Origin: Escherichia coli | GTDB taxonomy: Bacteria > Pseudomonadota > Gammaproteobacteria > Enterobacterales > Enterobacteriaceae | Assembly (NCBI RefSeq): GCF_003018255.1 | Contig: NZ_CP027440.1 | DNA length: 64,000 nt | Strand: one strand, 5' to 3' | Shown: one piece after another, positions 1-64,000 of the stretch | Layout of the letters: the number at the start of each line of letters is the position of its first letter | Numbering within the stretch: the stretch's first letter is position 1 | Program-made: the position numbers and the translations under genes | Notes under the pieces: generated by a model | What the model saw: the letters and a program-made list of their open reading frames with translations, nothing else | What the model was told of the DNA's origin: nothing | Database searches by the model: none

Positions 1-503
1 ATTTGCACCAGTACAAACAAGGTATTGAAGTTAGCGACCAGGTTGACGCTCTTCAGATTCGCGGCGGTTAAAATGGCAACGAAGGTTACCACCCACACCC
101 ACGGCGGCACTTCCGGGAAGAGGGCGGAGAGATAGATTTTCGCCAACAAAACGTTGATCATCGGCAAAAAGAGATAATCCAGCAGCGATGACCAGCCGAC
201 CATAAATCCGACGTGCGGGTTAATCGACTTTTGCGCGTAGGTATAGGCCGAACCGGCCTCCGGAAACTGGCGAACCAGTTTGCCGTAGCTGATAGCGGTA
301 AACAGCACGCCCGCCAGCGCCAGCAAATAGGACGCCGGAACGTGACCGTCGCTAATGCCGGAGACAATACCAAAAGTATCAAATACGGTCATCGGCGTGA
401 GATAGGCCAGACCCATCATCACCACCTGCCACAATTTCAGTGATTTTCGCAGACGGGTTTTGCCAGGTTGCGCAGCAATATTCAGTGGTGAATTAATAGC
501 CAT
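1..503 (-). CDS. puuP: Putrescine importer PuuP, N-terminal part only (about 167 codons); the 3' end lies beyond the window start
   Basis: Minus-strand frame open from the window edge to ATG at 503 (rc of cat 501-503); translation begins [41 protein letters not shown], matching recalled PuuP N-terminus; RBS-like ggagg upstream on minus strand. Confidence 0.85.
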
Positions 504-805
504 AATTGCTGCCTCCCCTGCGTAATAAGGTTTGCGGTCGTGTCGACCTGAAATCAAACCTGTTTAGCAAGGGAAGCAGAGGGGGCGGAGTCCAGTCAGT
601 CGCAGGAGGGGCGCATACGCAGCCTCCCTCGCCATGCGGGGATTTAATCATCGGCATCATCTCATTTCCTCGTCACAGTCTTAATCGTTAACGGAAGCCC
701 GTTGCCGCCTGCGCTCCATAACGCGACATCCGGGAAATGTCTGGATTACCAGCAAATGTCAGGCCTGGCTCCGCTCAGGCCGATGAAACAACCCCGCAAG
801 GGGTA

Positions 806-2224
806 TTACGCGTTTTTCAACATCCACTCAATTTCTGTTTCTGTGATGAGGCGCTCAAACTGCAACAGCTCATCATTTTTACAGGCGTGATAGACATGGC
901 AGAAGCGTTCGCCTAAATAGCGGCGCAGGTGATCATTCTCGATAAACTCACCCAGGGCATCGCTCTGGCGAATCGGGAAGGGTAAGCCTTCCTGTTCCAG
1001 CCCGTTACCTTCGACTTCTTCCTGTAATGGCAGTTCGTTATCAAGGCCATGCAAAATACCGGCAAAAATCGCCGCCATCACCAGATACGGGTTGGCATCG
1101 GCACCCGCCACGCGATATTCCACGCGGTGATTATGGCGATCGCCGCAGGGAATACGCAGGGCGACGGTGCGGTTGTTATGGCCCCACGACGCCTGCGTCG
1201 GTACATACATCCCCGGCTGGAAGCGGCGATACGAGTTCACGTTTGGTGCCAGCAACGCCATTGATGACGGCATCAGGTCAATCATCCCGGCGAGCATCTT
1301 TTTCAGCAGCGGCGAATCTTCGCCTTCCGCGTCAGAAAGCACGTTCTCGCCACGATTATTTTGCATACTGATATGGATATGCATCCCGCTGCCCGCGTGC
1401 TCTTCATACGGCTTCGCCATAAAAGTGGCGTGCATCTTATGCTTTTCTGCCATCAGACGCACCAGGCGTTTTAGTGCCAGCGCATCATCGCAAGCTTCCA
1501 GCACGTTATCGGTATGGTAAAGATTGATTTCAAACTGACCTGGCGAGGCCTCGGCGACCGCGCCATCTGCCGGAATCAGCTGTAACTGCGCCAGCTCATC
1601 AATATCATTGAGCACGTCGGCGAAGTGGTTGAGGTTATCAACGGAGTAAACCTGGCTTTGTGTATTGCGGTCATCGGTGCCGGGCGCGCAGGGCGGTTGC
1701 AGATATCCTTCAGCGTCGCGCTGGCGATCCAGTAAATAGAACTCCAGCTCTACCGCTACGACCGGGAACAATCCGCGCTGGCGCAGCTGCTGCCACAGGC
1801 GGTTAAGAACGTTCCGCGGCTCAACGTCAAAGGGAGCGCCATCTTCATCGACCATGGTCAGGAGCATCTGACCTATAAACTCTGGATCGGCGGCAGAAGG
1901 GGTTAAGGAACCGAGAACAGGAACACAGGTACGATCCGGCTCGCCCATTTCCTGACCCAGGCCCGCTTCTTCTACTACGTTGCCCAGAATATCCATTGCA
2001 AACACCGAGGCCGGGAAATAACACCCTTTCTCGAGCTTCTTCAGGCTTGAAACAGGAATACGTTTTCCACGGAAGCAACCATTCAAATCGGTAAGTAAAA
2101 CATCAACATATTGCGTATTCGGGTAGCGCTCCAGGTAGCGTTTCACTTCCTGCGTAAAGGCGCTACCCCGCCTCTCTTCTGACTGCTGAACAAAGTTCTC
2201 TACTTCAACGATATTGGTTTCCAT
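806..2224 (-). CDS. puuA: Gamma-glutamylputrescine synthetase (glutamine synthetase family)
   Basis: ORF track 806..2302(-); canonical start taken at internal METNIVEVENF (ATG at 2224), giving 472 aa as in K-12 PuuA. Confidence 0.9.
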   Translation of the reverse strand: METNIVEVENFVQQSEERRGSAFTQEVKRYLERYPNTQYVDVLLTDLNGCFRGKRIPVSSLKKLEKGCYFPASVFAMDILGNVVEEAGLGQEMGEPDRTCVPVLGSLTPSAADPEFIGQMLLTMVDEDGAPFDVEPRNVLNRLWQQLRQRGLFPVVAVELEFYLLDRQRDAEGYLQPPCAPGTDDRNTQSQVYSVDNLNHFADVLNDIDELAQLQLIPADGAVAEASPGQFEINLYHTDNVLEACDDALALKRLVRLMAEKHKMHATFMAKPYEEHAGSGMHIHISMQNNRGENVLSDAEGEDSPLLKKMLAGMIDLMPSSMALLAPNVNSYRRFQPGMYVPTQASWGHNNRTVALRIPCGDRHNHRVEYRVAGADANPYLVMAAIFAGILHGLDNELPLQEEVEGNGLEQEGLPFPIRQSDALGEFIENDHLRRYLGERFCHVYHACKNDELLQFERLITETEIEWMLKNA

Positions 2225-2435
2225 GATTCTTCGCCTTTGGTTTGTTTTCCGCTCGTTATCAAAGCGTAAAATATAATGACCACCATTCGAATCTGTATGC
2301 AAACTAAATGTTTGTCAAATGTTAAATTGAGTTTGCAAAAATGAAAATCCACTGCTAGATTGAAAAAATATTGAACATAAAGGTCATTTAAAGCGCAGTA
2401 ATGGCGATAATTTAGTCCACTTTGTGAGATTGAGC
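2225..2435. promoter_or_regulatory. Divergent puuA/puuP - puuD control region; AT-rich, expected to carry PuuR operators and divergent promoters
   Basis: 210-bp AT-rich intergenic space between divergent puuA and puuD; PuuR regulation is established for K-12; individual operator sites not resolved by eye. Confidence 0.45.
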
Positions 2436-3200
2436 ATGGAAAATATAATGAACAATCCGGTTATCGGTGTCGTAATGTGCAGGAACAGGCTTAAGGGTCA
2501 TGCGACCCAGACTCTGCAAGAAAAGTACCTGAATGCCATCATCCACGCAGGCGGCTTGCCAATTGCGCTGCCACATGCGCTGGCGGAACCGTCATTACTT
2601 GAACAACTTTTGCCGAAACTCGATGGTATTTATCTTCCTGGTAGTCCCAGCAATGTGCAGCCGCACCTATATGGTGAAAACGGCGATGAGCCTGACGCCG
2701 ATCCCGGGCGTGATCTTCTGAGCATGGCGTTAATTAATGCCGCACTCGAAAGGCGCATCCCCATTTTCGCCATCTGCCGGGGTTTACAGGAACTGGTGGT
2801 GGCAACCGGTGGTTCGTTGCATCGCAAGCTGTGCGAACAGCCTGAATTGCTGGAACATCGGGAAGATCCCGAACTGCCGGTGGAGCAGCAATATGCGCCG
2901 TCGCATGAAGTTCTGGTTGAAGAGGGGGGATTACTGTCTGCGTTGTTACCTGAATGTAGCAACTTTTGGGTAAACTCTCTGCATGGACAAGGGGCGAAGG
3001 TCGTTAGCCCACGGTTGCGTGTTGAAGCTCGCTCGCCGGATGGCTTAGTTGAGGCGGTTAGCGTCATCAATCATCCTTTTGCGCTGGGCGTACAGTGGCA
3101 CCCGGAATGGAACAGTAGCGAGTACGCGCTTTCGCGTATATTGTTCGAGGGCTTTATCACCGCTTGTCAGCACCATATCGCTGAAAAACAGCGACTCTGA
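2436..3200 (+). CDS. puuD: Gamma-glutamyl-gamma-aminobutyrate hydrolase
   Basis: ORF 2424..3200; ATG at 2436 gives MENIMNNPVIGVVMCRNRL, the recalled PuuD N-terminus (254 aa); class I glutamine amidotransferase-like. Confidence 0.9.
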   Translation: MENIMNNPVIGVVMCRNRLKGHATQTLQEKYLNAIIHAGGLPIALPHALAEPSLLEQLLPKLDGIYLPGSPSNVQPHLYGENGDEPDADPGRDLLSMALINAALERRIPIFAICRGLQELVVATGGSLHRKLCEQPELLEHREDPELPVEQQYAPSHEVLVEEGGLLSALLPECSNFWVNSLHGQGAKVVSPRLRVEARSPDGLVEAVSVINHPFALGVQWHPEWNSSEYALSRILFEGFITACQHHIAEKQRL

Positions 3201-3226
3201 CCACTACAGTTTAAGGAAATGCAAAT

Positions 3227-3784
3227 ATGAGTGATGAGGGACTGGCGCCAGGAAAACGCTTGTCGGAAATCCGCCAGCAGCAGGGGCTTTCACAACGTCG
3301 TGCCGCCGAACTCTCCGGGCTGACTCACAGTGCTATCAGTACGATAGAACAAGATAAAGTCAGCCCTGCCATCAGTACGCTGCAAAAGCTGCTGAAGGTG
3401 TATGGTCTGTCACTCTCGGAATTCTTTTCCGAGCCGGAAAAACCTGATGAGCCGCAGGTCGTCATTAATCAGGACGACTTAATTGAGATGGGCAGTCAGG
3501 GTGTGTCAATGAAGCTGGTTCATAACGGTAACCCGAATCGCACGCTGGCGATGATCTTTGAAACGTACCAGCCGGGCACAACCACTGGGGAAAGAATTAA
3601 GCATCAGGGTGAGGAAATAGGCACTGTACTGGAAGGTGAAATTGTTCTGACGATTAATGGTCAGGATTATCATCTCGTCGCGGGGCAAAGTTATGCCATT
3701 AATACCGGCATCCCGCACAGTTTCAGTAATACGTCGGCAGGTATTTGCCGAATTATCAGCGCCCATACGCCCACCACGTTTTAA
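3227..3784 (+). CDS. puuR: HTH-type transcriptional repressor PuuR (XRE HTH + cupin)
   Basis: 185-aa ORF; HTH segment LSQRRAAELSGLTHSAISTIEQ; synteny inside the puu cluster. Confidence 0.9.
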   Translation: MSDEGLAPGKRLSEIRQQQGLSQRRAAELSGLTHSAISTIEQDKVSPAISTLQKLLKVYGLSLSEFFSEPEKPDEPQVVINQDDLIEMGSQGVSMKLVHNGNPNRTLAMIFETYQPGTTTGERIKHQGEEIGTVLEGEIVLTINGQDYHLVAGQSYAINTGIPHSFSNTSAGICRIISAHTPTTF

Positions 3785-3933
3785 TCTTTTTGTTCTGTAA
3801 GCCGGGTAAGCGCAATGTGCCCGGCAATCCATAAAGAATGTCGCCAGAAATAAACGGGCATGCGGCCCGGGGATCTCTGCGCCCTGACGTTCACAAACTG
3901 CATATATCTGATAGACGTGAAACAGGAGTCATA

Positions 3934-5421
3934 ATGAATTTTCATCATCTGGCTTACTGGCAGGATAAAGCGTTAAGTCTCGCCATTGAAACCCGCTTAT
4001 TTATTAACGGTGAATATACTGCTGCGGCGGAAAATGAAACTTTTGAAACCGTTGATCCGGTCACCCAGGCACCGCTGGCGAATATTGCCCGCGGCAAGAG
4101 CGTCGATATTGACCGTGCGGTGAGCGCAGCACGCGGCGTGTTTGAACGTGGCGACTGGTCACTCTCTTCTCCGGCTAAGCGTAAAGCGGTGCTGAATAAA
4201 CTCGCCGATTTAATGGAAGCTAACGCTGAAGAACTGGCGCTGCTGGAAACGCTCGACACCGGCAAACCGATTCGTCACAGCCTGCGTGATGATATTCCCG
4301 GCGCGGCGCGCGCCATTCGCTGGTACGCCGAGGCTATCGACAAAGTGTATGGCGAAGTGGCGACCACCAGTAGCCATGAGCTGGCGATGATCATGCGTGA
4401 ACCGGTCGGCGTGATTGCCGCCATCGTGCCGTGGAACTTCCCGCTGCTGCTGACTTGCTGGAAACTCGGCCCGGCGCTGGCGGCGGGAAACAGCGTGATC
4501 CTAAAACCGTCTGAAAAATCACCGCTCAGTGCGATTCGTCTCGCGGGGCTGGCGAAAGAAGCGGGGCTGCCGGATGGTGTGTTGAACGTGGTGACGGGTT
4601 TTGGTCATGAAGCCGGGCAGGCGCTTTCGCGCCATAACGATATCGATGCCATTGCCTTTACTGGCTCAACCCGCACCGGGAAACAGCTGCTGAAGGACGC
4701 GGGCGACAGCAACATGAAACGCGTCTGGCTGGAAGCGGGCGGCAAAAGCGCCAACATCGTTTTCGCCGACTGCCCGGATTTGCAACAGGCGGCAAGCGCC
4801 ACCGCCGCAGGCATTTTCTACAACCAGGGCCAGGTGTGCATCGCCGGAACGCGTTTGTTGCTAGAAGAGAGCATCGCCGATGAATTCTTAGCCCTGTTAA
4901 AACAGCAGGCGCAAAACTGGCAGCCGGGCCATCCACTTGATCCCGCAACCACCATGGGCACCTTAATCGACTGCGCCCACGCCGACTCGGTCCATAGCTT
5001 TATTCGGGAAGGCGAAAGCAAAGGGCAACTGCTGCTGGATGGCCGTAACGCCGAGCTGGCTGCCGCCATCGGCCCGACGATCTTTGTGGATGTAGACCCG
5101 AATGCGTCCTTAAGCCGCGAAGAGATTTTCGGTCCGGTGCTGGTGGTCACGCGTTTCACATCAGAAGAACAGGCGCTACAGCTTGCCAACGACAGCCAGT
5201 ACGGACTTGGCGCGGCGGTATGGACGCGCGACCTCTCCCGCGCGCACCGCATGAGTCGCCGCCTGAAAGCCGGCTCCGTCTTCGTCAATAACTACAACGA
5301 CGGCGATATGACCGTGCCGTTTGGCGGCTATAAGCAGAGCGGCAACGGGCGCGACAAATCCCTGCATGCCCTTGAAAAATTCACCGAACTGAAAACCATC
5401 TGGATAAGCCTGGAGGCCTGA
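3934..5421 (+). CDS. puuC: Gamma-glutamyl-gamma-aminobutyraldehyde dehydrogenase (aldehyde dehydrogenase family)
   Basis: ORF 3838..5421; start set at ATG 3934 (MNFHHLAYWQDKALSLAIETRLFINGEY), 495 aa; ALDH motifs, catalytic Cys in QGQVCIAG. Confidence 0.9.
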   Translation: MNFHHLAYWQDKALSLAIETRLFINGEYTAAAENETFETVDPVTQAPLANIARGKSVDIDRAVSAARGVFERGDWSLSSPAKRKAVLNKLADLMEANAEELALLETLDTGKPIRHSLRDDIPGAARAIRWYAEAIDKVYGEVATTSSHELAMIMREPVGVIAAIVPWNFPLLLTCWKLGPALAAGNSVILKPSEKSPLSAIRLAGLAKEAGLPDGVLNVVTGFGHEAGQALSRHNDIDAIAFTGSTRTGKQLLKDAGDSNMKRVWLEAGGKSANIVFADCPDLQQAASATAAGIFYNQGQVCIAGTRLLLEESIADEFLALLKQQAQNWQPGHPLDPATTMGTLIDCAHADSVHSFIREGESKGQLLLDGRNAELAAAIGPTIFVDVDPNASLSREEIFGPVLVVTRFTSEEQALQLANDSQYGLGAAVWTRDLSRAHRMSRRLKAGSVFVNNYNDGDMTVPFGGYKQSGNGRDKSLHALEKFTELKTIWISLEA

Positions 5422-5422
5422 A

Positions 5423-6703
5423 ATGACCGAACATACCAGCAGTTACTACGCCGCCAGTGCGAATAAATACGCGCCATTCGACACGCTGAATGAGTCGATT
5501 TCCTGCGACGTTTGCGTGGTCGGTGGCGGCTATACCGGGCTGTCTTCCGCGCTGCATCTGGCGGAAGCGGGCTTTGACGTGGTGGTTCTTGAAGCCTCAC
5601 GCATCGGCTTCGGCGCAAGCGGACGCAACGGCGGGCAGCTTGTGAACTCCTACAGCCGCGACATCGACGTCATTGAAAAAAGCTACGGCATGGACACCGC
5701 CCGTATGCTCGGCAGCATGATGTTCGAAGGCGGCGAGATCATCCGCGAACGTATCAAACGTTATCAGATTGACTGCGACTACCGCCCCGGCGGCCTGTTT
5801 GTGGCGATGAATGATAAACAGCTCGCGACTCTGGAAGAGCAGAAAGAGAACTGGGAACGCTACGGCAATAAACAGCTGGAGCTGCTGGACGCCAACGCTA
5901 TTCGCCGCGAGGTCGCCAGCGATCGCTACACTGGTGCGCTTCTGGATCACAGCGGTGGGCATATTCATCCGCTAAACCTCGCCATTGGCGAAGCGGACGC
6001 CATCCGCCTGAACGGAGGGCGCGTGTATGAGCTTTCTGCCGTGACGCAGATCCAGCACACCACGCCAGCCGTGGTGCGGACTGCCAATGGTCAGGTGACG
6101 GCGAAGTATGTGATTGTCGCCGGGAATGCGTATCTGGGCGATAAAGTAGAGCCGGAACTAGCGAAACGCAGCATGCCGTGCGGCACGCAGGTGATCACCA
6201 CCGAGCGGCTGTCGGAAGATTTAGCTCGTTCGCTGATCCCGAAAAACTACTGTGTGGAAGACTGTAACTATCTTCTTGATTACTACCGTCTTACCGCCGA
6301 TAACCGCCTGTTGTACGGCGGCGGCGTGGTCTACGGCGCACGCGACCCGGACGATGTTGAGCGCCTTGTGGTGCCGAAACTGCTGAAAACCTTCCCGCAA
6401 CTGAAGGGCGTGAAAATTGATTACCGCTGGACGGGCAACTTCCTGCTGACCCTGTCACGCATGCCGCAGTTTGGTCGCCTCGATACCAACATCTACTACA
6501 TACAGGGCTACAGCGGCCACGGCGTCACCTGTACCCACCTCGCCGGGCGTTTGATTGCTGAACTGCTGCGCGGTGACGCCGAGCGTTTCGACGCCTTCGC
6601 CAATCTGCCGCATTACCCGTTCCCCGGCGGGCGCACGCTGCGCGTTCCGTTTACCGCGATGGGCGCGGCTTATTACAGCCTGCGCGATCGTCTGGGCGTT
6701 TAA
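5423..6703 (+). CDS. puuB: Gamma-glutamylputrescine oxidoreductase (FAD-dependent)
   Basis: 426-aa ORF with N-terminal FAD-binding GxGxxG (VCVVGGGYTGLSSAL); starts 1 bp after the puuC stop. Confidence 0.9.
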   Translation: MTEHTSSYYAASANKYAPFDTLNESISCDVCVVGGGYTGLSSALHLAEAGFDVVVLEASRIGFGASGRNGGQLVNSYSRDIDVIEKSYGMDTARMLGSMMFEGGEIIRERIKRYQIDCDYRPGGLFVAMNDKQLATLEEQKENWERYGNKQLELLDANAIRREVASDRYTGALLDHSGGHIHPLNLAIGEADAIRLNGGRVYELSAVTQIQHTTPAVVRTANGQVTAKYVIVAGNAYLGDKVEPELAKRSMPCGTQVITTERLSEDLARSLIPKNYCVEDCNYLLDYYRLTADNRLLYGGGVVYGARDPDDVERLVVPKLLKTFPQLKGVKIDYRWTGNFLLTLSRMPQFGRLDTNIYYIQGYSGHGVTCTHLAGRLIAELLRGDAERFDAFANLPHYPFPGGRTLRVPFTAMGAAYYSLRDRLGV

Positions 6704-6740
6704 TTTCCGATTAACAGTGAAGAGTCAAAAGGTGTGAAAC

Positions 6741-8006
6741 ATGAGCAACAATGAATTCCATCAGCGTCGTCTTTCTGCTACCCCACGCGGGGTTGGCGTG
6801 ATGTGTAACTTCTTCGCCCAGTCGGCAGAAAACGCCACGCTGAAGGATGTAGAGGGCAACGAATATATCGATTTCGCCGCAGGCATTGCGGTACTGAATA
6901 CCGGGCATCGCCACCCTGATCTGGTCGCGGCGGTGGAACAGCAATTGCAACAGTTTACCCACACGGCGTATCAGATTGTGCCGTACGAAAGCTACGTCAC
7001 GCTGGCGGAGAAAATTAACGCCCTTGCCCCGGTGAGCGGGCAGGCTAAAACTGCGTTCTTCACCACCGGTGCGGAAGCGGTGGAGAACGCGGTGAAAATC
7101 GCCCGCGCCCATACCGGACGCCCTGGCGTGATTGCGTTTAGCGGCGGCTTCCACGGTCGTACATATATGACCATGGCGCTGACCGGAAAGGTCGCGCCGT
7201 ACAAAATCGGCTTCGGCCCGTTCCCCGGTTCGGTATATCACGTACCTTATCCGTCAGATTTACACGGCATTTCAACGCAGGACTCCCTCGACGCCATCGA
7301 ACGCTTGTTTAAATCGGACATTGAAGCGAAGCAGGTGGCGGCGATTATTTTCGAACCGGTTCAGGGCGAAGGCGGTTTCAACGTTGCGCCAAAAGAGCTG
7401 GTTGCCGCCATTCGCCGCCTGTGCGACGAGCACGGCATTGTGATGATTGCCGATGAAGTGCAAAGCGGCTTTGCGCGTACCGGTAAAATGTTTGCCATGG
7501 ATCACTACGCCGATAAGCCGGACTTAATGACGATGGCGAAAAGCCTCGCAGGCGGGATGCCGCTTTCGGGCGTGGTCGGTAACGCGAATATTATGGACGC
7601 GCCCGCGCCGGGCGGGTTGGGTGGTACCTACGCCGGGAACCCGCTGGCGGTGGCTGCCGCGCACGCTGTGCTCAACATTATCGACAAAGAATCACTCTGT
7701 GAACGCGCGAATCAACTGGGCCAGCGCCTGACAAACACGTTGATTGATGCCAAAGAAAGCGTTCCGGCCATCGCGGCGGTACGCGGTCTGGGGTCTATGA
7801 TTGCGGCAGAGTTTAACGATCCGCAAACGGGCGAGCCGTCAGCGGCGATTGCACAGAAAATCCAGCAACGCGCGCTGGCGCAGGGGCTGCTTCTGCTGAC
7901 CTGTGGCGCATACGGCAACGTGATTCGTTTCCTGTATCCGCTGACCATCCCGGATGCGCAATTCGATGCGGCAATGAAAATTTTGCAGGATGCGCTGAAC
8001 GATTAA
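6741..8006 (+). CDS. puuE: 4-aminobutyrate aminotransferase (PLP-dependent class III aminotransferase)
   Basis: 421-aa ORF; class III aminotransferase features; synteny. Confidence 0.9.
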   Translation: MSNNEFHQRRLSATPRGVGVMCNFFAQSAENATLKDVEGNEYIDFAAGIAVLNTGHRHPDLVAAVEQQLQQFTHTAYQIVPYESYVTLAEKINALAPVSGQAKTAFFTTGAEAVENAVKIARAHTGRPGVIAFSGGFHGRTYMTMALTGKVAPYKIGFGPFPGSVYHVPYPSDLHGISTQDSLDAIERLFKSDIEAKQVAAIIFEPVQGEGGFNVAPKELVAAIRRLCDEHGIVMIADEVQSGFARTGKMFAMDHYADKPDLMTMAKSLAGGMPLSGVVGNANIMDAPAPGGLGGTYAGNPLAVAAAHAVLNIIDKESLCERANQLGQRLTNTLIDAKESVPAIAAVRGLGSMIAAEFNDPQTGEPSAAIAQKIQQRALAQGLLLLTCGAYGNVIRFLYPLTIPDAQFDAAMKILQDALND

Positions 8007-8017
8007 TAGCCCAACGC

Positions 8018-8112
8018 AATAATGTCTGATGCGCTGCGCTTATCAGGCCTGCAAACAACGTATTGATTATGTATGCCGGATAAGGCGTTCACGCCGCATC
8101 CGGCAAGTTGTA
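8018..8112. repeat. REP/BIME palindromic units between convergent puuE and pspF
   Basis: Two imperfect palindromes of the REP type: tgatgcgctgcgcttatcaggcctgc and atgccggataaggcgttcacgccgcatccggca. Confidence 0.6.
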
Positions 8113-8125
8113 TTGCCCAACTTCG

Positions 8126-9103
8126 CTAAATCTGGTGCTTTTTCAACAACGCGCGGAACTGATGATAGGTTAACCCCAGTAATTCAGCCGCGCGCTTCTG
8201 GTTATATTTCCCTTGTTGCAAACTGAGTTGCAGCAACTCTTTTTCCTGCTGCATCTGAAACTCACGTAAATCCAGCGGCAGTGTTGGAAGCGAGGTGATT
8301 TCTGAAACGGCGATAGCGTCTTCAGGCGGACGCCGTTTAAAGGGATCAATAATAATGTCATCAAGCGGATAATCGCTGGTGCCGTGGCGATATACTGAAC
8401 GTTCCACCACGTTTTTCAATTCACGAATATTTCCCGGCCAGCGATAATTCAGCAATGTTTCTCTGGCGCGCTCCGTAAACCCCGGGAACAGAGGCAGCTT
8501 GATTTCCCGACACATCTGGATGGCAAAGTGTTCTGCCATCAGCATAATGTCGCTTTCGCGCTCGCGCAGGGGTGGCAGTTGCACAACATCAAAAGCCAGC
8601 CGGTCGAGCAGGTCAGCGCGAAAAGTGCCTTCATTGACCATCGCCGGGAGATCGGCATTCGTCGCGCATACCAACCGCACATTCACCTGCAATGGCTGGC
8701 TACCGCCAACGCGCTCCAGTTCACCGTACTCAATCACACGCAATAATTTTTCCTGCACCATCATCGGTGCCGTAGCGAGTTCATCAAGAAATAGCGTACC
8801 GCCATCGGCACGTTCAAATCTCCCAGGATGACGTTTTTGCGCACCGGTAAACGCCCCCGCTTCGTGACCAAACAGTTCGGAATCCAGCAGATTTTCATTT
8901 AACGCCGCGCAGTTAAGGGAAATAAACGGCCCTTGCCAACGGGAGGAGAGATAATGCAGGCGGCTGGCAATCAACTCTTTACCGGTGCCGCGTTCGCCGA
9001 TGATGAGCACCGGTTTATCCAGTGGTGCGAGATGCGAAACCTGTTCCAGCACTTCGAGAAAGCTATTCGCCTCACCAAGTAAATTATCTTTGTATTCTGC
9101 CAT
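8126..9103 (-). CDS. pspF: Sigma-54-dependent transcriptional activator PspF (AAA+ enhancer-binding protein)
   Basis: ORF 8126..9118(-); start at MAEYKDNLLGEANSFLEV (ATG rc at 9101-9103), 325 aa; Walker A GERGTGKE; C-terminal HTH. Confidence 0.9.
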   Translation of the reverse strand: MAEYKDNLLGEANSFLEVLEQVSHLAPLDKPVLIIGERGTGKELIASRLHYLSSRWQGPFISLNCAALNENLLDSELFGHEAGAFTGAQKRHPGRFERADGGTLFLDELATAPMMVQEKLLRVIEYGELERVGGSQPLQVNVRLVCATNADLPAMVNEGTFRADLLDRLAFDVVQLPPLRERESDIMLMAEHFAIQMCREIKLPLFPGFTERARETLLNYRWPGNIRELKNVVERSVYRHGTSDYPLDDIIIDPFKRRPPEDAIAVSEITSLPTLPLDLREFQMQQEKELLQLSLQQGKYNQKRAAELLGLTYHQFRALLKKHQI

Positions 9104-9197
9104 GATGAAATTCGCCACTTGTTAGTGTAATTCGCTAATTCATCCTGGCATGTTGCTGTTGATTCTTCAATCAGATCTTTATAAATCAAAAAGATAA

Positions 9198-9938
<741 letters not shown>

Positions 9939-9991
9939 TAACATCCAGGCGGCGTCCGAACGCGCCGCCGCTCATCGTCTAAGGAGTCCTT

Positions 9992-10216
9992 ATGAGCGCG
10001 CTATTTCTGGCTATTCCGTTAACCATTTTTGTGCTGTTTGTTTTACCGATCTGGTTATGGCTGCATTACAGCAATCGTTCTGGTCGCAGTGAATTGTCGC
10101 AAAGTGAGCAGCAGCGATTAGCGCAACTGGCTGATGAAGCAAAACGGATGCGCGAACGTATTCAGGCGCTGGAATCCATTCTTGATGCAGAACATCCGAA
10201 CTGGAGGGATCGCTAA
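9992..10216 (+). CDS. pspB: Phage shock protein B
   Basis: 74-aa ORF with a single N-terminal TM helix; position after pspA. Confidence 0.9.
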   Translation: MSALFLAIPLTIFVLFVLPIWLWLHYSNRSGRSELSQSEQQRLAQLADEAKRMRERIQALESILDAEHPNWRDR

Positions 10217-10575
10217 TGGCGGGCATTAATCTCAATAAAAAATTATGGCGTATTCCACAGCAGGGCATGGTCCGTGGCGTCTGCGCCGGGATTGCCAACT
10301 ATTTTGATGTACCAGTAAAACTGGTGCGTATCCTGGTGGTGCTGTCGATTTTCTTCGGTCTGGCGCTGTTTACCCTGGTTGCTTACATCATTTTGTCATT
10401 TGCGCTTGATCCAGTGCCGGACAACATGGCCTTTGGTGAGCAGCTACCTTCCAGCAGTGAATTGCTGGATGAAGTCGACCGTGAACTGGCGGCAAGTGAA
10501 ACGCGTTTACGCGAGATGGAACGTTATGTCACTTCCGATACTTTCACGTTACGTAGCCGTTTCCGTCAACTGTGA
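10216..10575 (+). CDS. pspC: Phage shock protein C
   Basis: 119-aa ORF overlapping the pspB stop; TM helix plus leucine-zipper-like C-terminus. Confidence 0.9.
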
Positions 10576-10583
10576 GGAAAGTT

Positions 10584-10805
10584 ATGAATACTCGCTGGCA
10601 ACAGGCCGGGCAAAAGGTGAAGCCTGGTTTCAAATTAGCAGGCAAGCTGGTACTTCTTACCGCGCTGCGCTATGGCCCGGCGGGTGTAGCTGGCTGGGCG
10701 ATAAAATCAGTTGCTCGCCGACCACTGAAAATGTTGCTGGCTGTGGCGCTGGAACCGCTGTTAAGTCGGGCTGCCAATAAACTGGCGCAGCGTTATAAAA
10801 GGTGA
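10584..10805 (+). CDS. pspD: Phage shock protein D
   Basis: ORF 10572..10805; ATG at 10584 gives [22 protein letters not shown] (73 aa). Confidence 0.85.
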
Positions 10806-10879
10806 GGGGAGTTTCGCAAAAATTGTTAAAGCTAAGGCGTATTATGGATGGCAATTTTCATCCATAGAAGGACGCTTAC

Positions 10880-11194
10880 ATGTTTAAAAAAGGCTTACTT
10901 GCTCTGACACTGGTGTTTTCACTGCCCGTTTTCGCCGCTGAACACTGGATCGATGTTCGTGTTCCAGAGCAGTATCAGCAAGAGCACGTTCAGGGAGCCA
11001 TCAATATTCCTCTGAAGGAAGTGAAAGAGCGCATTGCCACCGCCGTTCCGGATAAAAACGACACCGTGAAAGTGTATTGCAATGCCGGACGCCAGTCAGG
11101 GCAGGCAAAAGAGATCCTTAGCGAGATGGGATATACCCACGTTGAGAACGCCGGCGGCCTGAAAGACATCGCAATGCCGAAGGTCAAAGGTTAA
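10880..11194 (+). CDS. pspE: Thiosulfate sulfurtransferase PspE (periplasmic rhodanese)
   Basis: 104-aa ORF with signal peptide and rhodanese active-site Cys (VYCNAGRQS). Confidence 0.9.
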   Translation: MFKKGLLALTLVFSLPVFAAEHWIDVRVPEQYQQEHVQGAINIPLKEVKERIATAVPDKNDTVKVYCNAGRQSGQAKEILSEMGYTHVENAGGLKDIAMPKVKG

Positions 11195-11207
11195 AAGAAT
11201 CCACCCT

Positions 11208-11238
11208 AAGCGGCGCTTATGCGCCGTTTACTTTTTCT
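11208..11238 (+). terminator. Rho-independent terminator after pspE
   Basis: GC hairpin aagcggcgc-ttat-gcgccgttt followed by a T-rich tract (ctttttct). Confidence 0.6.
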
Positions 11239-11407
11239 GTCACACCTTATTTACATCCCCATAGATTATTTGCGTCAGCTCACAAATACGCTTTTTCCCT
11301 GGTAAAAAATGATTTCCTGCGTGACTAAAACCCTTGTGCTCAATTGACAGTTTATTTTCTGCGGAGTAGTCTCTCGCTTCATGGGACCGCTACCACGGAA
11401 AGGCAAC

Positions 11408-13087
11408 ATGAAACAGAAAATTACGGATTACCTGGACGAAATCTACGGTGGAACATTTACCGCAACTCATTTACAGAAACTTGTAACGCGTCTTGAGAGT
11501 GCGAAACGATTAATTACACTGCGACGTAAAAAACACTGGGATGAAAGTGATGTCGTGTTAATCACCTATGCCGATCAATTTCACAGTAATGATTTAAAAC
11601 CACTACCCACATTTAATCAGTTTTACCCTCAATGGCTGCAAAGCATTTTTTCACATGTTCATTTATTACCTTTTTATCCATGGTCATCTGATGATGGCTT
11701 TTCGGTAATTGATTATCATCAGGTCGCCAGTGAAGCAGGGGAGTGGCAGGATATTCAGCAACTCGGTGATTGCAGTCATTTAATGTTTGATTTTGTCTGC
11801 AACCATATGTCGGCAAAAAGTGAATGGTTTAAAAACTATTTACAACAGCAGCCAGGTTTTGAAGATTTTTTTATTGCGGTTGATCCGCAAATCGATCTCA
11901 GCGCCGTCACCCGTCCGCGTGCGTTACCGTTATTAACGCCATTCCAGATGCGCGATAATTCAACGCGTCATTTATGGACCACCTTTAGCGACGATCAAAT
12001 TGACCTCAATTACCGTAGCCCTGAAGTGTTACTGGCGATGGTGGATGTTTTACTGTGTTACCTTGAGAAAGGTGCTGAGTATATCCGTCTGGATGCCGTT
12101 GGCTTTATGTGGAAAGAGCCGGGAACAAGCTGCATCCATCTGGAAAAAACACATCTGATTATCAAACTGTTACGGTCGATTATTGATAACGTTGCGCCAG
12201 GCACAGTGATCATTACCGAGACCAATGTTCCGCATATAGACAACATTGCTTACTTTGGCAACGGTGATGACGAAGCGCATATGGTGTACCAGTTCTCGCT
12301 GCCGCCGCTGGTGCTGCATGCGGTGCAAAAACAGAACGTTGAGGCACTTTGTGCGTGGGCGCAAAACCTGACACTACCTTCCAGCAACACCACCTGGTTT
12401 AACTTCCTTGCCTCTCACGATGGCATCGGGCTTAACCCACTGCGGGGGTTGTTGCCCGAAAACGAAATATTAGCGCTGGTCGAGGTGTTACAGCAGGAAG
12501 GGGCATTAGTAAACTGGAAAAATAATCCCGACGGTACGCGTAGCCCCTATGAAATGAATGTCACCTATATGGATGCGTTGAGCCGCCGTGAGTGTAGCGA
12601 CGAAGAACGGTGTGCCAGGTTTATTCTCGCCCATGCGATTTTGTTAAGTTTCCCCGGTGTGCCAGCGATATATATTCAAAGCATTCTGGGGTCGCGTAAT
12701 GATTACGCAGGTGTCGAAAAACTTGGATATAATCGTGCGATTAACCGTAAAAAATACTCTAGTAAAGAGATAACGACAGAACTGAACAATAAAGCGACAT
12801 TAAGGTATTTGATATATTATAAGTTGTCGCATTTAATTACACTTCGTCGCAGTCATAAAGAGTTTCATCCGGATAATAATTTCACCATTGATGCGATTAA
12901 TTCATTTGTAATGCGAATTCAAAGAAGCAATGCGGATGGCGATTGCCTGACGGGATTGTTTAATGTCAGTGAAAATATTCAGCATATAAATATTACTGAC
13001 CTGCACGGTCGGGATCTGATTAGTGAAGTTGATATATTGGGTAATGAAATAACACTGCATCCCTGGCAGGTTATGTGGATTAAATAA
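11408..13087 (+). CDS. ycjM: Glucosylglycerate phosphorylase (GH13_18 sucrose-phosphorylase-like)
   Basis: ORF 11381..13087; ATG at 11408 gives MKQKITDYLDEIYGG (559 aa); GH13 features. Confidence 0.85.
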   Translation: MKQKITDYLDEIYGGTFTATHLQKLVTRLESAKRLITLRRKKHWDESDVVLITYADQFHSNDLKPLPTFNQFYPQWLQSIFSHVHLLPFYPWSSDDGFSVIDYHQVASEAGEWQDIQQLGDCSHLMFDFVCNHMSAKSEWFKNYLQQQPGFEDFFIAVDPQIDLSAVTRPRALPLLTPFQMRDNSTRHLWTTFSDDQIDLNYRSPEVLLAMVDVLLCYLEKGAEYIRLDAVGFMWKEPGTSCIHLEKTHLIIKLLRSIIDNVAPGTVIITETNVPHIDNIAYFGNGDDEAHMVYQFSLPPLVLHAVQKQNVEALCAWAQNLTLPSSNTTWFNFLASHDGIGLNPLRGLLPENEILALVEVLQQEGALVNWKNNPDGTRSPYEMNVTYMDALSRRECSDEERCARFILAHAILLSFPGVPAIYIQSILGSRNDYAGVEKLGYNRAINRKKYSSKEITTELNNKATLRYLIYYKLSHLITLRRSHKEFHPDNNFTIDAINSFVMRIQRSNADGDCLTGLFNVSENIQHINITDLHGRDLISEVDILGNEITLHPWQVMWIK

Positions 13088-13100
13088 AAAGGAACATTTC

Positions 13101-14393
13101 ATGATTAAATCAAAAATCGTGCTGTTATCAGCACTGGTTTCCTGCGCCCTGATTTCAGGCTGTAAAGAAGAAAATAAAAATAATGTATCCATCGAATTTA
13201 TGCATTCTTCGGTGGAGCAGGAGCGCCAGGCCGTCATCAGCAAATTGATTGCCCGTTTTGAAAAAGAAAACCCAGGTATCACCGTAAAACAAGTGCCCGT
13301 GGAAGAAGACGCCTATAACACCAAAGTCATTACCCTTTCACGTAGCGGTTCGCTGCCGGAAGTGATCGAAACCAGCCATGACTACGCCAAAGTGATGGAC
13401 AAAGAGCAGCTTATCGATCGTAAAGCGGTTGCCACGGTCATCAGCAACGTCGGTGAAGGCGCGTTCTACGATGGCGTACTGCGGATTGTGCGCACCGAAG
13501 ATGGCAGCGCCTGGACCGGTGTTCCTGTCAGCGCATGGATTGGCGGGATCTGGTATCGCAAAGATGTGCTGGCAAAAGCTGGGCTGGAGGAGCCAAAAAA
13601 CTGGCAGCAATTGCTGGACGTTGCACAGAAACTGAATGACCCGGCGAATAAAAAATACGGTATTGCGCTGCCTACAGCAGAAAGCGTGTTGACGGAACAG
13701 TCTTTCTCCCAGTTTGCGTTATCCAATCAGGCTAACGTCTTTAACGCCGAAGGCAAAATCACCCTTGATACACCAGAGATGATGCAGGCGCTGACCTATT
13801 ACCGCAACCTTGCTGCCAACACCATGCCAGGTTCTAACGACATCATGGAAGTGAAAGACGCTTTTATGAACGGCACCGCGCCGATGGCGATTTACTCCAC
13901 CTATATCCTTCCGGCTGTGATTAAAGAAGGCGATCCGAAAAACGTTGGTTTCGTTGTACCCACCGAGAAAAACTCTGCGGTCTACGGCATGTTGACCTCG
14001 CTGACCATTACCGTCGGGCAAAAGGCCGAAGAGACGGAAGCGGCTGAAAAATTTGTCACCTTTATGGAGCAGGCAGACAACATTGCCGACTGGGTGATGA
14101 TGTCGCCAGGCGCGGCGCTGCCGGTGAACAAAGCGGTTGTCACTACCGCCACCTGGAAAGACAACGACGTTATTAAGGCGCTGGGTGAGCTGCCAAATCA
14201 GTTAATCAGCGAACTGCCAAATATTCAGGTCTTTGGCGCAGTAGGGGATAAAAATTTTACCCGCATGGGCGATGTGACGGGTTCTGGCGTGGTGAGCTCC
14301 ATGGTGCATAACGTCACCGTGGGTAAAGCCGACCTCCCTGGCACGCTGCAAACGAGCCAGAAAAAGCTGGATGAGTTGGTTGAACAGCGCTAA
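13101..14393 (+). CDS. ycjN: ABC transporter periplasmic sugar-binding lipoprotein
   Basis: 430-aa ORF with lipoprotein signal (LISGC); synteny. Confidence 0.85.
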   Translation: MIKSKIVLLSALVSCALISGCKEENKNNVSIEFMHSSVEQERQAVISKLIARFEKENPGITVKQVPVEEDAYNTKVITLSRSGSLPEVIETSHDYAKVMDKEQLIDRKAVATVISNVGEGAFYDGVLRIVRTEDGSAWTGVPVSAWIGGIWYRKDVLAKAGLEEPKNWQQLLDVAQKLNDPANKKYGIALPTAESVLTEQSFSQFALSNQANVFNAEGKITLDTPEMMQALTYYRNLAANTMPGSNDIMEVKDAFMNGTAPMAIYSTYILPAVIKEGDPKNVGFVVPTEKNSAVYGMLTSLTITVGQKAEETEAAEKFVTFMEQADNIADWVMMSPGAALPVNKAVVTTATWKDNDVIKALGELPNQLISELPNIQVFGAVGDKNFTRMGDVTGSGVVSSMVHNVTVGKADLPGTLQTSQKKLDELVEQR

Positions 14394-14413
14394 ACCCAGG
14401 ACAGGAATCCGCA

Positions 14414-15295
14414 ATGAACAGGCTTTTTTCAGGTCGTTCCGATATGCCCTTTGCGCTGTTGCTTCTCGCGCCCAGCTTATTACTGCTGGGCGGTCTGGTG
14501 GCGTGGCCGATGGTGTCGAATATCGAAATCAGTTTTTTACGTCTGCCGCTTAATCCCAACATCGAGTCAACGTTTGTTGGGGTGAGCAACTACGTGCGTA
14601 TTCTCTCCGATCCCGGCTTCTGGCACTCGCTGTGGATGACGGTCTGGTATACCGCGCTGGTGGTGGCGGGCAGCACCGTGCTCGGGCTGGCCGTGGCGAT
14701 GTTTTTCAACCGCGAGTTCCGCCTGCGCAAAACCGCGCGTTCGCTGGTGATCCTCTCCTACGTAACGCCGTCTATTTCGCTGGTGTTCGCCTGGAAATAC
14801 ATGTTCAACAACGGTTACGGCATTGTGAACTACCTCGGCGTCGATCTTCTGCATCTCTATGAGCAGGCACCGCTGTGGTTCGATAATCCGGGCAGTAGCT
14901 TTGTGCTGGTGGTGCTGTTCGCCATCTGGCGCTACTTCCCCTATGCCTTTATTTCGTTTCTGGCGATTTTGCAGACCATCGACAAATCGCTGTACGAAGC
15001 GGCAGAGATGGATGGCGCTAATGCCTGGCAACGGTTTCGTATCGTCACGCTGCCCGCGATTATGCCGGTCCTGGCGACGGTGGTGACCCTGCGCACCATC
15101 TGGATGTTCTACATGTTCGCGGATGTTTATCTGCTGACCACCAAGGTCGATATTCTCGGTGTCTATCTCTACAAAACCGCCTTTGCCTTTAATGACTTAG
15201 GGAAAGCGGCGGCGATCTCGGTGGTGCTCTTCATCATTATTTTCGCTGTCATTCTGCTGACCAGAAAACGGGTGAACCTCAATGGCAACAAATAA
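14414..15295 (+). CDS. ycjO: ABC transporter permease (MalF-like)
   Basis: 293-aa polytopic membrane ORF; synteny. Confidence 0.85.
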   Translation: MNRLFSGRSDMPFALLLLAPSLLLLGGLVAWPMVSNIEISFLRLPLNPNIESTFVGVSNYVRILSDPGFWHSLWMTVWYTALVVAGSTVLGLAVAMFFNREFRLRKTARSLVILSYVTPSISLVFAWKYMFNNGYGIVNYLGVDLLHLYEQAPLWFDNPGSSFVLVVLFAIWRYFPYAFISFLAILQTIDKSLYEAAEMDGANAWQRFRIVTLPAIMPVLATVVTLRTIWMFYMFADVYLLTTKVDILGVYLYKTAFAFNDLGKAAAISVVLFIIIFAVILLTRKRVNLNGNK

Positions 15296-16124
15296 ACGCA
15301 CACTCAGTCGCATCGGTTTTTACTGCGGGCTGGCGCTGTTTCTCATCATCACGCTGTTTCCGTTTTTTGTGATGCTGATGACCTCGTTCAAGAGCGCAAA
15401 AGAGGCGATCTCGCTGCATCCTACGCTGCTGCCGCAACAGTGGACGCTGGAGCATTATGTCGACATTTTTAACCCGATGATTTTCCCGTTTGTCGACTAC
15501 TTCCGTAACAGCATGGTGGTGTCGGTGGTTTCATCCGTGGTGGCGGTATTTCTCGGCATTCTCGGAGCTTACGCGCTTTCCCGCCTGCGCTTTAAAGGCC
15601 GGATGACCATCAACGCCAGCTTTTACACGGTGTACATGTTCTCTGGCATTTTGCTGGTGGTGCCGCTGTTCAAAATCATCACCGCGCTTGGTATTTACGA
15701 CACCGAGATGGCGCTGATCATTACCATGGTGACGCAAACCCTGCCCACCGCCGTGTTTATGCTGAAAAGCTACTTCGACACCATCCCTGATGAGATCGAA
15801 GAAGCGGCGATGATGGATGGCCTCAACCGTCTGCAAATCATCTTCCGTATCACCGTGCCCCTGGCGATGTCCGGGCTGATATCCGTGTTCGTCTACTGCT
15901 TTATGGTGGCGTGGAACGACTATCTGTTTGCGTCGATTTTCCTCTCCAGCGCCAGCAATTTCACCTTACCTGTGGGACTGAACGCGCTGTTCAGTACGCC
16001 TGATTACATCTGGGGACGGATGATGGCGGCCTCGCTGGTGACCGCATTGCCGGTGGTGATTATGTACGCGCTTTCGGAACGTTTTATTAAGAGTGGTTTG
16101 ACCGCCGGTGGCGTGAAGGGCTAA
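15282..16124 (+). CDS. ycjP: ABC transporter permease (MalG-like)
   Basis: 280-aa polytopic ORF overlapping the ycjO 3' end; EAA-type loop (EEAAMMDGLNRLQ). Confidence 0.85.
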   Translation: MATNKRTLSRIGFYCGLALFLIITLFPFFVMLMTSFKSAKEAISLHPTLLPQQWTLEHYVDIFNPMIFPFVDYFRNSMVVSVVSSVVAVFLGILGAYALSRLRFKGRMTINASFYTVYMFSGILLVVPLFKIITALGIYDTEMALIITMVTQTLPTAVFMLKSYFDTIPDEIEEAAMMDGLNRLQIIFRITVPLAMSGLISVFVYCFMVAWNDYLFASIFLSSASNFTLPVGLNALFSTPDYIWGRMMAASLVTALPVVIMYALSERFIKSGLTAGGVKG

Positions 16125-16154
16125 AGCGGCGAGTTTCTTGACAAGGAGTTTTAC

Positions 16155-17207
16155 ATGAAAAAGTTAGTAGCCACAGCACCGCGCGTTGCTGCGCTGGTTG
16201 AGTATGAAGATCGGGCGATTTTAGCCAATGAAGTGAAGATCCGCGTGCGCTTCGGCGCACCGAAGCACGGGACGGAAGTGGTCGATTTCCGCGCTGCCAG
16301 TCCGTTTATCGATGAAGACTTTAACGGCGAATGGCAGATGTTCACCCCGCGTCCGGCAGATGCGCCGCGCGGCATTGAGTTTGGCAAATTCCAGCTTGGC
16401 AACATGGTGGTTGGCGACATTATCGAGTGCGGCAGCGACGTTACCGACTACGCGGTGGGCGACAGCGTATGCGGCTACGGCCCGCTCTCCGAGACGGTCA
16501 TCATTAACGCAGTGAATAACTACAAGCTGCGCAAAATGCCGCAAGGCAGTTCGTGGAAAAACGCTGTCTGCTACGACCCGGCGCAGTTTGCCATGAGCGG
16601 CGTGCGCGATGCCAATGTGCGCGTGGGCGATTTTGTGGTGGTGGTAGGGCTTGGCGCGATCGGTCAAATTGCCATTCAACTGGCTAAACGTGCTGGCGCG
16701 TCGGTGGTGATTGGCGTCGATCCTATCGCCCATCGCTGTGAGATTGCCCGTCGCCACGGCGCGGATTTCTGCCTTAACCCCATTGGCACTGACGTAGGCA
16801 AAGAGATCAAAACGCTAACCGGCAAGCAGGGTGCCGATGTGATTATCGAAACCAGCGGCTATGCCGACGCGCTGCAATCGGCGCTACGAGGTCTGGCATA
16901 TGGCGGCACCATCTCGTATGTCGCGTTTGCCAAACCGTTTGCCGAAGGTTTTAACCTCGGACGCGAAGCCCATTTCAATAACGCCAAAATTGTTTTCTCC
17001 CGTGCGTGCAGCGAGCCGAACCCGGATTATCCGCGCTGGAGCCGCAAACGTATCGAAGAAACCTGTTGGGAACTGCTGATGAACGGTTATCTCAATTGTG
17101 AAGATTTAATCGACCCGGTGGTGACCTTTGCCAATAGCCCGGAAAGTTACATGCAGTATGTCGACCAGCATCCGGAACAGAGCATCAAAATGGGCGTTAC
17201 GTTTTAA
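16155..17207 (+). CDS. ycjQ: Zn-dependent alcohol-dehydrogenase-like sugar dehydrogenase
   Basis: 350-aa MDR-family ORF with Rossmann motif (VVGLGAIGQIA). Confidence 0.85.
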   Translation: MKKLVATAPRVAALVEYEDRAILANEVKIRVRFGAPKHGTEVVDFRAASPFIDEDFNGEWQMFTPRPADAPRGIEFGKFQLGNMVVGDIIECGSDVTDYAVGDSVCGYGPLSETVIINAVNNYKLRKMPQGSSWKNAVCYDPAQFAMSGVRDANVRVGDFVVVVGLGAIGQIAIQLAKRAGASVVIGVDPIAHRCEIARRHGADFCLNPIGTDVGKEIKTLTGKQGADVIIETSGYADALQSALRGLAYGGTISYVAFAKPFAEGFNLGREAHFNNAKIVFSRACSEPNPDYPRWSRKRIEETCWELLMNGYLNCEDLIDPVVTFANSPESYMQYVDQHPEQSIKMGVTF

Positions 17208-17224
17208 TTCAAAGGAATGAAAAA

Positions 17225-18013
17225 ATGAAAATCGGCACACAGAATCAGGCGTTCTTTCCGGAAAACATTCTGGAGAAATTTCGTTATATCAAAGAGATGG
17301 GTTTCGATGGTTTTGAGATCGACGGCAAACTGCTGGTCAACAATCTCGAAGAAGTCAAAGCAGCAATCAAAGAAACCGGTTTACCGGTGATCACCGCCTG
17401 CGGTGGCTATGACGGTTGGATTGGCGACTTTATCGAAGAGCGTCGACTTAATGGCTTAAAGCAGATCGAACGCATTCTTGAAGCTCTGGCAGAAGTGGGC
17501 GGTAAAGGTATCGTCGTTCCGGCTGCATGGGGCATGTTTACCTTCCGCTTACCGCCGATGACCTCGCCGCGTAGCCTGGACGGCGACCGCAAAATGGTGA
17601 GTGATTCCCTGCGCGTACTGGAAAAGGTGGCCGCATGTACCGGAACCGTGGTGTACCTCGAACCGTTAAACCGTTATCAGGATCACATGATCAACACCCT
17701 CGCCGATGCCCGCCGTTACATCGTCGAAAACGATCTTAAACATGTACAGATTATCGGCGATTTCTATCACATGAATATCGAAGAAGATAACCTGGCGCAG
17801 GCGCTGCATGACAACCGCGACCTGCTCGGTCATGTGCATATTGCCGATAACCATCGCTACCAGCCGGGCAGCGGCACCCTGGATTTCCACGCGCTGTTTG
17901 AACAGCTGCGCGCGGATAACTATCAGGGCTATGTGGTGTATGAAGGGCGTATCCGGGCAGAAAATCCTGCCCAGGCGTACCGTGATTCGTTGGCCTGGTT
18001 GCGCACCTGCTAA
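17225..18013 (+). CDS. ycjR: Sugar phosphate isomerase/epimerase (xylose-isomerase-like TIM barrel)
   Basis: 262-aa ORF; synteny. Confidence 0.85.
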   Translation: MKIGTQNQAFFPENILEKFRYIKEMGFDGFEIDGKLLVNNLEEVKAAIKETGLPVITACGGYDGWIGDFIEERRLNGLKQIERILEALAEVGGKGIVVPAAWGMFTFRLPPMTSPRSLDGDRKMVSDSLRVLEKVAACTGTVVYLEPLNRYQDHMINTLADARRYIVENDLKHVQIIGDFYHMNIEEDNLAQALHDNRDLLGHVHIADNHRYQPGSGTLDFHALFEQLRADNYQGYVVYEGRIRAENPAQAYRDSLAWLRTC

Positions 18014-18022
18014 GAGGTCTTT

Positions 18023-19078
18023 GTGAAAAGTGCAATGACAAGCTCTCCGCTGCGTGTCGCGATAATCGGCGCAGGCCAGGTGGCGGATAATGTTCATGCT
18101 TCGTACTACTGCACCCGCAACGATCTGGAACTGGTGGCTGTCTGTGACAGCCGCCTTTCCCAGGCGCAGGCGCTGGCAGAAAAATACGGGAATGCATCCG
18201 TGTGGGACGATCCGCAGGCCATGCTGCTGGCGGTGAAACCTGATGTGGTTAGCGTCTGCTCACCTAACCGTTTTCATTACGAACATACCCTGATGGCGCT
18301 GGAAGCGGGCTGCCATGTGATGTGCGAAAAACCGCCCGCCATGACGGCAGAACAGGCGCGGGAAATGTGCGATACCGCGCGCAAACAGGGCAAGGTGCTG
18401 GCCTACGACTTTCATCATCGTTTTGCACTCGATACGCAACAGCTGCGTGAACAGGTGACCAACGGCGTTTTGGGAGAGATTTACGTTACCACCGCCCGCG
18501 CCCTGCGTCGTTGCGGTGTTCCCGGCTGGGGTGTCTTTACTAATAAAGAATTGCAGGGCGGAGGCCCGCTGATCGACATCGGCATTCATATGCTGGATGC
18601 GGCGATGTATGTGCTGGGTTTTCCAGCGGTGAAAAGCGTGACTGCGCATAGCTTTCAAAAGATCGGCACGCAAAAGAGCTGCGGTCAATTTGGCGAGTGG
18701 GACCCGGCAACCTACAGCGTCGAAGATTCGCTGTTTGGCACCATTGAATTTCATAACGGCGGCATTCTGTGGCTTGAGACCTCATTTGCACTCAACATCC
18801 GCGAACAGTCGATTATGAACGTCAGCTTTTGTGGTGATAAAGCCGGGGCGACGCTGTTTCCAGCACATATCTACACCGATAACAACGGTGAGTTAATGAC
18901 GCTGATGCAACGGGAAATGGCAGACGACAACCGTCATCTGCGCAGTATGGAAGCCTTTATCAACCACGTACAAGGTAAGCCCGTGATGATAGCCGACGCC
19001 GAGCAGGGATACATCATCCAGCAACTGGTGGCGGCGCTTTATCAATCCGCAGAAACAGGGACGCGTGTGGAATTATGA
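18023..19078 (+). CDS. ycjS: Gfo/Idh/MocA-family NAD-dependent oxidoreductase
   Basis: 351-aa ORF with N-terminal Rossmann (VAIIGAGQVADN); GTG/ATG start region. Confidence 0.85.
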   Translation: MKSAMTSSPLRVAIIGAGQVADNVHASYYCTRNDLELVAVCDSRLSQAQALAEKYGNASVWDDPQAMLLAVKPDVVSVCSPNRFHYEHTLMALEAGCHVMCEKPPAMTAEQAREMCDTARKQGKVLAYDFHHRFALDTQQLREQVTNGVLGEIYVTTARALRRCGVPGWGVFTNKELQGGGPLIDIGIHMLDAAMYVLGFPAVKSVTAHSFQKIGTQKSCGQFGEWDPATYSVEDSLFGTIEFHNGGILWLETSFALNIREQSIMNVSFCGDKAGATLFPAHIYTDNNGELMTLMQREMADDNRHLRSMEAFINHVQGKPVMIADAEQGYIIQQLVAALYQSAETGTRVEL

Positions 19079-21342
19079 TCAGGCCAGTAACGTTAACGGA
19101 ACCCCATTTCAGCCAGCATACCCTGAACAAGTATGCTTCGCTGATGGCGCAGGGGAACGGCTATCTTGGGCTTCGCGCCAGCCATGAAGAAGATTACACG
19201 CGCCAGACGCGCGGCATGTATCTGGCAGGGCTTTATCATCGGGCGGGTAAAGGTGAAATCAACGAACTGGTGAACCTGCCTGATGTCGTGGGGATGGAGA
19301 TTGCCATAAATGGTGAGATTTTCTCGTTATCCCGCGAAGCATGGCAGCGTGAGCTTAACTTTGCCAGTGGCGAATTACGCCGCAACGTTGTCTGGCGTAC
19401 CAGCAACGGCGCAGGTTACACCATCACCAGCCGTCGCTTTGTTTCGGCAGACCAACTGCCGCTCATTGCGCTGGAAATCACTATTACGCCACTGGACGCC
19501 GACGCGTTAGTGCTGATTTCAACAGGCATTGACGCCACGCAAACCAACCACGGACGACAACATCTCGACGAAACCCAGGTGCGGGTGTTTGGTCAGCATT
19601 TGATGCAGGGGATCTATACCACTCAGGATGGACGCAGTGATGTGGCCATCAGCTGTTGCTGCCAGGTGAGCGGTGACGTGCAGCAATGCTATACCGCCAA
19701 AGAGCGCCGCTTGCTGCAACATACCAGTGCACAACTACCTGCGGGCAAAACGCTGTCGCTGCAAAAACGGGTGTGGATCGACTGGCGGGACGACAGACAC
19801 GTCGCTTTAGACGAGTGGGGTAGTGCATCGCTTCGTCAGCTTGAAATGTGTGCGCAGCAGAGTTACGACCAACTTCTTGCAGCATCCACAGAAAACTGGC
19901 GTCAGTGGTGGCAGAAACGTCGTATCACGGTAAACGGCGGCGATGCGCACGATCAGCAAGCGTTAGATTATGCGCTTTATCACCTACGCATCATGACGCC
20001 TGCTCACGACGAGCGCAGCAGTATTGCGGCAAAAGGTTTGACCGGGGAAGGCTACAAAGGCCACGTTTTCTGGGATACGGAAGTATTTTTACTGCCGTTC
20101 CATCTGTTTAGCGAACCGACGATTGCCAGAAGTTTACTGCGTTATCGCTGGCACAACTTGCCTGGCGCGCAGGAGAAAGCGCGACGCAATGGCTGGCAGG
20201 GTGCGCTATTTCCGTGGGAAAGCGCGCGCAGCGGCGAAGAAGAGACGCCGGAATTTGCCGCCATTAACATCCGCACCGGACTGCGCCAGAAAGTGGCCTC
20301 GGCGCAGGCTGAACACCATTTGGTGGCTGATATCGCCTGGGCGGTTATTCAATACTGGCAGGCAACGGGGGATGAAAGTTTCATTGCCCACGAAGGCATG
20401 GCGTTACTTCTGGGAACCGCAAAATTCTGGATTAGCCGCGCTGTACAGGTAAACGATCGTCTGGAAATTCACAATGTTATTGGGCCAGACGAATATACCG
20501 AACATGTCAATAATAACGCCTTCACCAGCTATATGGCGTATTACAACGTCCAGCAGGCGCTGAATATCGCTCGTAAGTTTGGTTGTAGCGACGACGCGTT
20601 TATTCATCGTGCCGAAATATTCCTCAAAGAACTGCGGCTGCCAGAAATTCAGCCTGACGGCGTTTTGCCGCAGGATGATTCGTTTATGGCGAAACCAGCG
20701 ATTAATCTGGCGAAATACAAAGCGGCGGCGGGGAAGCAAACCATTCTGCTGGATTATTCACGCGCAGAAGTGAACGAGATGCAGATCCTCAAACAAGCTG
20801 ATGTGGTGATGCTCAATTACATGCTGCCGGAGCAGTACTCAGCGGCATCGTGTCTTGCCAATCTGCAATTTTATGAACCGCGCACCATTCACGACTCTTC
20901 ACTGAGTAAAGCGATCCACGGCATTGTTGCCGCACGCTGTGGCCTGTTGGCGCAAAGTTATCAGTTCTGGCGCGAGGGGACTGAAATCGATCTTGGTGCT
21001 GACCCGCATAGCTGTGATGACGGTATCCACGCAGCCGCAACTGGCGCTATTTGGCTGGGGGCGATTCAGGGTTTTGCCGGGGTGAGCGTGCGTAACGGTG
21101 AATTGCATCTCAATCCAGCGTTACCTGAGCAGTGGCAACAGTTGTCTTTCCCTCTGTTCTGGCAGGGCTGCGAATTACAGGTCACTCTCGACGCGCAGCG
21201 TATTGCGATTCGAACTTCTGCGCCCGTTTCACTGCGTTTGAACGGGCAGCTTATATCTGTGGCTGAAGAATCTGTTTTCTGTTTGGGTGATTTTATTTTG
21301 CCCTTCAATGGGACCGCTACCACGCATCAGGAGGATGAATGA
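19075..21342 (+). CDS. ycjT: Kojibiose phosphorylase (GH65)
   Basis: 755-aa ORF overlapping the ycjS stop by 4 nt. Confidence 0.85.
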
Positions 21343-21998
21343 AACTGCAAGGGGTAATTTTCGATCTGGATGGTGTAATCACCGATACCGCGCATCTGCA
21401 TTTCAAGGCGTGGCAGCAGATTGCCGCTGAAATTGGCATCAGCATTGATGCGCAGTTTAACGAATCCCTAAAAGGGATCAGCCGCGATGAGTCTCTGCGG
21501 CGCATTCTGCAACACGGGGGCAAAGAGGGCGACTTTAACCCGCAGGAGAGGGCGCAACTGGCGTATCGCAAAAATCTGCTCTACGTCCACTCACTGCGCG
21601 AACTGACGGTTAATGCTGTGCTGCCCGGCATTCGCAATTTGCTGGCAGATCTCCGTGCACAGCAGATCCCTATAGGGCTGGCTTCTGTCTCCCTGAATGC
21701 GCCGACGATTTTAGCAGCGCTGGAGCTGCGCGAGTTTTTCACCTTCTGCGCGGACGCTTCCCAACTTAAAAACTCGAAACCGGACCCGGAAATCTTTCTC
21801 GCCGCCTGTGCCGGACTGGGCGTGCCGCCGCAGGCATGTATCGGCATTGAAGATGCGCAGGCGGGCATTGACGCCATTAACGCCAGCGGTATGCGCTCGG
21901 TGGGGATCGGCGCGGGCTTAACCGGGGCGCAATTATTGTTGCCCTCAACGGACTCCCTGACCTGGCCGCGGTTATCGGCCTTCTGGCAAAACGTATAG
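21339..21998 (+). CDS. ycjU: Beta-phosphoglucomutase (HAD superfamily)
   Basis: 219-aa ORF with HAD motif I ([13 protein letters not shown]); overlaps the ycjT stop. Confidence 0.88.
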
Positions 21999-22011
21999 CA
22001 AAGGAATCAAC

Positions 22012-23094
22012 ATGGCACAGCTTTCGTTACAACATATTCAAAAGATCTACGATAACCAGGTGCATGTGGTGAAGGACTTCAACCTGGAGATTGCCGATAA
22101 AGAGTTCATCGTGTTTGTCGGTCCGTCGGGCTGCGGTAAATCGACCACCCTGCGTATGATTGCCGGGCTTGAGGAGATCAGCGGCGGTGATCTGTTGATC
22201 GACGGCAAACGAATGAATGACGTTCCAGCCAAAGCACGCAATATCGCGATGGTGTTCCTGAACTACGCGCTGTATCCGCATATGACGGTCTACGACAACA
22301 TGGCGTTTGGCCTGAAGATGCAAAAAATCGCCAGAGAGGTGATTGATGAGCGGGTGAACTGGGCGGCGCAAATTCTCGGCCTGCGTGAGTACCTGAAACG
22401 CAAGCCGGGCGCGCTTTCCGGCGGGCAACGTCAGCGAGTGGCGCTTGGGCGGGCGATTGTGCGCGAAGCGGGCGTGTTTTTAATGGATGAGCCGCTCTCT
22501 AACCTGGATGCCAAGCTGCGCGTGCAAATGCGCGCAGAGATCAGCAAGCTGCATCAGAAACTGAACACCACCATGATCTACGTGACCCACGATCAGACCG
22601 AAGCGATGACCATGGCGACGCGGATTGTGATTATGAAGGATGGGATTGTTCAGCAAGTAGGTGCGCCGAAAACGGTTTATAACCAACCCGCGAATATGTT
22701 TGTTGCCGGATTTATTGGATCACCGGCGATGAATTTTATTCGCGGCACGATCGATGGCGATAAATTCGTTACTGAAACGCTTAAATTAACCATTCCCGAA
22801 GAGAAATTAGCGGTTCTGAAAACACAGGAAAGTTTGCATAAGCCCATCGTGATGGGAATACGCCCGGAAGATATTCATCCGGACGCGCAAGAGGAAAATA
22901 ACATTTCCGCCAAAATTAGCGTGGCAGAATTAACCGGTGCTGAATTTATGCTCTACACCACGGTTGGGGGGCACGAACTGGTGGTCCGTGCTGGTGCGTT
23001 AAATGATTATCATGCAGGAGAAAATATCACTATTCATTTTGATATGACTAAATGTCATTTCTTTGATGCAGAAACGGAAATAGCAATTCGCTAA
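22012..23094 (+). CDS. ycjV: ABC transporter ATP-binding protein (MalK-like, with C-terminal regulatory domain)
   Basis: 360-aa ORF: Walker A GPSGCGKST, signature LSGGQRQRV, Walker B FLMDEPLSNLD; full length. Confidence 0.88.
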   Translation: MAQLSLQHIQKIYDNQVHVVKDFNLEIADKEFIVFVGPSGCGKSTTLRMIAGLEEISGGDLLIDGKRMNDVPAKARNIAMVFLNYALYPHMTVYDNMAFGLKMQKIAREVIDERVNWAAQILGLREYLKRKPGALSGGQRQRVALGRAIVREAGVFLMDEPLSNLDAKLRVQMRAEISKLHQKLNTTMIYVTHDQTEAMTMATRIVIMKDGIVQQVGAPKTVYNQPANMFVAGFIGSPAMNFIRGTIDGDKFVTETLKLTIPEEKLAVLKTQESLHKPIVMGIRPEDIHPDAQEENNISAKISVAELTGAEFMLYTTVGGHELVVRAGALNDYHAGENITIHFDMTKCHFFDAETEIAIR

Positions 23095-23138
23095 ATACAG
23101 GGGGAAGGCATTCCCCCAGGATAATACAAGGAACAATA

Positions 23139-24044
23139 ATGAAAAAGTTATTACCCTGTACCGCACTGGTGATGTGTGCGGGAATGGCCTGCGCACAGGC
23201 CGAGGAAAAGAACGACTGGCACTTTAATATCGGCGCGATGTACGAAATAGAAAACGTCGAGGGTTATGGCGAAGATATGGATGGGCTCGCGGAGCCTTCT
23301 GTCTATTTTAATGCCGCCAACGGGCCGTGGAGAATTTCTCTGGCCTATTATCAGGAAGGGCCGGTAGATTATAGCGCGGGTAAACGTGGAACGTGGTTTG
23401 ATCGCCCGGAGCTGGAGGTGCATTATCAGTTCCTCGAAAGCGATGATTTCAGTTTCGGACTGACCGGCGGTTTCCGTAATTATGGTTATCACTACGTTGA
23501 TGAACCGGGTAAAGACACGGCGAATATGCAGCGCTGGAAAATCGCGCCAGACTGGGATGTGAAACTGACTGACGATTTACGTTTCAACGGTTGGTTATCG
23601 ATGTATAAATTTGCCAACGATCTGAACACGACCGGTTACGCTGATACCCGAGTCGAAACGGAAACAGGTCTGCAATATACCTTCAACGAAACGGTTGCTT
23701 TGCGAGTGAACTATTATCTCGAGCGCGGCTTCAATATGGACGACAGCCGCAATAACGGTGAGTTTTCCACGCAAGAAATTCGTGCCTATTTGCCGCTGAC
23801 GCTCGGCAACCACTCGGTGACGCCGTATACGCGCATTGGGCTGGATCGCTGGAGTAACTGGGACTGGCAGGATGATATTGAACGTGAAGGCCATGATTTT
23901 AACCGTGTGGGGTTATTTTACGGTTATGATTTCCAGAATGGTCTTTCCGTTTCGCTGGAATACGCGTTTGAGTGGCAGGATCACGACGAAGGCGACAGCG
24001 ATAAATTCCATTATGCAGGTGTCGGCGTAAATTACTCGTTCTGA
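23139..24044 (+). CDS. ompG: Outer membrane porin OmpG (monomeric beta-barrel)
   Basis: 301-aa ORF with signal peptide, aromatic-rich beta-strand pattern, C-terminal ...VNYSF. Confidence 0.9.
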   Translation: MKKLLPCTALVMCAGMACAQAEEKNDWHFNIGAMYEIENVEGYGEDMDGLAEPSVYFNAANGPWRISLAYYQEGPVDYSAGKRGTWFDRPELEVHYQFLESDDFSFGLTGGFRNYGYHYVDEPGKDTANMQRWKIAPDWDVKLTDDLRFNGWLSMYKFANDLNTTGYADTRVETETGLQYTFNETVALRVNYYLERGFNMDDSRNNGEFSTQEIRAYLPLTLGNHSVTPYTRIGLDRWSNWDWQDDIEREGHDFNRVGLFYGYDFQNGLSVSLEYAFEWQDHDEGDSDKFHYAGVGVNYSF

Positions 24045-24059
24045 TAATGGGTTAAATTG

Positions 24060-24091
24060 CCGGATGCGGCGCGAGCGCCAAATCCGGCATA
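24060..24091. terminator. REP-like hairpin / bidirectional terminator between convergent ompG and ycjW
   Basis: Imperfect palindrome gccggatgcggcgcgagcgccaaatccggca. Confidence 0.45.
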
Positions 24092-24094
24092 CAT

Positions 24095-25093
24095 TTATTT
24101 CAACGACATATGCGTGGCAACGGTAATATTTTGTGGTGACGGTTTTCCGGCAATTAAGCGGAATAATAACTCGCAGCTTTGTTGCCCTAACTCCTGCGTC
24201 GGAACATCGATGCCGCCCGGTGCAGGCGTTAAAATAAATGACAGCGTTTCATTGCTATAGCCCACCACCGCTAACTGCTGCGGAATAGCAATATTTTTCT
24301 CTGCTGCCGCACGATAAATGCTCATTAATTTCAGGCTGTCAGTGGCAAATACGGCTTCTGGCAACGGCGACTGGCTTAATAATTGCCGTGCGGCTTGCAA
24401 GGCTGTTTCATGGGTATAACCGCCGTCAACAATCCATTCATCACGCACTGCAATATTATGCGCAGCCAGACTTTGCTTATAGCCATTAACGCGGTCAACC
24501 GAGACATGGACATCAAGCGGAGCATGCAGGCAGGCAATATTTTGATGCCCACTTTCAATTAACGCATCGGTCAACGCAATGCTGTCGCCAAAATTATCGG
24601 TATCGACAGAATAAACATGGGCATATTGACCTTCAACTTTGCCAATTACCACCACCGGAATATCATATTTATCGAGTTGGGCAAAAAATGACTCATCCGC
24701 TGGCGAACTTAGCATAATAATGCCTTTAATCATTTTCTGCTTAATTTTGCTTTCGCATTTTTGTAAGTCTTCTGCCAGGTTGTGCGACGTCTGCAATATC
24801 ACGTCGAAACCTTCTTCTTCAGCTTTGGCGGTGATGGCATGTAAAACTTCCGAGAAAAACGGATTACCCGCCGTAGTTTTGGTCGAACGGGTAGAAATCA
24901 CCATAATGGCATCAAAACCCGAAGAGGTCAGCGCGCGTGCCAGCTTGTTTGGTTGATACTGTAATTCTTCAATGGCCCGTAACACTTTTTCGCGCGCTTC
25001 CGGGGAGATATTGGTTTGCTTATTCAGCACGCGTGATACGGTGGATTTTGATACGCCTGCAACCCTGGCAATATCATAAATAGTAGGGGACAT
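24095..25093 (-). CDS. ycjW: LacI-family transcriptional regulator YcjW
   Basis: 332-aa ORF; N-terminal HTH ([20 protein letters not shown]) plus periplasmic-binding-protein-like fold. Confidence 0.88.
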
Positions 25094-25247
25094 AGGTCAG
25101 GAACTCCGTCCGAACGTGAATGTTGCACATCTTATGGAGTTCGCCCGTCGATGACAACACGGGCAGTTGATAATCAATGGCCTGGCCCCCACATTCATAT
25201 CCTTACGAATGATTTTTTTCTGGTCTTCAGAGCAGCACAGGACAGCA

Positions 25248-26645
25248 ATGAAGCGACTTAAAAATGAACTTAATGCGCTGGTGAATCGGGGTGTCGACAG
25301 ACATCTGCGCCTCGCTGTAACCGGACTTAGCCGCAGCGGCAAAACAGCGTTTATCACCGCGATGGTTAATCAGTTGCTCAATATTCATGCCGGAGCACGT
25401 TTGCCGCTATTAAGTGCGGTGCGTGAAGAACGCCTGCTGGGCGTAAAACGCATTCCCCAGCGTGACTTTGGCATTCCGCGCTTCACCTATGATGAAGGAC
25501 TGGCGCAGTTATATGGCGATCCTCCCGCCTGGCCGACGCCAACGCGCGGCGTCAGCGAAATTCGCCTGGCGCTACGCTATAAATCGAACGATTCGCTGCT
25601 GCGCCACTTTAAGGATACCTCCACGCTGTATCTGGAGATTGTGGATTACCCCGGCGAATGGTTGCTCGACCTGCCGATGCTGGCGCAGGACTATTTAAGC
25701 TGGTCGCGCCAGATGACGGGCTTACTCAATGGTCAGCGCGGCGAATGGTCGGCGAAATGGCGAATGATGTGCGAAGGGCTGGACCCGCTAGCGCCTGCCG
25801 ACGAAAACCGGCTGGCAGACATTGCCGCCGCGTGGACCGATTATCTCCACCACTGTAAACAGCAGGGGCTGCACTTTATTCAGCCTGGGCGCTTTGTCTT
25901 GCCGGGAGATATGGCAGGTGCGCCCGCGCTGCAATTCTTCCCATGGCCAGATGTCGATGCCTGGGGCGAGTCTAAACTGGCGCAGGCCGATAAACACACC
26001 AACGCCGGAATGTTGCGCGAGCGTTTTAATTATTACTGCGAGAAGGTGGTGAAAGGATTCTATAAAAATCACTTCCTGCGTTTTGACCGCCAGATTGTGC
26101 TGGTGGACTGCCTGCAACCGCTCAACAGTGGACCACAGGCATTTAATGATATGCGTCTGGCGCTGACGCAGCTGATGCAAAGTTTCCACTACGGGCAGCG
26201 TACCCTGTTCCGGCGTTTGTTTTCGCCGGTTATCGATAAGCTATTGTTTGCTGCCACTAAAGCGGACCATGTGACCATCGATCAGCACGCTAATATGGTT
26301 TCATTACTGCAACAACTGATTCAGGATGCCTGGCAAAATGCGGCGTTCGAAGGGATCAGCATGGACTGCCTGGGGCTGGCGTCAGTTCAGGCGACCACCA
26401 GCGGCATTATTGATGTTAACGGTGAGAAAATCCCGGCGCTGCGCGGTAATCGACTCAGCGATGGCGCACCGCTCACTGTTTATCCTGGCGAAGTTCCCGC
26501 TCGTTTGCCCGGTCAGGCGTTCTGGGATAAGCAAGGCTTCCAGTTTGAGGCGTTTCGTCCGCAGGTGATGGATGTCGACAAACCGCTGCCGCATATTCGC
26601 CTTGATGCTGCGCTGGAATTTTTAATAGGAGATAAATTGCGATGA
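25248..26645 (+). CDS. ycjX: YcjX family P-loop NTPase (stress-induced)
   Basis: ORF 25167..26645; ATG 25248 gives [15 protein letters not shown] (465 aa); P-loop GLSRSGKT. Confidence 0.85.
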
Positions 26646-27703
26646 CCGAACCGTTAAAACCACGTATTGATTTCGACGGTCCACTGGAGGTCGATCAGAA
26701 TCCAAAATTCAGGGCGCAGCAGACCTTTGACGAAAATCAGGCGCAAAATTTTGCCCCGGCCACGCTCGACGAAGCGCAGGAAGAAGAGGGGCAAGTTGAA
26801 GCGGTGATGGACGCAGCGTTACGTCCGAAACGCAGCCTGTGCCGCAAAATGGTGATGGGCGGGTTGGCTCTGTTTGGCGCAAGCGTTGTCGGGCAGGGTG
26901 TACAGTGGACAATGAACGCCTGGCAAACCCAGGACTGGGTGGCGCTGGGTGGATGTGCCGCTGGGGCATTGATTATCGGCGCTGGCGTAGGTTCTGTGGT
27001 AACAGAGTGGCGGCGCTTATGGCGCTTGCGACAGCGCGCCCATGAACGCGACGAAGCGCGTGATTTATTGCATAGTCACGGCACGGGTAAAGGCCGCGCA
27101 TTTTGCGAAAAACTGGCACAGCAGGCGGGCATCGATCAGTCACATCCGGCGCTGCAACGCTGGTATGCCTCAATCCATGAAACGCAAAACGACCGTGAAG
27201 TGGTCAGTTTGTATGCGCATTTGGTCCAGCCAGTTTTAGATGCCCAGGCGCGGCGCGAAATCAGCCGTTCGGCAGCGGAATCAACGTTGATGATTGCGGT
27301 CAGCCCTCTGGCGCTGGTGGATATGGCGTTTATCGCCTGGCGCAATCTGCGTTTGATTAATCGCATCGCCACGCTGTATGGCATTGAACTGGGATATTAC
27401 AGCCGTTTGCGCCTGTTTAAGCTGGTATTGCTGAATATCGCTTTCGCCGGAGCCAGCGAACTGGTGCGCGAAGTGGGGATGGACTGGATGTCGCAAGATC
27501 TCGCTGCGCGTTTGTCTACCCGGGCAGCTCAGGGGATTGGTGCTGGACTTCTGACGGCACGACTGGGGATTAAAGCTATGGAACTTTGCCGCCCGCTGCC
27601 GTGGATTGAAGATGACAAACCTCGCCTCGGGGATTTCCGTCGTCAGCTTATCGGTCAGGTGAAAGAGACGCTGCAAAAAGGCAAAACGCCCAGCGAAAAA
27701 TAA
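26642..27703 (+). CDS. ycjF: Inner membrane protein YcjF (DUF697/UPF0283)
   Basis: 353-aa ORF overlapping the ycjX stop by 4 nt; TM segments. Confidence 0.85.
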
Positions 27704-27762
27704 TGCAATATCGGGTGCTGACCGGATATCTTTACGCCGAAGTGCCCGTTTTTCCGTCTTTG

Positions 27763-27780
27763 TGTCAATCATTGTTGACA
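27763..27780 (+). promoter_or_regulatory. TyrR box (autoregulatory operator) upstream of tyrR
   Basis: Palindrome tgtcaa-tcattg-ttgaca, matching the TyrR-box pattern TGTAAA-N6-TTTACA, about 70 bp upstream of the tyrR ATG. Confidence 0.6.
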
Positions 27781-27850
27781 GAAACCTTCCTGCTATCCAA
27801 ATAGTGTCATATCATCATATTAATTGTTCTTTTTTCAGGTGAAGGTTCCC

Positions 27851-29392
27851 ATGCGTCTGGAAGTCTTTTGTGAAGACCGACTTGGTCTGACCCGCGAATT
27901 ACTCGATCTACTGGTGCTGAGAGGCATTGATTTACGCGGTATTGAGATTGACCCCATTGGGCGAATCTACCTCAATTTTGCCGAACTGGAATTTGAAAGT
28001 TTCAGCAGTCTGATGGCCGAAATACGCCGTATTGCAGGTGTTACCGATGTGCGCACTGTTCCGTGGATGCCTTCCGAACGTGAGCATCTGGCGTTGAGCG
28101 CGTTACTGGAGGCGTTGCCTGAGCCTGTGCTTTCTGTTGATATGAAAAGCAAAGTGGATATGGCGAACCCGGCGAGCTGTCAGCTTTTTGGGCAAAAATT
28201 GGATCGCCTGCGCAACCATACCGCCGCGCAATTAATTAACGGCTTTAATTTTTTACGCTGGCTGGAAAGCGAACCGCAAGACTCGCATAACGAGCATGTT
28301 GTTATTAATGGGCAGAATTTCCTGATGGAGATTACGCCTGTTTATCTTCAGGATGAAAATGATCAACATGTTCTGACCGGTGCGGTGGTGATGTTGCGCT
28401 CGACGATTCGTATGGGCCGTCAGTTGCAGAATGTCGCCGCCCAGGACGTCAGTGCCTTCAGTCAAATTGTCGCCGTCAGCCCGAAAATGAAGCATGTTGT
28501 CGAACAGGCGCAGAAACTGGCGATGCTAAGCGCGCCGTTGCTGATTACGGGTGACACCGGTACAGGTAAAGATCTCTTTGCCTACGCCTGCCATCAGGCA
28601 AGCCCACGAGCGGGCAAACCTTACCTGGCGCTGAACTGCGCGTCTATACCGGAAGATGCGGTCGAGAGTGAACTGTTTGGTCATGCTCCGGAAGGTAAAA
28701 AAGGGTTCTTTGAGCAGGCGAACGGTGGTTCGGTGCTGTTAGATGAGATAGGCGAGATGTCGCCAAGGATGCAGGCGAAATTACTGCGTTTCCTCAATGA
28801 TGGTACTTTCCGTCGAGTTGGTGAAGATCATGAAGTGCATGTCGATGTAAGGGTGATTTGCGCTACGCAGAAGAATTTGGTCGAACTGGTGCAAAAAGGC
28901 GTGTTCCGTGAAGATCTCTATTATCGTCTGAACGTGTTGACGCTCAATCTGCCGCCGCTACGTGACTGTCCGCAGGACATCATGCCGTTAACCGAGCTGT
29001 TCGTCGCCCGCTTTGCCGACGAGCAGGGCGTGCCGCGTCCGAAACTGGCCGCTGACCTGAATACTGTGCTTACACGTTATGCGTGGCCGGGAAATGTGCG
29101 GCAGTTAAAGAACGCTATCTATCGCGCACTGACACAACTGGACGGTTATGAGCTGCGTCCACAGGATATTTTGTTGCCGGATTATGACGCCGCAACGGTA
29201 GCCGTGGGCGAAGATGCGATGGAAGGTTCGCTGGACGAAATCACCAGTCGTTTTGAACGCTCGGTATTAACCCAGCTTTATCGCAATTATCCCAGCACGC
29301 GCAAACTGGCAAAACGTCTCGGCGTTTCACATACCGCGATTGCCAATAAGTTGCGGGAATACGGTCTGAGTCAGAAGAAGAACGAAGAGTAA
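27851..29392 (+). CDS. tyrR: Transcriptional regulator TyrR (ACT-PAS-AAA+-HTH)
   Basis: ORF 27824..29392; ATG at 27851 gives MRLEVFCEDRLGLTRELLDLLVLRGIDLRG (513 aa); Walker A GDTGTGKD. Confidence 0.92.
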   Translation: MRLEVFCEDRLGLTRELLDLLVLRGIDLRGIEIDPIGRIYLNFAELEFESFSSLMAEIRRIAGVTDVRTVPWMPSEREHLALSALLEALPEPVLSVDMKSKVDMANPASCQLFGQKLDRLRNHTAAQLINGFNFLRWLESEPQDSHNEHVVINGQNFLMEITPVYLQDENDQHVLTGAVVMLRSTIRMGRQLQNVAAQDVSAFSQIVAVSPKMKHVVEQAQKLAMLSAPLLITGDTGTGKDLFAYACHQASPRAGKPYLALNCASIPEDAVESELFGHAPEGKKGFFEQANGGSVLLDEIGEMSPRMQAKLLRFLNDGTFRRVGEDHEVHVDVRVICATQKNLVELVQKGVFREDLYYRLNVLTLNLPPLRDCPQDIMPLTELFVARFADEQGVPRPKLAADLNTVLTRYAWPGNVRQLKNAIYRALTQLDGYELRPQDILLPDYDAATVAVGEDAMEGSLDEITSRFERSVLTQLYRNYPSTRKLAKRLGVSHTAIANKLREYGLSQKKNEE

Positions 29393-29400
29393 GCGCGAAT

Positions 29401-29431
29401 ATGCCTGATGGTGCAACACCATCAGGCATAT
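29401..29431. terminator. Bidirectional rho-independent terminator between convergent tyrR and tpx
   Basis: Near-perfect hairpin atgcctgatggtg-caaca-ccatcaggcat. Confidence 0.7.
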
Positions 29432-29435
29432 TAAC

Positions 29436-29942
29436 TTATGCTTTCAGTACAGCCAGAGCTGCTTCGTAATCCGGCTCGGTGGTGATTTCATCCACCAGCT
29501 GGCTGAAAATCACATTGTCATTTTCATCAATAACCACAACGGCACGCGCTGCCAGACCTTTCAGTGGGCCATCAGCAATTGCCACACCGTAGGCTTGCAG
29601 GAATTCAGCGTTACGGAAAGTGGAGAGGGTGATAACGTTGTTCAGACCTTCTGCGCCGCAGAAACGAGACTGGGCGAACGGCAGATCGGCAGAGATACAC
29701 AGCACAACGGTGTTGTCGATCTCTGTTGCCAGTTGGTTAAACTTACGTACTGATGCGGCGCAAACACCGGTATCAATACTCGGGAAAATGTTCAGCACTT
29801 TGCGTTTACCCGCAAACTGACCGAGGGTGACGTCAGACAGATCTTTTGCCACGAGAGTAAAAGTCTGCGCTTTGCTACCCGCCTGCGGGATGGAATTGGC
29901 GACTGTAACCGGGTTGCCCTGGAAATGAACGGTTTGTGACAT
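29436..29942 (-). CDS. tpx: Thiol peroxidase (atypical 2-Cys peroxiredoxin)
   Basis: 168-aa [38 protein letters not shown]. Confidence 0.92.
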
Positions 29943-30050
29943 GATTATCTTTCCTGTTTACATATAGTTAACGTCACACCTAGTTTATGCTAACTGTCAA
30001 TAACACAGCAAACGCTATTTGCGCTTAATCCGCAGACCACCGCGACAACA

Positions 30051-31000
<950 letters not shown>

Positions 31001-31026
<26 letters not shown>

Positions 31027-31729
31027 GATGCCAGCGCAGCAAGTTTGCCATCGCAAAGAGATATTTTTCGCTGGCTTCGTCGGAGGAGATGGGTGGAAAC
31101 TCTGCGGTGATGCAATGCAAGTTGAGATCTGCACACCAACTACCGAAAGAGCCAGGCGTTTCATAACCGACGCTGGTTACCAGAGGCAATTCAAACGCCT
31201 GGGCCAGCCATTCACCTAATTCGCTGTGTCTGGGATCTTCAATACAGGCCAGCGGATCGTGGAATGAGACCACCCAGGCAGGTTGAATGCGGTGTATAAG
31301 CTGGCACAGCGCCTGGGTTTCAGGTTCGGAGCCAGGTTTGTCACCTGTCAGCAATACGACATCACGTTCTTCAGCGGCGCTGTTCCAGCGATAAACGGTT
31401 TCACCTTCCTTCCAGTTCGCCGCCGGAAAGTTTCGGTTTAAATCCACACCATTAGCATTGGCCCGTAACCCTAACTGGCAGCCGTCAGGATTCACACACA
31501 GCACCACATGATGGCGGCGCAAAGACGGTGTCAAAGTCCGCAGAGCACAGGAGAGCGTGACGATCGAAGAGTTTTCATCACCGTGAGTGCCAGCCAGAAT
31601 CAAACCACTTTCGTGACTGGCTGCAGGGGCCGGAAACCAGATTAACGGCGCGCCCAATAATGAACGTCCGTAATGTTCTGTACCGGGCGGAAATGCGCCG
31701 CGTTCGGCGCGTGGGCGAGTTACGGTCAT
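31001..31729 (-). CDS. mpaA: Murein peptide amidase A (gamma-D-Glu-meso-Dap amidase, M14 peptidase family)
   Basis: ORF 31001..31789(-); start at MTVTRPRAERGAFPPGTEHYG (ATG rc 31727-31729), 242 aa; 3' end overlaps the convergent ycjG 3' end. Confidence 0.88.
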
Positions 31730-31824
31730 GATCGTCTCTGGTTCAGGAAGTATTACAGGCAGTGTTGTGCAAATTTTGCGGATTATCAAATCCTTTTCTT
31801 CAACGCTATGTTATCGATCTTGTA

Positions 31825-31856
31825 TCACTTTTTTGCCGGAAGTTGTTTGCATTTTC
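31825..31856. promoter_or_regulatory. Conserved 32-bp element, copy 1 (tcacttttttgccggaagttgtttgcattttc), upstream of mpaA
   Basis: Near-identical (28/30) to a second copy at 34936-34967 upstream of mppA; contains a TTGCAT hexamer; function inferred only. Confidence 0.4.
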
Positions 31857-32019
31857 ATTGATGTGCAGATATTAGAATTGTCGTAATGTTATATACATGG
31901 CGTATTTTATTCTTACTGGTTCTACACATGTTAATCGCATCTGATTGATCAGTTCACCTTAATAAGTTTAATAAATCGTACTGCACATAGTACAGTACGA
32001 TGGTAGCTATATAATTGAT

Positions 32020-32658
32020 TTACATGAAGAATGGCTTATCGCCATCAGTCCCGGGTTGATTGATTCCTATATTCTCACCAATGTGTTTCTCAGGTTTATC
32101 GATGATATCTGTAATTAATGCTGCGACACTCTTACGTGATACGATCGTACCTTTGAATGGTTCATTGCGTGAGGTAAGCTCATAATCAATAATATCTTCA
32201 TCAGTCAGCCAGGCAGGGCGAAGAATTGTATATTCCAGTCCAGAAGCCTCAATTGCATCTGCAGCCCTGCGGAATGGTTTTAGGGGTTCACCAATAACTG
32301 CATTATTCCATTCGCCAAATTTTCCTGGAACTTCATCATAAATACCGAGGGAAAGAACAAAGATCAGACGTTTAACATCACCGACTTTCATCGCAGCGAT
32401 CACTGAATTTGCCTGAATATCTAAATCTTCCCCCGTAAGGTTGGCATACACAACATCCTGTCCCTGCATGGCCTGCTTCAGTGCTGCATGATTCAGTACA
32501 TCCCCCATAATAATCTTGCTATTAGTGGGATAGGGTTTGTGGATTTTTGCTGGCTGACGGGCAAATAAAGTTTGTTTAATGGTTTGTTTATCTGCCAGTT
32601 GATTAATCACATGGCGGGCTATCTGACCGCCAGCACCAAGAATCAGTACATTTTTCAT
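32020..32658 (-). CDS. ymjC: NAD(P)-binding NmrA/SDR-like protein, full length
   Basis: 212-aa ORF with N-terminal Rossmann motif ILGAGGQIARHV; position of the K-12 ymjC locus. Confidence 0.7.
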   Translation of the reverse strand: MKNVLILGAGGQIARHVINQLADKQTIKQTLFARQPAKIHKPYPTNSKIIMGDVLNHAALKQAMQGQDVVYANLTGEDLDIQANSVIAAMKVGDVKRLIFVLSLGIYDEVPGKFGEWNNAVIGEPLKPFRRAADAIEASGLEYTILRPAWLTDEDIIDYELTSRNEPFKGTIVSRKSVAALITDIIDKPEKHIGENIGINQPGTDGDKPFFM

Positions 32659-32729
32659 GAAACTTTTCCCAGATTATTGGCAGCAATATGCCAGGCCATA
32701 TCACTATTACGGATTTGAATATGTTTCAT
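32655..32729 (-). CDS. Small 24-aa ORF (MKHIQIRNSDMAWHIAANNLGKVS), translationally coupled between ycjY and ymjC
   Basis: Its ATG overlaps the ycjY stop (TAATG) and its TGA overlaps the ymjC ATG (ATGA); corresponds positionally to K-12 ymjD, but the name is from memory only. Confidence 0.4.
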   Translation of the reverse strand: MKHIQIRNSDMAWHIAANNLGKVS

Positions 32730-33661
32730 TACAGAGTTTCCTCAAAGAACGGAGCTAATACTGAAATTGCTTCAGCCACATAGACTTTGCCGTCATAAAG
32801 ATCCATATGGTTTGCGCCTTCAACAATGTGATAGCGTTTATCCTGGCTTGATGCTCGATCGTACAGGTCGTCACTCATCCATTTGCTCCCTGCCTGGCTG
32901 CCCGCCACAATCTGTATCGGCTGAGTCAGGTACACTTCCGCCATATGGTAAGCATCATAGGTAATAATCTGGTTAAGGCTGCGCAAAGTAGCGTAACCCG
33001 GTGCTGTTGGATACTGCGCGCGAGGGGTATGGTAATACTCCCAGGCCTGACGCAGTTCTTCGTTCGGCGCATCGGACTCCTTCATTGGTGCCAGTGGCAT
33101 AGTGGCGTATTCTCTGCTGCTAATATCGCTGGTTCGGGCGTTTGAACCCGCGTCAACGTATGGTAGGGCATCTATAGATTTCACATTGTTTTCCCAACCA
33201 TTACGGAACATCGAACCAATATTGACCGCACTAACAGTACCGATGGCCTTGATGCGGCGATCCTGAATTGCAGCATTGGCTGTATATCCTGCACCGGCAC
33301 AAATTCCCATCGCACCAATTCGGCTATTGTCGACATAAGAAAGCGTTGTCAGGTAATCAATCACGGCACTGACGTCTTCAGTACGAATGTATGGGTTTTC
33401 TAACTGACGCGGCTCGCCGCCGCTTTCACCTTGATAAGATGCGTCATAAGCAATAGTGACAAATCCCTTTTCCGCCAGTTTTTCGGCATAGGTTCCAGCC
33501 GTTTGCTCTTTAACGCCCCCACCTGGGTGAGATACCACAATTGCCGGATACTGACGGGTTTCATCAAATTTTGGAGGGAAATAGATCACTGCAGACAAAG
33601 AGATGGTTGGATTATTGCTGTTAGTGAAGCTGACTTTATTATTCATCATTCCGTTCCTCAT
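32729..33661 (-). CDS. ycjY: Alpha/beta hydrolase (S9/dienelactone-hydrolase-like)
   Basis: 310-aa ORF with nucleophile-elbow-like GICAGAG; synteny; true start may lie a few codons inside. Confidence 0.8.
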   Translation of the reverse strand: MRNGMMNNKVSFTNSNNPTISLSAVIYFPPKFDETRQYPAIVVSHPGGGVKEQTAGTYAEKLAEKGFVTIAYDASYQGESGGEPRQLENPYIRTEDVSAVIDYLTTLSYVDNSRIGAMGICAGAGYTANAAIQDRRIKAIGTVSAVNIGSMFRNGWENNVKSIDALPYVDAGSNARTSDISSREYATMPLAPMKESDAPNEELRQAWEYYHTPRAQYPTAPGYATLRSLNQIITYDAYHMAEVYLTQPIQIVAGSQAGSKWMSDDLYDRASSQDKRYHIVEGANHMDLYDGKVYVAEAISVLAPFFEETL

Positions 33662-33786
33662 GGAGTTGTCGGTTCGTTTTGACGGTTGGTGATATCACTA
33701 TAGATATTGATCATTAAGTTGATTAGACCCAAAATCATGATTAGACCTATCATTTAAATGATTAATAGATTGTATGGAGATACTGA

Positions 33787-34686
33787 ATGAAGCGTGAAGA
33801 AATCGCTGATCTGATGGCGTTTGTCGTCGTTGCAGAGGAGCGTAGCTTCACTCGCGCAGCAGCCCGCCTGAGCATGGCGCAGTCAGCTTTAAGCCAGATA
33901 GTGCGCCGTATAGAAGAACGATTGGGATTGCGGCTTCTGACACGAACCACGCGCAGCGTTGTACCCACTGAAGCGGGCGAGCATCTTTTGTCTGTTCTTG
34001 GCCCTATGTTGCATGACATAGATTCTGCCCTGACATCCCTGAGCGATCTGCAGAACCGCCCATCCGGGACAATACGTATTACTACTGTAGAACATGCAGC
34101 AAAAACGATATTGTTACCAGCTATGCGCACATTCCTGAAATCGCATCCTGAAATTGATATCCAGCTTACCATTGATTATGGTTTGACCGATGTCGTTTCT
34201 GAACGTTTTGATGCAGGCGTCCGTCTGGGTGGGGAGATGGATAAAGATATGATCGCCATTCGAATCGGGCCAGATATACCAATGGCTATTGTTGGCTCAC
34301 CGGATTATTTTTCTCGTCGAAGTGCTCCAACCTCAGTGTCACAATTAATAGATCATCAGGCAATTAATTTGTATCTTCCCACATCGGGTACAGCAAATCG
34401 CTGGAGATTAATACGCGGTGGACGTGAAGTTCGTGTTCGCATGGAAGGTCAGCTTTTACTGAATACGATAGACCTGATCATTGATGCTGCAATTGATGGG
34501 CATGGATTGGCGTATCTACCTTATGATCAGGTTGAGCGGGCTATTAAAGAAAAAAAACTGATACGTGTTTTGGATAAATTCACACCAGATTTACCCGGTT
34601 ATCACCTGTACTATCCACACCGTCGACATGCTGGCTCGGCATTCTCATTATTTATAGATAGGCTGAAGTATAAAGGTGCTGTTTAG
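33787..34686 (+). CDS. pgrR: LysR-family transcriptional regulator PgrR (YcjZ), regulator of murein peptide degradation
   Basis: 299-aa ORF with N-terminal LysR HTH (FTRAAARLSMAQSALSQIVRRIEERLG). Confidence 0.85.
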   Translation: MKREEIADLMAFVVVAEERSFTRAAARLSMAQSALSQIVRRIEERLGLRLLTRTTRSVVPTEAGEHLLSVLGPMLHDIDSALTSLSDLQNRPSGTIRITTVEHAAKTILLPAMRTFLKSHPEIDIQLTIDYGLTDVVSERFDAGVRLGGEMDKDMIAIRIGPDIPMAIVGSPDYFSRRSAPTSVSQLIDHQAINLYLPTSGTANRWRLIRGGREVRVRMEGQLLLNTIDLIIDAAIDGHGLAYLPYDQVERAIKEKKLIRVLDKFTPDLPGYHLYYPHRRHAGSAFSLFIDRLKYKGAV

Positions 34687-34935
34687 CACTACTTGCTGAT
34701 ACATTAATTTAATTCTTCTCTTAACGTATTCTCAGTTCCTTTCAACGTTTTGGTTATTTTTTATTCTTCGTACAATGGCGACAGATGCTGATTATGATAC
34801 CGAAAACGGGTTTGAACGTGCGAAGCCCGAACGTAGTGTTCGGAGTTCTATGTGCTTTACCGCATTTTGGAGACTATTATTTACACTAAATCTGATTTGA
34901 TATATTGATACTTAAAACATTTGATGCTTCCTTTG

Positions 34936-34967
34936 TCACTTTTTTGATGGAAGTTGTTTGCATTTCT
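34936..34967. promoter_or_regulatory. Conserved 32-bp element, copy 2 (tcacttttttgatggaagttgtttgcatttct), upstream of mppA
   Basis: Paralogous to 31825-31856; lies about 55 bp upstream of the mppA ATG. Confidence 0.4.
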
Positions 34968-35022
34968 TTAAGGCGAAACAAATAATTACGCATCAATTTT
35001 AATGTCGGTTAGAGGGAAACTT

Positions 35023-36636
35023 ATGAAGCACTCTGTTTCAGTCACGTGTTGTGCGCTGTTGGTCAGCAGCATTTCTCTTTCGTATGCTGCTGAAGTTCCG
35101 AGCGGCACAGTACTGGCAGAGAAGCAGGAGCTGGTGCGCCACATTAAAGATGAGCCTGCGTCGCTGGATCCCGCTAAAGCCGTGGGCCTGCCAGAGATTC
35201 AGGTCATTCGCGATCTGTTTGAAGGACTGGTGAATCAGAACGAGAAAGGGGAGATTGTCCCCGGCGTTGCGACTCAGTGGAAAAGTAATGACAACCGTAT
35301 CTGGACTTTTACCCTGCGCGATAACGCAAAATGGGCGGATGGCACACCGGTAACGGCGCAAGATTTTGTCTACAGCTGGCAACGTCTGGTGGACCCAAAA
35401 ACATTGTCGCCATTTGCATGGTTTGCCGCGCTGGCGGGAATCAACAACGCACAGGCGATTATTGATGGTAAAGCCGCGCCTGACCAGCTTGGCGTCACCG
35501 CAGTTGATGCCCAAACTTTGAAAATCCAGCTTGATAAACCGTTGCCGTGGTTTGTGAATTTAACCGCTAACTTTGCCTTCTTCCCGGTGCAAAAAGCCAA
35601 CGTAGAAAGCAGTAAAGAGTGGACGAAACCCGGAAATCTGATCGGTAATGGCGCTTATGTTCTTAAAGAGCGCGTAGTCAATGAAAAACTGGTCGTGGTA
35701 CCGAATACCCATTATTGGGATAACGCCAAAACGGTGCTGCAAAAAGTGACCTTCCTGCCAATTAATCAGGAATCCGCAGCCACTAAGCGTTATCTCGCGG
35801 GGGATATTGATATCACCGAATCCTTCCCGAAAAATATGTATCAGAAGCTGTTGAAGGATATTCCGGGGCAGGTTTATACGCCGCCACAGCTCGGGACCTA
35901 TTATTATGCGTTTAACACGCAAAAAGGGCCGACGGCCGATCAGCGTGTTCGCCTGGCATTAAGTATGACGATAGATCGCCGCCTGATGACCGAAAAAGTG
36001 TTGGGAACGGGCGAAAAGCCAGCGTGGCATTTTACACCAGATGTTACTGCAGGATTTACGCCGGAACCTTCGCCGTTTGAACAAATGAGTCAGGAAGAAC
36101 TGAATGCGCAGGCAAAAACTTTGTTGAGCGCAGCTGGTTATGGTCCGCAAAAACCGCTGAAGCTGACGCTTTTGTATAACACTTCAGAAAACCATCAAAA
36201 AATTGCGATTGCTGTAGCATCAATGTGGAAAAAGAACCTTGGCGTAGATGTTAAATTGCAAAATCAGGAATGGAAAACCTATATCGATAGCCGTAACACC
36301 GGCAATTTTGATGTTATCCGAGCCTCGTGGGTAGGGGATTATAATGAACCCTCCACTTTCCTGACATTATTAACGTCAACGCATTCAGGAAATATTTCAC
36401 GCTTTAACAATCCGGTATACGACAAAGTACTGGCCCAGGCATCAACGGAAAATACCGTTAAAGCGCGTAATGCCGATTACAATACGGCAGAAAAAATCCT
36501 CATGGAGCAAGCACCGATTGCACCAATTTATCAATATACCAATGGACGATTAATCAAGCCGTGGCTGAAAGGTTATCCCATTAATAACCCGGAAGATGTG
36601 GCGTACAGTCGGACTATGTATATTGTGAAGCATTGA
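35023..36636 (+). CDS. mppA: Murein tripeptide periplasmic binding protein MppA (OppA-like, cluster C SBP)
   Basis: ORF 35002..36636; ATG 35023 with RBS gagggaaa; MKHSVSVTCCALLVSSISLSYAAEV signal peptide; 537 aa. Confidence 0.9.
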   Translation: MKHSVSVTCCALLVSSISLSYAAEVPSGTVLAEKQELVRHIKDEPASLDPAKAVGLPEIQVIRDLFEGLVNQNEKGEIVPGVATQWKSNDNRIWTFTLRDNAKWADGTPVTAQDFVYSWQRLVDPKTLSPFAWFAALAGINNAQAIIDGKAAPDQLGVTAVDAQTLKIQLDKPLPWFVNLTANFAFFPVQKANVESSKEWTKPGNLIGNGAYVLKERVVNEKLVVVPNTHYWDNAKTVLQKVTFLPINQESAATKRYLAGDIDITESFPKNMYQKLLKDIPGQVYTPPQLGTYYYAFNTQKGPTADQRVRLALSMTIDRRLMTEKVLGTGEKPAWHFTPDVTAGFTPEPSPFEQMSQEELNAQAKTLLSAAGYGPQKPLKLTLLYNTSENHQKIAIAVASMWKKNLGVDVKLQNQEWKTYIDSRNTGNFDVIRASWVGDYNEPSTFLTLLTSTHSGNISRFNNPVYDKVLAQASTENTVKARNADYNTAEKILMEQAPIAPIYQYTNGRLIKPWLKGYPINNPEDVAYSRTMYIVKH

Positions 36637-36645
36637 TGTGATGGG

Positions 36646-36678
36646 AACTGGCGTTACCCTTGTGGATAACGCCAGTGA
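36646..36678. terminator. Bidirectional terminator hairpin between convergent mppA and ynaI
   Basis: Inverted repeat ctggcgtta ... taacgccag with a 11-nt loop. Confidence 0.55.
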
Positions 36679-36686
36679 TGTCTGAT

Positions 36687-37718
36687 TTAGCGACCCTGGT
36701 CCGGCGGTGTAATGTTATCCATATACAGCGTCTGGCTGGGGAAGGCAAAGTCCGCGCCGTGTGACTGTACAATATCGATAATCTTCAAATAAACGTCTTG
36801 CTGTGCAGCAAGCCATTCAGCCCATACCGTGGTTTTGGTAAAGCAATAAACCATAATATTCAATGAAGAGTCAGCAAACTGGTTGAAATAAACCAGTAAG
36901 GTTTGTCGCTGGTCGATGGCCGGGTGATTTTTCAGCATCTCACGTACGGCTTCGACAATAACGCCCACTTTTGCCGCATCCTCATAACGTAAACCAATGG
37001 TCGTGGTAATGCGCCGGTTGGTCATTCGTCCTGGGTTTTCTACGCTGATCGACGAAAACAGCGAGTTCGGTACGTACAACGGACGATTATCAAAAGTCGT
37101 AATTTTGGTAATTCGCCAGCCAATTTCCGCTACTGTACCTTCGATATTTCTGTCCGGTGAACGGATCCAGTCGCCAATACTAAAAGGACGGTCGAAATAG
37201 AGCATAATCCCGGAAAAGAAGTTACTCAAAATATCTTTACCGGCCATACCGACAGCCAGACCACCAATACCACCAAAGGTCAACAAGCCAGAAAGGCTCA
37301 TACCGAAATGTTCACCATAAAGCAGAACAAGCACCACAATAATGGTGATTTTGATGATACGCGACATAATCCGCGCACTGGTGATATCGCGACCTTTTTT
37401 AATCTGCTGTTTTTCAAACTGATTTATCAGCAGAAATAGCTTAATCGTCAGAATAACCGCAATCAGGGACGTACAGATAAAATCGATAACGCCTGGGGTG
37501 ATAAATTTGAGTTTATAGTTTTCTATAACATAATTAATGATGCTACCAACAGCACTGATAATTATGGTGTAGATTAAAAATTGCACCGCATGGAATAAAA
37601 ATCCTTTTCTTTTACGATTTCCGCGGCGAAACCAAAAGCTCATCAGAATCAATGCTGCGCAGCTACCGAAAATAATGACCAGATTAAGCGCATTATTTGT
37701 AAACAGTTCAGCGATCAT
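36687..37718 (-). CDS. ynaI: MscS-family mechanosensitive channel YnaI
   Basis: 343-aa ORF with N-terminal TM helices and MscS-like core. Confidence 0.88.
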
Positions 37719-37961
37719 TGTTTTATCAGGCTCCTCCAGATAATTGTCGTCATGCCGGAAACCCCTGGCGGGGCTATTTTACCGCGACAATTCATTCAGA
37801 TCATCAATAGTCAGGGAAGGAAGTAGCAACATTAGCTAACTAATCAATGCGTTGATTGTAAATCCAGCTAAGAGGTGAGGTTTTCAGAGCAGACAACGGT
37901 GAAATGTCATGGTATTGTTACGTTTAGGTAACAAGAAATTTGTCTGCACAAGGATTACATC

Positions 37962-38219
37962 ATGATTATGGCGAAACTGAAGTCAGCGAAAGGGAAGAAA
38001 TTTCTCTTTGGTTTGTTGGCGGTTTTCATTATTGCGGCGTCGGTTGTGACTCGCGCGACCATCGGCGGCGTGATAGAACAGTACAATATTCCGCTGTCTG
38101 AGTGGACGACATCAATGTATGTGATTCAGTCATCGATGATTTTTGTTTATAGCCTGGTCTTTACTGTGTTGCTGGCAATCCCGTTGGGAATTTATTTCCT
38201 TGGCGGCGAAGAGCAGTAA
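37962..38219 (+). CDS. ynaJ: Small inner membrane protein YnaJ (DUF2534)
   Basis: 85-aa ORF MIMAKLKSAKGKKFLFGLLAVFIIAASVV with two TM helices. Confidence 0.85.
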   Translation: MIMAKLKSAKGKKFLFGLLAVFIIAASVVTRATIGGVIEQYNIPLSEWTTSMYVIQSSMIFVYSLVFTVLLAIPLGIYFLGGEEQ

Positions 38220-38228
38220 GTAAAAAAT

Positions 38229-38250
38229 AGGCCCGATAACTCGGGCCTTG
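38229..38250. terminator. Bidirectional terminator between convergent ynaJ and uspE
   Basis: Hairpin aggcccga-taac-tcgggcct. Confidence 0.6.
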
Positions 38251-38268
38251 TCAGTTATTGAAGAGTCG

Positions 38269-39219
38269 TTAATCGTCTTCTTCGTCATCCAGTTCAACGG
38301 GTGTCTGATACTGGTCAGGTTTAATGACCAGCAGGTCGCAGCGAAGATGATCAATCACCTGTTCCGCCGTGTTACCAAGGAATGCTGCTGAAATACCGGT
38401 GCGTCCGACCGTGCCCAGAACCACAATCCCCGCCTGTAAGTGCTCCGCCAAATCAGGAATCACCTCTTCTGGCAGACCTTTTTCTACGTGCGTCATGTTT
38501 TCATTAATGCCGAATTTCTGCCGCAGGGCTTTCATTGCCAGCAAATGTTGCCCACGAATGGCATCGTTATAAACGCTCGGATCAAATTCCGGCAGTTCAA
38601 TCGCGATATTAATTGGCGTTACCGGATAAGCGCCAACCAGATGAACTTCGGTATGGTTGACTTGTTCCGCCAGTTCGATCGTCTCTTTGACCAGTTTTTC
38701 ATTGAGCGCATTATGATACGGCTCTTCACTGGCGAGATTCACCGCCACCAGCGCCTTACCCCCTTCCGGCCACGGCTGGTCTTTCACCATCCACACGGGG
38801 CTTGGGCATTTGCGTAACAGATGCCAGTCCGTTGGCGTAAAAATCACCGCTTCCAGACGGTCATGTTGGTGCGCCATTTTTAGCACCAAATCGTGCCCGC
38901 CGCTGATCACTTCCTGAATGATGGCTTCGAAAGGACGGTTATGCCAGACCACTTTAATTTCAATGGGAACGCCAGCATTGAGATAATATTTTGCCTGCTC
39001 GTGGATCCAGGCTGTACGCTGGCTGATGACGCCCTGACGCATAGCGGTACGTTCGTCCGGGGAGAGCAGGGTGGTCATTTCGTATGAGAAGTCATAGATC
39101 GGCAAAAAGGCTTTAATTTTGCCACCAATCCGTTGATGTAAATAAACAGCTCGCCGCAATGCTGGTTGGTCGTCCTGGTTAGGATCGATAACAACGAGCA
39201 TGTTCTGATACATAGCCAT
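38269..39219 (-). CDS. uspE: Universal stress protein E (tandem Usp domains)
   Basis: ORF 38269..39246(-); start at [17 protein letters not shown] (ATG rc 39217-39219), 316 aa. Confidence 0.9.
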
Positions 39220-39370
39220 ACAGGGTCTCCTTACAACAACTGTCAACGCAGTTTGTAATTAAAAGATTAACCCATATCTGGTGAATGAAACAGTGATGAA
39301 CCTTCTGCCAGATCAATAAATCAGAAAAATTTAATGATATGACAGAAGGATAGTGAGTTATGCGGAAAAA

Positions 39371-40123
39371 TCAGGCAACGTTACGCGTATGACCAGCAAG
39401 CTGGGCCAGCGCATCGTTATTTTCGATGGTGATGTATTTACCTTTGACTGCCAGCATACCGCTTTTCTGGAAGCGACCCAGCAGACGGCTGATGGTTTCT
39501 ACCGTCAGGCCCAGATAGTTACCAATATCGCCACGAGTCATCGTCAGGCGGAATTCACGAGGGGAGAAGCCGCGTTGGGCAAAACGACGGGACAGGTTGT
39601 AGATGAATGCAGCCAGACGTTCCTCGGCATTTTTCTTCGACAACAGCAGGATCATGTCCTGATCGCCTTTGATTTCACCGCTCATCAGACGCATCATCTG
39701 CTGACGCAGATTCGGCATTTTACCGGACAAATCGTCCAGCGTTTCGAACGGGATTTCACATACCATCGAGGTTTCCAGCGCCTGCGCGAAGCTCGGGTGA
39801 TGGCCGCTGCCGATGGCGTCAAATCCCACCAGGTCGCCTGCTAAATGGAAACCAGTGATTTGCTCGTCGCCTTGCTCAGTGATGGTATAACTTTTAATCG
39901 TACCGGAGCGGATGGCATAAAGCGATTTAAGTTCATCACCAGCCTTAAACAGCGTCTGGCCTTTCTGAATAGGCTTCTTCCGCTCAATGATATTATCAAG
40001 CTGATCAAGCTCATGTTCGTTGAGTGTGAACGGGATGCAAAGCTGGCTGATGCTGCAATCCTGGCAATGGATAGCACAACCGCCAGACTGAATGCGCCGT
40101 ATAATTCGCTTTTCCGGGATCAT
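39371..40123 (-). CDS. fnr: Global anaerobic regulator FNR (CRP/FNR family, [4Fe-4S])
   Basis: ORF 39371..40180(-); start at [29 protein letters not shown] (ATG rc 40121-40123), 250 aa; N-terminal Cys cluster. Confidence 0.93.
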
Positions 40124-40142
40124 AGGTCTGCTCAAGCCGTAA

Positions 40143-40156
40143 TTGATATTTGTCAA
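40143..40156. promoter_or_regulatory. FNR box in the fnr promoter (autoregulation)
   Basis: TTGAT-ATTT-GTCAA, one mismatch from the FNR consensus TTGAT-N4-ATCAA, 20 bp upstream of the fnr start codon. Confidence 0.65.
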
Positions 40157-40317
40157 TTTTAACATCTTTTTAGGGAGCAAGTAAGTCTAAGCAAACCTTA
40201 ACAGCAGAGAATTCCGATATTAGATGTAAATATATGTCTATCTATTTGAAAACCCTTAAGTTGTTAAGGGTAACTTTACATAAAAGTGTGAACAAGCTGG
40301 CACAAATTGTTTAATGT

Positions 40318-40833
40318 TTACAGCAAAAGATAACCTTCGTGGCGCAATAACCACTCTTTTCGCTGAACTCCGCCTGCATATCCGGTCATGGTGCCGTTTC
40401 GGCCAATAACCCGATGGCAAGGTACAACAATGCTGATGGGATTCGATCCGTTAGCCGCACCAACGGCACGCGCCGCGCCTGGGCGGCCTAATTGTTCAGC
40501 CAGTTGGCCATAATGCATTACCTGCCCGCAGGGGATAGTGCGCAGTGTTTTCCAGACTTCGCGCTGAAATGGCGTCCCCCCCGTGGCAGTGGGAAGCGTA
40601 TCAATAATGCTAAGATTACCGGCAAAATATTCACGAAGCTTGTCGCTTAAACCACCTGGGTTGGTGGCAGAAATGCGCTCATAGCCTTCTTTGCGATAAT
40701 GGATGTCCAGCAGCTGCACCATGCGTTCGCTGTACTCTTCCCATTCAACCGCCCGCAGGCGAAATTGCTCATCGCAAATCACCCACAGTGGACCCAGTGG
40801 CGTGGCAATTTTTTCTTCAAGTAATCTCAGCAT
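40318..40833 (-). CDS. ogt: Methylated-DNA--protein-cysteine methyltransferase
   Basis: 171-aa ORF with active-site motif VPCHRVIG. Confidence 0.92.
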
Positions 40834-40843
40834 CCGTTCTCTC

Positions 40844-41047
40844 TTAAGACAAACGTGGGTAAATACCCGGACCTATCGGCAGACCGACAAGATACCACGC
40901 CAGCAACATCAGCAGCCATACCACCAAAAAGATAAGCGGATAGGGCAAGACTAACGAATAGTAAGTACCCAGTTTCGCGTCTGGTTTGTCGCAGTCTGAT
41001 AGCATAAAGCGATTTTTTGATTTTTCTGCCTGAAGAAATGAGGGCAA
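40844..41047 (-). pseudogene. abgT: Probable 3' remnant of abgT (p-aminobenzoyl-glutamate transporter), last about 67 codons
   Basis: Hydrophobic TM-like 67-aa ORF ending 10 bp upstream of the ogt start, in the position and orientation of the K-12 abgT 3' end; no room for a full abgT upstream because mcaS follows at 41211. Confidence 0.4.
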
Positions 41048-41210
41048 GCCATCACATGGATCGAGGGTGGGATAATTCCAGTCAGCGAAATTTTACCGTA
41101 GGCTATCTGTTATTTGATTCTGTGGCGTGATAGCCGCCAGACACCACTGATCTCGTCACTCATTCCCCAATCCCGGCGAGAATGTGGTTATTTACAGAGC
41201 TAAAAAATGA

Positions 41211-41306
41211 ATAAAAAAATAGAGCCTGTCGACATCCGCCAGACTCTACAGTACACACAGCAGTGCATCCTCGTCTTAAATCCGGCCTGGGGTCCTGGTG
41301 ACCGGT
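41211..41306 (-). ncRNA. mcaS: McaS (IsrA) small regulatory RNA
   Basis: Minus-strand sequence ACCGGTCACCAGGACCCCAGGCCGGATTTAAGACGAGGATGCACTGCTGTGTGTACTGTAGAGTCTGGCGGATGTCGACAGGCTCTATTTTTTTAT matches recalled McaS, including GGA motifs and a terminator hairpin with U-tract. Confidence 0.8.
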
Positions 41307-41376
41307 GACAGTGTTATAACGGTTTTACCCATCCGTTGCCAATTTTCTTCAGTGACAGATTTCACGAAAATATAAG

Positions 41377-42192
41377 TTAAATCATTTGCCTTGTGATTGC
41401 ATAATCATGCATCGTTAATCGACGAGTAAATTTACCGGGCGAGTAGCCCGTTCGACGCTTAAACATATTGCCGAACGATTCAGCTGAGGCATAGCCCAGA
41501 CGATGGGCAATTTTGGTCAACGAATATCCATCATCAAGAAGCGTCACTGCAGAAATAACGTGCATTTGCTGAACCCAGTGGCGAAATGTTAATCCCGTCT
41601 CTTTAACAAATAAGCGCATGAGTGTACGGCTACTGACGTTAATTTTATCCGCTAGATTATCCAGTGTTGGCAGATACCCTTGGTTGTTTAGCAAATTCTC
41701 ACAAAGCTGCTGTAGCCGCTCATCATTTGGCCAAGGGAGTTCAAGTGACATTTTCACCCCCATTTTTATTTCCTGAAGTATCAGTGTCTCGAGGGCTGAA
41801 AAACGTAACTGTTGTTTATCTGTGGTACTTTGCGACGGTGGAAGTTGGTTAATTGCAATTAGTAATTCTCTTAACAGGGGTGAAATACCCGTCATGAAGC
41901 AAACTTTTCCCAGCGTTTCACTTTCCGCTTCTGAAACCAGTACGGTTTTTAAAAGTACGTTGCCTGTCGCAACAAACTTATGCGGCATTTGTGGGGGCAG
42001 CCAAAGCGCGCTGCTGGCATGCACTAGCCAGACGCTTTCTCCAGCCCATAGACGAACGACTCCTTCAGCCGGGTAAAGCAACTGGGCATAGAGATGTTTA
42101 TGCCAGGGAACTGTGCCTCCATTCAGATGTTCCGAATCCAGTCCGATAATGTGATGCCCTGGTGATGCTTTGGGTTGCAGTGTGATTGTCAT
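41377..42192 (-). CDS. AraC/XylS-family transcriptional regulator (cupin-like N-domain + double HTH)
   Basis: 271-aa ORF; C-terminal AraC HTH region (...SRTLMRLFVKETGLTFRHWVQQMHV...LGYASAESFGNMFKRRTGYSPGKF); divergent from the efflux genes. Confidence 0.8.
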   Translation of the reverse strand: MTITLQPKASPGHHIIGLDSEHLNGGTVPWHKHLYAQLLYPAEGVVRLWAGESVWLVHASSALWLPPQMPHKFVATGNVLLKTVLVSEAESETLGKVCFMTGISPLLRELLIAINQLPPSQSTTDKQQLRFSALETLILQEIKMGVKMSLELPWPNDERLQQLCENLLNNQGYLPTLDNLADKINVSSRTLMRLFVKETGLTFRHWVQQMHVISAVTLLDDGYSLTKIAHRLGYASAESFGNMFKRRTGYSPGKFTRRLTMHDYAITRQMI

Positions 42193-42285
42193 TTACAGTA
42201 GGTATTTTGTCAGAAATCATCAAATAAGCCATGTTAAATTTTAAATATGGCGAATGCAAGTTTCCGGATATATACGGTGTAAAGA

Positions 42286-43317
42286 GTGATGATAATTTCT
42301 AAAAAACAGCTTATTGGGGTAGTAGCGATCGGTATTATTTTGGCTGGCGTTGTCTTTTTTATCTGGTGGGTAAGCAAAGGAAGATTTATACAGACGACGG
42401 ATGATGCTTACATTGGTGGTAATATTACCACGGTGGCAAGTAAAGTTTCTGGTTATATTTCTGCTATAGAGGTGCGTGATAATCAGAGCGTAAAAAAAGG
42501 CGATATTATCCTGCGTCTCGATGATCGGGATTATCGTGCAAATGTCGCCAGGCTTGAGGCAAAAATAAAAAGTAGAAAAGCCAATCTCGAAAGCATTCAA
42601 GCCACTATTACGATGCAGCAGTCGATAATTCAAAGTGCCAGTGAAACATGGCAGGCAGTAAAACATGAGGAGCAAAAGCGCCTGCGAGATACTGAACGTT
42701 ATGAAAAACTCGTACAATCAGCGGCAATATCGCAGCAAATTATTGATAACGCCAGGTTTGACTACCAGCAGGTCGCAGCAAAGGAGCGCAAAGCCGCGAA
42801 CGATTTCCTGGTGGAGAAGCAACGGCTGGCAGTTTTATCTGCTCAGGAAGAAAACGTACGTGCGAGTATCGAAGAAGTTCAGGCCGCTTTGACTCAGGCA
42901 CTACTGGATCTGGAATATACCCTTGTTCGTGCGCCGATTGATGGCATTGTCGCAAACCGCAGCGCCCATACAGGCAGTTGGGTGGAAGGCGGCACATCGT
43001 TAGTTTCACTTGTACCAGTCAGTGAGTTGTGGGTTGATGCAAATTATAAAGAAAACCAAATAGCGGGAATGAAGCCAGGAATGAAGGCTGAGATCCGTGC
43101 TGATATTCTCAAAGGGGAAGTGTTTCACGGTCACATTGAAAGCCTTTCCCCAGCGACAGGAGCCAGTTTCAGCTTGATTCCGATAGAAAATGCCACTGGC
43201 AATTTCACCAAAATTGTTCAGCGTGTCCCGGTACGGATTGCATTTGACGACGCAAAGGAATTAAAGCAACTTCTTCGCCCGGGACTGTCCGTCACCGTCA
43301 GTGTCGATGAGAGATGA
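42286..43317 (+). CDS. HlyD-family membrane fusion protein (EmrA-like periplasmic adaptor)
   Basis: 343-aa ORF with N-terminal TM anchor (VAIGIILAGVVFFIWW), coiled coil, and HlyD motifs (GDIILRLDDRDY ... LEYTLVRAPIDGIV). Confidence 0.8.
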   Translation: MMIISKKQLIGVVAIGIILAGVVFFIWWVSKGRFIQTTDDAYIGGNITTVASKVSGYISAIEVRDNQSVKKGDIILRLDDRDYRANVARLEAKIKSRKANLESIQATITMQQSIIQSASETWQAVKHEEQKRLRDTERYEKLVQSAAISQQIIDNARFDYQQVAAKERKAANDFLVEKQRLAVLSAQEENVRASIEEVQAALTQALLDLEYTLVRAPIDGIVANRSAHTGSWVEGGTSLVSLVPVSELWVDANYKENQIAGMKPGMKAEIRADILKGEVFHGHIESLSPATGASFSLIPIENATGNFTKIVQRVPVRIAFDDAKELKQLLRPGLSVTVSVDER

Positions 43318-44828
43318 TGTCTATGCGTAAACATATTGCTTTCGCCAGTATGTGTATGGGATTATTTATTGCTCAGCTTGATATTCAAATTGTATCGTCA
43401 TCCCTAAATGAAATAGGTGGTGGTCTGTCCGCAGGTAAAGACGAAATGGCCTGGCTTCAGACCAGCTATTTAATTGCTGAGATTATTGTTATTCCGCTCT
43501 CTGGGTGGCTGTCACGGGTATTTTCCACTCGTTGGCTTTTTACTCTATCCGCGGGAATATTTACTTTAATGAGTATCGCGTGTGGACTTGCATGGAATAT
43601 TCAGATCATGATTTTGTTTCGTGCTTTACAGGGAGCGGCTGGCGCATCCATGATCCCTTTAGTTTTCACGACGGCGTTTATTTATTACCAGGGTAAAGAG
43701 TTGGGGTCGGCTGCTGCGGTAGTCAGTGCGCTGGCCTCACTGTCACCGACGCTAGGGCCAACTCTGGGGGGCTGGATCACTGATAACCTCGACTGGCGAT
43801 GGCTATTTTATATCAATATATTACCTGGCATATATTTAGTTTTGAGTATTCCTTTTCTGGTTAATTTTGATAAACCTGATCTCTCTTTACTGAAAGTTGC
43901 TGATTATCCGAGTATTATCCTGTTGGCCATGACACTGGGATGTCTGGAATATACCCTTGAAGAAGGAGCGCGCTGGGGATGGCTGGATGATAATACTATT
44001 TTGCTGACATCAGTTCTGGCATTGGTGAGTTTTATTTTATTTGCTGCGCGTACACTTACAATATCCAATCCGATAATGGATCTTCATGCTTTTAAGGATA
44101 AAAATTTCACGCTGGGATGTTTTTTTTCTTTTTCTGGAGGGGTTGGGATATTCTCTACTGTATATTTAATACTTGTGTTTTTGGGGCAGGTTCGCGGATT
44201 AAATGCCGAAGAGATAGGTTTTGCCGTTTGCACAACAGGTATTTTCCAGTTATTTTCTGTTCCCTTTTACTTCTGGTTAAGTAAAAAAATAAATCTGCGA
44301 TGGCTGTTGATGGCGGGGCTGGGTGGATTTGTGTTTTCAATGTATCTTTTTACCCCTATAACCCACGAATGGGGATGGCAGGAGTTACTGTTTCCACAGG
44401 CAATTAGAGGGATTTCGCAGCAGTTTGCGATGGCCCCCATCGTAACATTAACGCTGGGGGGAATTCCAAAGGAACGGCTGAAGTTAGCCTCTGGTGTATT
44501 TAATTTAACACGTAATCTTGGGGGCGCGATTGGTATTGCCCTGTGTGGCTCTATTCTCAATAATCGAACTAATTTTCATTTTTCGAGAATGGGTGAAAAA
44601 ATGGTTTCTGTTCCCCATACGGTGAATGACTTCATTTCCAGAAGTGCTTTGTTTTTTAATCGCAGTGGAAGTGACCAGACATCGGAAATACTGGCTTCAA
44701 CCAAATTATTGAGTCAGTTGATGCTGAGGGAGGCGCAAACTATGGCATTTTCGGATACCTTTCTGCTAATCAGTGGTCTGTTATTTATCGCATTTTTGTT
44801 GGTTCCTGCTATGAATAAATCATCCTGA
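43314..44828 (+). CDS. MFS transporter, DHA2 (EmrB/QacA-like, about 14 TMS) drug/metabolite exporter
   Basis: 504-aa polytopic ORF overlapping the HlyD stop by 4 nt; MFS signature region (GWLSRVFSTRW ... LFRALQGAAGASMIP). Confidence 0.8.
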   Translation: MMSMRKHIAFASMCMGLFIAQLDIQIVSSSLNEIGGGLSAGKDEMAWLQTSYLIAEIIVIPLSGWLSRVFSTRWLFTLSAGIFTLMSIACGLAWNIQIMILFRALQGAAGASMIPLVFTTAFIYYQGKELGSAAAVVSALASLSPTLGPTLGGWITDNLDWRWLFYINILPGIYLVLSIPFLVNFDKPDLSLLKVADYPSIILLAMTLGCLEYTLEEGARWGWLDDNTILLTSVLALVSFILFAARTLTISNPIMDLHAFKDKNFTLGCFFSFSGGVGIFSTVYLILVFLGQVRGLNAEEIGFAVCTTGIFQLFSVPFYFWLSKKINLRWLLMAGLGGFVFSMYLFTPITHEWGWQELLFPQAIRGISQQFAMAPIVTLTLGGIPKERLKLASGVFNLTRNLGGAIGIALCGSILNNRTNFHFSRMGEKMVSVPHTVNDFISRSALFFNRSGSDQTSEILASTKLLSQLMLREAQTMAFSDTFLLISGLLFIAFLLVPAMNKSS

Positions 44829-45022
44829 TCGGAGCCTGTGCTGAATTAAACTCGGGCTAAACTGTTCGATACTGCTAACAGGCTAGTATAAAATGCCCCG
44901 CCTGCGCAGATACTCACAGGTATGAAGTAGAGTATTGTTTCAATCTGTGAAGGGAACGATGCAGTAAGAATGAACAATTAACCCGTCTGAATCACGACGT
45001 GTGAAGGTGCATAGGAGGTTAC

Positions 45023-45586
45023 ATGAACCTTGACGACAAATCGCTGTTTCTTGACGCCATGGAAGATGTCCAGCCGCTGAAACGTGCTACAGATGTCCAC
45101 TGGCATCCAACGCGTAACCAACGTGCGCCGCAGCGTATCGACACGCTGCAACTTGATAATTTCCTCACCACCGGATTTCTCGACATCATCCCGCTAAGTC
45201 AGCCGCTGGAGTTTCGGCGGGAAGGGTTGCAACATGGGGTGCTGGATAAGCTGCGCAGTGGTAAATATCCGCAACAGGCGAGCCTGAATCTTTTGCGCCA
45301 GCCGGTGGAAGAGTGCCGCAAAATGATGTTCAGTTTCATTCAACAAGCCATGGCGGATGGTTTGCGTAACGTGCTGATTATTCATGGTAAAGGGCGGGAT
45401 GATAAATCGCATGCCAATATTGTCCGCAGCTATGTGGCGCGCTGGCTGACCGAATTTGATGATGTTCAGGCATATTGCACCGCGCTACCGCATCATGGCG
45501 GCAGCGGGGCGTGTTACGTCGCACTACGTAAAACGGCGCAGGCGAAGCAAGAAAACTGGGAGCGCCACGCTAAGCGCAGCCGTTGA
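45023..45586 (+). CDS. smrA: Smr-domain DNA endonuclease SmrA (YdaL)
   Basis: 187-aa ORF MNLDDKSLFLDAMEDVQPLKRATDVHWHPT; Smr domain (LIIHGKG). Confidence 0.88.
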   Translation: MNLDDKSLFLDAMEDVQPLKRATDVHWHPTRNQRAPQRIDTLQLDNFLTTGFLDIIPLSQPLEFRREGLQHGVLDKLRSGKYPQQASLNLLRQPVEECRKMMFSFIQQAMADGLRNVLIIHGKGRDDKSHANIVRSYVARWLTEFDDVQAYCTALPHHGGSGACYVALRKTAQAKQENWERHAKRSR

Positions 45587-45606
45587 TCTCGAGACGCATC
45601 CGCGGC

Positions 45607-46839
45607 TTATGCCGCCAGCACGCGGTTGCGTCCATCATTTTTCGCCCGATACAAAGCATCATCAACGCGTTTAAACAGTTCATCGATGCTTTCATTTCCT
45701 TCGTGATGCGCCACACCAATGCTGACGGTAAAGCGTGGTAAGCCCGAAATACTCACTTTTGCCACGCTTACGCGGATAGTTTCAGCCAGCGAAAGCGCGG
45801 TATCCAGTGGGGTTCTTGGTAGCAATAAGACAAACTCTTCGCCTCCCCAACGAAACACCAAATCGCCTTTGCGAGCGCAACTTTCGAGGGTGCGGGCGAG
45901 GGCGCATAACACCTCATCACCTTTAGAATGCCCATAGAGATCGTTAATGTGTTTAAAACGATCGGTGTCGATGAGCAATAAGCTGTAATCCTGAGCGATG
46001 GCGAGGTGCTGCATTTGGCCTGGCTCGGTAATGTGATAAAACTGTCGCCGATTCAGTAATCCGGTCATCGCGTCATGGTGGGCAGCATGTTCCAGCTGCT
46101 CCTCCAGCCGTTTTTGCTCAGTAATATCATGCACAATACATAACATGAGCTTGTCGCCATAAATTTCAATCGGACCGGCATAGGTCTGCACATGACGAGT
46201 CGAACCATCCGCCAGTTTATGAACAAAATTCAAAGGCTTATGGCCACCGGGTAAATGCGAAATTTCATGCATGATAGGCATGACGCGTCGCCCGAGCATA
46301 TTTATTTCCCAAGTATGTTTCTGGCACATCGTTTCATGGTTATAGCCATAGAAATTGAGCGCGGCGAGGTTAGCATCGACGATTTGGCCATCTCGTGAGG
46401 GGTCAATCAACAACATTGGTGCAGAGTTAGTCAGAAAAAAGCGCGCATAAAAACCTTGTTTTTTGCGCTGATAATTTGCCGAGCGACTGGCTTTTAAACC
46501 CAGCGTTGCCGGTGCTTCGATACCTTCGAAAATAATCACCGGTTCTGCTTCTGTCAGCTTTCGCAAAACAAGCCGACAGCTCAATGCTGTTTCCTCTTCA
46601 TTGCGCTGAACGGTGAGGATTTCGATAATATCGTGTTGGTTTTGCAGATCGGAGAGGTATTCCGGCAGTTCTTTTTGTGAGGAGGCGGAATAGGGACCGG
46701 TTCGTAGCTGACTAAACGTGAGGTCTTGCATCAACAGTCGCGCCGCGCTGTTGGCATAAATTAACTGTTCCTCAAAGGGCGAAACGATCCAGACAGGACT
46801 GGTGAGTAAGTCCAGGGTATTGAAGTTGTGCGTAATCAT
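45607..46839 (-). CDS. dgcM: Diguanylate cyclase DgcM (PAS-PAS-GGDEF)
   Basis: ORF 45607..46899(-); start at MITHNFNTLDLLTSPVWIVSP (ATG rc 46837-46839), 410 aa; GGEEF motif present (RWGGEEFVLLL). Confidence 0.9.
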   Translation of the reverse strand: MITHNFNTLDLLTSPVWIVSPFEEQLIYANSAARLLMQDLTFSQLRTGPYSASSQKELPEYLSDLQNQHDIIEILTVQRNEEETALSCRLVLRKLTEAEPVIIFEGIEAPATLGLKASRSANYQRKKQGFYARFFLTNSAPMLLIDPSRDGQIVDANLAALNFYGYNHETMCQKHTWEINMLGRRVMPIMHEISHLPGGHKPLNFVHKLADGSTRHVQTYAGPIEIYGDKLMLCIVHDITEQKRLEEQLEHAAHHDAMTGLLNRRQFYHITEPGQMQHLAIAQDYSLLLIDTDRFKHINDLYGHSKGDEVLCALARTLESCARKGDLVFRWGGEEFVLLLPRTPLDTALSLAETIRVSVAKVSISGLPRFTVSIGVAHHEGNESIDELFKRVDDALYRAKNDGRNRVLAA

Positions 46840-47072
46840 TGAGATCCCGTTATTTTTATCAATTTTTGTTGCTATCCGATCGCAAAAAAGCCACGTCATA
46901 TGATCAGATAATTCTGATAATGATAGACGCTATTTAACACTTCACACGGTTTGTATATGGAAAAGCATTTTGCTTTTTGTATTCAATTTAGACAGAATTT
47001 TATTAATCATTTCAGGGTAATGGGGTGATGAGATGTTGCGTAACAGGGCCAGAAGGCTAGACTACAAAATAA

Positions 47073-48077
<1,005 letters not shown>

Positions 48078-48351
48078 CAAAAGCAATTTTCCCGGCTGTC
48101 TGTATACAAAAACGCCGCAAAGTTTGAGCGAAGTCAATAAACTCTCTACCCATTCAGGGCAATATCTCTCTTGCAGGTGAATGCAACGTCAAGCGATGGG
48201 CGTTGCGCTCCATATTGTCTTACTTCCTTTTTTGAATTACTGCATAGCACAATTGATTCGTACGACGCCGACTTTGATGAGTCGGCTTTTTTTTGCCTGT
48301 TATTTGTCAGCGTCTACCCTTTAAGAGTCCACCCAATGACCGGAGGGAAAT

Positions 48352-48525
48352 ATGACGACACTTATTTATTTGCAAATTCCTGTCCCTGAACCGATTCCTG
48401 GCGATCCTGTTCCAGTGCCCGATCCGATCCCTCGCCCGCAACCCATGCCTGACCCACCACCCGACGAAGAACCGATTAAATTGTCGCATCGTGAGCGTAG
48501 ATCTGCGAGGATACGCGCCTGCTAA
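48352..48525 (+). CDS. Candidate 57-aa proline-rich small protein (MTTLIYLQIPVPEPIPGDPVPVPDPIPRPQPMPDPPPDEEPIKLSHRERRSARIRAC)
   Basis: ATG at 48352 preceded by RBS ggaggg (48342-48347) at 5-nt spacing; not in the ORF track because under 60 aa; lies in the zntB-dbpA intergenic region. Confidence 0.4.
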   Translation: MTTLIYLQIPVPEPIPGDPVPVPDPIPRPQPMPDPPPDEEPIKLSHRERRSARIRAC

Positions 48526-48554
48526 CTTTGCGTCGATGACCACGAGAATAGATT

Positions 48555-49928
48555 GTGACCGCTTTTTCTACCCTGAATGTTTTGCCTCCCGCCCAACTCA
48601 CGAACCTTGATGAGTTGGGTTATTTAACCATGACGCCGGTGCAGGCCGCCGCGCTTCCGGCGATCCTTGCCGGAAAAGATGTTCGCGTGCAGGCGAAAAC
48701 CGGCAGCGGCAAAACGGCGGCTTTTGGCCTCGGCTTGTTACAGCAAATTGATGCGTCGCTATTTCAAACCCAGGCTTTAGTGCTGTGTCCTACGCGTGAA
48801 CTGGCGGATCAGGTGGCAGGTGAATTGCGTCGGCTGGCGCGTTTTCTGCCAAATACCAAAATTTTGACGTTGTGCGGTGGTCAACCGTTCGGTATGCAGC
48901 GTGATTCGTTGCAACATGCGCCGCATATTATCGTGGCAACGCCGGGCCGTTTGTTGGATCATCTGCAAAAAGGCACGGTATCACTGGATGCGTTGAATAC
49001 GCTGGTGATGGATGAGGCCGACCGCATGCTGGATATGGGATTTAGCGATGCCATTGATGATGTCATCCGTTTTGCGCCAGCATCTCGACAGACGCTTCTG
49101 TTTTCGGCAACCTGGCCGGAAGCCATCGCCGCAATCAGCGGACGAGTGCAACGCGATCCTTTAGCGATTGAAATTGACTCAACAGATGCTCTGCCACCTA
49201 TTGAACAACAATTTTATGAGACATCCAGCAAAGGCAAAATTCCGTTGTTGCAACGGTTATTAAGTTTGCATCAGCCATCCTCTTGCGTGGTGTTTTGCAA
49301 TACCAAAAAAGATTGCCAGTCTGTCTGCGACGCGCTGAATGAAGTAGGGCAAAGTGCATTGTCGTTACACGGCGATCTGGAGCAACGCGATCGCGATCAG
49401 ACCCTGGTACGTTTTGCTAACGGTAGCGCCCGTGTACTGGTCGCGACTGATGTTGCTGCGCGTGGTCTGGATATAAAATCGCTTGAGCTGGTGGTGAACT
49501 TTGAGCTGGCGTGGGACCCTGAAGTTCATGTACATCGCATCGGTCGTACAGCTCGTGCAGGAAATAGCGGTCTGGCGATCAGTTTCTGTGCCCCGGAAGA
49601 AGCACAGCGGGCCAATATCATTTCTGACATGTTGCAGATAAAACTTAACTGGCAAACGCCGCCAGTTAATAGTTCCATTGTGCCGCTGGAAGCAGAAATG
49701 GCAACGTTATGTATCGATGGCGGGAAAAAAGCCAAAATGCGCCCGGGTGATGTATTAGGTGCGCTGACAGGAGATATCGGGCTTGATGGCGCAGATATTG
49801 GCAAAATCGCCGTGCATCCGGCGCATGTCTATGTCGCGGTGCGTCAGGCTGTTGCTCATAAAGCATGGAAACAGTTACAGGGCGGGAAGATTAAAGGAAA
49901 AACGTGCCGGGTGCGGTTATTAAAATAA
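48555..49928 (+). CDS. dbpA: ATP-dependent RNA helicase DbpA (DEAD-box, 23S rRNA hairpin 92 specific)
   Basis: 457-aa ORF with Walker A TGSGKTAAF, DEAD box (VMDEADRML), SAT motif. Confidence 0.92.
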   Translation: MTAFSTLNVLPPAQLTNLDELGYLTMTPVQAAALPAILAGKDVRVQAKTGSGKTAAFGLGLLQQIDASLFQTQALVLCPTRELADQVAGELRRLARFLPNTKILTLCGGQPFGMQRDSLQHAPHIIVATPGRLLDHLQKGTVSLDALNTLVMDEADRMLDMGFSDAIDDVIRFAPASRQTLLFSATWPEAIAAISGRVQRDPLAIEIDSTDALPPIEQQFYETSSKGKIPLLQRLLSLHQPSSCVVFCNTKKDCQSVCDALNEVGQSALSLHGDLEQRDRDQTLVRFANGSARVLVATDVAARGLDIKSLELVVNFELAWDPEVHVHRIGRTARAGNSGLAISFCAPEEAQRANIISDMLQIKLNWQTPPVNSSIVPLEAEMATLCIDGGKKAKMRPGDVLGALTGDIGLDGADIGKIAVHPAHVYVAVRQAVAHKAWKQLQGGKIKGKTCRVRLLK

Positions 49929-49974
49929 TGAAATGTTGAATCGCAGGGTGCAAGAGTAAACATCTTCTTCGGGA

Positions 49975-50050
49975 TTGCCGGATGCGACGCTGGCCGCGTC
50001 TTATCCGGCCTCCATAAGAGTAGCCCGGTAAGCTTGCGCATCGGGCGCTA
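49975..50050. repeat. REP/BIME palindromic units between convergent dbpA and ttcA
   Basis: gccggatgcgacgctggccgcgtcttatccggcc and gcccggtaagcttgcgcatcgggc. Confidence 0.6.
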
Positions 50051-50056
50051 TCCGGG

Positions 50057-50992
50057 TTATTTCACTTCAACCACATTCAGCCGTAACTCATCCAACTGAT
50101 TTTCATCTTCTTCAGGCTGCCAACCCGCCGGTTGTAGAGGGATCTCTTCGCGATCAAACGCCAGATCACCCCCGTTAACCACTTCAGAACCGTGGGTAAT
50201 ACCTTTGAAATCGAACAGGTTGGTATCGCACAGATGCGACGGCACCACATTCTGCATCGCGCTGAACATCGTCTCGATACGCCCTGGATAACGTTTATCC
50301 CAGTCACGCAACATGTCAGCAATCACCTGACGTTGCAGGTTAGGCTGTGAACCGCACAGGTTGCACGGAATAATCGGGAACGCTTTTGCATCGGCAAAGC
50401 GCTGAATATCTTTCTCGCGGCAGTAGGCCAGCGGGCGAATCACGATATGTTTGCCATCATCGCTCATCAGTTTCGGAGGCATACCTTTCATCTTGCCGCC
50501 GTAGAACATATTTAAGAACAACGTTTGCAGGATATCGTCACGATGGTGACCCAGCGCGATCTTCGTCGCTCCCAGTTCCGTTGCGGTACGATAAAGGATA
50601 CCGCGACGAAGACGAGAACACAGTGAGCAAGTGGTTTTGCCCTCCGGAATCTTCTCTTTCACGATACCGTAAGTGTTCTCTTCCACAATCTTGTACTCAA
50701 CGCCCAGCTTTTCAAGATACTCGGGCAGAACGTGTTCCGGAAAGCCCGGTTGCTTTTGATCGAGGTTAACAGCCACCAGCGAAAAATTGATTGGCGCGCT
50801 TTGCTGCAAATTGCGCAGAATTTCCAGCATGGTATAGCTATCTTTACCCCCGGAGAGGCAAACCATGATGCGATCGCCTTCTTCAATCATATTGAAGTCA
50901 GCAATGGCTTCGCCCACGTTACGACGCAGGCGTTTTTGTAATTTGTTCAGGTTGTATATTTCTTTCTTCGTATTCTTTTGATTTTCTTGCAT
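50057..50992 (-). CDS. ttcA: tRNA-cytidine(32) 2-sulfurtransferase TtcA
   Basis: 311-aa ORF with PP-loop SGGKDS and CxxC pairs; Rac-type integrase immediately adjacent to its 5' end. Confidence 0.92.
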
Positions 50993-51043
50993 TATTTCAG
51001 TTCTCTGGTACTAAATGGGGCAAATTGGGGGCAAACTTTGCAA

Positions 51044-52279
51044 CTACGATAACCGCGCATTCAACATGGCTACCTGTTCGTCGTTCATGTCATCAATCCA
51101 CATACCGTAAATTTCATACACCATCTGCGCAGTTTCATGCCCCATCTGGCTGGCTATAAACGCCGGGTTCGCTCCTGCCGTCAACAGCCAGCAGGCAAAA
51201 GTATGCCGCGTATGGTACGGATTACGGCGGCGAATACCAGCACGTTTTACTGCTGCATTCCATCTCGCACCCAAACTGCTTACCGAGTAATAAGGTTTCT
51301 GTTTTCCGTTACACACTCTGGGCATGAAAACAAAATGCAGTTTTTGCTTTTCGGTTCTGCCGTACTCCCGATGATAAAAAGTGATTTCGCTTTTGCGATG
51401 ATGCCCGGTCAGTTTGTATTGCTCCTTCAGTGCTTCAAGAGCAGGCTGCAGTAGTGTTACCGTCCGGATCCCCGCATTTGTTTTTGGGGGACCGAACATA
51501 TCAAGTATCGTCAGGTTTCTTCTGACATTCACAACTCCCTTCTCGAAATCCACATCCTCCCACGCCAGAGCAGCCAGTTCCCCGTGACGAAGCCCGGAGT
51601 ATACGGCAAATTTCCACAAGTTCTGGCTCTGTCCTTTTTCACTTTCCATTAATGCATTGAATTCTGTTTTAGATAACGGGTCAGGCTTTATTCTGTTTCT
51701 CTGTAATTTTTTTACTCCTTCAAATGGTTTGGTTGATATAAATCCCGACTGATACGCAAAACGTAACAACGAACAGAGCAGGGCGATATAATTATCAACT
51801 GTGCGCACGGTTCTTCCTTTTTTGTTGGATCTTGGATTATCTAGGTAAAGCGTTTCTCCATGCAGCAGTTCATTCCGGTAGTTTAAGATATCGCTATAAC
51901 GAATATGCGATATCGGGGTACTCTCACAAATTATTATCCTGAGTGTTTTTAATTGTGATTTCGTTTTCTTCATTGTGTTTGTTGTTAACTCTGTTTCTTT
52001 AATTTTTGTCCAGATATCACAAAGCTCCCCGAACGTTTTTATGACCCTCGTTGTCACCATTTTTGCCCCAGTGCTGGACTGGGGAAAACGTCTTAAATAC
52101 TCAAACTCACCGGAATTGATTTCATGAACTATCAACGCTCTTAAATTCCCGGCTTTTTTAATGTTACTGTTAGTAACCTCCCAGCCTTTCAATGTTTCCC
52201 GACATCGTTTTCCTCGAAACATGAACCAGATGCGAATGTATTTACCTCGAATCTCGACACCTGTTGGTAATTTAGACAT
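51044..52279 (-). CDS. intR: Rac-type prophage integrase (tyrosine recombinase)
   Basis: 411-aa ORF with C-terminal catalytic region (...HTRHTFACWLLTAGANPAFIASQMGHETAQMVYEIYGMW...). Confidence 0.9.
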   Translation of the reverse strand: MSKLPTGVEIRGKYIRIWFMFRGKRCRETLKGWEVTNSNIKKAGNLRALIVHEINSGEFEYLRRFPQSSTGAKMVTTRVIKTFGELCDIWTKIKETELTTNTMKKTKSQLKTLRIIICESTPISHIRYSDILNYRNELLHGETLYLDNPRSNKKGRTVRTVDNYIALLCSLLRFAYQSGFISTKPFEGVKKLQRNRIKPDPLSKTEFNALMESEKGQSQNLWKFAVYSGLRHGELAALAWEDVDFEKGVVNVRRNLTILDMFGPPKTNAGIRTVTLLQPALEALKEQYKLTGHHRKSEITFYHREYGRTEKQKLHFVFMPRVCNGKQKPYYSVSSLGARWNAAVKRAGIRRRNPYHTRHTFACWLLTAGANPAFIASQMGHETAQMVYEIYGMWIDDMNDEQVAMLNARLS

Positions 52280-52280
52280 A

Positions 52281-52496
52281 TCATGAGTCTTTGATAAACT
52301 GATTTATCTTTGGATAGTTGTACCAGATAATTCCTCGCTTACTGTCTGGCTTCCCTAAAGGAGATACTCGTTTGAAGTGGAAGCCTTCCACCCAACAGTT
52401 CTGGCGGTATGCTTCAATTTGTCTGGCCCCCAGACCAGTGCGAAGCATCAGGCCGTATTCAACCATCCACTCTTCATTAAAGATTACTTGTGCCAT
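52281..52496 (-). CDS. xisR: Prophage excisionase (YdaQ/XisR-like)
   Basis: ORF 52281..52520(-); start at [21 protein letters not shown] (71 aa); 1 nt upstream of the int start. Confidence 0.8.
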
Positions 52497-52595
52497 CGCA
52501 TTACCTCTGGCAGGCGCCAATGTTAGACTTAAATTGACGCCCGATGTTGATTATTAATAATCAGCTATGAAGTTTTAATTTGAATACAATGCAAT

Positions 52596-52856
52596 TCACG
52601 AGGACTGAAGTTTCTCGCAATTAAAATTTATCAGTTTTACTTTCTGCTCTCTGGAAACGCCTGCTTCTTTTTTACCTGAGAGCATTTTTTCGCATTCTGA
52701 TTTAGTTAGTTTATATTTTGAATATCTTGTCCAGTTAGTAGGAGTGCCACCTTCCTTTTCAATAGTGGCGGTAATTTTATACATGAACACCTCCATTATT
52801 ATTTCCAGTGGTTCGTTTATTCCATCTTTCGAGTGCTTCTTTTTCACTTCCACCAT
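52596..52856 (-). CDS. ydaC: Rac prophage protein YdaC-like (DUF1187); start codon uncertain
   Basis: ORF containing MYKITATIEKEGGTPTNWTRYSKYKLTKSECEKML; synteny with int/xis/lar. Confidence 0.6.
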   Translation of the reverse strand: MVEVKKKHSKDGINEPLEIIMEVFMYKITATIEKEGGTPTNWTRYSKYKLTKSECEKMLSGKKEAGVSREQKVKLINFNCEKLQSS

Positions 52857-52971
52857 AACCGGTTCGGGATTCGCATCCGTTACACTTCGCTCGGTAATAT
52901 CCTGAAATGGCTTTCACCGTTACTGATGGACAACCACAAAATGGACATGGTTTAACATTGTCATATCTCAT
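52777..52971 (-). CDS. ralR: Restriction alleviation protein Lar (RalR)
   Basis: ORF 52777..53010(-); start at MRYDNVKPCPFCGCPSVTVKAISGYYRAKCNGCESRTG (64 aa, zinc-ribbon-like Cys pairs). Confidence 0.8.
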   Translation of the reverse strand: MRYDNVKPCPFCGCPSVTVKAISGYYRAKCNGCESRTGYGGSEKEALERWNKRTTGNNNGGVHV

Positions 52972-53027
52972 AATTTTTCTCATAAAAAATATTTCAAGTT
53001 GGCGGTGCATTACACCGCCAGGCTGAA

Positions 53028-53843
<816 letters not shown>

Positions 53844-53909
53844 ATTTTATAACCCAGAACGGGCGTCAGAAATGACGCCTTTTTTATTGCAGAAAAGCGA
53901 GAGGTAATT

Positions 53910-54509
53910 ATGCGTAAACTTTATGCCGCCATTTTGTCCGCAGCCATTTGTCTGGCCGTATCCGGTGCGCCTGCATGGGCGTCTGAACATCAGTCCACGC
54001 TGAGCGCGGGGTATCTTCATGCCCGGACGAACGTTCCCGGCAGTGATGATCTGAACGGGATTAACGTGAAATACCGTTATGAGTTTACGGACACACTGGG
54101 GATGGTGACGTCATTCAGCTATGCAGGAGACAAGAATCGTCAGCTGACCCGTTACAGCGATACCCGCTGGCATGAAGATTCCGTTCGTAACCGCTGGTTC
54201 AGCGTAATGGCGGGGCCGTCTGTGCGCGTGAATGAATGGTTCAGCGCGTATGCGATGGCGGGTGTGGCTTACAGCCGTGTGTCGACTTTTTCCGGGGATT
54301 ATATCCGCGTAACTGACAATAAGGGGAAAACGCACGATGTGCTGACCGGAAGTGATGACGGTCGCCACAGCAACACGTCTCTGGCGTGGGGGGCTGGCGT
54401 GCAGTTTAACCCGACCGAATCCGTGGCCATTGATATTGCTTATGAAGGCTCCGGCAGTGGTGACTGGCGCACTGACGGTTTCATCGTGGGTGTCGGTTAT
54501 AAATTCTGA
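53910..54509 (+). CDS. lom: Lom-like outer membrane protein (Ail/Lom/OmpX beta-barrel family)
   Basis: 199-aa ORF with signal peptide (AICLAVSGAPAWA) and C-terminal ...VGVGYKF. Confidence 0.85.
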   Translation: MRKLYAAILSAAICLAVSGAPAWASEHQSTLSAGYLHARTNVPGSDDLNGINVKYRYEFTDTLGMVTSFSYAGDKNRQLTRYSDTRWHEDSVRNRWFSVMAGPSVRVNEWFSAYAMAGVAYSRVSTFSGDYIRVTDNKGKTHDVLTGSDDGRHSNTSLAWGAGVQFNPTESVAIDIAYEGSGSGDWRTDGFIVGVGYKF

Positions 54510-54528
54510 TTAGCCAGGTAACACAGTG

Positions 54529-54557
54529 TTATGACAGCCCGCCGGTTCAGGCGGGCT
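54529..54557 (+). terminator. Rho-independent terminator after lom
   Basis: Hairpin gcccgcc-ggttcag-gcgggc followed by tttttt. Confidence 0.7.
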
Positions 54558-54567
54558 TTTTTGTGGG

Positions 54568-57500
54568 GTGAATATGGCAGTAAAGATTTCAGGTGTACTG
54601 AAAGACGGTGCAGGTAAACCGGTACAGAACTGTACAATCCAGCTGAAAGCAAAACGTAACAGCACCACGGTGGTGGTGAACACGGTGGCCTCAGAAAATC
54701 CGGATGAAGCCGGGCGTTACAGCATGGACGTTGAGTACGGTCAGTACAGCGTTATTCTGTTGGTGGAAGGATTCCCGCCGTCACATGCCGGGACCATCAC
54801 CGTGTATGAAGATTCCCGACCCGGTACGCTGAATGATTTTCTCGGTGCCATGACGGAGGATGATGCCCGTCCGGAGGCTCTGCGCCGTTTTGAACTGATG
54901 GTGGAAGAGGTGGCGCGTAACGCGTCCGCGGTGGCACAGAACACGGCAGCCGCGAAGAAATCAGCCAGCGATGCCAGCACATCAGCCCGTGAGGCGGCAA
55001 CCCATGCGACTGATGCTGCAGATTCAGCACGTGCAGCCAGCACGTCAGCCGGACAGGCCGCTTCGTCGGCTCAGTCAGCGTCTTCCAGCGCAGGAACGGC
55101 ATCAACAAAGGCCACTGAAGCCTCAAAAAGTGCTGCCGCTGCAGAGTCCTCAAAAAGCGCGGCGGCTACCAGTGCCGGTGCGGCGAAAACGTCAGAAACG
55201 AATGCGGCAGCGTCACAACAATCAGCAGCCACTTCTGCATCCACCGCGACCACGAAAGCGTCAGAAGCTGCCACCTCAGCCCGGGATGCGTCGGCCTCAA
55301 AAGAGGCAGCGAAATCATCAGAAACGAACGCATCATCAAGTGCCAGTAGTGCAGCTTCCTCGGCAACGGCGGCAGGAAATTCCGCGAAGGCCGCAAAAAC
55401 GTCTGAGACGAATGCAGATAACAGCGCACAGGCGGCAGCAGACTCACAAACTGCATCAGCAAACTCCGCGACAGCAGCCAAAAAATCAGAAACCAACGCG
55501 AAAAATAGCGAGGCAGCAGCAAAGAGCAGCGAAACCAACGCTAAAGCCAGCGAAACTAATGCTAAATCCAGTGAAACAAACGCGGCGAAATCTGCGGCGG
55601 ACGCACTTAATTATCGCAACCAGGCGCAAGTAATTGTTGGCGATAATATCGGTCTTGGTGAAGTTGCCATGACCTGCACTGATATCTCTGTTGAGCCATC
55701 AGGTTATATTGGATTTGTCAGGATTTACATCTCAGCGAAAGGTTATCCATCAGTAGCGTCTAGTGCCGGTGATAATCTTATTTCTGGTTATATAGTTAGA
55801 TCAGAAGTGTCAACAAAAAGATATTCCGGTCTATTTGTTGGTTCAGATACAAAATCATTGTATTCGTACATTTACAGCCAAAGTTCTGGCCCGCAATGGA
55901 TACGTCATACCCGCAGAGATGAATTAAGCCGCTTTGGTCAAAATGAATCAACAACTCGTATGTATGGTCCAACTGGTGATCGTTTCTTTGAAATCCATAC
56001 TAACGGGAGTTGGGGAGTTTATGATTCTTCTTCTGGACAATGGTCTCCGTTAGGTTTAGCCCAGGGCGGTACTGGTGGAAGAACTATCGAGCAAGCACGT
56101 GCGAACTTGCGGGTAATGTATGAGCAAAAAGCTGGCCTTGCTAATACTGACCTAAACACCCTTACCGGTGAATATTCTGGTTTCTATCAACAACCAACGA
56201 GCGCTTACGCAACAGAAGAATTAAATTACCCAATCGGTCTGGCGGGCGCTTTAATAGTGCTCCAAACGAGAGCCAACACTGCTTCTTCCTGCGTTCAGGT
56301 GTACTACCCTTATAATAATCCGGGAATTACTTATAGACGAATATATGAAGGAGGAAGCGGTACCTGGTCTGAATGGAAGAGAGATGTATCAACAGAAAGG
56401 GTTGAAGAGGGAAAAGAAACAACTTACGTATATTCTACGTATTCTTCAGGCGCACCACGCTTACAGGTTTCCAAATCTGGTTTGTGGGGTTGTCATAATG
56501 GCACTGGCTGGTTGCCATTAGCTGTTGGGCAAGGAGGTACAGGTGCGACAACAGTAGAAGATGCGCGAAACAACTTAAGTCTTGGCGAAAGTAGCGCAGT
56601 TAAATTTAAAAACCTTACTTTAACCGAAGCGCTCGACACGACATTAGGACTGCTTACAAAAACAGGACGAGACTGGAACACGCAGCATACTGATAACATT
56701 AATAAATTTATACCAATTGCAGGCAGTACAAACGGCCCGGCAGGTTCTATGGTTCTTGGCGGCATTCATGTTCAATTTAGTAAAAATTATGCTGTGCAGT
56801 TCGGAGGCCGCAATTCCGGTTTTTGGGGAAGAACAATTGAAAATGGAACGACGCAGGAATGGAAGAAATTACTAACAGTAGACGATCTCAATTCATCTAC
56901 CGATCTTGCTGTCAGGTCATTAACCACATCTAACCCGGTAAAATCTGGCGGAGGGCGAATTGATGTCCTTGGAAGCACGTCAGACTATAGCAAAATGGAT
57001 TGCTTTGTACGTGGGTTTGATAGCACCGGTAATTCTCTCGCGTGGGCGTTGGGTTCATCAGTCGGCGTAAGTAAGATGCTGTCGCTAAAAAATTTCTTTA
57101 GCGGAGCTGAGATACTGTTAAATGGTAATGACGGCGCGGTTCAACTCAAAACAGGTGCTGTTAACGGGGCTAAAGCGCAGGCGCTCACTATCAACAAGGA
57201 TGAGGTTAACTCAACTGTTGATTTAACTCTTACAAAACAAACAGGGACTGGAAATCGTTTTGTTTTACAGAACTTAGGTAATACAGAACTATCATTTGCC
57301 GCAAAAGTATGGGGATCAAGTGATCGACAAAACGTTTTTGAGGTTGGAACGTCTGCTGCGTATCTGTTTTATGCGCAAAAAACGTCAGCAGGCCAGTTGT
57401 TTGATGTAAATGGCGCTATTAATTGCACAACGCTGAATCAGTCATCAGACCGCGACCTTAAAGACGATATTCTCGTTATCAGCGACGCGACGAAAGCAAT

Positions 57501-57879
57501 CCGTAAAATGAACGGATACACCTACACGCTCAGGGAAAACGGGATGCCTTATGCTGGCGTTATTGCACAGGAAGTAATGGAGGCGATACCAGAAGCTGTG
57601 GGATCGTTTACTCATTACGGTGAAGAGTTGCAGGGACCAACGGTTGACGGCAATGAATTACGTGAAGAAACACGTTATCTGAATGTTGACTACGCCGCCG
57701 TGACGGGGTTACTTGTTCAGGTCGCCCGTGAAACAGATGGTCGCGTTACCGCGCTGGAAGAGGAAAACATAACGCTACGTAAAAATCTGGCAACAGCAGG
57801 CACCCGGATCAGCACTCTGGAAAATCAGGTAAGCGAACTGGTTGCACTTGTCGGGCAGTTAACAGGAAGCGAACATTGA
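54568..57879 (+). CDS. stf: Side tail fiber protein (lambda Stf-like N-terminus, Ala/Ser/Thr-rich repeat shaft, C-terminal intramolecular-chaperone/S74-like domain)
   Basis: 1103-aa ORF; N-terminus MAVKISGVLKDGAGKPVQNCTIQLKAK...; SETNA-type repeats across 55050-55620; C-terminus SSDRDLKDDILVISDATKAIRKMNGYTY plus coiled coil. Confidence 0.85.
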   Translation: MNMAVKISGVLKDGAGKPVQNCTIQLKAKRNSTTVVVNTVASENPDEAGRYSMDVEYGQYSVILLVEGFPPSHAGTITVYEDSRPGTLNDFLGAMTEDDARPEALRRFELMVEEVARNASAVAQNTAAAKKSASDASTSAREAATHATDAADSARAASTSAGQAASSAQSASSSAGTASTKATEASKSAAAAESSKSAAATSAGAAKTSETNAAASQQSAATSASTATTKASEAATSARDASASKEAAKSSETNASSSASSAASSATAAGNSAKAAKTSETNADNSAQAAADSQTASANSATAAKKSETNAKNSEAAAKSSETNAKASETNAKSSETNAAKSAADALNYRNQAQVIVGDNIGLGEVAMTCTDISVEPSGYIGFVRIYISAKGYPSVASSAGDNLISGYIVRSEVSTKRYSGLFVGSDTKSLYSYIYSQSSGPQWIRHTRRDELSRFGQNESTTRMYGPTGDRFFEIHTNGSWGVYDSSSGQWSPLGLAQGGTGGRTIEQARANLRVMYEQKAGLANTDLNTLTGEYSGFYQQPTSAYATEELNYPIGLAGALIVLQTRANTASSCVQVYYPYNNPGITYRRIYEGGSGTWSEWKRDVSTERVEEGKETTYVYSTYSSGAPRLQVSKSGLWGCHNGTGWLPLAVGQGGTGATTVEDARNNLSLGESSAVKFKNLTLTEALDTTLGLLTKTGRDWNTQHTDNINKFIPIAGSTNGPAGSMVLGGIHVQFSKNYAVQFGGRNSGFWGRTIENGTTQEWKKLLTVDDLNSSTDLAVRSLTTSNPVKSGGGRIDVLGSTSDYSKMDCFVRGFDSTGNSLAWALGSSVGVSKMLSLKNFFSGAEILLNGNDGAVQLKTGAVNGAKAQALTINKDEVNSTVDLTLTKQTGTGNRFVLQNLGNTELSFAAKVWGSSDRQNVFEVGTSAAYLFYAQKTSAGQLFDVNGAINCTTLNQSSDRDLKDDILVISDATKAIRKMNGYTYTLRENGMPYAGVIAQEVMEAIPEAVGSFTHYGEELQGPTVDGNELREETRYLNVDYAAVTGLLVQVARETDGRVTALEEENITLRKNLATAGTRISTLENQVSELVALVGQLTGSEH

Positions 57880-57930
57880 TATCCTTCAAGCCCTGAAGGA
57901 GGCTGTTCCTGGTACGTTCAGACTGTTGTT

Positions 57931-58086
57931 GAGCTGGAAATCGCAACGGAGGAAGAAACTTCGTTGCTGGAAGTCTGGAAAAAGTATCGGGTGTTGCTGA
58001 ACCGTGTTGATACATCAACTGCACCTGATGTTGATTGGCCAGCAGCACCGAAGTGTAATTCATTAGAACTCATCACCTGTGAATAA
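57931..58086 (+). pseudogene. tfa: tfa (tail fiber assembly protein) 3' remnant, copy 1
   Basis: Frame 57883-58086 translates ...[50 protein letters not shown], matching the last about 40 aa of lambda Tfa; no N-terminal part. Confidence 0.6.
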
Positions 58087-58689
58087 TATCTGTTTTTGAG
58101 TAAGTTAGTAATAATCACTTAAATGTGTTATGAGTTTGTTGAGGCGTGATTTGCAATAGGATAGAGAGTACGATTATGGATTGAGAATAAGAAAGCGCCA
58201 TGAAAGAGTTTCATGGCGAGTACATAAACGTACAAAATATGATGAAAGTAGAGTGGCATAAGCCACTATGTTAACTTATAGCAATAGGGAAGATAAGTAA
58301 ATAATATTTCTTGAGTATAGTGTAAGTCGTTCATTGTAAAGCGTTAATGTTATCTATATTGTTTATCTTAAAATAAGGTGTATAAACCAAACTTTTGAGC
58401 TAAAAGTTTAAAGAGTATTAGTGCAAAAATAATGTTTAATAAGATAATCAATTTGCTTTGTATCTTCATTTCGAAAGATTGCTAAGTAACGTTAATTACC
58501 AAAACGATAGATCAGAATTATCTTAGAGTCAATGACTTTAGGTTTGTTTATAATGTAAATATTTTCTATTTGTTATAAGTTTTCTTAATATAGTCACCCA
58601 TGCAACTTGTTCCGTGTGGAGATTAAAGGTTAAAATTTAATGCGAAGATGGAATTATATTATATTTGTTATAATTAATTTAACCTTAAC

Positions 58690-58785
58690 ATCGTTGCTGG
58701 CGGCATGGAAGAAATATCGGGTCTTGCTGATGTCGTGTTGGCACTTCCTTAGTGCCGGATATCGAGTGGCCAGCTGCACCTATAG
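58690..58785 (+). pseudogene. tfa: tfa 3' remnant, copy 2 (frameshifted)
   Basis: [13 protein letters not shown] and, in another frame, PDIEWPAAP; diverged paralog of the 57931-58086 fragment. Confidence 0.5.
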
Positions 58786-58987
58786 GGTAAAAATATAGTT
58801 CTATATGGGAGCGCTATTTTTACAATATAAATGCTGAACGGAAGAATCTAACCAGTTACAAAAAACATAGTTATGTAATCCAGTTGCCTGGGCATGCGTG
58901 TGATGTTGATAGCTATTACTGTATCTTCCGTTCACTTACCTTATTGTGAACAGTTATATATAATTTGATCTGCTCTTATTCAGCCTG

Positions 58988-60190
58988 CTAGGCTGCTGTA
59001 AATCTTCGATACTTTCTTAACATAAAGATCATGATTAGAATAATTGAAAGTAAGTAAACAATCCAAATGGTGATATTTCGTTCAATTAAAAAGCTACCAA
59101 TTCCGCCGATCACTGAAGGAATCACCAGAGAAGCGGCCCCCATTAACGCAGATGTGGCACCCAGACTGGTACGTTGGCTGGACATAGTTAGGTAAGTATA
59201 AAGTGATTCGAACATACCTCCGGCAAACATCAAAACAATGAAGAATAATATAAAAACATTGACATGATGAACGAATATTATTAGCGGAGTGCACAATACG
59301 ATAAATGAAGCAATGAGCTTCAGCCATAAACTCAAAATTTGTGGTGCAGACCGCTTCTTAAGTAGTTTACCTGATAGTGCTGCTCCCAGCAGAAGGAATC
59401 CTCCAATAATTGATGAGATAACACCAAATTGCGTAGATGAGTATCCATACTTAACCATCAAAATAAATGGGGAAGCTGTGACATAACAATAAATTAGAGA
59501 GAATGAAAGTCCAAGAGAAAGGCAAGGTAGATAAAATCTTGGTTGCTTACTTATCTCTTTGTACGTAAGAAATGATGATTTTAGTGAATATGTAATCCGT
59601 TTTTTATGACTGAGTGTTTCAGGGAAGTTAAAATAGACATACGTTAATGTTACAACAGAATATCCTAATATCATTAGAAAAATTGCACGCCATCCCCATA
59701 CATCATTAATTATTCCTCCCAGCAGTGGAGAAGCAATAGGCACGACACCTTCAATAGTTATGATAATAGCGTACAGTGTAGCAGCCACTGAACCGCGTGT
59801 TACATCACGAACGGCACTAATTGCTGTAACCAGAGTTATTGATATAGAAAGCCCCTGTATGATGCGTATTGTAAGAAACGTACCCAATCCGGTCGAGAGT
59901 GTGAGGCAATATGTTGTCACACAATAAATAATAGCACCTGAAAGCATAATTCTTCGACGACCAATAGAATCAGATAATGGGCCAAAAATTAGCTGTCCAA
60001 AACCTATACAAAGGGTATAAACCATGATAGACAATTGCATGGACGGGATGTTTTGTCTAAATTCTTTTGCGATGTCAGGAATTGAAGGCAAATAAGTGTC
60101 CACACCTAGAATGCCCATAATAGTCAGCAGCGATAGGCCAATAGTAAAGAAAAGTATATTCTTTCTGTGAATAACAACTTGTGATTTCAT
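58988..60190 (-). CDS. MFS transporter, 12-TMS DHA1-like (Bcr/CflA-type) exporter; AT-rich
   Basis: 400-aa polytopic ORF with MFS motif region (GPLSDSIGRRRIMLSG); strongly AT-rich codon usage relative to the core genes. Confidence 0.75.
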   Translation of the reverse strand: MKSQVVIHRKNILFFTIGLSLLTIMGILGVDTYLPSIPDIAKEFRQNIPSMQLSIMVYTLCIGFGQLIFGPLSDSIGRRRIMLSGAIIYCVTTYCLTLSTGLGTFLTIRIIQGLSISITLVTAISAVRDVTRGSVAATLYAIIITIEGVVPIASPLLGGIINDVWGWRAIFLMILGYSVVTLTYVYFNFPETLSHKKRITYSLKSSFLTYKEISKQPRFYLPCLSLGLSFSLIYCYVTASPFILMVKYGYSSTQFGVISSIIGGFLLLGAALSGKLLKKRSAPQILSLWLKLIASFIVLCTPLIIFVHHVNVFILFFIVLMFAGGMFESLYTYLTMSSQRTSLGATSALMGAASLVIPSVIGGIGSFLIERNITIWIVYLLSIILIMIFMLRKYRRFTAA

Positions 60191-60952
60191 TATTTATCAC
60201 CATGAATAAATTAAAAGAATGAAAAAAACTCCATTTAAATGGAAGGAGGTGGATAATTATCGTGTAGGCAATACAACAGAGTTGAAAAGAACTGTCAAAC
60301 TTTTAACTCAAAAAAGTGAGATGTGAATCACAGACATAAAAATCATCTTTTTCAGCCCTATGGTTCAGTTAAATTTGATTGTTATCGTACGAAGGTTTGA
60401 ACGTGTGTGTGCGTATGCGGTATTTTTTCTTGCGAGTGCCGGAGTTATGAGAGCGTTGTATTAACCTTCATAATCTGACCTATTCAATTGATTCCAGTAC
60501 ACCAATGGGTATTTTGGTGTTATGGTATGTGACTCCAAATAAAATGGAGCGTGAACTGATAGTTGTGCGAACAAAAGTCGGACTAGAAACCGCTCGGGTA
60601 CAGTGGCGAATTGGAGTTGGCGACCCAAACTGACCTAGGAACAATCGTTGCAGATCGGACGATTAATTTCATCAGAAATTCCTCGCTAAAAGGTGGCTAT
60701 CACTGTGATGTTAACGTATCTAATTTGTACAAGAAATTTCTGCGGGGGAAAATGAAACCGCAGACTCGTTGTATGCAAAAACGTGCTGCGGCTAACTGGT
60801 GAACTTTCGATAGTGCGGGTATTGAATGATTTCTAGGCGTTATCGATTTTACGTATTTTTTGCATGATAGAATTCGTACCTCCTCCCAACGACCTTCCAT
60901 GGCTTTCCGGACTTCTGTAGGCCGGCGGACGATGCTGTCCTCGGATGTTGTG

Positions 60953-61810
60953 CTAATTGGGTGATAACAGATCCTGTGTATGGGAGTTTCCCTTTGTGCG
61001 TGCGTTGATGCTGGTAACGGTAAACGTCATGATGAACACGACCGCGAATAAGACGACAATCGTCGGAGCTGGTGCGCTGTCGATAAAAAAGGACAACCAG
61101 ACACCAGTCATTGACACTATTACCGATATGCCAGTCGCCAGTAGGAGCGCAATATGAAAGCGTTGTGTCAGGAGTACCGCAATGGCGCCAGGCGCTATGA
61201 GCAGAGAAATGGAGAGAATGATACCTACCGCTTTCAGCGTCGCCACAATGGTCAGAGAGACCATGCACAGCAGCCCATAATGCAGCCATCTCGTATGCAA
61301 ACCGCTTACCTGCGCCTGTTGATAATCAAAGCTGAACAGCAAAAAATCCCGCCATTTTACGCTAATAACAAGTGTAACCAGCCCGGCAATAATCATCGTC
61401 TGGATTATATCGCCGATGGTTATCCCGAGCATGTCGCCGAAAAGAATATGGTCAAGATGTACGTCTGGTTTGACTGCAATATACAAGATCAGACCTGCGG
61501 CAAACATGCCAGAAAAAACAATCCCCATCACTGTATCTTGCTTGATTCGGCTGTTGTCTTTCAGGTATCCCGTCGCCACCGCGCAGAATACTCCGGCGAC
61601 GAATGCCCCTGTAGCTAAAGGTAACCCCAGAATCCAGGCAAGCACGATGCCAGGAAAAACTGCATGACTCATCGCGTCACCCATCAGTGCCCAACCTTTC
61701 AGGACCAGAAAGACCGACAGCAGCGCACAGGGTATGGAAACTACCAGTGAAATCAGCAGTGCGTGACTCATAAAGGTGAACTGCAGTGGCTCCAGTAATA
61801 ATGCCATCAT
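60953..61810 (-). CDS. sitD: Mn/Fe ABC transporter permease SitD
   Basis: 285-aa polytopic ORF, last gene of the sit operon. Confidence 0.85.
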   Translation of the reverse strand: MMALLLEPLQFTFMSHALLISLVVSIPCALLSVFLVLKGWALMGDAMSHAVFPGIVLAWILGLPLATGAFVAGVFCAVATGYLKDNSRIKQDTVMGIVFSGMFAAGLILYIAVKPDVHLDHILFGDMLGITIGDIIQTMIIAGLVTLVISVKWRDFLLFSFDYQQAQVSGLHTRWLHYGLLCMVSLTIVATLKAVGIILSISLLIAPGAIAVLLTQRFHIALLLATGISVIVSMTGVWLSFFIDSAPAPTIVVLFAVVFIMTFTVTSINARTKGNSHTQDLLSPN

Positions 61811-62664
61811 GAGCGATCCTCCAGCGCCTTATGCGCACGCCGACGATTTGCCAAAAGCCCATGGGTGGGCGCAAAGACAAATGCTAAAAGAAACAGCAGT
61901 GTCTGCGCCACCACGATGATTCCACCTGTCGCGCCGTCCAGAAAGTAACTGACCCACGAGCCGAGGAAACTGGTTACACTGCCAATAGTTACAGCAATCA
62001 TGAGCAGGCGGGGAAAACGATCGGTTAACAACCATGCTGTTGCACCGGGAGTCACCACCAGACAGATCACCAGAAAGGCACCAACCGTTTGCAGCGCCGC
62101 AACGGTCGAAACCGACAGCAGGGTGAAGAAGAGGAGTTTTAATCTGCCCGGATGCAATCCAATAGCACGGGCGTGATTCTCGTCGAAAAAGGTCACCATA
62201 AGATCTTTCCATTTGAAAAAAAGCACGATGATCGAGAGAATGCCAATGATAGTGAGTTGCAGGATATCCGCCGGATCGATTGCCAGAATATTGCCCAGGA
62301 CGATGGTCTGAATGTTCACAGATGTCGGGTTCAATGACACCATAAACAGCCCCAGGCCAAAAAAGGATGAGAAGATCAGGCCGATGATGGCATCTTCTTT
62401 TAAGCGGGTGCGTTGGTTAAGAAACAGCATGCTGCCCGCAGCCAGTCCGCCGGAAAAGAAGGCTCCCAGAGAAAACGGAAGCCCCAGCATATATGCTCCC
62501 GCAACACCCGGGACAATAGAGTGCGACAACGCATCGCCAATCAGCGACCAGCCTTTTAGCATCAGATAGCATGACAGGAAAGCGCAGAGACCGCCGACCA
62601 TCGCCGAGACCCACATCGCATTGAGCATATATTCATAGCTGAAGGGTTCCAGTAGCACGTTCAT
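61807..62664 (-). CDS. sitC: Mn/Fe ABC transporter permease SitC
   Basis: 285-aa polytopic ORF overlapping sitD by 4 nt. Confidence 0.85.
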
Positions 62665-63488
62665 CTTTCTTCCCTCTGCACCGCTGACGGTCGATGAGCC
62701 ACAAAAGGGCGTTCATCGTCAGTAATAATGCTTTCTTCCGAGCCGTTAAGTGTGACATGGCGCAGTACGCCGCTAAAAGCCAGCTCCAGGTTCTCGGCTG
62801 TAAAAGTGGTGTCTGTCGGCCCGCTTGCCAGGACGGTGCCTTTGACCATGACCGTATAATCGCAAAATGTCGTGACGGATCCGAGATTGTGTGTTGAGAC
62901 AAGCATCGTTTTGCCTTCCGCGCGTAACTCCCTCAACAGGCTGATGATTTTGGCTTCGGTTTTCACATCAACGCCAGTAAAAGGTTCATCCAGCAGGATC
63001 ACATCACCCTGCTGTGCAATCGCTCTCGCCAGAAAGACGCGTTTCTTTTGTCCACCGGAAAGCTCGCCGATTTGTCGATGGCGAAAATTCACCATATCGA
63101 CACGTTCCAGCGCATCGGTGACAATTTGACGATCCCTCTTTTTGGCGATACGCAACATACCCATATGCCCATAGCGGCCCATCATCACCACATCTTCCAC
63201 CAGTACAGGAAATGACCAGTCAACCTCTTCTGACTGAGGGACGTAGGCAACCAGGTTTTTCTGTAACGCCTGTCGCGTGGGAATACCCAGAACAGATATC
63301 TTTCCGCTGGTCAGACGCACAAATCCCATAATCGCTTTAAACAACGTCGATTTTCCGGAACCGTTTACCCCAACCAGAGCGGCAATAGATCCACTTGGTA
63401 CTGTGAAGGATGCATCGCGCAGTGCTGTGTGCCCGTTACGCCAGGTGACAGTAACATCATTAACGACAATGCCTGCAGATTGCATCAT
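62661..63488 (-). CDS. sitB: Mn/Fe ABC transporter ATP-binding protein SitB
   Basis: 275-aa ORF with Walker [10 protein letters not shown], signature LSGGQKKRV, Walker [12 protein letters not shown]. Confidence 0.88.
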
Positions 63489-64000
63489 TATTTCTCCCTT
63501 TTCCCGGCTTTAATTCCCTGTACCAGCGTACTGGTAGTAACCTTAAGAAGGTCGATATACGTCGGTACCGGGCCGTTTTCTGTGCTCAGGGAATCGACAT
63601 AGAGCACACCGCCGTAGTGTGCGCCGGTTTCACGCGCAACCTGACGCGCTGGTTTATCGGAAATCGTACTCTCGCTAAAGACTGCCGGGATATGATTTTT
63701 CTTAACTATATCAACAACCTTACGTACCTGTTGCGGTGTTCCTTGTTGATCGGCATTAATCGGCCACAGATAAAGCTCTTTTAGCCCCAAATCGCGTGCG
63801 AGATAAGAAAAAGCCCCTTCACTGGTGACCATCCACCGCTGATTCTCAGGGAGTTCCGTAATCTGCTTACGCAGGGGGGCAAGGGTTTGGGTAATCTTGG
63901 CTTTATAAGTATCGGCATTACGTTGGTAGGTTTGTGCATTAGCGGGATCGTATTTTATCAACGCATCACGAATATTATCGACGTAAATCAGAGCATTATC
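63488..64000 (-). CDS. sitA: Mn/Fe ABC transporter periplasmic binding protein SitA, C-terminal part only; 5' end beyond the window end
   Basis: Minus-strand frame open to the window edge; cluster A-I SBP sequence; stop overlaps the sitB ATG (ATGA). Confidence 0.8.

Follow-up and report, generated by a model that had tools for sequence, protein, structure and literature searches.

The ycj cluster of Escherichia coli is predicted to encode an ABC sugar importer whose ATPase gene, ycjV, is disrupted in the laboratory strain K-12, and the locus raises the question of whether a strain with an undisrupted copy has a working importer that K-12 would lack. We considered this question for the window, i.e., the whole 64,000-nucleotide stretch of contig NZ_CP027440.1 (assembly GCF_003018255.1) that was analyzed here. 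A preliminary description of this DNA had noticed that ycjV is full length and had proposed that the strain may have a functional ycjNOP-ycjV importer.

The window carries a complete ycjV gene

Sequence similarity, gene order and structural comparison identify the gene (Table 1) as E. coli ycjV, predicted to encode the nucleotide-binding subunit of the YcjN-YcjOP ABC sugar importer. The reading frame starts 13 nt after the stop codon of pgmB (ycjU) and is preceded by a ribosome-binding site, which bears out its description as full length; 360 codons are well past chance, yet nothing unusual for E. coli. Pfam assigns ABC_tran (PF00005) to residues 21 to 162 (E value of 3.9e-30), OB_MalK to residues 236 to 288 (E value of 1.7e-14) and TOBE_2 to residues 282 to 351 (E value of 5.1e-10). 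The protein aligns end to end with the solved structure of MsmX (6YIR; E value of 2.6e-147) and, along its length, also with Clo1313_2554, AlgS and MalK. An AlphaFold model of YcjV based on 42 homologues (mean pLDDT of 92.4) matches 6YIR along the entire chain with a TM score of 0.93 and MalK structures with TM scores of 0.85 to 0.92; in its regulatory domain, 12 beta-strands lie within residues 241 to 359, with pLDDT values of 85 to 96. On the basis of the Pfam assignments, the end-to-end alignments and the AlphaFold superpositions, we consider both the ORF and its complete C-terminal regulatory domain to be real, so that the intact MalK-like regulatory domain of the preliminary description is confirmed as well.

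YcjV has the traits of the MalK/MsmX/UgpC-type (CUT1) ATPases, since an OB/TOBE regulatory domain follows its nucleotide-binding domain and since a substrate-binding protein (ycjN) and two BPD_transp_1 permeases (ycjO and ycjP) are encoded alongside. It scores above the cutoff of the NCBIfam UgpC subfamily (NF008653; 479.7 versus 432) and below that of the MalK equivalog (NF008233; 425.2 bits versus 568), and by these scores it is classified as a paralogue of MalK rather than as MalK. The fold, the motif order and the C-terminal OB/TOBE domain are common to YcjV and E. coli MalK (1Q12, 2R6G and 3PUZ), at 45 to 47% identity; however, the Q-loop glutamine of MalK, Q82, corresponds to a leucine in the YcjV of the window and, in contrast to MalK, there is no evidence for regulation of the MalT or EIIA-Glc type for YcjV. 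The best solved relative is MsmX of Bacillus subtilis (6YIR), with 63% identity in the structural alignment. MsmX is a "multitask" sugar-importer ATPase with the same architecture of nucleotide-binding and regulatory domains; it has Q83 at the position aligned with Leu83 of the window protein and, unlike YcjV, which is encoded in its own transporter operon, it is an orphan. The full-length Q83 form of E. coli YcjV has ATPase activity in vitro, and it neither complements a B. subtilis msmX null mutant nor energizes AraNPQ and GanSPQ (PMC7658222).

Within E. coli, the synteny pgmB-ycjV-ompG-ycjW and near-identity to annotated ycjV place the gene in the YcjV orthologue group, and its protein falls into a single 90%-identity cluster with 3,686 member sequences. 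It occupies the same pgmB (ycjU)-ompG locus and has the same 360-codon frame as YcjV of K-12 (b1318); full-length YcjV is represented, for example, by WP_000057985.1 and bears the UniRef name "Maltose import ATP-binding protein YcjV." The ycjV DNA of the window is 97% identical to that of K-12 and 99.4% identical to that of the nearest complete genome (FDAARGOS_536). At the protein level, just three residues set the window copy apart from the K-12-type full-length allele, namely L83 (Q), R108 (K) and A232 (S).

Table 1. Features of the ycj cluster and of the ycjV gene in the window (nucleotide positions of the window; residues of YcjV)
Feature	Position	Strand	Description
ycjM	11408-13087	+	559 aa
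ycjN	13101-14393	+	Substrate-binding lipoprotein; 430 aa, full length; presumed YcjV partner
ycjO	14414-15295	+	Permease; 293 aa, full length; presumed YcjV partner
ycjP	15282-16124	+	Permease; 280 aa, full length; presumed YcjV partner
ycjQ, ycjR, ycjS, ycjT	16155-21342		350, 262, 351 and 755 aa
ycjT	19075-21342		755 aa
pgmB (ycjU)	21339-21998		219 aa
Ribosome-binding site AAGGAA	22001-22006	+	6 nt 5' of the ycjV ATG; direct reading of the sequence
ycjV CDS	22012-23094	+	MalK/MsmX/UgpC-type ABC importer ATPase; ATG to TAA, 360 codons plus stop
Walker A GPSGCGKS	22120-22143	+	Residues 37-44; matches GxxGxGK[ST]
Codon 83, CTG (Leu)	22258-22260	+	Position of the Q-loop glutamine; derived T at 22259, ancestral CAG
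ABC signature LSGGQ	22414-22428	+	Residues 135-139
Walker B VFLMDE	22474-22491	+	Residues 155-160; hhhhDE with the catalytic Glu present
D-loop SNLD	Directly after Walker B	+	Residues 163-166; Walker B to H-loop are invariant columns in alignment A1
H-loop His193	22588-22590	+	Within VTHD, residues 191-194
C-terminal regulatory domain	22717-23091	+	Residues 236-360, complete; OB_MalK, TOBE_2 and model strands
G6 homopolymer	22966-22971	+	Codons 319-320; G5 in K-12, site of the frameshift
ompG	23139-24044	+	Final operon gene; intact, 301 aa
ycjW	24095-25093	-	LacI-family repressor of the ycj operon; divergent, intact, 332 aa

The ycj cluster around ycjV is intact

The window holds the whole intact ycjMNOPQRSTU(pgmB)-ycjV-ompG / ycjW cluster, with gene lengths as annotated in K-12 and FDAARGOS_536; the genes from ycjM to ompG form one operon under YcjW repression (PMC6599011). 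Compared with K-12, the presumed partners of YcjV are equal in length and show 11 amino acid differences in YcjN, none in YcjO and 2 in YcjP, and neither permease has a window-specific change that could serve as a compensatory candidate. Passages of PMC6599011 and PMC11543891 that cite earlier work describe YcjT as a kojibiose phosphorylase and YcjM as a glucosylglycerate phosphorylase, and purified YcjN did not show a thermal shift with kojibiose (PMC11543891). Relative to K-12, YcjM has 34 amino acid differences and YcjT has 35. The nonsynonymous and synonymous codon counts against K-12 are 34/59 for ycjM, 35/100 for ycjT and 0/19 for ycjO and, judging from these counts, constraint along the ycj operon is highly uneven.

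A scan for promoters and terminators around ycjV performed no better than on shuffled sequence. The spacer between ycjV and ompG contains a perfect 7-bp GC-rich hairpin (GGGGGAAGGCATTCCCCC; positions 23100 to 23117), with 6 nt between it and the preceding ycjV stop codon and 21 nt between it and the start of ompG. It has no T-run on the + strand, is adjoined at position 23099 by a SNP of the related assembly GCA_020512365.1 (L007) and could be an mRNA stabilizer or a processing site. Farther upstream, at positions 6741 to 8006, a 421-amino-acid ORF 5' of pspF has the length and position of K-12 puuE, which are the sole basis of its identification. In FDAARGOS_536 (L005, 5921 to 6906), sapA-ymjA adjoins pspF and no puu genes are annotated; possession of the puu cluster seems to vary among strains.

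ycjV is frameshifted in K-12 and full length in most strains

The K-12 truncation, which the preliminary description had put forward, proved to be correct. K-12 ycjV has 1082 nt and is flagged "frameshifted" by PGAP/RefSeq; in the alignment with the window it has lost one G from the G6 tract, and its product of 322 amino acids ends in ...TTVGGTS before the stop codon. The truncation removes native residues 321 to 360 and with them four of the twelve beta-strands that the model shows in the regulatory domain, and according to its sequence K-12 ycjV is a frameshifted, C-terminally truncated pseudogene. The comparison with K-12 had been named beforehand as the test of this reading which, given the difference in length, survives.

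However, full length is nothing special to the strain. An exact 60-mer with the K-12 G5 tract was found in only 370 of the 5,426 complete E. coli genomes, and the G5 genomes among the matches listed are mostly K-12 derivatives (MG1655, DH5alpha, C600, J53 and others); a further 4,625 genomes match this 60-mer only inexactly, with an extra G in the matches listed. By megablast against the same 5,426 genomes, 4,980 (~92%) have a near-full-length ycjV match, with 97 to 99.4% DNA identity and annotated as "ABC transporter ATP-binding protein" between pgmB and ompG, and ~85% of the complete genomes have a copy without the G5 60-mer. Moreover, the "repaired" full-length K-12-type protein occurs naturally, in at least 1000 public contigs. 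Sequence counts of this kind indicate that full-length ycjV is the ordinary, majority state of E. coli and K-12 is the exception, a contrast that is already on record in public annotation.

That the frameshift is unique to K-12 was ruled out by three non-K-12 genomes which have G5 in place of G6 on other allele backgrounds. These are strains 2014C-3051 (NZ_CP027338; L008, 577 to 1658) and 95-3192 (NZ_CP027362; L009, 577 to 1658), in both of which the gene is annotated as "frameshifted" and differs from the K-12 allele by 21 and 15 nt, respectively, and strain 08-00022 (NZ_CP013662). Either the G tract has slipped more than once, or the long-read assemblies contain homopolymer errors. In addition, ycjV was unmatched by megablast in 425 of the 5,426 complete genomes, and in NZ_CM139232.1 (H30) the final 231 nt of ycjV alone remain, annotated as "TOBE domain-containing protein"; a minority of strains appears to have lost ycjV or the cluster by deletion.

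The ycjV passages of three papers on ycj in K-12 (PMC6599011, PMC11543891 and PMC13053599) describe YcjV as the nucleotide-binding domain of the transporter and do not mention the frameshift, and K-12 ycjV is in use as an integration site in metabolic engineering, with loci such as ilvG and ygaY (PMC11731478). MG1655 is reported, second-hand in a passage of PMC6599011, not to grow on kojibiose, a failure that the ycjV frameshift could explain.

The window lineage has leucine in place of the Q-loop glutamine

The most informative difference of the window gene lies in the catalytic site, where a missense change was overlooked in the earlier reading. The protein had been credited with all ABC ATPase motifs, which holds for Walker A, the LSGGQ signature, Walker B, the D-loop and the H-loop but not for the Q-loop glutamine, the one hallmark of an ABC nucleotide-binding domain that the window protein lacks. 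Its Q-loop motif reads MVFLNYALYPH, versus MVFQNYALYPH in relatives. Among 149 homologue representatives obtained by clustering at 50% identity, all 141 Q-loop motifs found have the glutamine, and a column count gave 48 of 48. Glutamine is also found at residue 83 in the 41 other sequences of alignment A1, in all three best solved relatives (MsmX, Clo1313_2554 and AlgS) and in 14/14 other members of the YcjV cluster that were examined, the allele of the nearest relative included. At the DNA level, position 22259 is T in the window and A in K-12 and FDAARGOS_536 (codon CAG, Gln), and by parsimony against these two genomes the derived ycjV changes of the window lineage are a synonymous change at 22122 and Q83L.

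One may suspect a sequencing or assembly error behind the T at 22259, with glutamine in the true gene, a view in favor of which there is nothing but the lack of an exact 60-mer with the Leu83 codon in the 5,426 complete RefSeq E. coli genomes. However, the exact L83 protein (P0002) is found in 70 public contigs (103 index blocks), from independent assemblies under several NCBI accessions. GCA_018259255.1 matches the window without a difference over 21 kb, and identical L83 ycjV DNA is also present in GCA_020512365.1, there with a mosaic ycjP-ycjT segment upstream; the two L83-ycjV assemblies differ elsewhere in the aligned 21 kb at 88 sites and by one indel. Since the same protein recurs in independent assemblies and the same ycjV DNA in two backgrounds, an error can practically be dismissed, and the Q83L allele is real, rare and present in two haplotype backgrounds. 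Between positions 15139 and 20208, ~85 clustered SNPs in ycjP-ycjT separate the window from GCA_020512365.1, with near-identical DNA downstream; this cluster looks like a recombination tract that ends ~1.8 kb upstream of ycjV.

The Q83 version of the window protein (P0165) is encoded in 63 contigs, by lineages that are 13 to 18 nt away in ycjV (1.2 to 1.7% divergence), and all of these differences are synonymous except for Q83L. This distance rules out P0165 as the immediate Q83 parent of the window allele. Since other lineages encode the same protein with Q83, Q83L is the sole nonsynonymous change on a strongly conserved protein, and the pattern suggests that YcjV is under purifying selection across E. 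coli lineages. Among the nearest complete genomes, with 99.8% identity over 25 kb, are those of avian, canine and human isolates. The L83 allele itself is in public databases, and no comment on it was found in the searchable literature.

The same conservation bears on the possibility that ycjV is dispensable in E. coli and is drifting toward a pseudogene, with both Q83L and the K-12 frameshift as neutral decay. Such drift would accommodate the G-tract frameshift on different allele backgrounds in the three non-K-12 genomes, as well as the complete genomes without a ycjV match and the at least one case in which only a 3' remnant is left, but it is at odds with the exclusively synonymous divergence, Q83L apart, between lineages and with the predominance of full-length copies without the G5 60-mer among complete genomes. 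Furthermore, the small sample of ycjV sequences here points toward a dN/dS clearly below 1, and ycjV is, according to a passage of PMC8009128 that cites the finding, a reported hit of screens for bovine colonization by EHEC. We therefore consider neutral decay very improbable.

Predicted effect of Q83L on transport

In ABC importers of this family, two nucleotide-binding domains sit on the coupling helices of the permeases via a cleft that includes the Q-loop, and ATP closes the dimer. Accordingly, in the ycj importer two copies of YcjV would each receive a coupling helix of YcjO or YcjP in the Q-loop/helical-subdomain cleft and would close as a pair around two ATP molecules to drive import, while the C-terminal OB/TOBE domains would keep the dimer together. 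With Q83L, this assembly is predicted to lose the glutamine through which MalK-type transporters contact Mg2+ and the gamma-phosphate and connect the ATP site with the permeases; since YcjV is expected to be a homodimer, both ATP sites would be without it.

Both Mg2+ and the gamma-phosphate are touched by the Q-loop in MalFGK2 structures (PMC6906923), and Q83 of MsmX superposes on or aligns with Q82 of MalK (PMC7658222). A single alanine substitution in a Q-loop of ABCB1 leaves 35 to 50% of the ATPase activity and does not stop transport, whereas the double mutant Q475A/Q1118A is inactive (PMC4505440, PMC7610611). In CFTR, MRP1 and mouse P-glycoprotein, substantial ATP-dependent function survives mutation of the Q-loop glutamine (PMC4447984, PMC7756269). 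No mutagenesis of MalK Q82 or of another type I importer Q-loop glutamine, including Gln to Leu, was found in the searchable literature, and the functional interpretation thus leans on exporter data and on structures.

The continued activity of the CFTR, MRP1 and P-glycoprotein mutants would be in line with a fully functional YcjV in the window, in which Q83L is tolerated and the YcjNOP-YcjV importer works, as it would not in K-12. The intact ORF, the presence of every motif besides the Q-loop, the intact cluster, the occurrence of the L83 allele in 70 contigs and two backgrounds and the in vitro ATPase activity of the full-length Q83 form point in the same direction. We nevertheless regard full function as rather unlikely, given that the glutamine is invariant across all homologues examined, that Q83L stands alone as a nonsynonymous change on an otherwise strictly conserved protein, that leucine has no side-chain oxygen for the Mg2+ contact, and that the homodimer would be hit at both sites, like the inactive ABCB1 double mutant.

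Instead, the account that we favor, with a confidence somewhat better than even, is that of an ordinary intact ycjV, frameshifted in K-12, in which Q83L impairs transport. ATP-driven ycj transport would probably be strongly reduced or lost in the L83 lineage and, if Q83L has this effect, the strain probably has no better ycj importer than K-12, its intact frame notwithstanding. For the L83 allele, the functional importer of the preliminary description is doubtful, as it is weakened both by Q83L at an invariant Q-loop glutamine and by the missing thermal shift of YcjN with kojibiose. The L83 allele persists in two or more distinguishable backgrounds, where ycjV and the rest of the cluster are otherwise undamaged, and this persistence is compatible with retained function or a recent origin. 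Other cellular MalK-type ATPases (MalK and UgpC) might substitute for YcjV. We deem it distinctly unlikely that the L83 importer still transports, the Q-loop glutamine being dispensable, or that Q83L is a selected switch-off of ycj in this lineage.

Implications for ycj research

The gene is ordinary, and Q83L is its small, lineage-specific twist; the result carries little weight beyond annotation hygiene. Given Q83L, an intact reading frame alone is no guarantee of a working YcjV. For ycj research, K-12 is an atypical strain with a frameshifted ATPase, about which several ycj papers are silent in their ycjV passages. For substrate hunting, wild strains with a Q83 YcjV are the right background, and the present lineage is probably unsuitable. 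The L83 allele amounts to a natural test of whether the Q-loop glutamine is essential in a type I importer and, if the L83 transporter works, this "invariant" glutamine would be dispensable in an importer.

Follow-up and report, generated by a model that had tools for sequence, protein, structure and literature searches.

Gene content of the locus

The window, a 64,000-nucleotide stretch of the Escherichia coli contig NZ_CP027440.1, includes the E. coli region tpx-ycjG-mpaA ... pgrR-mppA. Upstream of mpaA, the minus strand carries ymjC, an open reading frame (ORF) of 24 codons and ycjY, from which pgrR diverges. The features considered here are listed with their window coordinates, strand and the evidence on which each was assigned.

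31001-31729, minus strand: mpaA, outside the cassette described below (ORF, Pfam, RefSeq)
31825-31854, no strand: left copy of a 30-bp direct repeat, TCACTTTTTTGCCGGAAGTTGTTTGCATTT, after which the cassette DNA starts (alignment with the empty site of WW2)
31975-32001, minus strand: terminator-like hairpin (RNA fold)
32020-32658, minus strand: ymjC, intact, 212 aa, last gene of the cassette (Pfam PF13460, PDB 3QVO, RefSeq)
32655-32658, minus strand: ATGA overlap, where 12 nt were lost between two copies of ATGA (IAI1 alignment)
32655-32729, minus strand: 24-codon ORF, MKHIQIRNSDMAWHIAANNLGKVS, identified by alignment as the local allele of K-12 ymjD and a scar of the hydrolase gene hyd2
32664-32666, minus strand: AAA codon, once the stop codon TAA of hyd2/ymjD (TAA in IAI1 and K-12)
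32674-32675, minus strand: junction of the 867-bp (289-codon) in-frame hyd2 deletion (IAI1 alignment)
32729-33649, minus strand: ycjY (ORF list, Pfam hits, RefSeq annotation of the same gene)
33787-34686, plus strand: pgrR (ycjZ), LysR-type regulator gene, divergent from ycjY and a member of the cassette (ORF, RefSeq name, LysR family hits)
34936-34965, no strand: right copy of the 30-bp repeat, TCACTTTTTTGATGGAAGTTGTTTGCATTT, matching the left one at 28 of 30 positions (WW2 alignment)

The ycjY frame is open from 32729 to 33661; the RefSeq start at 33649 gives a protein of 306 aa and the in-frame ATG at 33661 one of 310 aa. The former is favoured by its anti-Shine-Dalgarno duplex (-6.9 vs +0.1 kcal/mol). 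The ATG of the small ORF has one base in common with the ycjY stop codon (TAATG at 32729), and its own stop codon, TGA, overlaps the ATG of ymjC (ATGA at 32655-32658). Both overlaps had been named in the preliminary description, and both are present in the sequence. The mpaA gene follows 290 nt downstream of ymjC and retains its own ancestral 125-bp upstream region (31730-31854).

The YmjC protein

YmjC matches the Pfam family PF13460 (NAD_binding_10) over the complete profile (positions 1-184 of 184, E = 1.9e-53, 181.5 bits against a cut-off of 27.2), and a glycine-rich dinucleotide-binding motif, GAGGQIA, occupies residues 8-14. The 'NmrA family protein' of PDB entry 3QVO (chain 3QVO_A) matches YmjC residues 1-212 with only a handful of substitutions (E = 5.7e-136). 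The full profile match and the near-identical structure bear out the earlier claim that ymjC encodes a complete 212-aa Rossmann-fold protein here; since that structure has been deposited, the fold of YmjC, judged from the entry and the alignment, is already solved. The entry, whose source we take to be Shigella flexneri, comes from structural genomics, and its name assigns no function, ligand or substrate; the chain bears an N-terminal extension or tag, so that chain residues 23-234 align to the YmjC of the window. The YxxxK motif of the classical SDR active site is absent from all 212 residues, and YmjC is therefore better placed in the atypical class, which it fits, than among the classical SDRs. 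The RefSeq name 'SDR family oxidoreductase', under which the exact 212-aa sequence is found in public databases, should accordingly be taken in a broad sense. YmjC is an NAD(P)H-binding atypical SDR, or NmrA-like reductase. A pan-genome study already treats ymjC ('putative oxidoreductase') as a variable gene (PMC9602453).

Origin of the 24-codon ORF

In IAI1 and many other strains, a second alpha/beta-hydrolase gene of 310 codons (protein WP_000680602.1) is located between ycjY and the SDR gene. This middle gene of the IAI1 type is called hyd2 here, a name coined in the present analysis. Its ATG overlaps the ycjY stop codon through an identical TAATG. Pairwise alignment showed that the window lacks two pieces of the IAI1 sequence, an in-frame block of 867 bp (289 codons) and, separately, 12 nt, and that window and IAI1 are otherwise collinear. 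The block corresponds to IAI1 positions 1027-1893: the window through 32675 equals IAI1 up to 1026, and from 32674 onward it equals IAI1 from 1894. The small ORF opens with the initial 55 nt of hyd2, which are followed directly by the 11 nt that close hyd2 (...HLG*). In terms of codons, the hyd2 5' end supplies 1-18 and the first base of 19; the other two bases of codon 19, together with 20-21 (LG), come from its 3' end, and the final three codons, 22-24 (KVS), arise by reading on into what used to be intergenic DNA. At the protein level, the scar peptide MKHIQIRNSDMAWHIAAN plus LG corresponds to the joined N- and C-termini of hyd2.

Two smaller changes complete the present form of the ORF. 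A T-to-A substitution at 32666 converted the stop codon TAA of IAI1 and K-12 into AAA, and the frame thereby gains three codons and reaches the TGA overlapping the ymjC start codon. Between two copies of ATGA, 12 nt were lost (IAI1 ATGAGAAATATTATGAAAAAT to window ATGAAAAAT), and with them codons 1-4 (MRNI) of ymjC, whose ancestral product was 216 aa long; this length is found in the Pseudocitrobacter SDR, and E. coli versions of 216 aa also exist. The overlap at the 5' end of the small ORF was hence inherited from hyd2, and the one at the 3' end arose from the 12-nt deletion together with the stop loss.

An outgroup settles which form is older. The Pseudocitrobacter L005 contig has the order ycjY-TAATG-hyd2 (310 aa, 3550-4482)-SDR (216 aa), and the N-terminal peptide of its hyd2, MKDVQIQNADMAWHIAA, is homologous to the start of the small ORF. 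Because this outgroup has a 310-aa hyd2 with the same overlap, the long form is ancestral. In nine further genera, hyd2 likewise lies between ycjY and the SDR gene. Outside E. coli, the sequence homologous to the small ORF is the N-terminus of a 310-aa protein, and no homologue of the small ORF as an independent gene was found in the cassette loci of other genera. Neither the 24-aa peptide nor the 21-aa product of K-12 ymjD matched a model in Pfam or NCBIfam, and the exact 24-aa peptide is labelled 'hypothetical protein' on at least 1000 contigs. Given that 6 kb of this sequence contain 102 ORFs of at least 20 aa, a length of 24 codons is by itself not beyond chance; it is the history as a gene remnant, rather than the length, that makes the ORF non-random. 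Read in this way, the small ORF is the deletion remnant of a gene for a 310-residue hydrolase and an allele of the already named ymjD. The earlier proposal that it is an additional gene completing an operon is not upheld.

A widespread cassette inserted between mpaA and mppA

The cassette was traced in one genome per species, which gave 80 loci encoding YmjC relatives, and the proteins of the E. coli neighbours were compared with these loci by tblastn. A LysR gene resembling pgrR, divergent from ycjY-hyd2-SDR, was found at 10 loci of other genera, distributed over Pseudocitrobacter, Afipia, Mesorhizobium, Hyphomicrobium, Stenotrophomonas, Paraburkholderia, Caballeronia and Achromobacter. Several Bacteroidota have ycjY-hyd2-SDR or hyd2-SDR, other Alphaproteobacteria have a LysR gene divergent from genes in the order SDR-hyd2, and overall hyd2 adjoins the SDR gene in about 26 of the 80 loci. 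No match to mpaA or ycjG was detected by tblastn in any of the 80. In the Paraburkholderia cassette, another gene directly follows the SDR gene.

In some Alphaproteobacteria, YcjY is 82-85% identical to that of the window. A recent horizontal transfer from this class, at which these values might hint, was considered and rejected, as the G+C content there is host-like (0.61-0.63) and the nucleotide identity is 65-75%. The host-like G+C content of the cassettes in other genera points instead to an old and widespread module. In E. coli, the cassette has a G+C content of 0.46, compared with about 0.53 in the flanks.

Without the cassette, mpaA and mppA are adjacent and divergent, separated by spacers of 182 bp in WW2, 189 bp in Salmonella and 182 bp in Enterobacter cloacae, all of which align collinearly. 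When the empty site of WW2 is aligned with the window, the match stops at 31854 and resumes at 34936, the two segments overlapping by 30 nt. The window cassette accordingly spans 31855-34935 and is bounded by an imperfect 30-bp direct repeat, the sequence of which is single-copy in the empty site, Salmonella and E. cloacae. The 125 bp upstream of mpaA therefore predate the insertion and have stayed with the gene; they contain blocks that are conserved in Salmonella and Enterobacter. Empty sites are the minority state in E. coli: 144 genomes fall in the band of at least 99% identity, from which alone they were counted, and at least 25 match at 100% identity and coverage. Coverage alone would be misleading for such a count, since the right repeat of IAI1-type genomes aligns over 84% of the 79-nt probe.

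On these alignments, the unit in question is a four-gene cassette, pgrR divergent from ycjY-hyd2-ymjC, that is inserted in the mpaA/mppA spacer in Escherichia. YcjY has a G-x-C-x-G nucleophile elbow (GICAG) and Pfam hits to alpha/beta-hydrolase, DLH and Peptidase_S15 families. Such elbows occur in both YcjY and Hyd2, and both weakly resemble dienelactone hydrolase and UilS-type lactonases, with scores far under the family cut-offs. By these motifs, the cassette encodes two Cys-type alpha/beta hydrolases in addition to the NAD(P)H-binding NmrA-like reductase, and it looks like a small module for ester or lactone hydrolysis plus reduction. Because it is conserved away from murein-peptide genes, its primary role is probably not peptidoglycan recycling.

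The K-12 allele and allele frequencies in E. coli

In MG1655, ymjD (b4673, 21 aa) and ymjC (b4525, 60 aa) lie between ycjY and mpaA. Residues 1-46 of the K-12 YmjC equal those of the window, and the remainder is read from a foreign frame and spacer DNA. The underlying 665-bp deletion corresponds to window positions 31855-32519 and comprises all cassette DNA past ymjC codon 46, hairpin included. Alignment with K-12 thus contradicts the possibility, raised in the preliminary description, that its ymjC is equally intact: the K-12 copy is truncated. The further statement that K-12 carries a fragment or pseudogene holds for the fragment (60 aa, of which the first 46 match); a pseudogene flag is absent from the copy of NC_000913.3 used here, where both ymjC and ymjD are annotated as CDS. 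For ymjD, EcoGene presumably used the term 'expressed deletion pseudogene fusion remnant'.

Of 5426 complete E. coli genomes, 5417 matched a 2-kb probe (31700-33700). Among these, 2901 contain 80% or more of the probe, most of the others showing the K-12-type coverage of 67%, and intact ymjC is therefore the slight majority state (about 53% of complete E. coli genomes). This frequency, together with the near-identical PDB protein, removes the distinction that had been attached to an intact ymjC. Codons 47-212 of ymjC and the cassette DNA downstream are lost in K-12 and in about 42% of complete genomes. The alleles around the junction were distributed among complete genomes as follows.

Full hyd2 allele: 1272 of 5426 genomes
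Window-type junction (AAA, scar ORF abutting intact SDR gene): 1520 genomes
K-12-type junction (TAA, TTTTC): 2288 genomes; truncated gene in all sampled rows
TAA with GTTTC junction (truncated gene): 7 genomes

Every hyd2-deleted genome found with an intact ymjC carries the AAA stop loss (1520), and every sampled junction that keeps TAA precedes a truncated SDR gene. Strains 536, CFT073 and UTI89 carry the window-type allele and are 99% identical to the window in this region. A reciprocal loss, with ycjY dead where hyd2 is alive, was also considered and dropped, as the internal ycjY stop codon of IAI1 is confined to that one genome.

Signals for transcription and translation

The hairpin at 31975-32001 begins 19 nt after the ymjC stop codon; its 12-bp stem closes a loop of 3 nt, and a tail rich in U and A, UUAUUAAACUUAUU, follows. 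The RNA of 31955-32025 folds at -17.1 kcal/mol (z = -2.85; 1 of 200 shuffles as good), and a comparable hairpin follows the SDR gene in Pseudocitrobacter L005. Folding the 90 nt after the SDR stop codon at 11 loci with more distant cassettes revealed nothing consistent. A consensus terminator scan did not report the hairpin after ymjC, and a simple promoter scan of the mpaA upstream region gave no minus-strand match. An Rfam search of the spacer and the surroundings of the small ORF returned no known RNA element, the sole match being sub-threshold and inside pgrR. With a poor U-tract and a silent terminator scan, read-through into mpaA may be substantial.

Predicted Shine-Dalgarno duplexes amount to -6.9 kcal/mol for ycjY, -6.2 for the scar ORF, which retains the hyd2 ribosome-binding site GAGGA, and -4.2 for ymjC, whose own site is GGGA. 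No significant attenuator-like or ribosome-binding-site-occluding structure was predicted at the ymjC start (z = -1.06). No ribosome-profiling or proteomic record for ymjD was found in the accessible literature, and ymjD is not mentioned in a small-protein ribosome-profiling preprint.

Interpretation of the locus

Taken together, the locus is very probably a partly decayed copy of the cassette, in which the small ORF is the scar of hyd2; its coupling to ymjC would be incidental, and transcripts would end in part after ymjC. The 867-bp in-frame deletion took out hyd2 and left a 66-nt scar, the ymjD of K-12; the deletion between ATGA repeats shortened ymjC by four codons, and the change of TAA to AAA then lengthened the scar as far as the ymjC start codon. 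PgrR would control the divergent ycjY promoter. Ribosomes that end at the ycjY UAA probably restart at the overlapping AUG of the scar, translate its 24 codons and then terminate on the ymjC AUG, which plausibly helps YmjC initiation given the weaker Shine-Dalgarno sequence of ymjC itself; the dependence of ymjC on such coupling may be small, as no occluding RNA structure was predicted. We read the coupling of the scar to ymjC as a by-product of the deletion and not as a designed small gene. Transcripts from the PgrR-controlled promoter most likely end, at least in part, at the hairpin after ymjC, and mpaA would then depend mostly on its own ancestral promoter region.

The opposite polarity, in which the small ORF came first and an insertion into it gave rise to the 310-aa gene of the IAI1 type, can in practice be set aside. 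Its sole support is that an indel separates the two forms, and it is already refuted by the long form being a complete alpha/beta hydrolase with homologues of 55-85% identity at the same position in many genera and by the Pseudocitrobacter outgroup with its identical TAATG; that an in-frame insertion should yield a full enzyme is not credible. Another reading invokes selection on the ORF once hyd2 was lost. The 24 codons might then be a selected small gene or leader that couples ymjC to ycjY, the scar having been exapted and its stop loss selected, as could be argued from the presence of both overlaps, from a ymjC Shine-Dalgarno sequence weaker than those of its neighbours, and from the distribution of AAA in all 1520 hyd2-deleted genomes with an intact SDR gene and of TAA, where sampled, only before truncated ones. 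Two single mutations in two lineages would explain this distribution equally well, and absent a phylogeny the association has no statistical weight for that reason. The ancestral hyd2 stop codon already lay 5 nt before the SDR start, so that coupling was close from the outset and is loosened only a little in the TAA form. Since the ORF also has neither an independent-gene homologue among the cassette loci of other genera nor a family model, and the ymjC start is not sequestered by structure, we consider selection for coupling improbable.

Whether mpaA belongs to the same transcription unit bears on the operon of ycjY, small ORF, ymjC and mpaA that had been proposed. In K-12, the Ishihama group described 'ycjY-ymjDC' with a constitutive promoter facing pgrR (PMC3946193), and ycjY-ymjDC-mpaA is listed in the K-12 literature as one PgrR-regulated unit. 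To this extent the proposal agrees with the record. A single obligatory operon, with mpaA dependent on the ycjY promoter and PgrR, would also suit the common strand of all four genes and a spacer in which consensus scans reported neither terminator nor promoter. The K-12 data come from an allele whose 665-bp deletion took out the hairpin, whereas the 290-nt spacer of the window contains it with its 12-bp stem; the 125 bp upstream of mpaA are the same as in cassette-free genomes, with blocks conserved in Salmonella and Enterobacter, and none of the cassettes traced in other genera is followed by mpaA. The membership of mpaA is doubtful here in view of the hairpin and the ancestral upstream region, and an obligatory four-gene operon is rather unlikely. 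A linked account, in which the stop loss was selected and the scar exapted to keep ymjC expressed, and in which the textbook PgrR-mpaA link of K-12, with PgrR as the 'peptidoglycan recycling regulator', is a side effect of the 665-bp deletion, we regard as unlikely. If the deletion did have this side effect, the loss of the cassette terminator in K-12 joined the resident mpaA to a hydrolase/reductase cassette of horizontal origin, and PgrR would not control mpaA in strains with the window-type allele. The reading preferred here remains that of a decaying cassette with an incidental scar ORF.

What was known before includes the intact ymjC, its structure, the name ymjD, the truncated state of K-12 and the K-12 operon listing; the anatomy of the scar, the allele frequencies, the cassette with its insertion site and a possible deletion origin of the K-12 PgrR-mpaA link are added here. 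That ymjC is intact is, as such, of little consequence, being the majority state of an ordinary locus with a solved structure. Of wider interest is a broadly conserved cassette that was inserted beside murein-peptide genes and is now eroding in E. coli, a view that recasts the possible roles of YcjY, YmjC and PgrR. Because the K-12 allele is the most decayed, the names ymjD and ymjC, the 'ycjY-ymjDC-mpaA operon' and the role given to PgrR all rest on a deletion derivative.

Comparison with related loci and known systems

The full cassette of the IAI1 type consists of ycjY, the gene for WP_000680602.1 and the gene for the SDR WP_000800177.1, with a divergent LysR gene; the window differs in lacking the middle enzyme, Hyd2. 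The Pseudocitrobacter cassette contains orthologues of the window ycjY, pgrR and ymjC at 93%, 87% and 83% identity, respectively, and cassettes outside Escherichia are adjacent to neither mpaA nor mppA. The K-12 ymjD/ymjC pair occupies the same locus as the window genes and has the same 867-bp and 12-nt deletions and the same TAATG. The first 21 codons of K-12 ymjD are collinear with the window ORF, K-12 differing by A12D. In K-12, ymjD still ends at the hyd2 stop codon TAA (21 aa), a stop missing from the window ORF, which extends to 24 aa and adjoins ymjC; conversely, the K-12 ymjC is a 60-aa stump after the 665-bp deletion, and the window ymjC is whole. Overlapping stop and start codons such as ATGA and TAATG are the classical arrangement for translational coupling in bacterial operons. 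Both ends of the small ORF show this overlap, but the upstream 'gene' in the present case is a 24-codon pseudogene remnant, on which ymjC translation may or may not depend.

Cassette boundaries and flanking sequences

The entire pgrR-ycjY-ymjC cassette, in which the LysR regulator gene pgrR is divergent from ycjY, the deletion scar of hyd2 (a second alpha/beta-hydrolase gene) and ymjC, is bracketed in the mpaA/mppA spacer by an imperfect direct repeat:

31825-31854 and 34936-34965, 30-bp direct repeat, 28/30 identical

Cassette-free genomes (E. coli WW2 and others, Salmonella and E. cloacae) have a single copy of this repeat in an mpaA/mppA spacer of 182-189 bp. The repeat pair looks like a target duplication or an att-like site; despite this appearance, no recombinase is carried by the cassette. 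Near its right edge, RefSeq annotation of strain IAI1 places a gene remnant between pgrR and the right repeat:

IAI1 locus 5464-5538 (corresponding approximately to window 34783-34857), short internal fragment of the epoxyqueuosine reductase QueH gene

Donor DNA that entered together with the cassette may have left this fragment behind. On the opposite side, the retained mpaA upstream region (window 31730-31854) includes the blocks CAGTGTTGTGCAAA and GATTATCAAAT, whose conservation extends to Salmonella and E. cloacae and which may belong to the native promoter or operator of mpaA.

Deletion and mobile-element erosion

One end of the 665-bp K-12-type deletion (window 31855-32519) lies, within 1 nt, at the first cassette base beside the left 30-bp repeat, the exact place where homology to the empty-site allele runs out. 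This coincidence with the cassette edge may point to an edge prone to recombination. The locus is eroded further by mobile elements: ymjC is split by the IS4-like ISVsa5 (2288-3496 of the compared locus) in MSHS 133, the strain whose genome is most identical to the window, the whole cassette is replaced by IS1 in strain NH-21 (5180-5877 of its locus), and IS1 or IS2 is located within or next to hyd2 in other genomes.

Coding content of the cassette

In IAI1, ycjY (3409-4329 of the IAI1 locus) is interrupted by an internal stop at codon 48 (GAG to TAA), a lesion found in this strain only among 5426 genomes. The ycjY ORF of the window reaches upstream to an ATG at 33661, and the predicted SD duplex supports the RefSeq position, 33649, as the probable start in preference to it. 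A tetracycline ribosome-profiling study reports a mapped ycjY start that agrees with neither of two K-12 annotations, those of 2006 and 2014 (PMC4909307).

Cassettes of Paraburkholderia contain an additional ORF beyond the gene for the short-chain-type NAD(P)H-binding protein (SDR):

Paraburkholderia loci L009 and L016, 5140-6303, 388-aa ORF beginning 1 nt past the SDR stop

Its N-terminus presumably resembles Old-Yellow-Enzyme-type flavin oxidoreductases, and some cassettes may therefore hold a fourth, reductive enzyme.

Follow-up and report, generated by a model that had tools for sequence, protein, structure and literature searches.

The locus between the divergently transcribed genes ynaI and ynaJ of Escherichia coli contains a short perfect palindrome, and the question that it raises is which protein, if any, recognizes it. 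The palindrome was examined in a window of 64,000 nucleotides from a non-K-12 strain of E. coli. It reads AATCAA-TGCG-TTGATT (AATCAATGCGTTGATT) and occupies positions 37842-37857, and both the coordinates and the symmetry given in a first-pass annotation of this DNA were borne out. TGCG separates the two arms, AATCAA and TTGATT, each the exact reverse complement of the other, and symmetry holds for 7 of 8 pairs when the count is made from the centre, G37849|C37850. The genes run in the order mppA (35002-36636, plus strand), ynaI (36687-37718, minus), ynaJ (37962-38219, plus), uspE (38269-39246, minus) and fnr, the last 1.5 kb from the palindrome, which sits in the 243-bp spacer (37719-37961) separating ynaI, the gene of an MscS-type mechanosensitive channel, from ynaJ, which encodes a small membrane protein (DUF2534). 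The distance to ynaJ, annotated as about 110 bp, was a fair estimate, with the end of the palindrome 105 bp and its centre 112.5 bp before the ynaJ ATG (37962). The reading developed below, held with a confidence falling just short of probable, is that the palindrome is a candidate IHF bending site between the ynaI and ynaJ promoters, present in two overlapping opposite orientations.

Promoters of the divergent spacer and the IS5 insertion of K-12

The ynaJ loci of other species (47 retrieved) were aligned to the spacer, and the divergent ynaI/ynaJ layout was found to be kept in Escherichia, Citrobacter and Salmonella. The blocks invariant in the alignment were, on the ynaJ side, GCAGACA (37889-95, −35-like), TGTCATGGTATTGTT (37904-18), which contains the extended −10 TGgTATTGT, GTAAC (37927-31) and the Shine-Dalgarno sequence, and, on the ynaI side, TATTTTA (37776-81, TAAAAT on the minus strand) and GATCAT. 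The ynaJ core promoter (37890-37918, plus strand) is composed of CAGACA (37890-95), a 17-bp spacer and TGgTATTGT (37910-18), invariant in the three genera, and was missed by a simple promoter scan because only 8 of its 12 hexamer positions match. Sigma-70 ChIP-seq peaks were reported for ynaJ at U00096.2 1395358 (window 37931), with occupancies of 1130 aerobically and 120 anaerobically, and for ynaI/insH-4 at 1393982 (window 37754) (Myers et al. 2013, PMC3688515). The predicted ynaI −10 hexamer, TAAAAT (37776-37781, minus strand), is conserved across genera and has the latter sigma-70 peak nearby; the ynaI start would lie near 37769, with the palindrome centre near −80 from it.

The documented regulator of ynaJ is ArcA, by which the gene is directly bound and repressed. 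An ArcA box, TTGTTACCTAAACGTAACAAT, was located at 1395341-61, spanning −12 to +9 of ynaJ, together with an ArcA ChIP peak at the gene and a 3.4-fold derepression in an arcA mutant (Park et al. 2013, PMC3798270). In the window, the box (37914-37934, minus strand) is a 7-6-7 inverted repeat, TTGTTAC-N6-GTAACAA, conserved in Escherichia, Citrobacter and Salmonella. Its position gives the conversion window = U00096.2 − 1357427 and places the start of ynaJ transcription at 37926, from which the centre of the palindrome is at −76.5. The palindrome is between both promoters and inside neither, and ArcA acts at its box and not at the palindrome. The ynaJ regulatory core, with ArcA over the extended −10 promoter, is already published and is outside the palindrome coordinates; judged from the alignment, the whole cross-genus conserved part of the ynaJ promoter (−35-like element, extended −10 and ArcA box) is downstream of the palindrome. 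The ArcA box, for ynaJ the sole regulator site with experimental support, resembles the palindrome in its inverted-repeat look and in sharing the same spacer, but it lies 57 bp to the right and has 11-bp-spaced direct repeats and cross-genus conservation, neither of which the palindrome has. As an ArcA element the palindrome was rejected, its inverted arms being without TGTTA-like direct repeats at that spacing and the published box being elsewhere.

Three minor features accompany the promoters. A further 11-bp direct repeat lies over the extended −10 on the plus strand (TGTCA at 37905-09 and TGTTA at 37916-20). AAGTAGC and ATTAGC/ATCAGC blocks (37830-37835 and 37820-37829) are kept across genera; relative to the predicted ynaI start they lie at about −52 to −67, and they may belong to the upstream part of the ynaI promoter. 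The segment TTAGCTAACTAA (37832-43) agrees at 10 of 12 positions with the SlyA consensus.

In K-12-type strains, a 4-bp target, CTAA (37836-37839, 2 bp to the left of the palindrome), is duplicated by IS5 (IS5F/insH4; PMC11677980). The element occupies NC_000913.3 1396044-1397238 (1306-2500 of the retrieved K-12-type locus, L001), and the window strain has no IS5 at CTAA. In K-12, ynaI is cut off by IS5 from the palindrome, which is still attached to ynaJ; the IS5 end abuts the palindrome, does not include it and lies 6 bp from the IHF core. Among 5,422 E. coli genomes, 367 gave no uninterrupted match to the spacer, and in two of these the presence of IS5 was confirmed. Reg-Seq in K-12, in which IS5 stands between ynaI and the palindrome, detected no transcription-factor sites for ynaI (PMC7567609). 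The DNA beside the palindrome differs between laboratory K-12 and most natural E. coli, and caution is needed in carrying inferences on ynaI and ynaJ from Reg-Seq or ChIP to other strains.

The IHF core match and IHF occupancy in K-12

The match to a regulator matrix that the first-pass annotation had named as a check was obtained, and it was exact, to the IHF core consensus WATCAANNNNTTR (PMC8942017, PMC10380432). The core is present without mismatch on both strands, as AATCAATGCGTTG on the plus strand (AATCAA-TGCG-TTG, 37842-37854) and as AATCAACGCATTG on the minus strand (AATCAA-CGCA-TTG, 37845-37857), the two being offset by 3 bp; the double match arises because the element is palindromic. 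If occupied, one IhfA/IhfB heterodimer would engage a 13-bp core through the minor groove and bend the DNA by about 160 degrees. Placed some 76 bp before the ynaJ start and some 80 bp before the predicted start of ynaI, such a bend could shape the architecture of the divergent pair, by folding upstream DNA back onto RNA polymerase, by coupling or insulating the promoters, or by modulating H-NS coverage; a site of this kind would be no on/off operator. Both occupancy of the palindrome by IHF and an effect of it on expression are inferred. The earlier proposal of an operator for another dimeric regulator would then hold in part, IHF being a heterodimer, but it would fail in that IHF is an architectural bender with an asymmetric site and not a classical operator-binding repressor or activator.

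In common with known IHF sites such as lambda attP H' (TATCAATTTGTTG) and those located upstream of E. coli promoters, the palindrome has an exact 13-bp core, is intergenic and lies tens of base pairs upstream of promoters, and its conservation keeps WATCAA and TTR while leaving N4 free. It differs from them in its two mutually exclusive orientations, in a G+C-rich core spacer (TGCG/CGCA) and in lacking a 5' A/T-tract, no A-tract being found 5' of either core; A/T-rich DNA at that side, often an A-tract, increases the affinity of IHF. The A+T content of the 47-bp context is 0.62-0.66, with a mean of 0.62 for bound sites, and that of the 22-bp 5' flanks is 0.64 (plus) and 0.55 (minus), compared with local means of 0.59 for bound and 0.50 for unbound sites.

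Occupancy was assessed from published data on K-12. In the IHF ChIP-chip data for MG1655 grown anaerobically on glucose, no peak was found at the palindrome (U00096.2 1395269-84, equivalent to NC_000913.3 1397245-1397260), the nearest peaks being at 1392853-1393174 and 1402582-1402777, and H-NS ChIP-chip covers the palindrome aerobically (1394844-1396955) (PMC3688515, Table S4 for IHF). The 140 kb of MG1655 around the locus was scanned for IHF cores and the matches were set against these IHF peaks. Exact WATCAR-N4-TTR matches were in or within 150 bp of a peak in 10 of 31 cases, and the other strict WATCAA-N4-TTR matches were in or near one in 6 of 9, with 20% expected for both; from the latter proportion, occupancy can be predicted fairly well from a strict core match. 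The three other strict matches in this 140 kb that were unbound likewise have G+C-rich spacers. The consensus matches in the pspF-pspA spacer (AATCAGATCTTTA, beside a sigma-54 promoter) and in the paaZ-paaA spacer are established IHF sites. Neither has a peak in Table S4, and the negative result at the palindrome is a weak one because these two are also unlisted and because IS5 lies so close to the core in K-12; it lowers the IHF reading and does not remove it. Of 55 known IHF targets, 51 were recovered in another ChIP-chip study (PMC1636352). The supplements of two other IHF studies contained no mention of the ynaI/ynaJ locus, and no IHF-dependent expression of ynaI or ynaJ was found in the literature.

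Should IHF bind, the site would add DNA architecture to the control of two membrane genes about which little is understood and would explain why only these 10 bases have survived in a fast-evolving part of the spacer. The palindrome is at most an unannotated member of a very common site class, and its importance beyond local annotation is little.

Two observations were made on IHF consensus sequences elsewhere. Each K-12 IS5 copy (ends at U00096.2 1394086 and 1426800) carries an exact IHF core (TATCAGGGACTTG / TATCAGGAACTTG) just inside its terminal inverted repeat, and neither core coincides with an IHF ChIP-chip peak in the Myers data (PMC3688515). In Table 2 of PMC6907758, WATCAANNNNTTR is placed under H-NS and TCGATAAATT under IHF, and these motif rows appear swapped when set against all the other sources consulted.

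Conservation, chance and a neutral origin

The bare palindrome is not beyond chance expectation. The window contains 27 perfect 6-4-6 inverted repeats, and the probability of at least one in the shuffled 243-bp spacer was 0.06, rising to 0.42 for 6-bp arms with any spacer length of 0-10. An exact IHF core is likewise not rare, with 11 exact matches to WATCARNNNNTTR in the window and 5.4 ± 2.1 in shuffles, or about 5 per 64 kb by chance. What goes beyond chance is the pattern of conservation within Escherichia together with the exact match on both strands to a known consensus.

Within E. coli, nine haplotypes were compared (the window and eight others across the identity range), and the arms were identical in 9/9. 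The most divergent of them, that of E. coli E400634 (L053), has 12 differences in 281 bp, one of which, G37851A in the 4-bp spacer, makes a perfect 16-bp palindrome, AATCAATGCATTGATT. Across the genus, seven haplotypes (the window, L053, the cryptic lineages L002-L005 and E. albertii, L006) were aligned without gaps over 243 bp. The zone at 37836-37888 (53 bp) is hypervariable, with 19 of its 53 columns invariant; within it, 8 of 10 arm positions are invariant (ATCAA 5/5, TTGAT 3/5), as are 0 of 4 spacer positions and 11 of the 43 positions in the rest of the zone. The difference between arms and remainder (Fisher p = 0.0023) is significant only against this local zone and not against the whole spacer, in which 64% of columns are invariant, and the haplotypes are not independent. 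The Escherichia consensus is ATCAAY-NN-RTTGAT. The IHF core is kept at the same position in 7/7 haplotypes and is perfect in at least one orientation in 6/7; apart from the window, the plus-strand match is perfect in L003, L004, L005 and L053, and the minus-strand match in L002 (AATCAGCAGATTG) and L053, with TATCAACGAGTTG and TATCAATGGGTTG as further examples of perfect cores. E. albertii has one core mismatch in each orientation.

The observation withstands the refuting condition set in the first-pass annotation, since the arms are kept across Escherichia species and the sequence matches a known matrix, that of IHF. The conservation of the arms stops at the genus boundary. All 17 Citrobacter loci lack the palindrome, and a relic with 1 mismatch is left in Salmonella diarizonae. 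The upstream DNA of Enterobacter, Lelliottia and others shows no relationship, although TGTTA repeats persist near the start.

These data also bear on a neutral explanation, which we regard as a serious if somewhat doubtful possibility. According to it, the palindrome is a quasi-palindrome without a dedicated function, a chance inverted repeat in an A+T-rich spacer that happens to match the IHF core, and its persistence in Escherichia reflects short divergence times, perhaps with hairpin-templated correction, and not selection. The frequencies of such repeats and of exact cores given above agree with this, as do the absence of both IHF and FNR ChIP peaks in K-12 and the lack of conservation outside the genus, unlike the core promoter and the ArcA box. 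Invariance at 8/10 arm positions is unremarkable against the whole spacer, and the Reg-Seq result for ynaI in K-12 points the same way, though IS5 intervenes there. Template-switch correction at quasi-palindromes yields perfect palindromes, and the G37851A change of L053 is of the kind that it would give. The neutral explanation is countered by the arms being the sole conserved island in a 53-bp zone with two unalignable haplotype families, while the 4-bp spacer between them varies freely, and by the retention of a perfect 13-bp consensus in 6/7 haplotypes.

Immediately to the right of the palindrome, at 37857-37885, the two haplotype families are represented by TGTAAATCCAGCTAAGAGGTGAGGT and GATATGTTACGCGACAATCTATTGC, which are mutually unalignable and lie between conserved flanks, a pattern suggestive of replacement of the segment or of very rapid change at this spot. 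In the Citrobacter freundii complex, a different and much stronger inverted repeat, (A)TCAGCGCTATT-N6-8-AATAACGCTGA(T), with arms of 10-12 bp, is present at the homologous spot (L014 at about 2371-2400, L016/L017 and L024; about −135 to −100 from the ynaJ ATG), its centre falling within about 2 bp of that of the E. coli palindrome when the two are aligned. In Citrobacter, a Zn-ADH gene, and not mppA, adjoins ynaI (short contigs).

Symmetric regulators and other candidates

A further feature counts against the IHF reading: both arms are kept beyond the needs of a single orientation, a pattern that would fit a symmetric dimer as well. On this the operator reading of the first-pass annotation can be restated as a candidate site for an Escherichia-specific symmetric dimeric regulator with the half-site RTTGAT in a 6-2-6 arrangement (ATCAAY-NN-RTTGAT), acting on ynaJ from about −76, on ynaI from about −80, or on both, which we consider unlikely. 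Both arms are retained, down to the final two bases on the right, which one IHF orientation does not require; position 6 is always Y and position 9 always R, and greater symmetry than in the window is seen in the haplotypes L003/L005 (ATCAAC-GA-GTTGAT) and L053. From centre to centre the half-sites are 9 bp apart, as in FNR sites, and the negative IHF ChIP result would be explained naturally. To our knowledge, no E. coli regulator has a motif that fits the palindrome. With a symmetric regulator, the coincidence of its half-site with the IHF consensus would be accidental, near-matches elsewhere in the window are mostly within genes, and no genomic-SELEX or ChIP report naming the spacer was found, except for that on ArcA at the promoter core and a CRP SELEX listing in which ynaJ appears without a location. 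If true, such a regulator would co-ordinate ynaI with ynaJ, and the resemblance to an IHF site would be coincidental or would mean competition with IHF.

A specific dimeric candidate is PgrR (YcjZ), a LysR-type repressor encoded 3.2 kb to the left, whose operator the palindrome is very improbably. In the window the outline ATCA-N6-TGAT is present 6 times (1.5 expected), and 0/100 shuffles reached 6; of the six, 3 are intergenic, all within 4.2 kb (33710, 33749 and the palindrome); the first two, ATCATTAAGTTGAT and ATCATTTAAATGAT, lie in the ycjY<>pgrR spacer of PgrR itself. For PgrR, 11 genomic-SELEX peaks have been reported. These dyads share with the palindrome their outline and proximity to pgrR, but only 8 bases are common, and the palindrome gives T-N10-A in place of the LysR-type T-N11-A. 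In addition, E. albertii and two cryptic lineages are without the ycjY-pgrR block and have no PgrR homologue within 20 kb, yet the dyad ATCAA...TTGAT is kept; PgrR therefore does not explain the conservation, and a PgrR operator was rejected as the main reading. Within the ycjY<>pgrR spacer, the dyads at 33710 and 33749 belong to a cluster at 33700-33770 that also holds AATCATGATT and two copies of the direct repeat TGATTAGACC, and these dyads are probably PgrR operators. The missing block, ycjY-ymjD-ymjC-pgrR, is absent from between mpaA and mppA in E. albertii (L063/L064, 6153-8677) and in the two cryptic lineages (L065/L066, 2947-8668), so that mpaA abuts mppA; the latter two have two glycoside-hydrolase-25 genes between mppA and ynaI.

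The exclusion of FNR in the first-pass annotation has stood up. The palindrome and an FNR site are alike in having both pentamers, a 4-bp spacer and the 9-bp distance, but the half-sites are swapped, ATCAA-N4-TTGAT where TTGAT-N4-ATCAA is needed, so both recognition helices would be turned the wrong way round. The table of FNR peaks and that of predicted sites (PMC3688515 S5/S6) contain nothing at 1393-1396 kb, and the FNR-dependent change in ynaJ expression was without an associated FNR peak.

The remaining candidates were dismissed. LacI/GalR-family operators are palindromes with a conserved central CG step; the palindrome is centred on G|C, and its four central bases vary in Escherichia (TGCG, TGCA, TCTG, CGAG, TGGG, TATA). 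By-eye comparison with the motifs of LacI-type, LysR T-N11-A, CRP, Fis, NsrR, CytR and SlyA sites gave none that fitted. An intrinsic terminator or an RNA or DNA hairpin was rejected for its 6-bp A+T-rich stem, its lack of a T-run and the weak DNA fold of the 51-nt region (−5 kcal/mol, z = −1.4); no terminator was called at the palindrome, and no Rfam match was found in its region at E ≤ 1. A repeat family or mobile-element end does not agree with a median of 1 place per genome among the 5,422 E. coli genomes. A role as a promoter −35 was rejected because no acceptable −10 follows TTGATT at 16-18 bp on either strand, and the real ynaJ promoter is 40 bp downstream. The palindrome is in a non-transcribed spacer and has no competing assignment to a promoter hexamer pair, an Rfam RNA or a repeat family.

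Beyond ynaJ, a G+C-rich hairpin, AGGCCCGAGTTATCGGGCCT, with T-runs was observed at 38229-38248, between the convergent genes ynaJ and uspE; this hairpin is reported to be a bidirectional terminator that serves as a model in RNA-polymerase collision studies.

What the first reader, a model, noticed from the sequence alone, without database searches (positions are those of the whole stretch)
40844..41306. abgABT-abgR appears deleted, leaving an abgT 3' stub fused near mcaS
Only about 370 bp separate the ogt start (40833) from the 3' end of mcaS (41211). In K-12 this interval holds abgT, abgB, abgA and abgR (about 5.5 kb, from memory). The 67-codon hydrophobic ORF abutting ogt has the position, strand and transporter-like sequence expected of the abgT C-terminus. 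This suggests an internal deletion that removed p-aminobenzoyl-glutamate utilisation and left ogt without its upstream operon promoter.
Basis: partly seen in the sequence, partly recalled or inferred. Interest (0 to 1): 0.4.

Follow-up and report, generated by a model that had tools for sequence, protein, structure and literature searches.

The report
Old, common abg operon deletion
This E. coli carries a well-known, ancient 5-kb deletion that removed the genes for using a folate breakdown product, but it left the neighbouring DNA-repair gene ogt with its own promoter intact, so it is an ordinary strain-group difference rather than a new feature.

Summary
Between ogt (40318-40833, -) and the sRNA gene mcaS (41211-41306, -) there are 377 bp where K-12-type E. 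coli has about 5.4 kb (abgT-abgB-abgA-abgR). A single deletion of about 5,040 bp has its junction at 40989-40992.

It left two pieces:
- The last 149 nt of abgT. The last 47 codons match K-12 AbgT exactly.

The ogt inference is mostly wrong. The characterised NarL/Fis-controlled ogt promoter lies wholly inside the retained abgT stub. The inferred start site is about 40882, with NarL sites at -44.5 and -77.5. The junction is at -107 to -110. Only possible read-through from the abgA promoter is lost.

The allele is not private. The same junction and remnant type occur in 1,172 of 5,426 complete E. coli genomes, including Nissle, ST131 and APEC O18. It also occurs in Escherichia ruysiae. Absence of abgAR from phylogroup B2 was published in 2009.

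The abgR remnant is only about 77% identical to intact abgR, while its flanks are 97-99% identical. The best reading is an old allele that moved between Escherichia lineages, with the stub later overwritten by recombination. E. albertii, E. fergusonii and one Enterobacter species also lack the operon, through different junctions.

Verdict: already known, low interest.

The parts
40318..40833 (-). ogt, O6-alkylguanine-DNA alkyltransferase, intact (171 aa)
   Evidence: ORF. RefSeq annotation of the near-identical locus L001. Homologues carry PF02870 and PF01035.
40834..40882 (-). inferred ogt 5' UTR (49 nt); transcription start about 40882
   Evidence: The start is inferred from the published -10 hexamer TATCTT (PMC7419079), found at 40894..40889. 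It is supported by both NarL sites then falling at the published distances. It was not measured in this strain.
40889..40967 (-). ogt core promoter and both NarL 7-2-7 sites: -10 at 40889-40894, NarL II at 40919-40934 (-44.5), NarL I at 40952-40967 (-77.5)
   Evidence: The two best matches to TACYYMTNNAKRRGTA in 40834-41060 (10 of 14 each) are centred at exactly -44.5 and -77.5. The architecture is that of PMC7419079. The sequence is K-12-like here, without the 12-bp deletion.
40844..40992 (-). abgT 3' stub: last 149 nt of a 1,527-nt gene, a pseudogene fragment
   Evidence: 98.7% identical to K-12 abgT 2311-2460 of L003. The last 47 codons are identical. NF008459 profile positions 461-508 of 508 only. 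PGAP annotates it in L001 as 'AbgT family transporter, incomplete'.
40989..40992 (.). deletion junction (...GGTTTGT|CG|CAGTCTG...); about 5,040 bp missing relative to the intact locus
   Evidence: blastn break at window 40992, joining L002 2460 to 7501. Alignments. The junction is identical in six other E. coli and two E. ruysiae loci. There is no IS element and no long repeat. At most a 3-nt TGT microhomology is present in the intact sequences.
40844..41047 (-). 67-codon chimeric ORF: 20 junction-derived codons (antisense of the abgR remnant) plus 47 AbgT C-terminal codons; probably not a gene
   Evidence: Most of the ORF lies upstream of the inferred ogt start site, and no promoter was identified for it. 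The frame nevertheless stays open in all haplotypes examined.
40992..41203 (+). abgR 3' remnant (last 212 of 909 nt), decayed: frameshifts and in-frame stops; about 77% identical to intact abgR
   Evidence: Alignment. 48 differences in 212 aligned sites, three indels, stop codons in the abgR frame. PGAP annotates it in L001 as 'LysR family ... frameshifted; internal stop; incomplete'.
41211..41306 (-). mcaS (IsrA) small RNA gene, intact
   Evidence: Rfam RF00115, 112.8 bits, model positions 1-96 of 96.
41377..44828 (.). context, not part of the deletion: AraC-family regulator (41377-42192, -), EmrA-like adaptor (42286-43317, +) and DHA2/EmrB-like MFS pump (43314-44828, +), inserted between mcaS and smrA
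   Evidence: Absent from K-12. Present in E. ruysiae.

Best explanation
The interval is the scar of one old illegitimate deletion of about 5,040 bp.

What it removed:
- codons 1 to about 459 of abgT
- all of abgB and abgA
- the divergent abgA/abgR promoter region
- the first 695 nt of abgR

This abolished uptake and hydrolysis of p-aminobenzoyl-glutamate and its regulator.

What remains is non-functional debris, namely the abgT stub and the decayed abgR 3' end, except that the stub doubles as the ogt promoter. The -10 element, both NarL sites (the upstream one is overlapped by a published Fis site) and the 5' UTR all sit in the last ~110 nt of abgT and are intact. ogt should therefore still be nitrate/NarL-inducible. 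mcaS is untouched.

The allele is a standing presence/absence polymorphism. It is typical of phylogroup B2 and is shared with E. ruysiae.

Shown: the deletion, its endpoints, the remnants, the population frequency, the shared junction, and the sequence-level integrity of the promoter.
Inferred: the loss of phenotype, and continued NarL-dependent ogt expression.
For: - Endpoints were mapped by blastn and alignment.
- Stub identity.
- Remnant decay.
- The ogt-abgT-abgB-abgA-abgR order is ancestral. In 31 of the outgroup loci returned by the AbgR scan (Enterobacter, Klebsiella, Raoultella, Citrobacter, Lelliottia, Leclercia and others) Ogt is encoded close to the locus, and where both positions were mapped ogt starts about 10-15 nt after the abgT stop. 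abgR is followed by an mcaS-like sequence in many of them.
- Of the remnant's differences from intact abgR, 36 are derived on the remnant branch, 6 are ancestral and 16 are ambiguous.
- The same junction is seen in every carrier examined.
- 1,172 of 5,426 complete genomes carry the remnant type. 4,192 carry at least 80% of the deleted segment.
- Promoter elements lie at the published spacing inside the stub.
- abgAR is listed as absent from B2 strains in PMC2617782, Table 5.
Against: - No expression data exist for this strain. The ogt start site is inferred from K-12 work.
- The two bases 'CG' at the junction match neither parent exactly, so the exact breakpoint is ambiguous within 40989-40992.
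- Whether K-12 ogt gets a meaningful share of its transcription from the abgA promoter was not established. Some quantitative effect on ogt cannot be excluded.
Confidence: 0.92

Rival explanations
1. The deletion allele, together with the AraC/EmrAB-like island to its right, did not arise within the E. coli lineage. It entered a B2-type ancestor by homologous recombination from a diverged Escherichia lineage related to E. ruysiae. In the window's haplotype a later recombination with an intact-abg donor overwrote ogt and most of the stub. This refines the best explanation rather than replacing it. It accounts for the abgR remnant being about 23% diverged from intact abgR while the stub is 98.7% identical to intact abgT.
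For: - Remnant against intact abgR: 48 differences in 212 sites.
- E. ruysiae has the same junction and the same remnant type.
- Window against E. ruysiae, left of the junction: third-codon-position identity is 75.6% for ogt, 79.2% for uspE and 87.6% for fnr.
- Window against E. ruysiae, right of the junction: the remnant is 93.0% identical, and third positions are 94.1% (AraC), 88.1% (adaptor) and 92.3% (MFS).
- The E. ruysiae remnant is 77.7% identical to intact E. coli abgR. That is about the neutral between-species divergence seen in ogt and uspE.
- The 12-bp stub deletion is shared by E. ruysiae, ST95/ST73-type E. coli and probably E. albertii. It is absent from the window, whose stub is K-12-like to within about 20 nt of the junction.
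- Outgroup AbgT proteins all keep the four residues, so the 12-bp absence is a deletion.
- VTB96935v shows a recombination breakpoint inside the remnant.
Against: - Only two E. ruysiae genomes were examined, and no E. marmotae or clade I genomes.
- Third-position identity is a crude neutral yardstick, and fnr is intermediate.
- The direction of transfer is inferred from parsimony only.
- An ancient polymorphism kept since before speciation, with later exchange, fits most of the same numbers.
Confidence: 0.5
2. The deletion is native to E. coli. The abgR remnant reached about 23% divergence by unusually fast in-place decay (relaxed selection plus locally raised mutation). The stub stayed conserved only because it is the ogt promoter.
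For: - Changes are biased GC to AT (25 against 14), and GC falls from 49.5% to 44.7%.
- Most changes are derived on the remnant branch.
- The divergence starts at the junction and ends at the abgR stop codon.
- The stub carries known regulatory sites.
Against: - Remnant alleles within E. coli differ by 2.3% or less apart from indels. The long branch therefore predates their spread.
- The E. ruysiae copy shares most of the changes.
- Codon positions are not uniform: 17, 8 and 23 at positions 1, 2 and 3 (chi-square 7.1, p about 0.03, my calculation). Part of the divergence therefore arose under coding constraint.
- Carriers of the ST95/ST73 type have a clearly more diverged stub, so stub conservation in the window is not universal.
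Confidence: 0.12
3. The short arrangement is ancestral, and K-12-type strains gained abgABT-abgR by insertion.
For: E. ruysiae, E. albertii and E. fergusonii all lack the operon. A scan of one genome per species found no Escherichia locus with an intact abgR.
Against: - The window holds truncated internal pieces of abgT and abgR, which can only come from complete genes.
- The full ogt-abgTBA-abgR order is conserved across many enterobacterial genera at divergence levels normal for vertical descent (AbgR 74-83% amino-acid identity).
- E. albertii and E. fergusonii carry their own abgT and abgR or mcaS fragments with different junctions.
Confidence: 0.02
4. Assembly or sequencing artefact: a collapsed region.
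For: None found.
Against: The identical junction is present in over a thousand independently finished genomes and in another species.
Confidence: 0.01

Closest known systems
B2-specific absence of the abg (p-aminobenzoyl-glutamate) genes reported by Touchon et al. 2009 (PMC2617782, Table 5)
   Same: The same genes are missing. Carriers found here include strains I recognise from memory as B2: Nissle 1917 (EcN), the ST131 strain JJ2434, APEC O18 and MP1.
   Different: In the text retrieved, the paper lists only gene absence (abgAR). It does not give the junction, the remnants, the retained ogt promoter, or the sharing with E. ruysiae. The window's own phylogroup was not determined here.
E. coli K-12 abgR / abgABT-ogt locus (intact state; loci L002 and L003)
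   Same: The flanks ogt, fnr and uspE on one side, and mcaS on the other, are collinear and 97-99% identical.
   Different: 5,040 bp are absent. K-12 also lacks the AraC/EmrAB-like island to the right of mcaS.
NarL/Fis-regulated ogt promoter (Squire et al. 2009; Ruanto et al. 2020, PMC7419079)
   Same: The -10 is TATCTT, with an extended -10 TG. The tandem 7-2-7 NarL sites sit at -44.5 and -77.5, and the sequence is K-12-like.
   Different: Here the DNA upstream of about -108 is abgR debris instead of abgT coding sequence. Other carriers (ST95/ST73 type, E. ruysiae) have a 12-bp deletion between the NarL sites. That deletion matches the '~10 bp deletion in some pathogenic E. coli' noted in the paper.
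Independent abg losses in E. albertii, E. fergusonii and Enterobacter quasihormaechei
   Same: The operon is gone, and a piece of the abgT 3' end is kept next to ogt.
   Different: The junctions and the retained lengths differ. E. albertii keeps about 18 nt more of abgR and less of abgT. E. fergusonii keeps an estimated ~75 nt of stub, read by eye, and half of mcaS. E. quasihormaechei keeps 168 nt of abgT.

Membership tests
AbgT family transporter (NCBIfam NF008459 / Pfam PF03806) | Full-length protein of about 508 aa covering the whole profile and scoring above the curated cut-off | tested here: not met
   The 67-aa ORF matches only profile positions 461-508 of 508, with 88.8 bits against a cut-off of 864. 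Only 149 nt of the 1,527-nt gene remain. It is a gene fragment, not a family member.
AbgT family transporter (NCBIfam NF008459 / Pfam PF03806) | Sequence derived from abgT at the orthologous position, immediately upstream of ogt on the same strand | tested here: met
   98.7% nucleotide identity to the K-12 abgT 3' end. 47 of 47 C-terminal residues are identical. The 10-nt spacing to ogt is the same.
LysR-type regulator AbgR | Intact reading frame with an N-terminal helix-turn-helix and a C-terminal effector domain (302 aa) | tested here: not met
   Only the last 212 of 909 nt remain, with two 1-nt deletions, one 1-nt insertion and in-frame stops. PGAP annotates it as a pseudogene.
McaS/IsrA sRNA (Rfam RF00115) | Full-length match to the covariance model above the gathering score | tested here: met
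   112.8 bits against 42, model positions 1-96 of 96, not truncated.
NarL-dependent ogt promoter (PMC7419079) | -10 hexamer TATCTT with two 7-2-7 NarL sites centred at -44.5 and -77.5 | tested here: met
   TATCTT lies at 40894..40889. The two best 7-2-7 matches in the region are centred at exactly -44.5 and -77.5 from the inferred start at 40882.
NarL-dependent ogt promoter (PMC7419079) | Nitrate- and NarL-dependent transcription initiation; Fis repression | not testable with these tools
   Needs reporter fusions, 5'-RACE or RNA-seq in a carrier strain.
B2-type abg deletion allele (this junction) | Junction ...GGTTTGTCGCAGTCTG... joining abgT nt ~1379 to abgR nt ~696, followed by the diverged remnant | tested here: met
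   The junction is identical in ExPEC XM, EC8, SK1144, VTB96935v, A25, 2012C-4227 and two E. ruysiae genomes. 1,172 genomes carry the remnant type.
IS- or repeat-mediated deletion | An IS element, its scar, or direct repeats of 8 nt or more at the two breakpoints with one copy retained | tested here: not met
   No IS sequence is present at the junction. Both copies of the nearby 7-nt GTCTGGT motif are retained, so it did not mediate the deletion. At most a 3-nt TGT microhomology is present (read from the alignments).

The most novel reading that the evidence does not exclude
The abg deletion in B2-type E. coli is a trans-species allele. It arose in, or before, a cryptic-clade lineage related to E. 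ruysiae. It then crossed into E. coli together with the adjacent AraC/EmrAB-like island. Since then it has been reshaped by recombination, which in some lineages (including this window) restored a K-12-type ogt promoter.

More generally, abg has been lost repeatedly in Escherichia and Enterobacter. Each loss examined here spared at least the part of the abgT 3' end nearest ogt. In E. coli, E. ruysiae and E. quasihormaechei the retained stub (about 150-170 nt) is long enough to cover the whole mapped promoter. This would be an example of a promoter embedded in an upstream gene constraining where deletions can end.
Probability: 0.45. Interest if true: 0.4.

Novelty: already known. Interest (0 to 1): 0.22.

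Why it matters
- For annotation, the locus should be read as two pseudogene fragments plus an intact ogt promoter. It is neither a small membrane-protein gene nor a promoterless ogt.
- For biology, carriers cannot salvage p-aminobenzoyl-glutamate through Abg. Carriers make up about a fifth of sequenced E. coli, and those recognised here include major extraintestinal pathogens and the probiotic Nissle.
- ogt promoter architecture differs among carriers. Some have K-12-like tandem NarL sites; others have the 12-bp-deleted form. This could change nitrate-dependent protection against alkylation damage.
- The sharp contrast in divergence across the junction is a compact local record of recombination between Escherichia lineages.

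Tried and rejected
1. Search for intact abgR alleles resembling the remnant in 5,426 E. coli genomes. None was found. Identities are bimodal: 1,172 genomes at 80% or more, all of them remnants or recombinant remnants, and 4,196 at 74-76%. The one 'intermediate', VTB96935v at 89.7%, is a recombinant remnant and not an intact gene.

2. Test whether the remnant matches abgR of another genus. It does not. It is further from 31 outgroup alleles (55% mean identity) than intact E. coli abgR is (67%).

3. Scan of one genome per species with AbgR, to obtain other Escherichia loci. It returned no Escherichia.

4. Exact look-up of FNR to reach other species. It returned only E. coli, at about 99% identity.

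5. Selection on the remnant. The 93% identity between the E. coli and E. ruysiae remnants first looked like conservation. It equals the third-position identity of the adjacent island genes, so it needs no selection.

6. Consensus promoter and terminator scan of 40700-41500. It found nothing beyond chance expectation. It does not detect the weak, activator-dependent ogt promoter.

7. Permissive Rfam scan of 40700-41500. It found only mcaS and one sub-threshold chance hit.

8. Repeat- or IS-mediated mechanism. Rejected from the junction sequence.

Full report
**What is there**

The window carries uspE, fnr and ogt (40318-40833, - strand). A 377-bp gap follows, then the small RNA gene mcaS (41211-41306, - strand; Rfam RF00115, 112.8 bits, full length). 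Next come an AraC-family regulator, an EmrA-like adaptor and a DHA2/EmrB-like MFS pump.

**The deletion and its endpoints**

- megablast of 40300-42300 against 5,426 complete E. coli genomes gave 1,142 genomes with the same contiguous arrangement. In the others the match broke at window position 40992.
- I used two references:
  - L002 has ogt, abgT, abgB, abgA and abgR, and the same right flank as the window.
  - L003 is a K-12 isolate.
- blastn maps window 40300-40992 to L002 1768-2460 at 97.0% identity.
- It maps window 40992-42300 to L002 7501-8810.
- The missing piece is therefore L002 ~2461-7500, about 5,040 bp. It comprises the first ~1,378 nt of abgT, all of abgB and abgA, the abgA/abgR intergenic region, and the first 695 nt of abgR.
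- The junction reads ...GGTTTGT-CG-CAGTCTG... at 40989-40992.
- There is no IS sequence and no long repeat at the junction. At most a 3-nt TGT is shared by the two parental sites.

**The two remnants**

- The abgT stub is 149 nt and 98.7% identical to K-12.
  - The last 47 residues of the 67-aa ORF are identical to the K-12 AbgT C-terminus. The first 20 residues come from the junction and from the antisense strand of abgR debris.
  - The ORF hits the AbgT equivalog profile only at positions 461-508 of 508.
Window 40992-41203 is the last 212 nt of abgR, on the + strand.
  - It differs from intact abgR at 48 of 212 aligned sites.
  - It has three 1-nt indels and in-frame stop codons.
  - RefSeq annotates both fragments as pseudogenes in the near-identical locus L001.

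**Direction of change**

The short state is derived.
- Thirty-one of the outgroup loci from other enterobacterial genera have Ogt encoded close to the locus. Where both positions were mapped, ogt starts about 10-15 nt after the abgT stop. abgR is followed by an mcaS-like sequence in many of them.
- At sites where the remnant differs from intact E. coli abgR, the outgroups agree with the intact allele at 36 sites. They agree with the remnant at 6, and 16 are ambiguous.

**ogt keeps its promoter**

- The ogt promoter has been dissected experimentally. It has a -10 hexamer TATCTT, an extended -10, and two 7-2-7 NarL sites at -44.5 and -77.5. A Fis site overlaps the upstream NarL site (PMC7419079).
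- On the ogt strand, TATCTT lies at 40894..40889, preceded by TG. This puts the start at about 40882.
- With that start, the two best matches to the NarL 7-2-7 consensus in the whole 40834-41060 region are centred at exactly -44.5 (40934..40919) and -77.5 (40967..40952).
- The deletion junction is at -107 to -110.
- The complete published promoter therefore sits inside the retained stub, and its sequence here is K-12-like.
- The statement that ogt was left without a promoter is not supported. What is lost is any read-through from the abgA promoter, and I could not find evidence on how much that matters.
- One consequence is inferred only. mcaS now lies 377 bp upstream of ogt on the same strand, so terminator read-through could reach ogt.

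**How common it is**

- The remnant sequence is found at 80% identity or more in 1,172 of 5,426 genomes. The other 4,196 with a hit have intact abgR at 74-76% identity to it. Nothing intact lies in between.
- 4,192 genomes hold at least 80% of the deleted 5,040 bp.
- Carriers include EcN (Nissle 1917), JJ2434, APEC O18 and MP1. I recognise these from memory as phylogroup B2.
- Touchon et al. 2009 already list abgAR among functions absent from B2 strains (PMC2617782, Table 5).
- All six other carrier loci I aligned have the identical junction, so this was one event.
- Later changes distinguish haplotypes:
  - a 12-bp deletion in the stub between the two NarL sites (ExPEC XM, EC8, A25, VTB96935v);
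  - a 20-bp deletion in the remnant (EC8, A25);
  - a recombinant remnant in VTB96935v, whose right half is K-12-like.

**The odd contrast across the junction**

- The stub is 98.7% identical to intact abgT. The remnant is about 77% identical to intact abgR. mcaS and the genes to the right are again about 99% identical to those of L002.
- Remnant alleles within E. coli differ by 2.3% or less apart from indels. The long branch therefore predates their spread.
- The substitutions are GC-to-AT biased (25 against 14). They fall 17, 8 and 23 on codon positions 1, 2 and 3. This is not uniform (chi-square 7.1, p about 0.03, my calculation). It suggests a mix of change under coding constraint and neutral decay.

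**Other Escherichia species**

- A scan of one genome per species with AbgR found no Escherichia locus at all.
- Through Ogt and DgcM homologues I retrieved loci from three species.
- E. ruysiae has the same junction, the same remnant type, the 12-bp stub deletion, and the AraC/EmrAB-like island.
- E. albertii lacks abgABT but has a different junction. It keeps about 18 nt more of abgR and less of abgT. It also has a further internal gap of about 114 nt.
- E. fergusonii has only 194 bp between smrA and ogt. Read by eye, this holds roughly 75 nt of decayed stub and half of mcaS.
- Enterobacter quasihormaechei has yet another independent deletion, which keeps 168 nt of abgT.

**Likely history (inferred)**

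- Between the window and E. ruysiae, third-codon-position identity to the left of the junction is 75.6% for ogt, 79.2% for uspE and 87.6% for fnr.
- To the right of the junction:
  - the remnant is 93.0% identical;
  - third positions are 94.1% (AraC), 88.1% (adaptor) and 92.3% (MFS).
- The right block, including the remnant, therefore shares a much more recent ancestor between the two species than the left block does.
- The E. ruysiae remnant is 77.7% identical to intact E. coli abgR. That is about the neutral between-species divergence seen in ogt and uspE.
- The simplest reading has three parts:
  - The deletion arose in, or before, a lineage related to E. ruysiae.
  - It entered a B2-type E. 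coli ancestor by recombination.
  - In the window's haplotype, a later exchange with an intact-abg donor replaced ogt and most of the stub, ending within about 20 nt of the junction.
- Outgroup AbgT proteins all keep the four residues encoded by the 12 bp. The 12-bp-deleted stub is therefore derived.
- Because that stub is shared with E. ruysiae, it is probably the original state of the deletion allele.
- I give this model about 0.5. Faster in-place decay, or a polymorphism older than the species, are not excluded.

**Verdict**

abgR is not fully gone, and ogt keeps its promoter. The feature is a known lineage-typical gene loss, which RefSeq already annotates as pseudogene fragments. Interest is low. 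The only mildly new points are the exact scar anatomy, its sharing with E. ruysiae, and the repeated losses that kept at least part of the abgT 3' end next to ogt.

Noticed in passing
window 41377-44828: A three-gene island lies between mcaS and smrA: an AraC-family regulator, an EmrA-like adaptor (TIGR00998) and a DHA2/EmrB-like MFS pump (TIGR00711). It is absent from K-12, VTB96935v and E. albertii, and present in E. ruysiae. The pump gene is intact here (504 aa) but is annotated as frameshifted in L001, L002 and A25.
   Followed up: partly
L004, L005, L008, L009 and L053 (corresponds to window 40934-40945): A 12-bp deletion lies between the two NarL sites of the ogt promoter in ST95/ST73-type carriers and in E. 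ruysiae. It moves NarL I about 12 bp closer and changes the first base of NarL II. It matches the variant mentioned in PMC7419079. The window does not have it.
   Followed up: partly
L008 (E. coli VTB96935v) 7001-7213: This is a recombinant abgR remnant. The left half is remnant-type and the right half is K-12-type. It is followed directly by smrA, with no island. It shows a homologous recombination breakpoint inside the pseudogene.
   Followed up: partly
L050 (Enterobacter quasihormaechei) 6849-7328: An independent abg deletion in another genus. 168 nt of the abgT 3' end are kept next to ogt, joined to decayed abgR pieces and an mcaS-like sequence.
   Followed up: partly
L065 (E. albertii) 11828-12542; L066 (E. 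fergusonii) 17886-18079: Both species lack abgABT-abgR, with junctions that differ from the E. coli/E. ruysiae one. E. fergusonii also lacks the 5' half of mcaS and has a pca-like (beta-ketoadipate) gene cluster between dgcM and smrA.
   Followed up: partly
window 40844-41100 and the matching stretch of L004-L010, L053, L065: The abgT-frame reading frame through the stub and past the junction stays open in every deletion haplotype examined, including E. ruysiae and E. albertii. I did not test whether this is chance or a sign of a translated small hydrophobic peptide.
   Followed up: no
L003 (K-12 isolate FW1541) 1185-2311: An IS5 copy sits directly next to abgT, and ogt, fnr and uspE are missing. 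From memory, this resembles the IS5-associated fnr-region deletion known in some MG1655 stocks.
   Followed up: no
protein P0150: A 572-aa protein annotated as an M20 metallo-hydrolase is 99% identical to DgcM over 96% of the query and also carries a peptidase M20 domain. It is seen on 8 contigs. It looks like a dgcM::abg peptidase fusion made by another deletion in this neighbourhood.
   Followed up: no
L007 3195-3892; hits H213 and H190; L002 13114-13811: IS insertions recur in and around the locus:
- IS1 in the abgR 3' end of strain F637
- IS1203 in abgT of O157 strain TT12B
- IS4 in the remnant of FDAARGOS_943
- IS1 in dgcM of L002
   Followed up: no
L048 (Corynebacterium lipophiloflavum scaffold, 203 bp): A 203-bp scaffold encodes AbgR residues 166-232 at 100% identity to E. 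coli. It is probably contamination of that assembly.
   Followed up: no

Follow-up and report, generated by a model that had tools for sequence, protein, structure and literature searches.

An accessory cassette between mcaS and smrA of Escherichia coli encodes a probable AraC-regulated exporter of the EmrAB type

In Escherichia coli K-12, abgR, mcaS and smrA (ydaL) are consecutive, with no intervening gene. In the 64,000-nucleotide stretch of E. coli DNA analyzed here (hereafter, the window), three intact genes, encoding an AraC-family regulator, an EmrA-like adaptor and a DHA2 transporter, lie between the McaS small RNA and smrA. This locus, on which no paper was found by full-text search, raises the questions of where the three genes come from, what they encode and whether they function in E. 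coli. The original prediction, made from the sequence of the window, placed the three genes at the positions listed below and described the adjacency of their neighbors in K-12; both claims hold, and all the open reading frames (ORFs) are intact. The features of the region are as follows (positions in the window, with the strand in brackets where there is one).

40844..40991 (-), abgT 3' remnant, 148 bp, 98.6% identical to the K-12 abgT 3' end
40992..41205 (+), abgR 3' remnant, 214 bp, strongly diverged
41211-41306 (-), McaS sRNA, Rfam RF00115, full length, 112.8 bits (gathering score 42)
41307..41412 (-), mcaS promoter region, backbone DNA, 86.8% identical to K-12
41377-42192 (-), AraC/XylS regulator, NimR-like, 271 aa, with an N-terminal cupin sensor and a C-terminal double HTH
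42193..42288, divergent intergenic control region, 96 bp, with blocks conserved across genera
42289-43317 (+), EmrA-like periplasmic adaptor (HlyD family), 342-343 aa, alternative GTG start at 42286
43314-44828 (+), DHA2 14-helix MFS exporter, EmrB paralogue, intact, 504 codons, carrying L132S and P287L
44829..45012, spacer, 184 bp, replacing native DNA upstream of smrA, mapped by the ends of homology
45023-45586 (+), smrA, core gene, from RefSeq annotation and junction mapping

Boundaries and composition of the cassette

The insertion site spans 3,600 bp in the window (41413-45012) compared with 111 bp in K-12. On the left, homology to the K-12 backbone stops at 41412 and homology to the cassettes of other genera begins at 41415; on the right, the cassette homology stops at 44813-44819 and K-12 homology resumes at 45013. 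The spacer has no counterpart in K-12 or in the cassettes of other genera. The GC content of the cassette is 44.2%, compared with 49.3% for the whole window; the difference is apparent also for individual genes (0.42-0.46 vs 0.49-0.54 in the flanks) and for GC3 (0.40-0.42 vs 0.49-0.59 in the flanking genes), in agreement with the higher AT content originally noted for the module. Signatures of mobility were not found: there are no mobility ORFs within 40.8-45.1 kb and no direct or inverted repeats flanking the cassette, and among the Enterobacterales plasmids in PLSDB, the only copies are in two large E. coli records, one of them chromosome-sized (4.9 Mb). The site is empty in relatives, the composition is atypical and the same genes occur in other contexts elsewhere, features that, at the sequence level, identify the cassette as self-contained, horizontally acquired accessory DNA.

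Distribution in E. coli and other bacteria

The survey across E. coli genomes that had been proposed together with the prediction found the cassette in about a quarter of the complete genomes: 1,316 of the 5,426 (24%) carry at least 80% of it, and 1,457 carry some part. Because it is also missing from K-12, the cassette is accessory, as predicted, and these genes do not occupy the site in most E. coli. The carriers include ST131, S88, F11, APEC strains and a strain named ST38, and the cassette is absent from O157:H7 and O111 as well as from K-12.

Orthologous cassettes with the same gene order and orientation are found in Citrobacter freundii, Kluyvera, Hafnia alvei, Pluralibacter, Salmonella enterica subsp. 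salamae and others, with 78-82% protein identity and conserved intergenic blocks, but at different chromosomal sites. Two unrelated contexts share a 3.56-kb unit at 99% identity, Hafnia provides a third context, and the neighbors of the cassette differ completely between E. coli, Citrobacter/Kluyvera-type genomes, one further locus (L009) and Hafnia. The regulators of the other genera consist of 261-262 aa and lack the 11-residue C-terminal extension of the window protein, a tail that arises in the Escherichia copy because its ORF runs on into the backbone, where its last 12 codons (41377-41412) lie. In comparisons between genera, the ratio of non-synonymous to synonymous substitution rates (dN/dS) lies at 0.04-0.08 for each of the three genes where computable (0.04-0.07 for the transporter gene), so that the cassette genes are under purifying selection at this level.

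Among more distant relatives, proteins about 61% identical are fusions of the adaptor and the transporter into single chains of 866-867 aa. Paraburkholderia and Burkholderia have adaptor-DHA2-NodT operons with a 51-52% identical transporter and an EmrA-like adaptor; unlike the cassette, these operons carry their own outer-membrane channel gene, and in the Paraburkholderia relatives a NodT-family gene lies directly downstream (TIGR01845, 272 bits vs 210). In these operons, the corresponding position yielded no AraC/cupin regulator.

Proteins encoded by the cassette

Comparison with Pfam assigned each of the three proteins to its predicted family. The regulator contains HTH_18 (E=1.4e-21, residues 180-258), AraC_binding (E=5.8e-8) and Cupin_2 (E=1.3e-6), that is, the double HTH and the cupin/AraC-binding domain of the AraC/XylS family. 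Compared with K-12 nimR by tblastn, its HTH is 46% and its cupin domain 31% identical. The divergent pairing of the regulator with an MFS gene is kept from Escherichia to homologues with only 37-44% identity, in Acinetobacter and another genome. An alignment of five loci reveals conserved blocks in the intergenic region, TTGnCA...ATCATCA...CATGnTAAnTTTT...TGCAA; a promoter scan of both strands returned only weak consensus matches.

The adaptor contains HlyD_D23, HlyD_3 and Biotin_lipoyl_2 and scores 134.4 bits against TIGR01730 (cut-off 94.9), which makes it a member of the generic HlyD family. Its sequence points to a lipoyl domain, a helical hairpin, a beta-barrel and, instead of a lipoprotein signal, an N-terminal membrane anchor, the single hydrophobic helix at residues 8-26. 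Among PDB entries, EmrA (8zar, E=9.6e-43, residues 6-341 vs 20-346) matches best. The EmrA/EmrK model TIGR00998 aligns end to end (7-340 vs 2-334) but at 266.7 bits, below the 390.8 cut-off, and membership in the EmrA/EmrK subfamily proper was rejected. The stop codon of the adaptor (TGA, 43315-43317) overlaps the start codon of the transporter (ATG, 43314-43316) in the sequence ATGA, in line with the translational coupling of the two genes that had been proposed.

The transporter matches MFS_1 and, at 397.5 bits against a cut-off of 230.2, TIGR00711, with residues 9-496 aligned to positions 3-480 of the 485 in the profile; it is colinear with the 505-aa orthologues, at 82% identity. Its closest solved relatives are the EmrB structures 8zal and 8zar (E=6.6e-54, residues 12-489). 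The AlphaFold model (pLDDT 82.8, pTM 0.82) has the predicted fourteen-helix MFS fold and superposes on EmrB 8zal_J in Foldseek with a TM-score of 0.88/0.89 over 504 columns, the next-best matches being the 14-helix QacA and EfpA. The model thus bears out the 14-segment topology originally proposed for a DHA2 transporter; a crude hydropathy scan yields 12 clear peaks plus amphipathic segments. Assignment to EmrB proper (NF000391) was rejected (212.3 vs 925 bits, with 26% identity in the structural alignment), so that the protein is classified as a paralogue of EmrB.

The antiporter motif C, G-x-x-x-G-P-x-x-G-G in helix 5, is present and reads ...LSPTLGPTLGGW..., and helix 1 has a membrane-embedded acidic residue. 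The LGPTLGG motif, D23, E56 and R103, as well as G148, P149, G152 and G153, do not vary among 33 homologues, the most distant of which are 51% identical.

This transporter gene is labeled a frameshifted pseudogene, without a protein record, in all six RefSeq E. coli records examined. The label is wrong, an artefact of a truncated Shigella reference protein, and the gene would be missed by protein-based pangenome, resistome and GWAS analyses of such records. Correcting it would be a concrete and cheap outcome.

A putative inducible tripartite exporter

Taken together, we consider it likely that the cassette is a horizontally acquired, AraC-regulated, inducible tripartite MFS exporter that uses TolC. 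The NimR-like regulator would be transcribed divergently from the adaptor-transporter operon. By analogy with EmrAB-TolC, the substrate would be a small molecule, hydrophobic or amphipathic, which the transporter would collect from the cytoplasm or the inner membrane; a tube formed by the adaptor would then lead it across the periplasm to the chromosomal TolC channel and so out of the cell. Binding of the substrate or a related compound to the cupin domain would be the trigger, upon which the regulator, bound to the 96-bp intergenic region, would activate or release the operon. Of these elements, we infer TolC use, ligand-dependent regulation and drug/H+ antiport.

The K-12 EmrAB-TolC system (8zal, 8zar) is the closest parallel: it has the same succession of an anchored HlyD-family adaptor gene and a 14-helix DHA2 gene without a linked channel gene, its EmrB and EmrA are the best solved matches of the cassette proteins, and the transporter fold agrees (TM-score 0.88). 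The differences are that the cassette transporter is only 26% identical to EmrB, EmrA exceeds the adaptor in length by about 47 residues, the cassette is accessory rather than core, and its regulator is a divergent AraC/cupin protein; EmrR, the regulator of EmrAB, is of the MarR type. Because the adaptor falls below the EmrA/EmrK cut-off and the transporter far below the EmrB-specific one, the EmrAB substrate range is not transferable to the cassette. TolC would be a reasonable partner, as originally predicted, given that the cassette lacks an outer-membrane gene and that its 51-52% identical Paraburkholderia relatives have an adjacent NodT-family channel.

For the regulatory half, the parallel is NimR-NimT (YeaM-YeaN) of K-12, a regulator homologous in both the cupin and HTH domains and divergent from an MFS exporter gene. 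However, NimT is a 393-aa, 12-helix protein, in contrast to the 14-helix DHA2 exporter with an adaptor found here, and the 2-nitroimidazole specificity of NimR-NimT is not transferable because the identity is too low. The intergenic region between the divergent regulator and exporter genes yeaM/yeaN (nimR/nimT) is reported to be the sole binding site of NimR, a single-target factor (PMC5934670).

In other respects, the biology of the cassette is that expected of a well-known pump class, an ordinary EmrAB relative. If active, it would bring to three the EmrAB-type tripartite MFS pumps of E. coli, the other two being EmrAB and EmrKY, and could add intrinsic tolerance to some class of compounds in clinical strains. 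The pump is present in major extraintestinal lineages such as ST131 but absent from K-12, in which almost all work on efflux has been done.

Selection and decay in E. coli

Within E. coli, the pump appears to be dispensable and often decaying. A 1.85-kb internal deletion removes part of it in Nissle 1917 and ATCC 25922-type strains, other lesions include IS1 insertions and an allele with a 388-aa in-frame deletion, one lineage carries G148E in the antiporter motif, and frameshifts in the transporter gene are found in Shigella-labeled alleles and at the L017 locus. The window allele itself combines L132S with P287L, a substitution of a proline that is kept in at least 90% of the 33 homologues and in EmrB, and this allele may be impaired.

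These independent inactivating events in several lineages are compatible with the cassette being, in E. coli and perhaps in the window strain, a decaying relic that was acquired once, is no longer under effective selection and, with nothing but its ORFs surviving, is non-functional or silent, a scenario that we nevertheless regard as rather unlikely. The dN/dS of the transporter gene, 0.30-0.47 within the species (from small counts) against the much lower values between genera, points in the same direction, as do the two substitutions in the window allele and the fact that H-NS often silences AT-rich foreign DNA in E. coli. Segregating mutations, however, normally inflate within-species dN/dS, and the regulator and adaptor genes remain at 0.10-0.18 within Escherichia. 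Furthermore, the window and every other E. coli locus checked in full (L001, L002, L004 and L005) have intact versions of the three ORFs, the transporter ORF is intact also in the ST131 locus L025, and 1,316 of the 1,457 genomes with any part of the cassette retain at least 80% of it.

Substrate and route of export

An active pump might instead serve to export something that the carrier strains make themselves, a signal or a product such as a siderophore, microcin, toxin precursor or metabolite, and not to protect the cell from external toxic compounds. The recognizable carriers are biased to extraintestinal lineages (ST131, S88, F11 and APEC strains), which make many secondary products, and export of endogenous metabolites is known for MFS pumps, those of the EmrAB type included; but no biosynthetic genes lie beside the cassette in the four contexts examined, where the neighbors are wholly different, and a dedicated local sensor-regulator fits inducible detoxification better, so that we consider an endogenous substrate very improbable. 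Still more remote is delivery of the substrate to the periplasm only, by an adaptor and transporter acting without an outer-membrane channel: the enterobacterial cassettes, including that of the window, do lack an outer-membrane factor gene, but so do emrAB and emrKY of E. coli, which use TolC, the alignment of the adaptor with EmrA is nearly complete and covers the long helical hairpin, the part in contact with TolC in the EmrAB-TolC structure, and more distant relatives have a NodT channel of their own.

The neighboring core genes

Apart from encoding a probable tripartite exporter, the insertion might have rewired its core neighbors, smrA and McaS, a possibility to which we assign a low probability. 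The right junction lies 10 bp before the start codon of smrA, a DNA endonuclease gene, and no plus-strand terminator was found after the transporter gene, in 44829..45012; therefore, smrA could be co-transcribed and co-induced with the efflux operon. The smrA ATG is 194 bp downstream of the transporter stop codon, and only 10 bp upstream of it match K-12.

On the other side, the end of the regulator gene lies in the DNA upstream of the mcaS promoter, at a distance of 70 bp from the McaS start. In the promoter region (41307..41412), the hexamers TTGGCA and TATAAC and a CRP-like site of the form GTGA-N6-TCAC can be read from the sequence. Relative to K-12, the window McaS has 8 changes that cluster in the first hairpin and make its 5' stem-loop a different one; an allele with the first hairpin loop replaced is present in all cassette loci compared (the window, AST20 and L017). 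Such rewiring would set cassette carriers apart from other strains both in the control of smrA and in the interactions of McaS with its targets or with CsrA. The connection to biofilm or stress physiology that the original prediction had drawn from the adjacency of mcaS and dgcM finds no support here, and the neighborhoods in other genera are quite different.

Next to mcaS, the window also lacks the abgT-abgB-abgA-abgR operon, a 5-kb deletion that had escaped the original prediction. All that remains of the operon between ogt and mcaS are the two remnants listed above: that of abgT, annotated in RefSeq as a partial AbgT pseudogene, is the left side of the deletion and not part of the pump; that of abgR, labeled frameshifted with an internal stop, is 76.6% identical to abgR of K-12 and AST20 and 92.5% identical to the L017 remnant. 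The deletion junction is present in 1,171 of the 5,426 genomes.

Gene content and layout

The segment between mcaS and smrA holds a three-gene cassette, in which the gene for an AraC-family regulator is divergent from an operon for an EmrA-like adaptor (HlyD family) and a DHA2/MFS transporter. The features of the region, in window coordinates, are as follows.

40318–40833, − strand: ogt (ORF listing, after uspE and fnr)
40844–41205: 3' remnants of abgT and abgR, with the deletion junction at 40991/40992
41211–41306, − strand: McaS, complete (Rfam, 112.8 bits against a gathering score of 42)
41377–42192, − strand: AraC-family regulator (271-aa ORF)
42286–43317, + strand: adaptor (343-aa ORF; the RefSeq start is the ATG at 42289)
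43314–44828, + strand: MFS transporter (504-aa ORF)
44829–45012: 184-bp spacer, neither cassette nor K-12 backbone
45023–45586: smrA (ORF listing, followed by dgcM and zntB)

The ORF listing and Rfam reproduce the coordinates of the original prediction for all three genes. The operon structure is established, the transporter ATG (43314–43316) overlapping the adaptor TGA (43315–43317) on direct reading of the sequence. No structured RNA, riboswitch or leader was found in the operon 5' region, where a permissive Rfam scan gives McaS only. Farther along, the FnrS sRNA lies at 48173–48290 (+ strand), downstream of zntB as in K-12 (RF01796, 134.8 bits).

Family, fold and proposed function

The family assignments made from the sequence alone (AraC regulator, HlyD adaptor, MFS transporter) hold at the domain level, with HTH_18 plus an AraC_binding/cupin domain in the regulator, HlyD-family domains behind a single N-terminal hydrophobic helix in the adaptor, and MFS_1 in the transporter. 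The predicted 14-TMS DHA2 class of the transporter is likewise borne out: it scores 397.5 bits with TIGR00711 (cut-off 230.2), colinear with the profile to its end, and its AlphaFold model (33 homologues, pLDDT 82.8) superimposes on EmrB over the whole length with a TM-score of 0.88, the next structural matches being the 14-helix QacA and EfpA. Across the family alignment, the LGPTLGG motif and residues D23, E56 and R103 do not vary.

The closest known system is EmrAB-TolC. The best solved relative of the transporter is EmrB of the EmrAB-TolC cryo-EM entries (E = 6.6e-54), and residues 6–341 of the adaptor align with EmrA (E = 9.6e-43), but both proteins fall below the subfamily cut-offs, the transporter with 212 bits against 925 for the EmrB-specific model and the adaptor with 266.7 against 390.8 for EmrA/EmrK. 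The cassette is an accessory, uncharacterised paralogue of this well-known pump class; a full-text literature search, in part obscured by unrelated matches, found nothing on this locus.

No close solved or named relative of the regulator was found. Both of its domains are homologous to those of K-12 NimR (46% and 31% identity), a regulator reported to have a single target, the divergent nimR/nimT exporter pair (PMC5934670); the cassette regulator is likewise divergent from its exporter operon. In Acinetobacter and another genome, the genes for homologues with 37–44% identity again lie divergent to an MFS gene, and parts of the 96-bp intergenic sequence are conserved as blocks across genera, from Escherichia to Hafnia.

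The best-supported reading by analogy is an inducible, locally controlled EmrAB-type tripartite MFS exporter that would borrow TolC. The NimR-like regulator would sense a ligand and control the adjoining pump operon, and the adaptor and DHA2 transporter would export via the chromosomal TolC. That these two proteins act together is independently indicated by relatives about 61% identical (P0111, P0114, P0116 and P0118), which are single adaptor–DHA2 fusions of 866–867 aa. Paraburkholderia relatives (51–52% identity) have a NodT-family outer-membrane channel directly downstream.

An intact transporter gene labelled as frameshifted

The MFS gene carries the RefSeq/PGAP label ‘frameshifted’ in each of the six E. 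coli genomes inspected. A true frameshift in the window is ruled out by the open 504-codon ORF, which is colinear with TIGR00711 and, to the last helix, with 505-aa orthologues; the same frame is open for 504 codons in 5/5 E. coli loci that have the full-length gene and are so labelled. The label looks like an annotation artefact that stems from the reference protein. All five records that contain the full-length gene give a RefSeq feature of 1,456 nt, which closes with a +1-frame TAA (44767–44769) after ...IPFC, and the 484- and 488-aa proteins labelled Shigella flexneri (WP_162471458.1 type, one of the two being a WP_ reference) end in ...AFSVPFC owing to a 1-nt deletion, so that alignment of such a deletion-bearing protein to the intact gene would produce the false call. 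The K-12 MG1655 assembly NZ_CP025268.1 also has nimR (11570–12390 of the locus examined), ogt and yeaH annotated as ‘frameshifted’, probably through assembly errors or strain variation, an example of why pseudogene flags in RefSeq need checking.

Real decay of the cassette is common in E. coli. The records of Nissle 1917, ATCC 25922-type strains and M-17 (ST73-type probiotic and reference strains) share a 1.85-kb deletion that joins the adaptor 5' end to the MFS 3' end (3377–4006 in the Nissle 1917 locus) and retains the regulator. Other lesions include IS1 insertions in some E. coli cassettes, an MFS allele of 388 aa with an in-frame deletion, G148E in the antiporter motif of one E. coli lineage, and, in strain E69, an MFS gene with a genuine frameshift. 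The within-species dN/dS of the transporter is 0.30–0.47, from small counts. The window allele, the protein sequence of which occurs on 61 contigs in a public collection, carries two substitutions, L132S (43708) and P287L (44173), seen in none of the other E. coli copies examined; at least 90% of the 33 homologues, and also EmrB, have a proline at the position of P287. Given the decay elsewhere and the change at a conserved proline, transporter function in the source strain appears uncertain.

Insertion into the mcaS–smrA spacer

The K-12 order is ogt-abgT-abgB-abgA-abgR-mcaS-smrA, with no gene in the mcaS–smrA interval, as the original prediction stated. BLAST against the K-12 locus gives three matches: 40034–40992, reaching 149 bp into the abgT 3' end (98%); 40992–41412, covering the final 214 bp of abgR together with mcaS and the DNA upstream of it (81%); and 45013 onward, beginning 10 bp ahead of the smrA ATG (99%). 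Thus, 3,600 bp in the window (41413–45012) take the place of 111 bp in K-12.

The ends of the insert argue for insertion of the cassette into a pre-existing spacer. On the left, the junction is sharply defined: the match to K-12 stops at 41412, and similarity to the orthologous cassettes from other genera extends, at the DNA level, from 41415–41427 to 44813–44819. The regulators of other genera are 261–262 aa long, compared with 271 aa in Escherichia, where the ORF, having no stop of its own at this point, continues for 11–12 codons past the orthologue ends into backbone DNA (41377–41412) also present in K-12 upstream of the mcaS promoter. The resemblance of 36 bp in K-12 to the last 12 codons of the regulator prompted the reverse reading, in which the cassette was lost from K-12 with a remnant of the regulator 3' end left behind; this is rejected in view of the orthologues ending just before the tail and of cassette homology starting at 41415, where K-12 homology ends. 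The regulator gene and mcaS lie on the same strand, 70 bp apart; the sequence shows a CRP-like site (GTGA-N6-TCAC) about 10 bp beyond the stop of the regulator ORF.

The observation that the module is more AT-rich than its flanks stands, the GC content of the insert being 44.2% against 49.3% for the whole window and the GC3 of the three genes 0.40–0.42 against 0.49–0.59 in uspE, fnr, ogt, smrA, dgcM and zntB. A search of the cassette ends found no terminal repeats and no target duplication, and the ORF listing contains no mobility gene at the insert. The insert ends 10 bp short of the smrA start codon, and the 111-bp stretch ahead of this gene in K-12 is missing from the window. No intrinsic terminator was found on the + strand between the MFS gene and smrA, so that transcription of the efflux operon may extend into smrA; alternatively, smrA may have a new promoter in the 184-bp spacer.

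Distribution within and beyond Escherichia

The cassette is absent from K-12 and from O157:H7, O111 and O155 strains; some part of it is present in 1,457 of 5,426 complete E. coli genomes, and at least 80% of it in 1,316. It is therefore accessory, as proposed from the sequence alone, and not a core element of K-12 and most E. coli. Recognisable carriers are O25b:H4-ST131, S88, F11, APEC O2:K1 and O78:H4 strains and a strain named ST38, which fall in phylogroups B2, D, F and G. The practical interest of the cassette is that clinical lineages carry an efflux system invisible to work on K-12 and hidden by RefSeq as a pseudogene.

A contig search with a single protein, by exact peptide words, gave seven loci, including that of E69. 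Although labelled E. coli, E69 evidently belongs to a divergent Escherichia lineage, because its flanks are only about 91% identical to the window; the layout is the same, abg deletion included. Most 200-bp windows of its cassette are 95–98% identical, and the cassette has a synonymous divergence of 0.09–0.20 against 0.22–0.30 in fnr and smrA. These values fit a cassette long established in the genus and subject to some exchange by recombination, two effects that are inseparable in this comparison.

The nearest transporters outside Escherichia (505 aa, 80–83% identical) come from Citrobacter freundii, Kluyvera, Hafnia alvei, Pluralibacter, Yokenella, Salmonella enterica subsp. salamae and others. 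The cassette is autonomous: gene set and order are identical in each of the other-genus loci examined, the neighbours are unrelated, and the 3.56-kb unit is 99% identical across two of these contexts. The neighbours, not being conserved between contexts, gave no clue to the substrate. Carriage by plasmid or phage is unsupported, PLSDB having no genuine plasmid copy for Enterobacterales. Between genera, dN/dS is 0.04–0.08, which demonstrates long-term purifying selection.

The abg deletion and the McaS allele

Compared with K-12, a deletion of about 5 kb took most of the abgT-abgB-abgA-abgR operon. The identical junction occurs in 1,171 of the 5,426 complete E. coli genomes and in E69; in AST20, an E. 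coli comparison strain, the cassette is present alongside an intact abg operon. The abgR remnant is 76.6% identical to K-12 and AST20, against 98.6% for the adjoining abgT, a contrast for which a recent deletion is unable to account; the deletion haplotype may be old or introgressed.

A link to biofilm or stress physiology through mcaS and dgcM had also been suggested from their adjacency; nothing in this analysis supports it. The first hairpin of McaS itself is not that of K-12 (ACCGGUCACCAGGACCCCAGGCCGGA in the window vs ACCGGCGCAGAGGAGACAAUGCCGGA): changes on both sides preserve the stem, and the 12-nt loop is replaced, with one GGA retained. The same allele is found in AST20 and a near-identical one in E69, that is, in 3/3 cassette-bearing loci compared.
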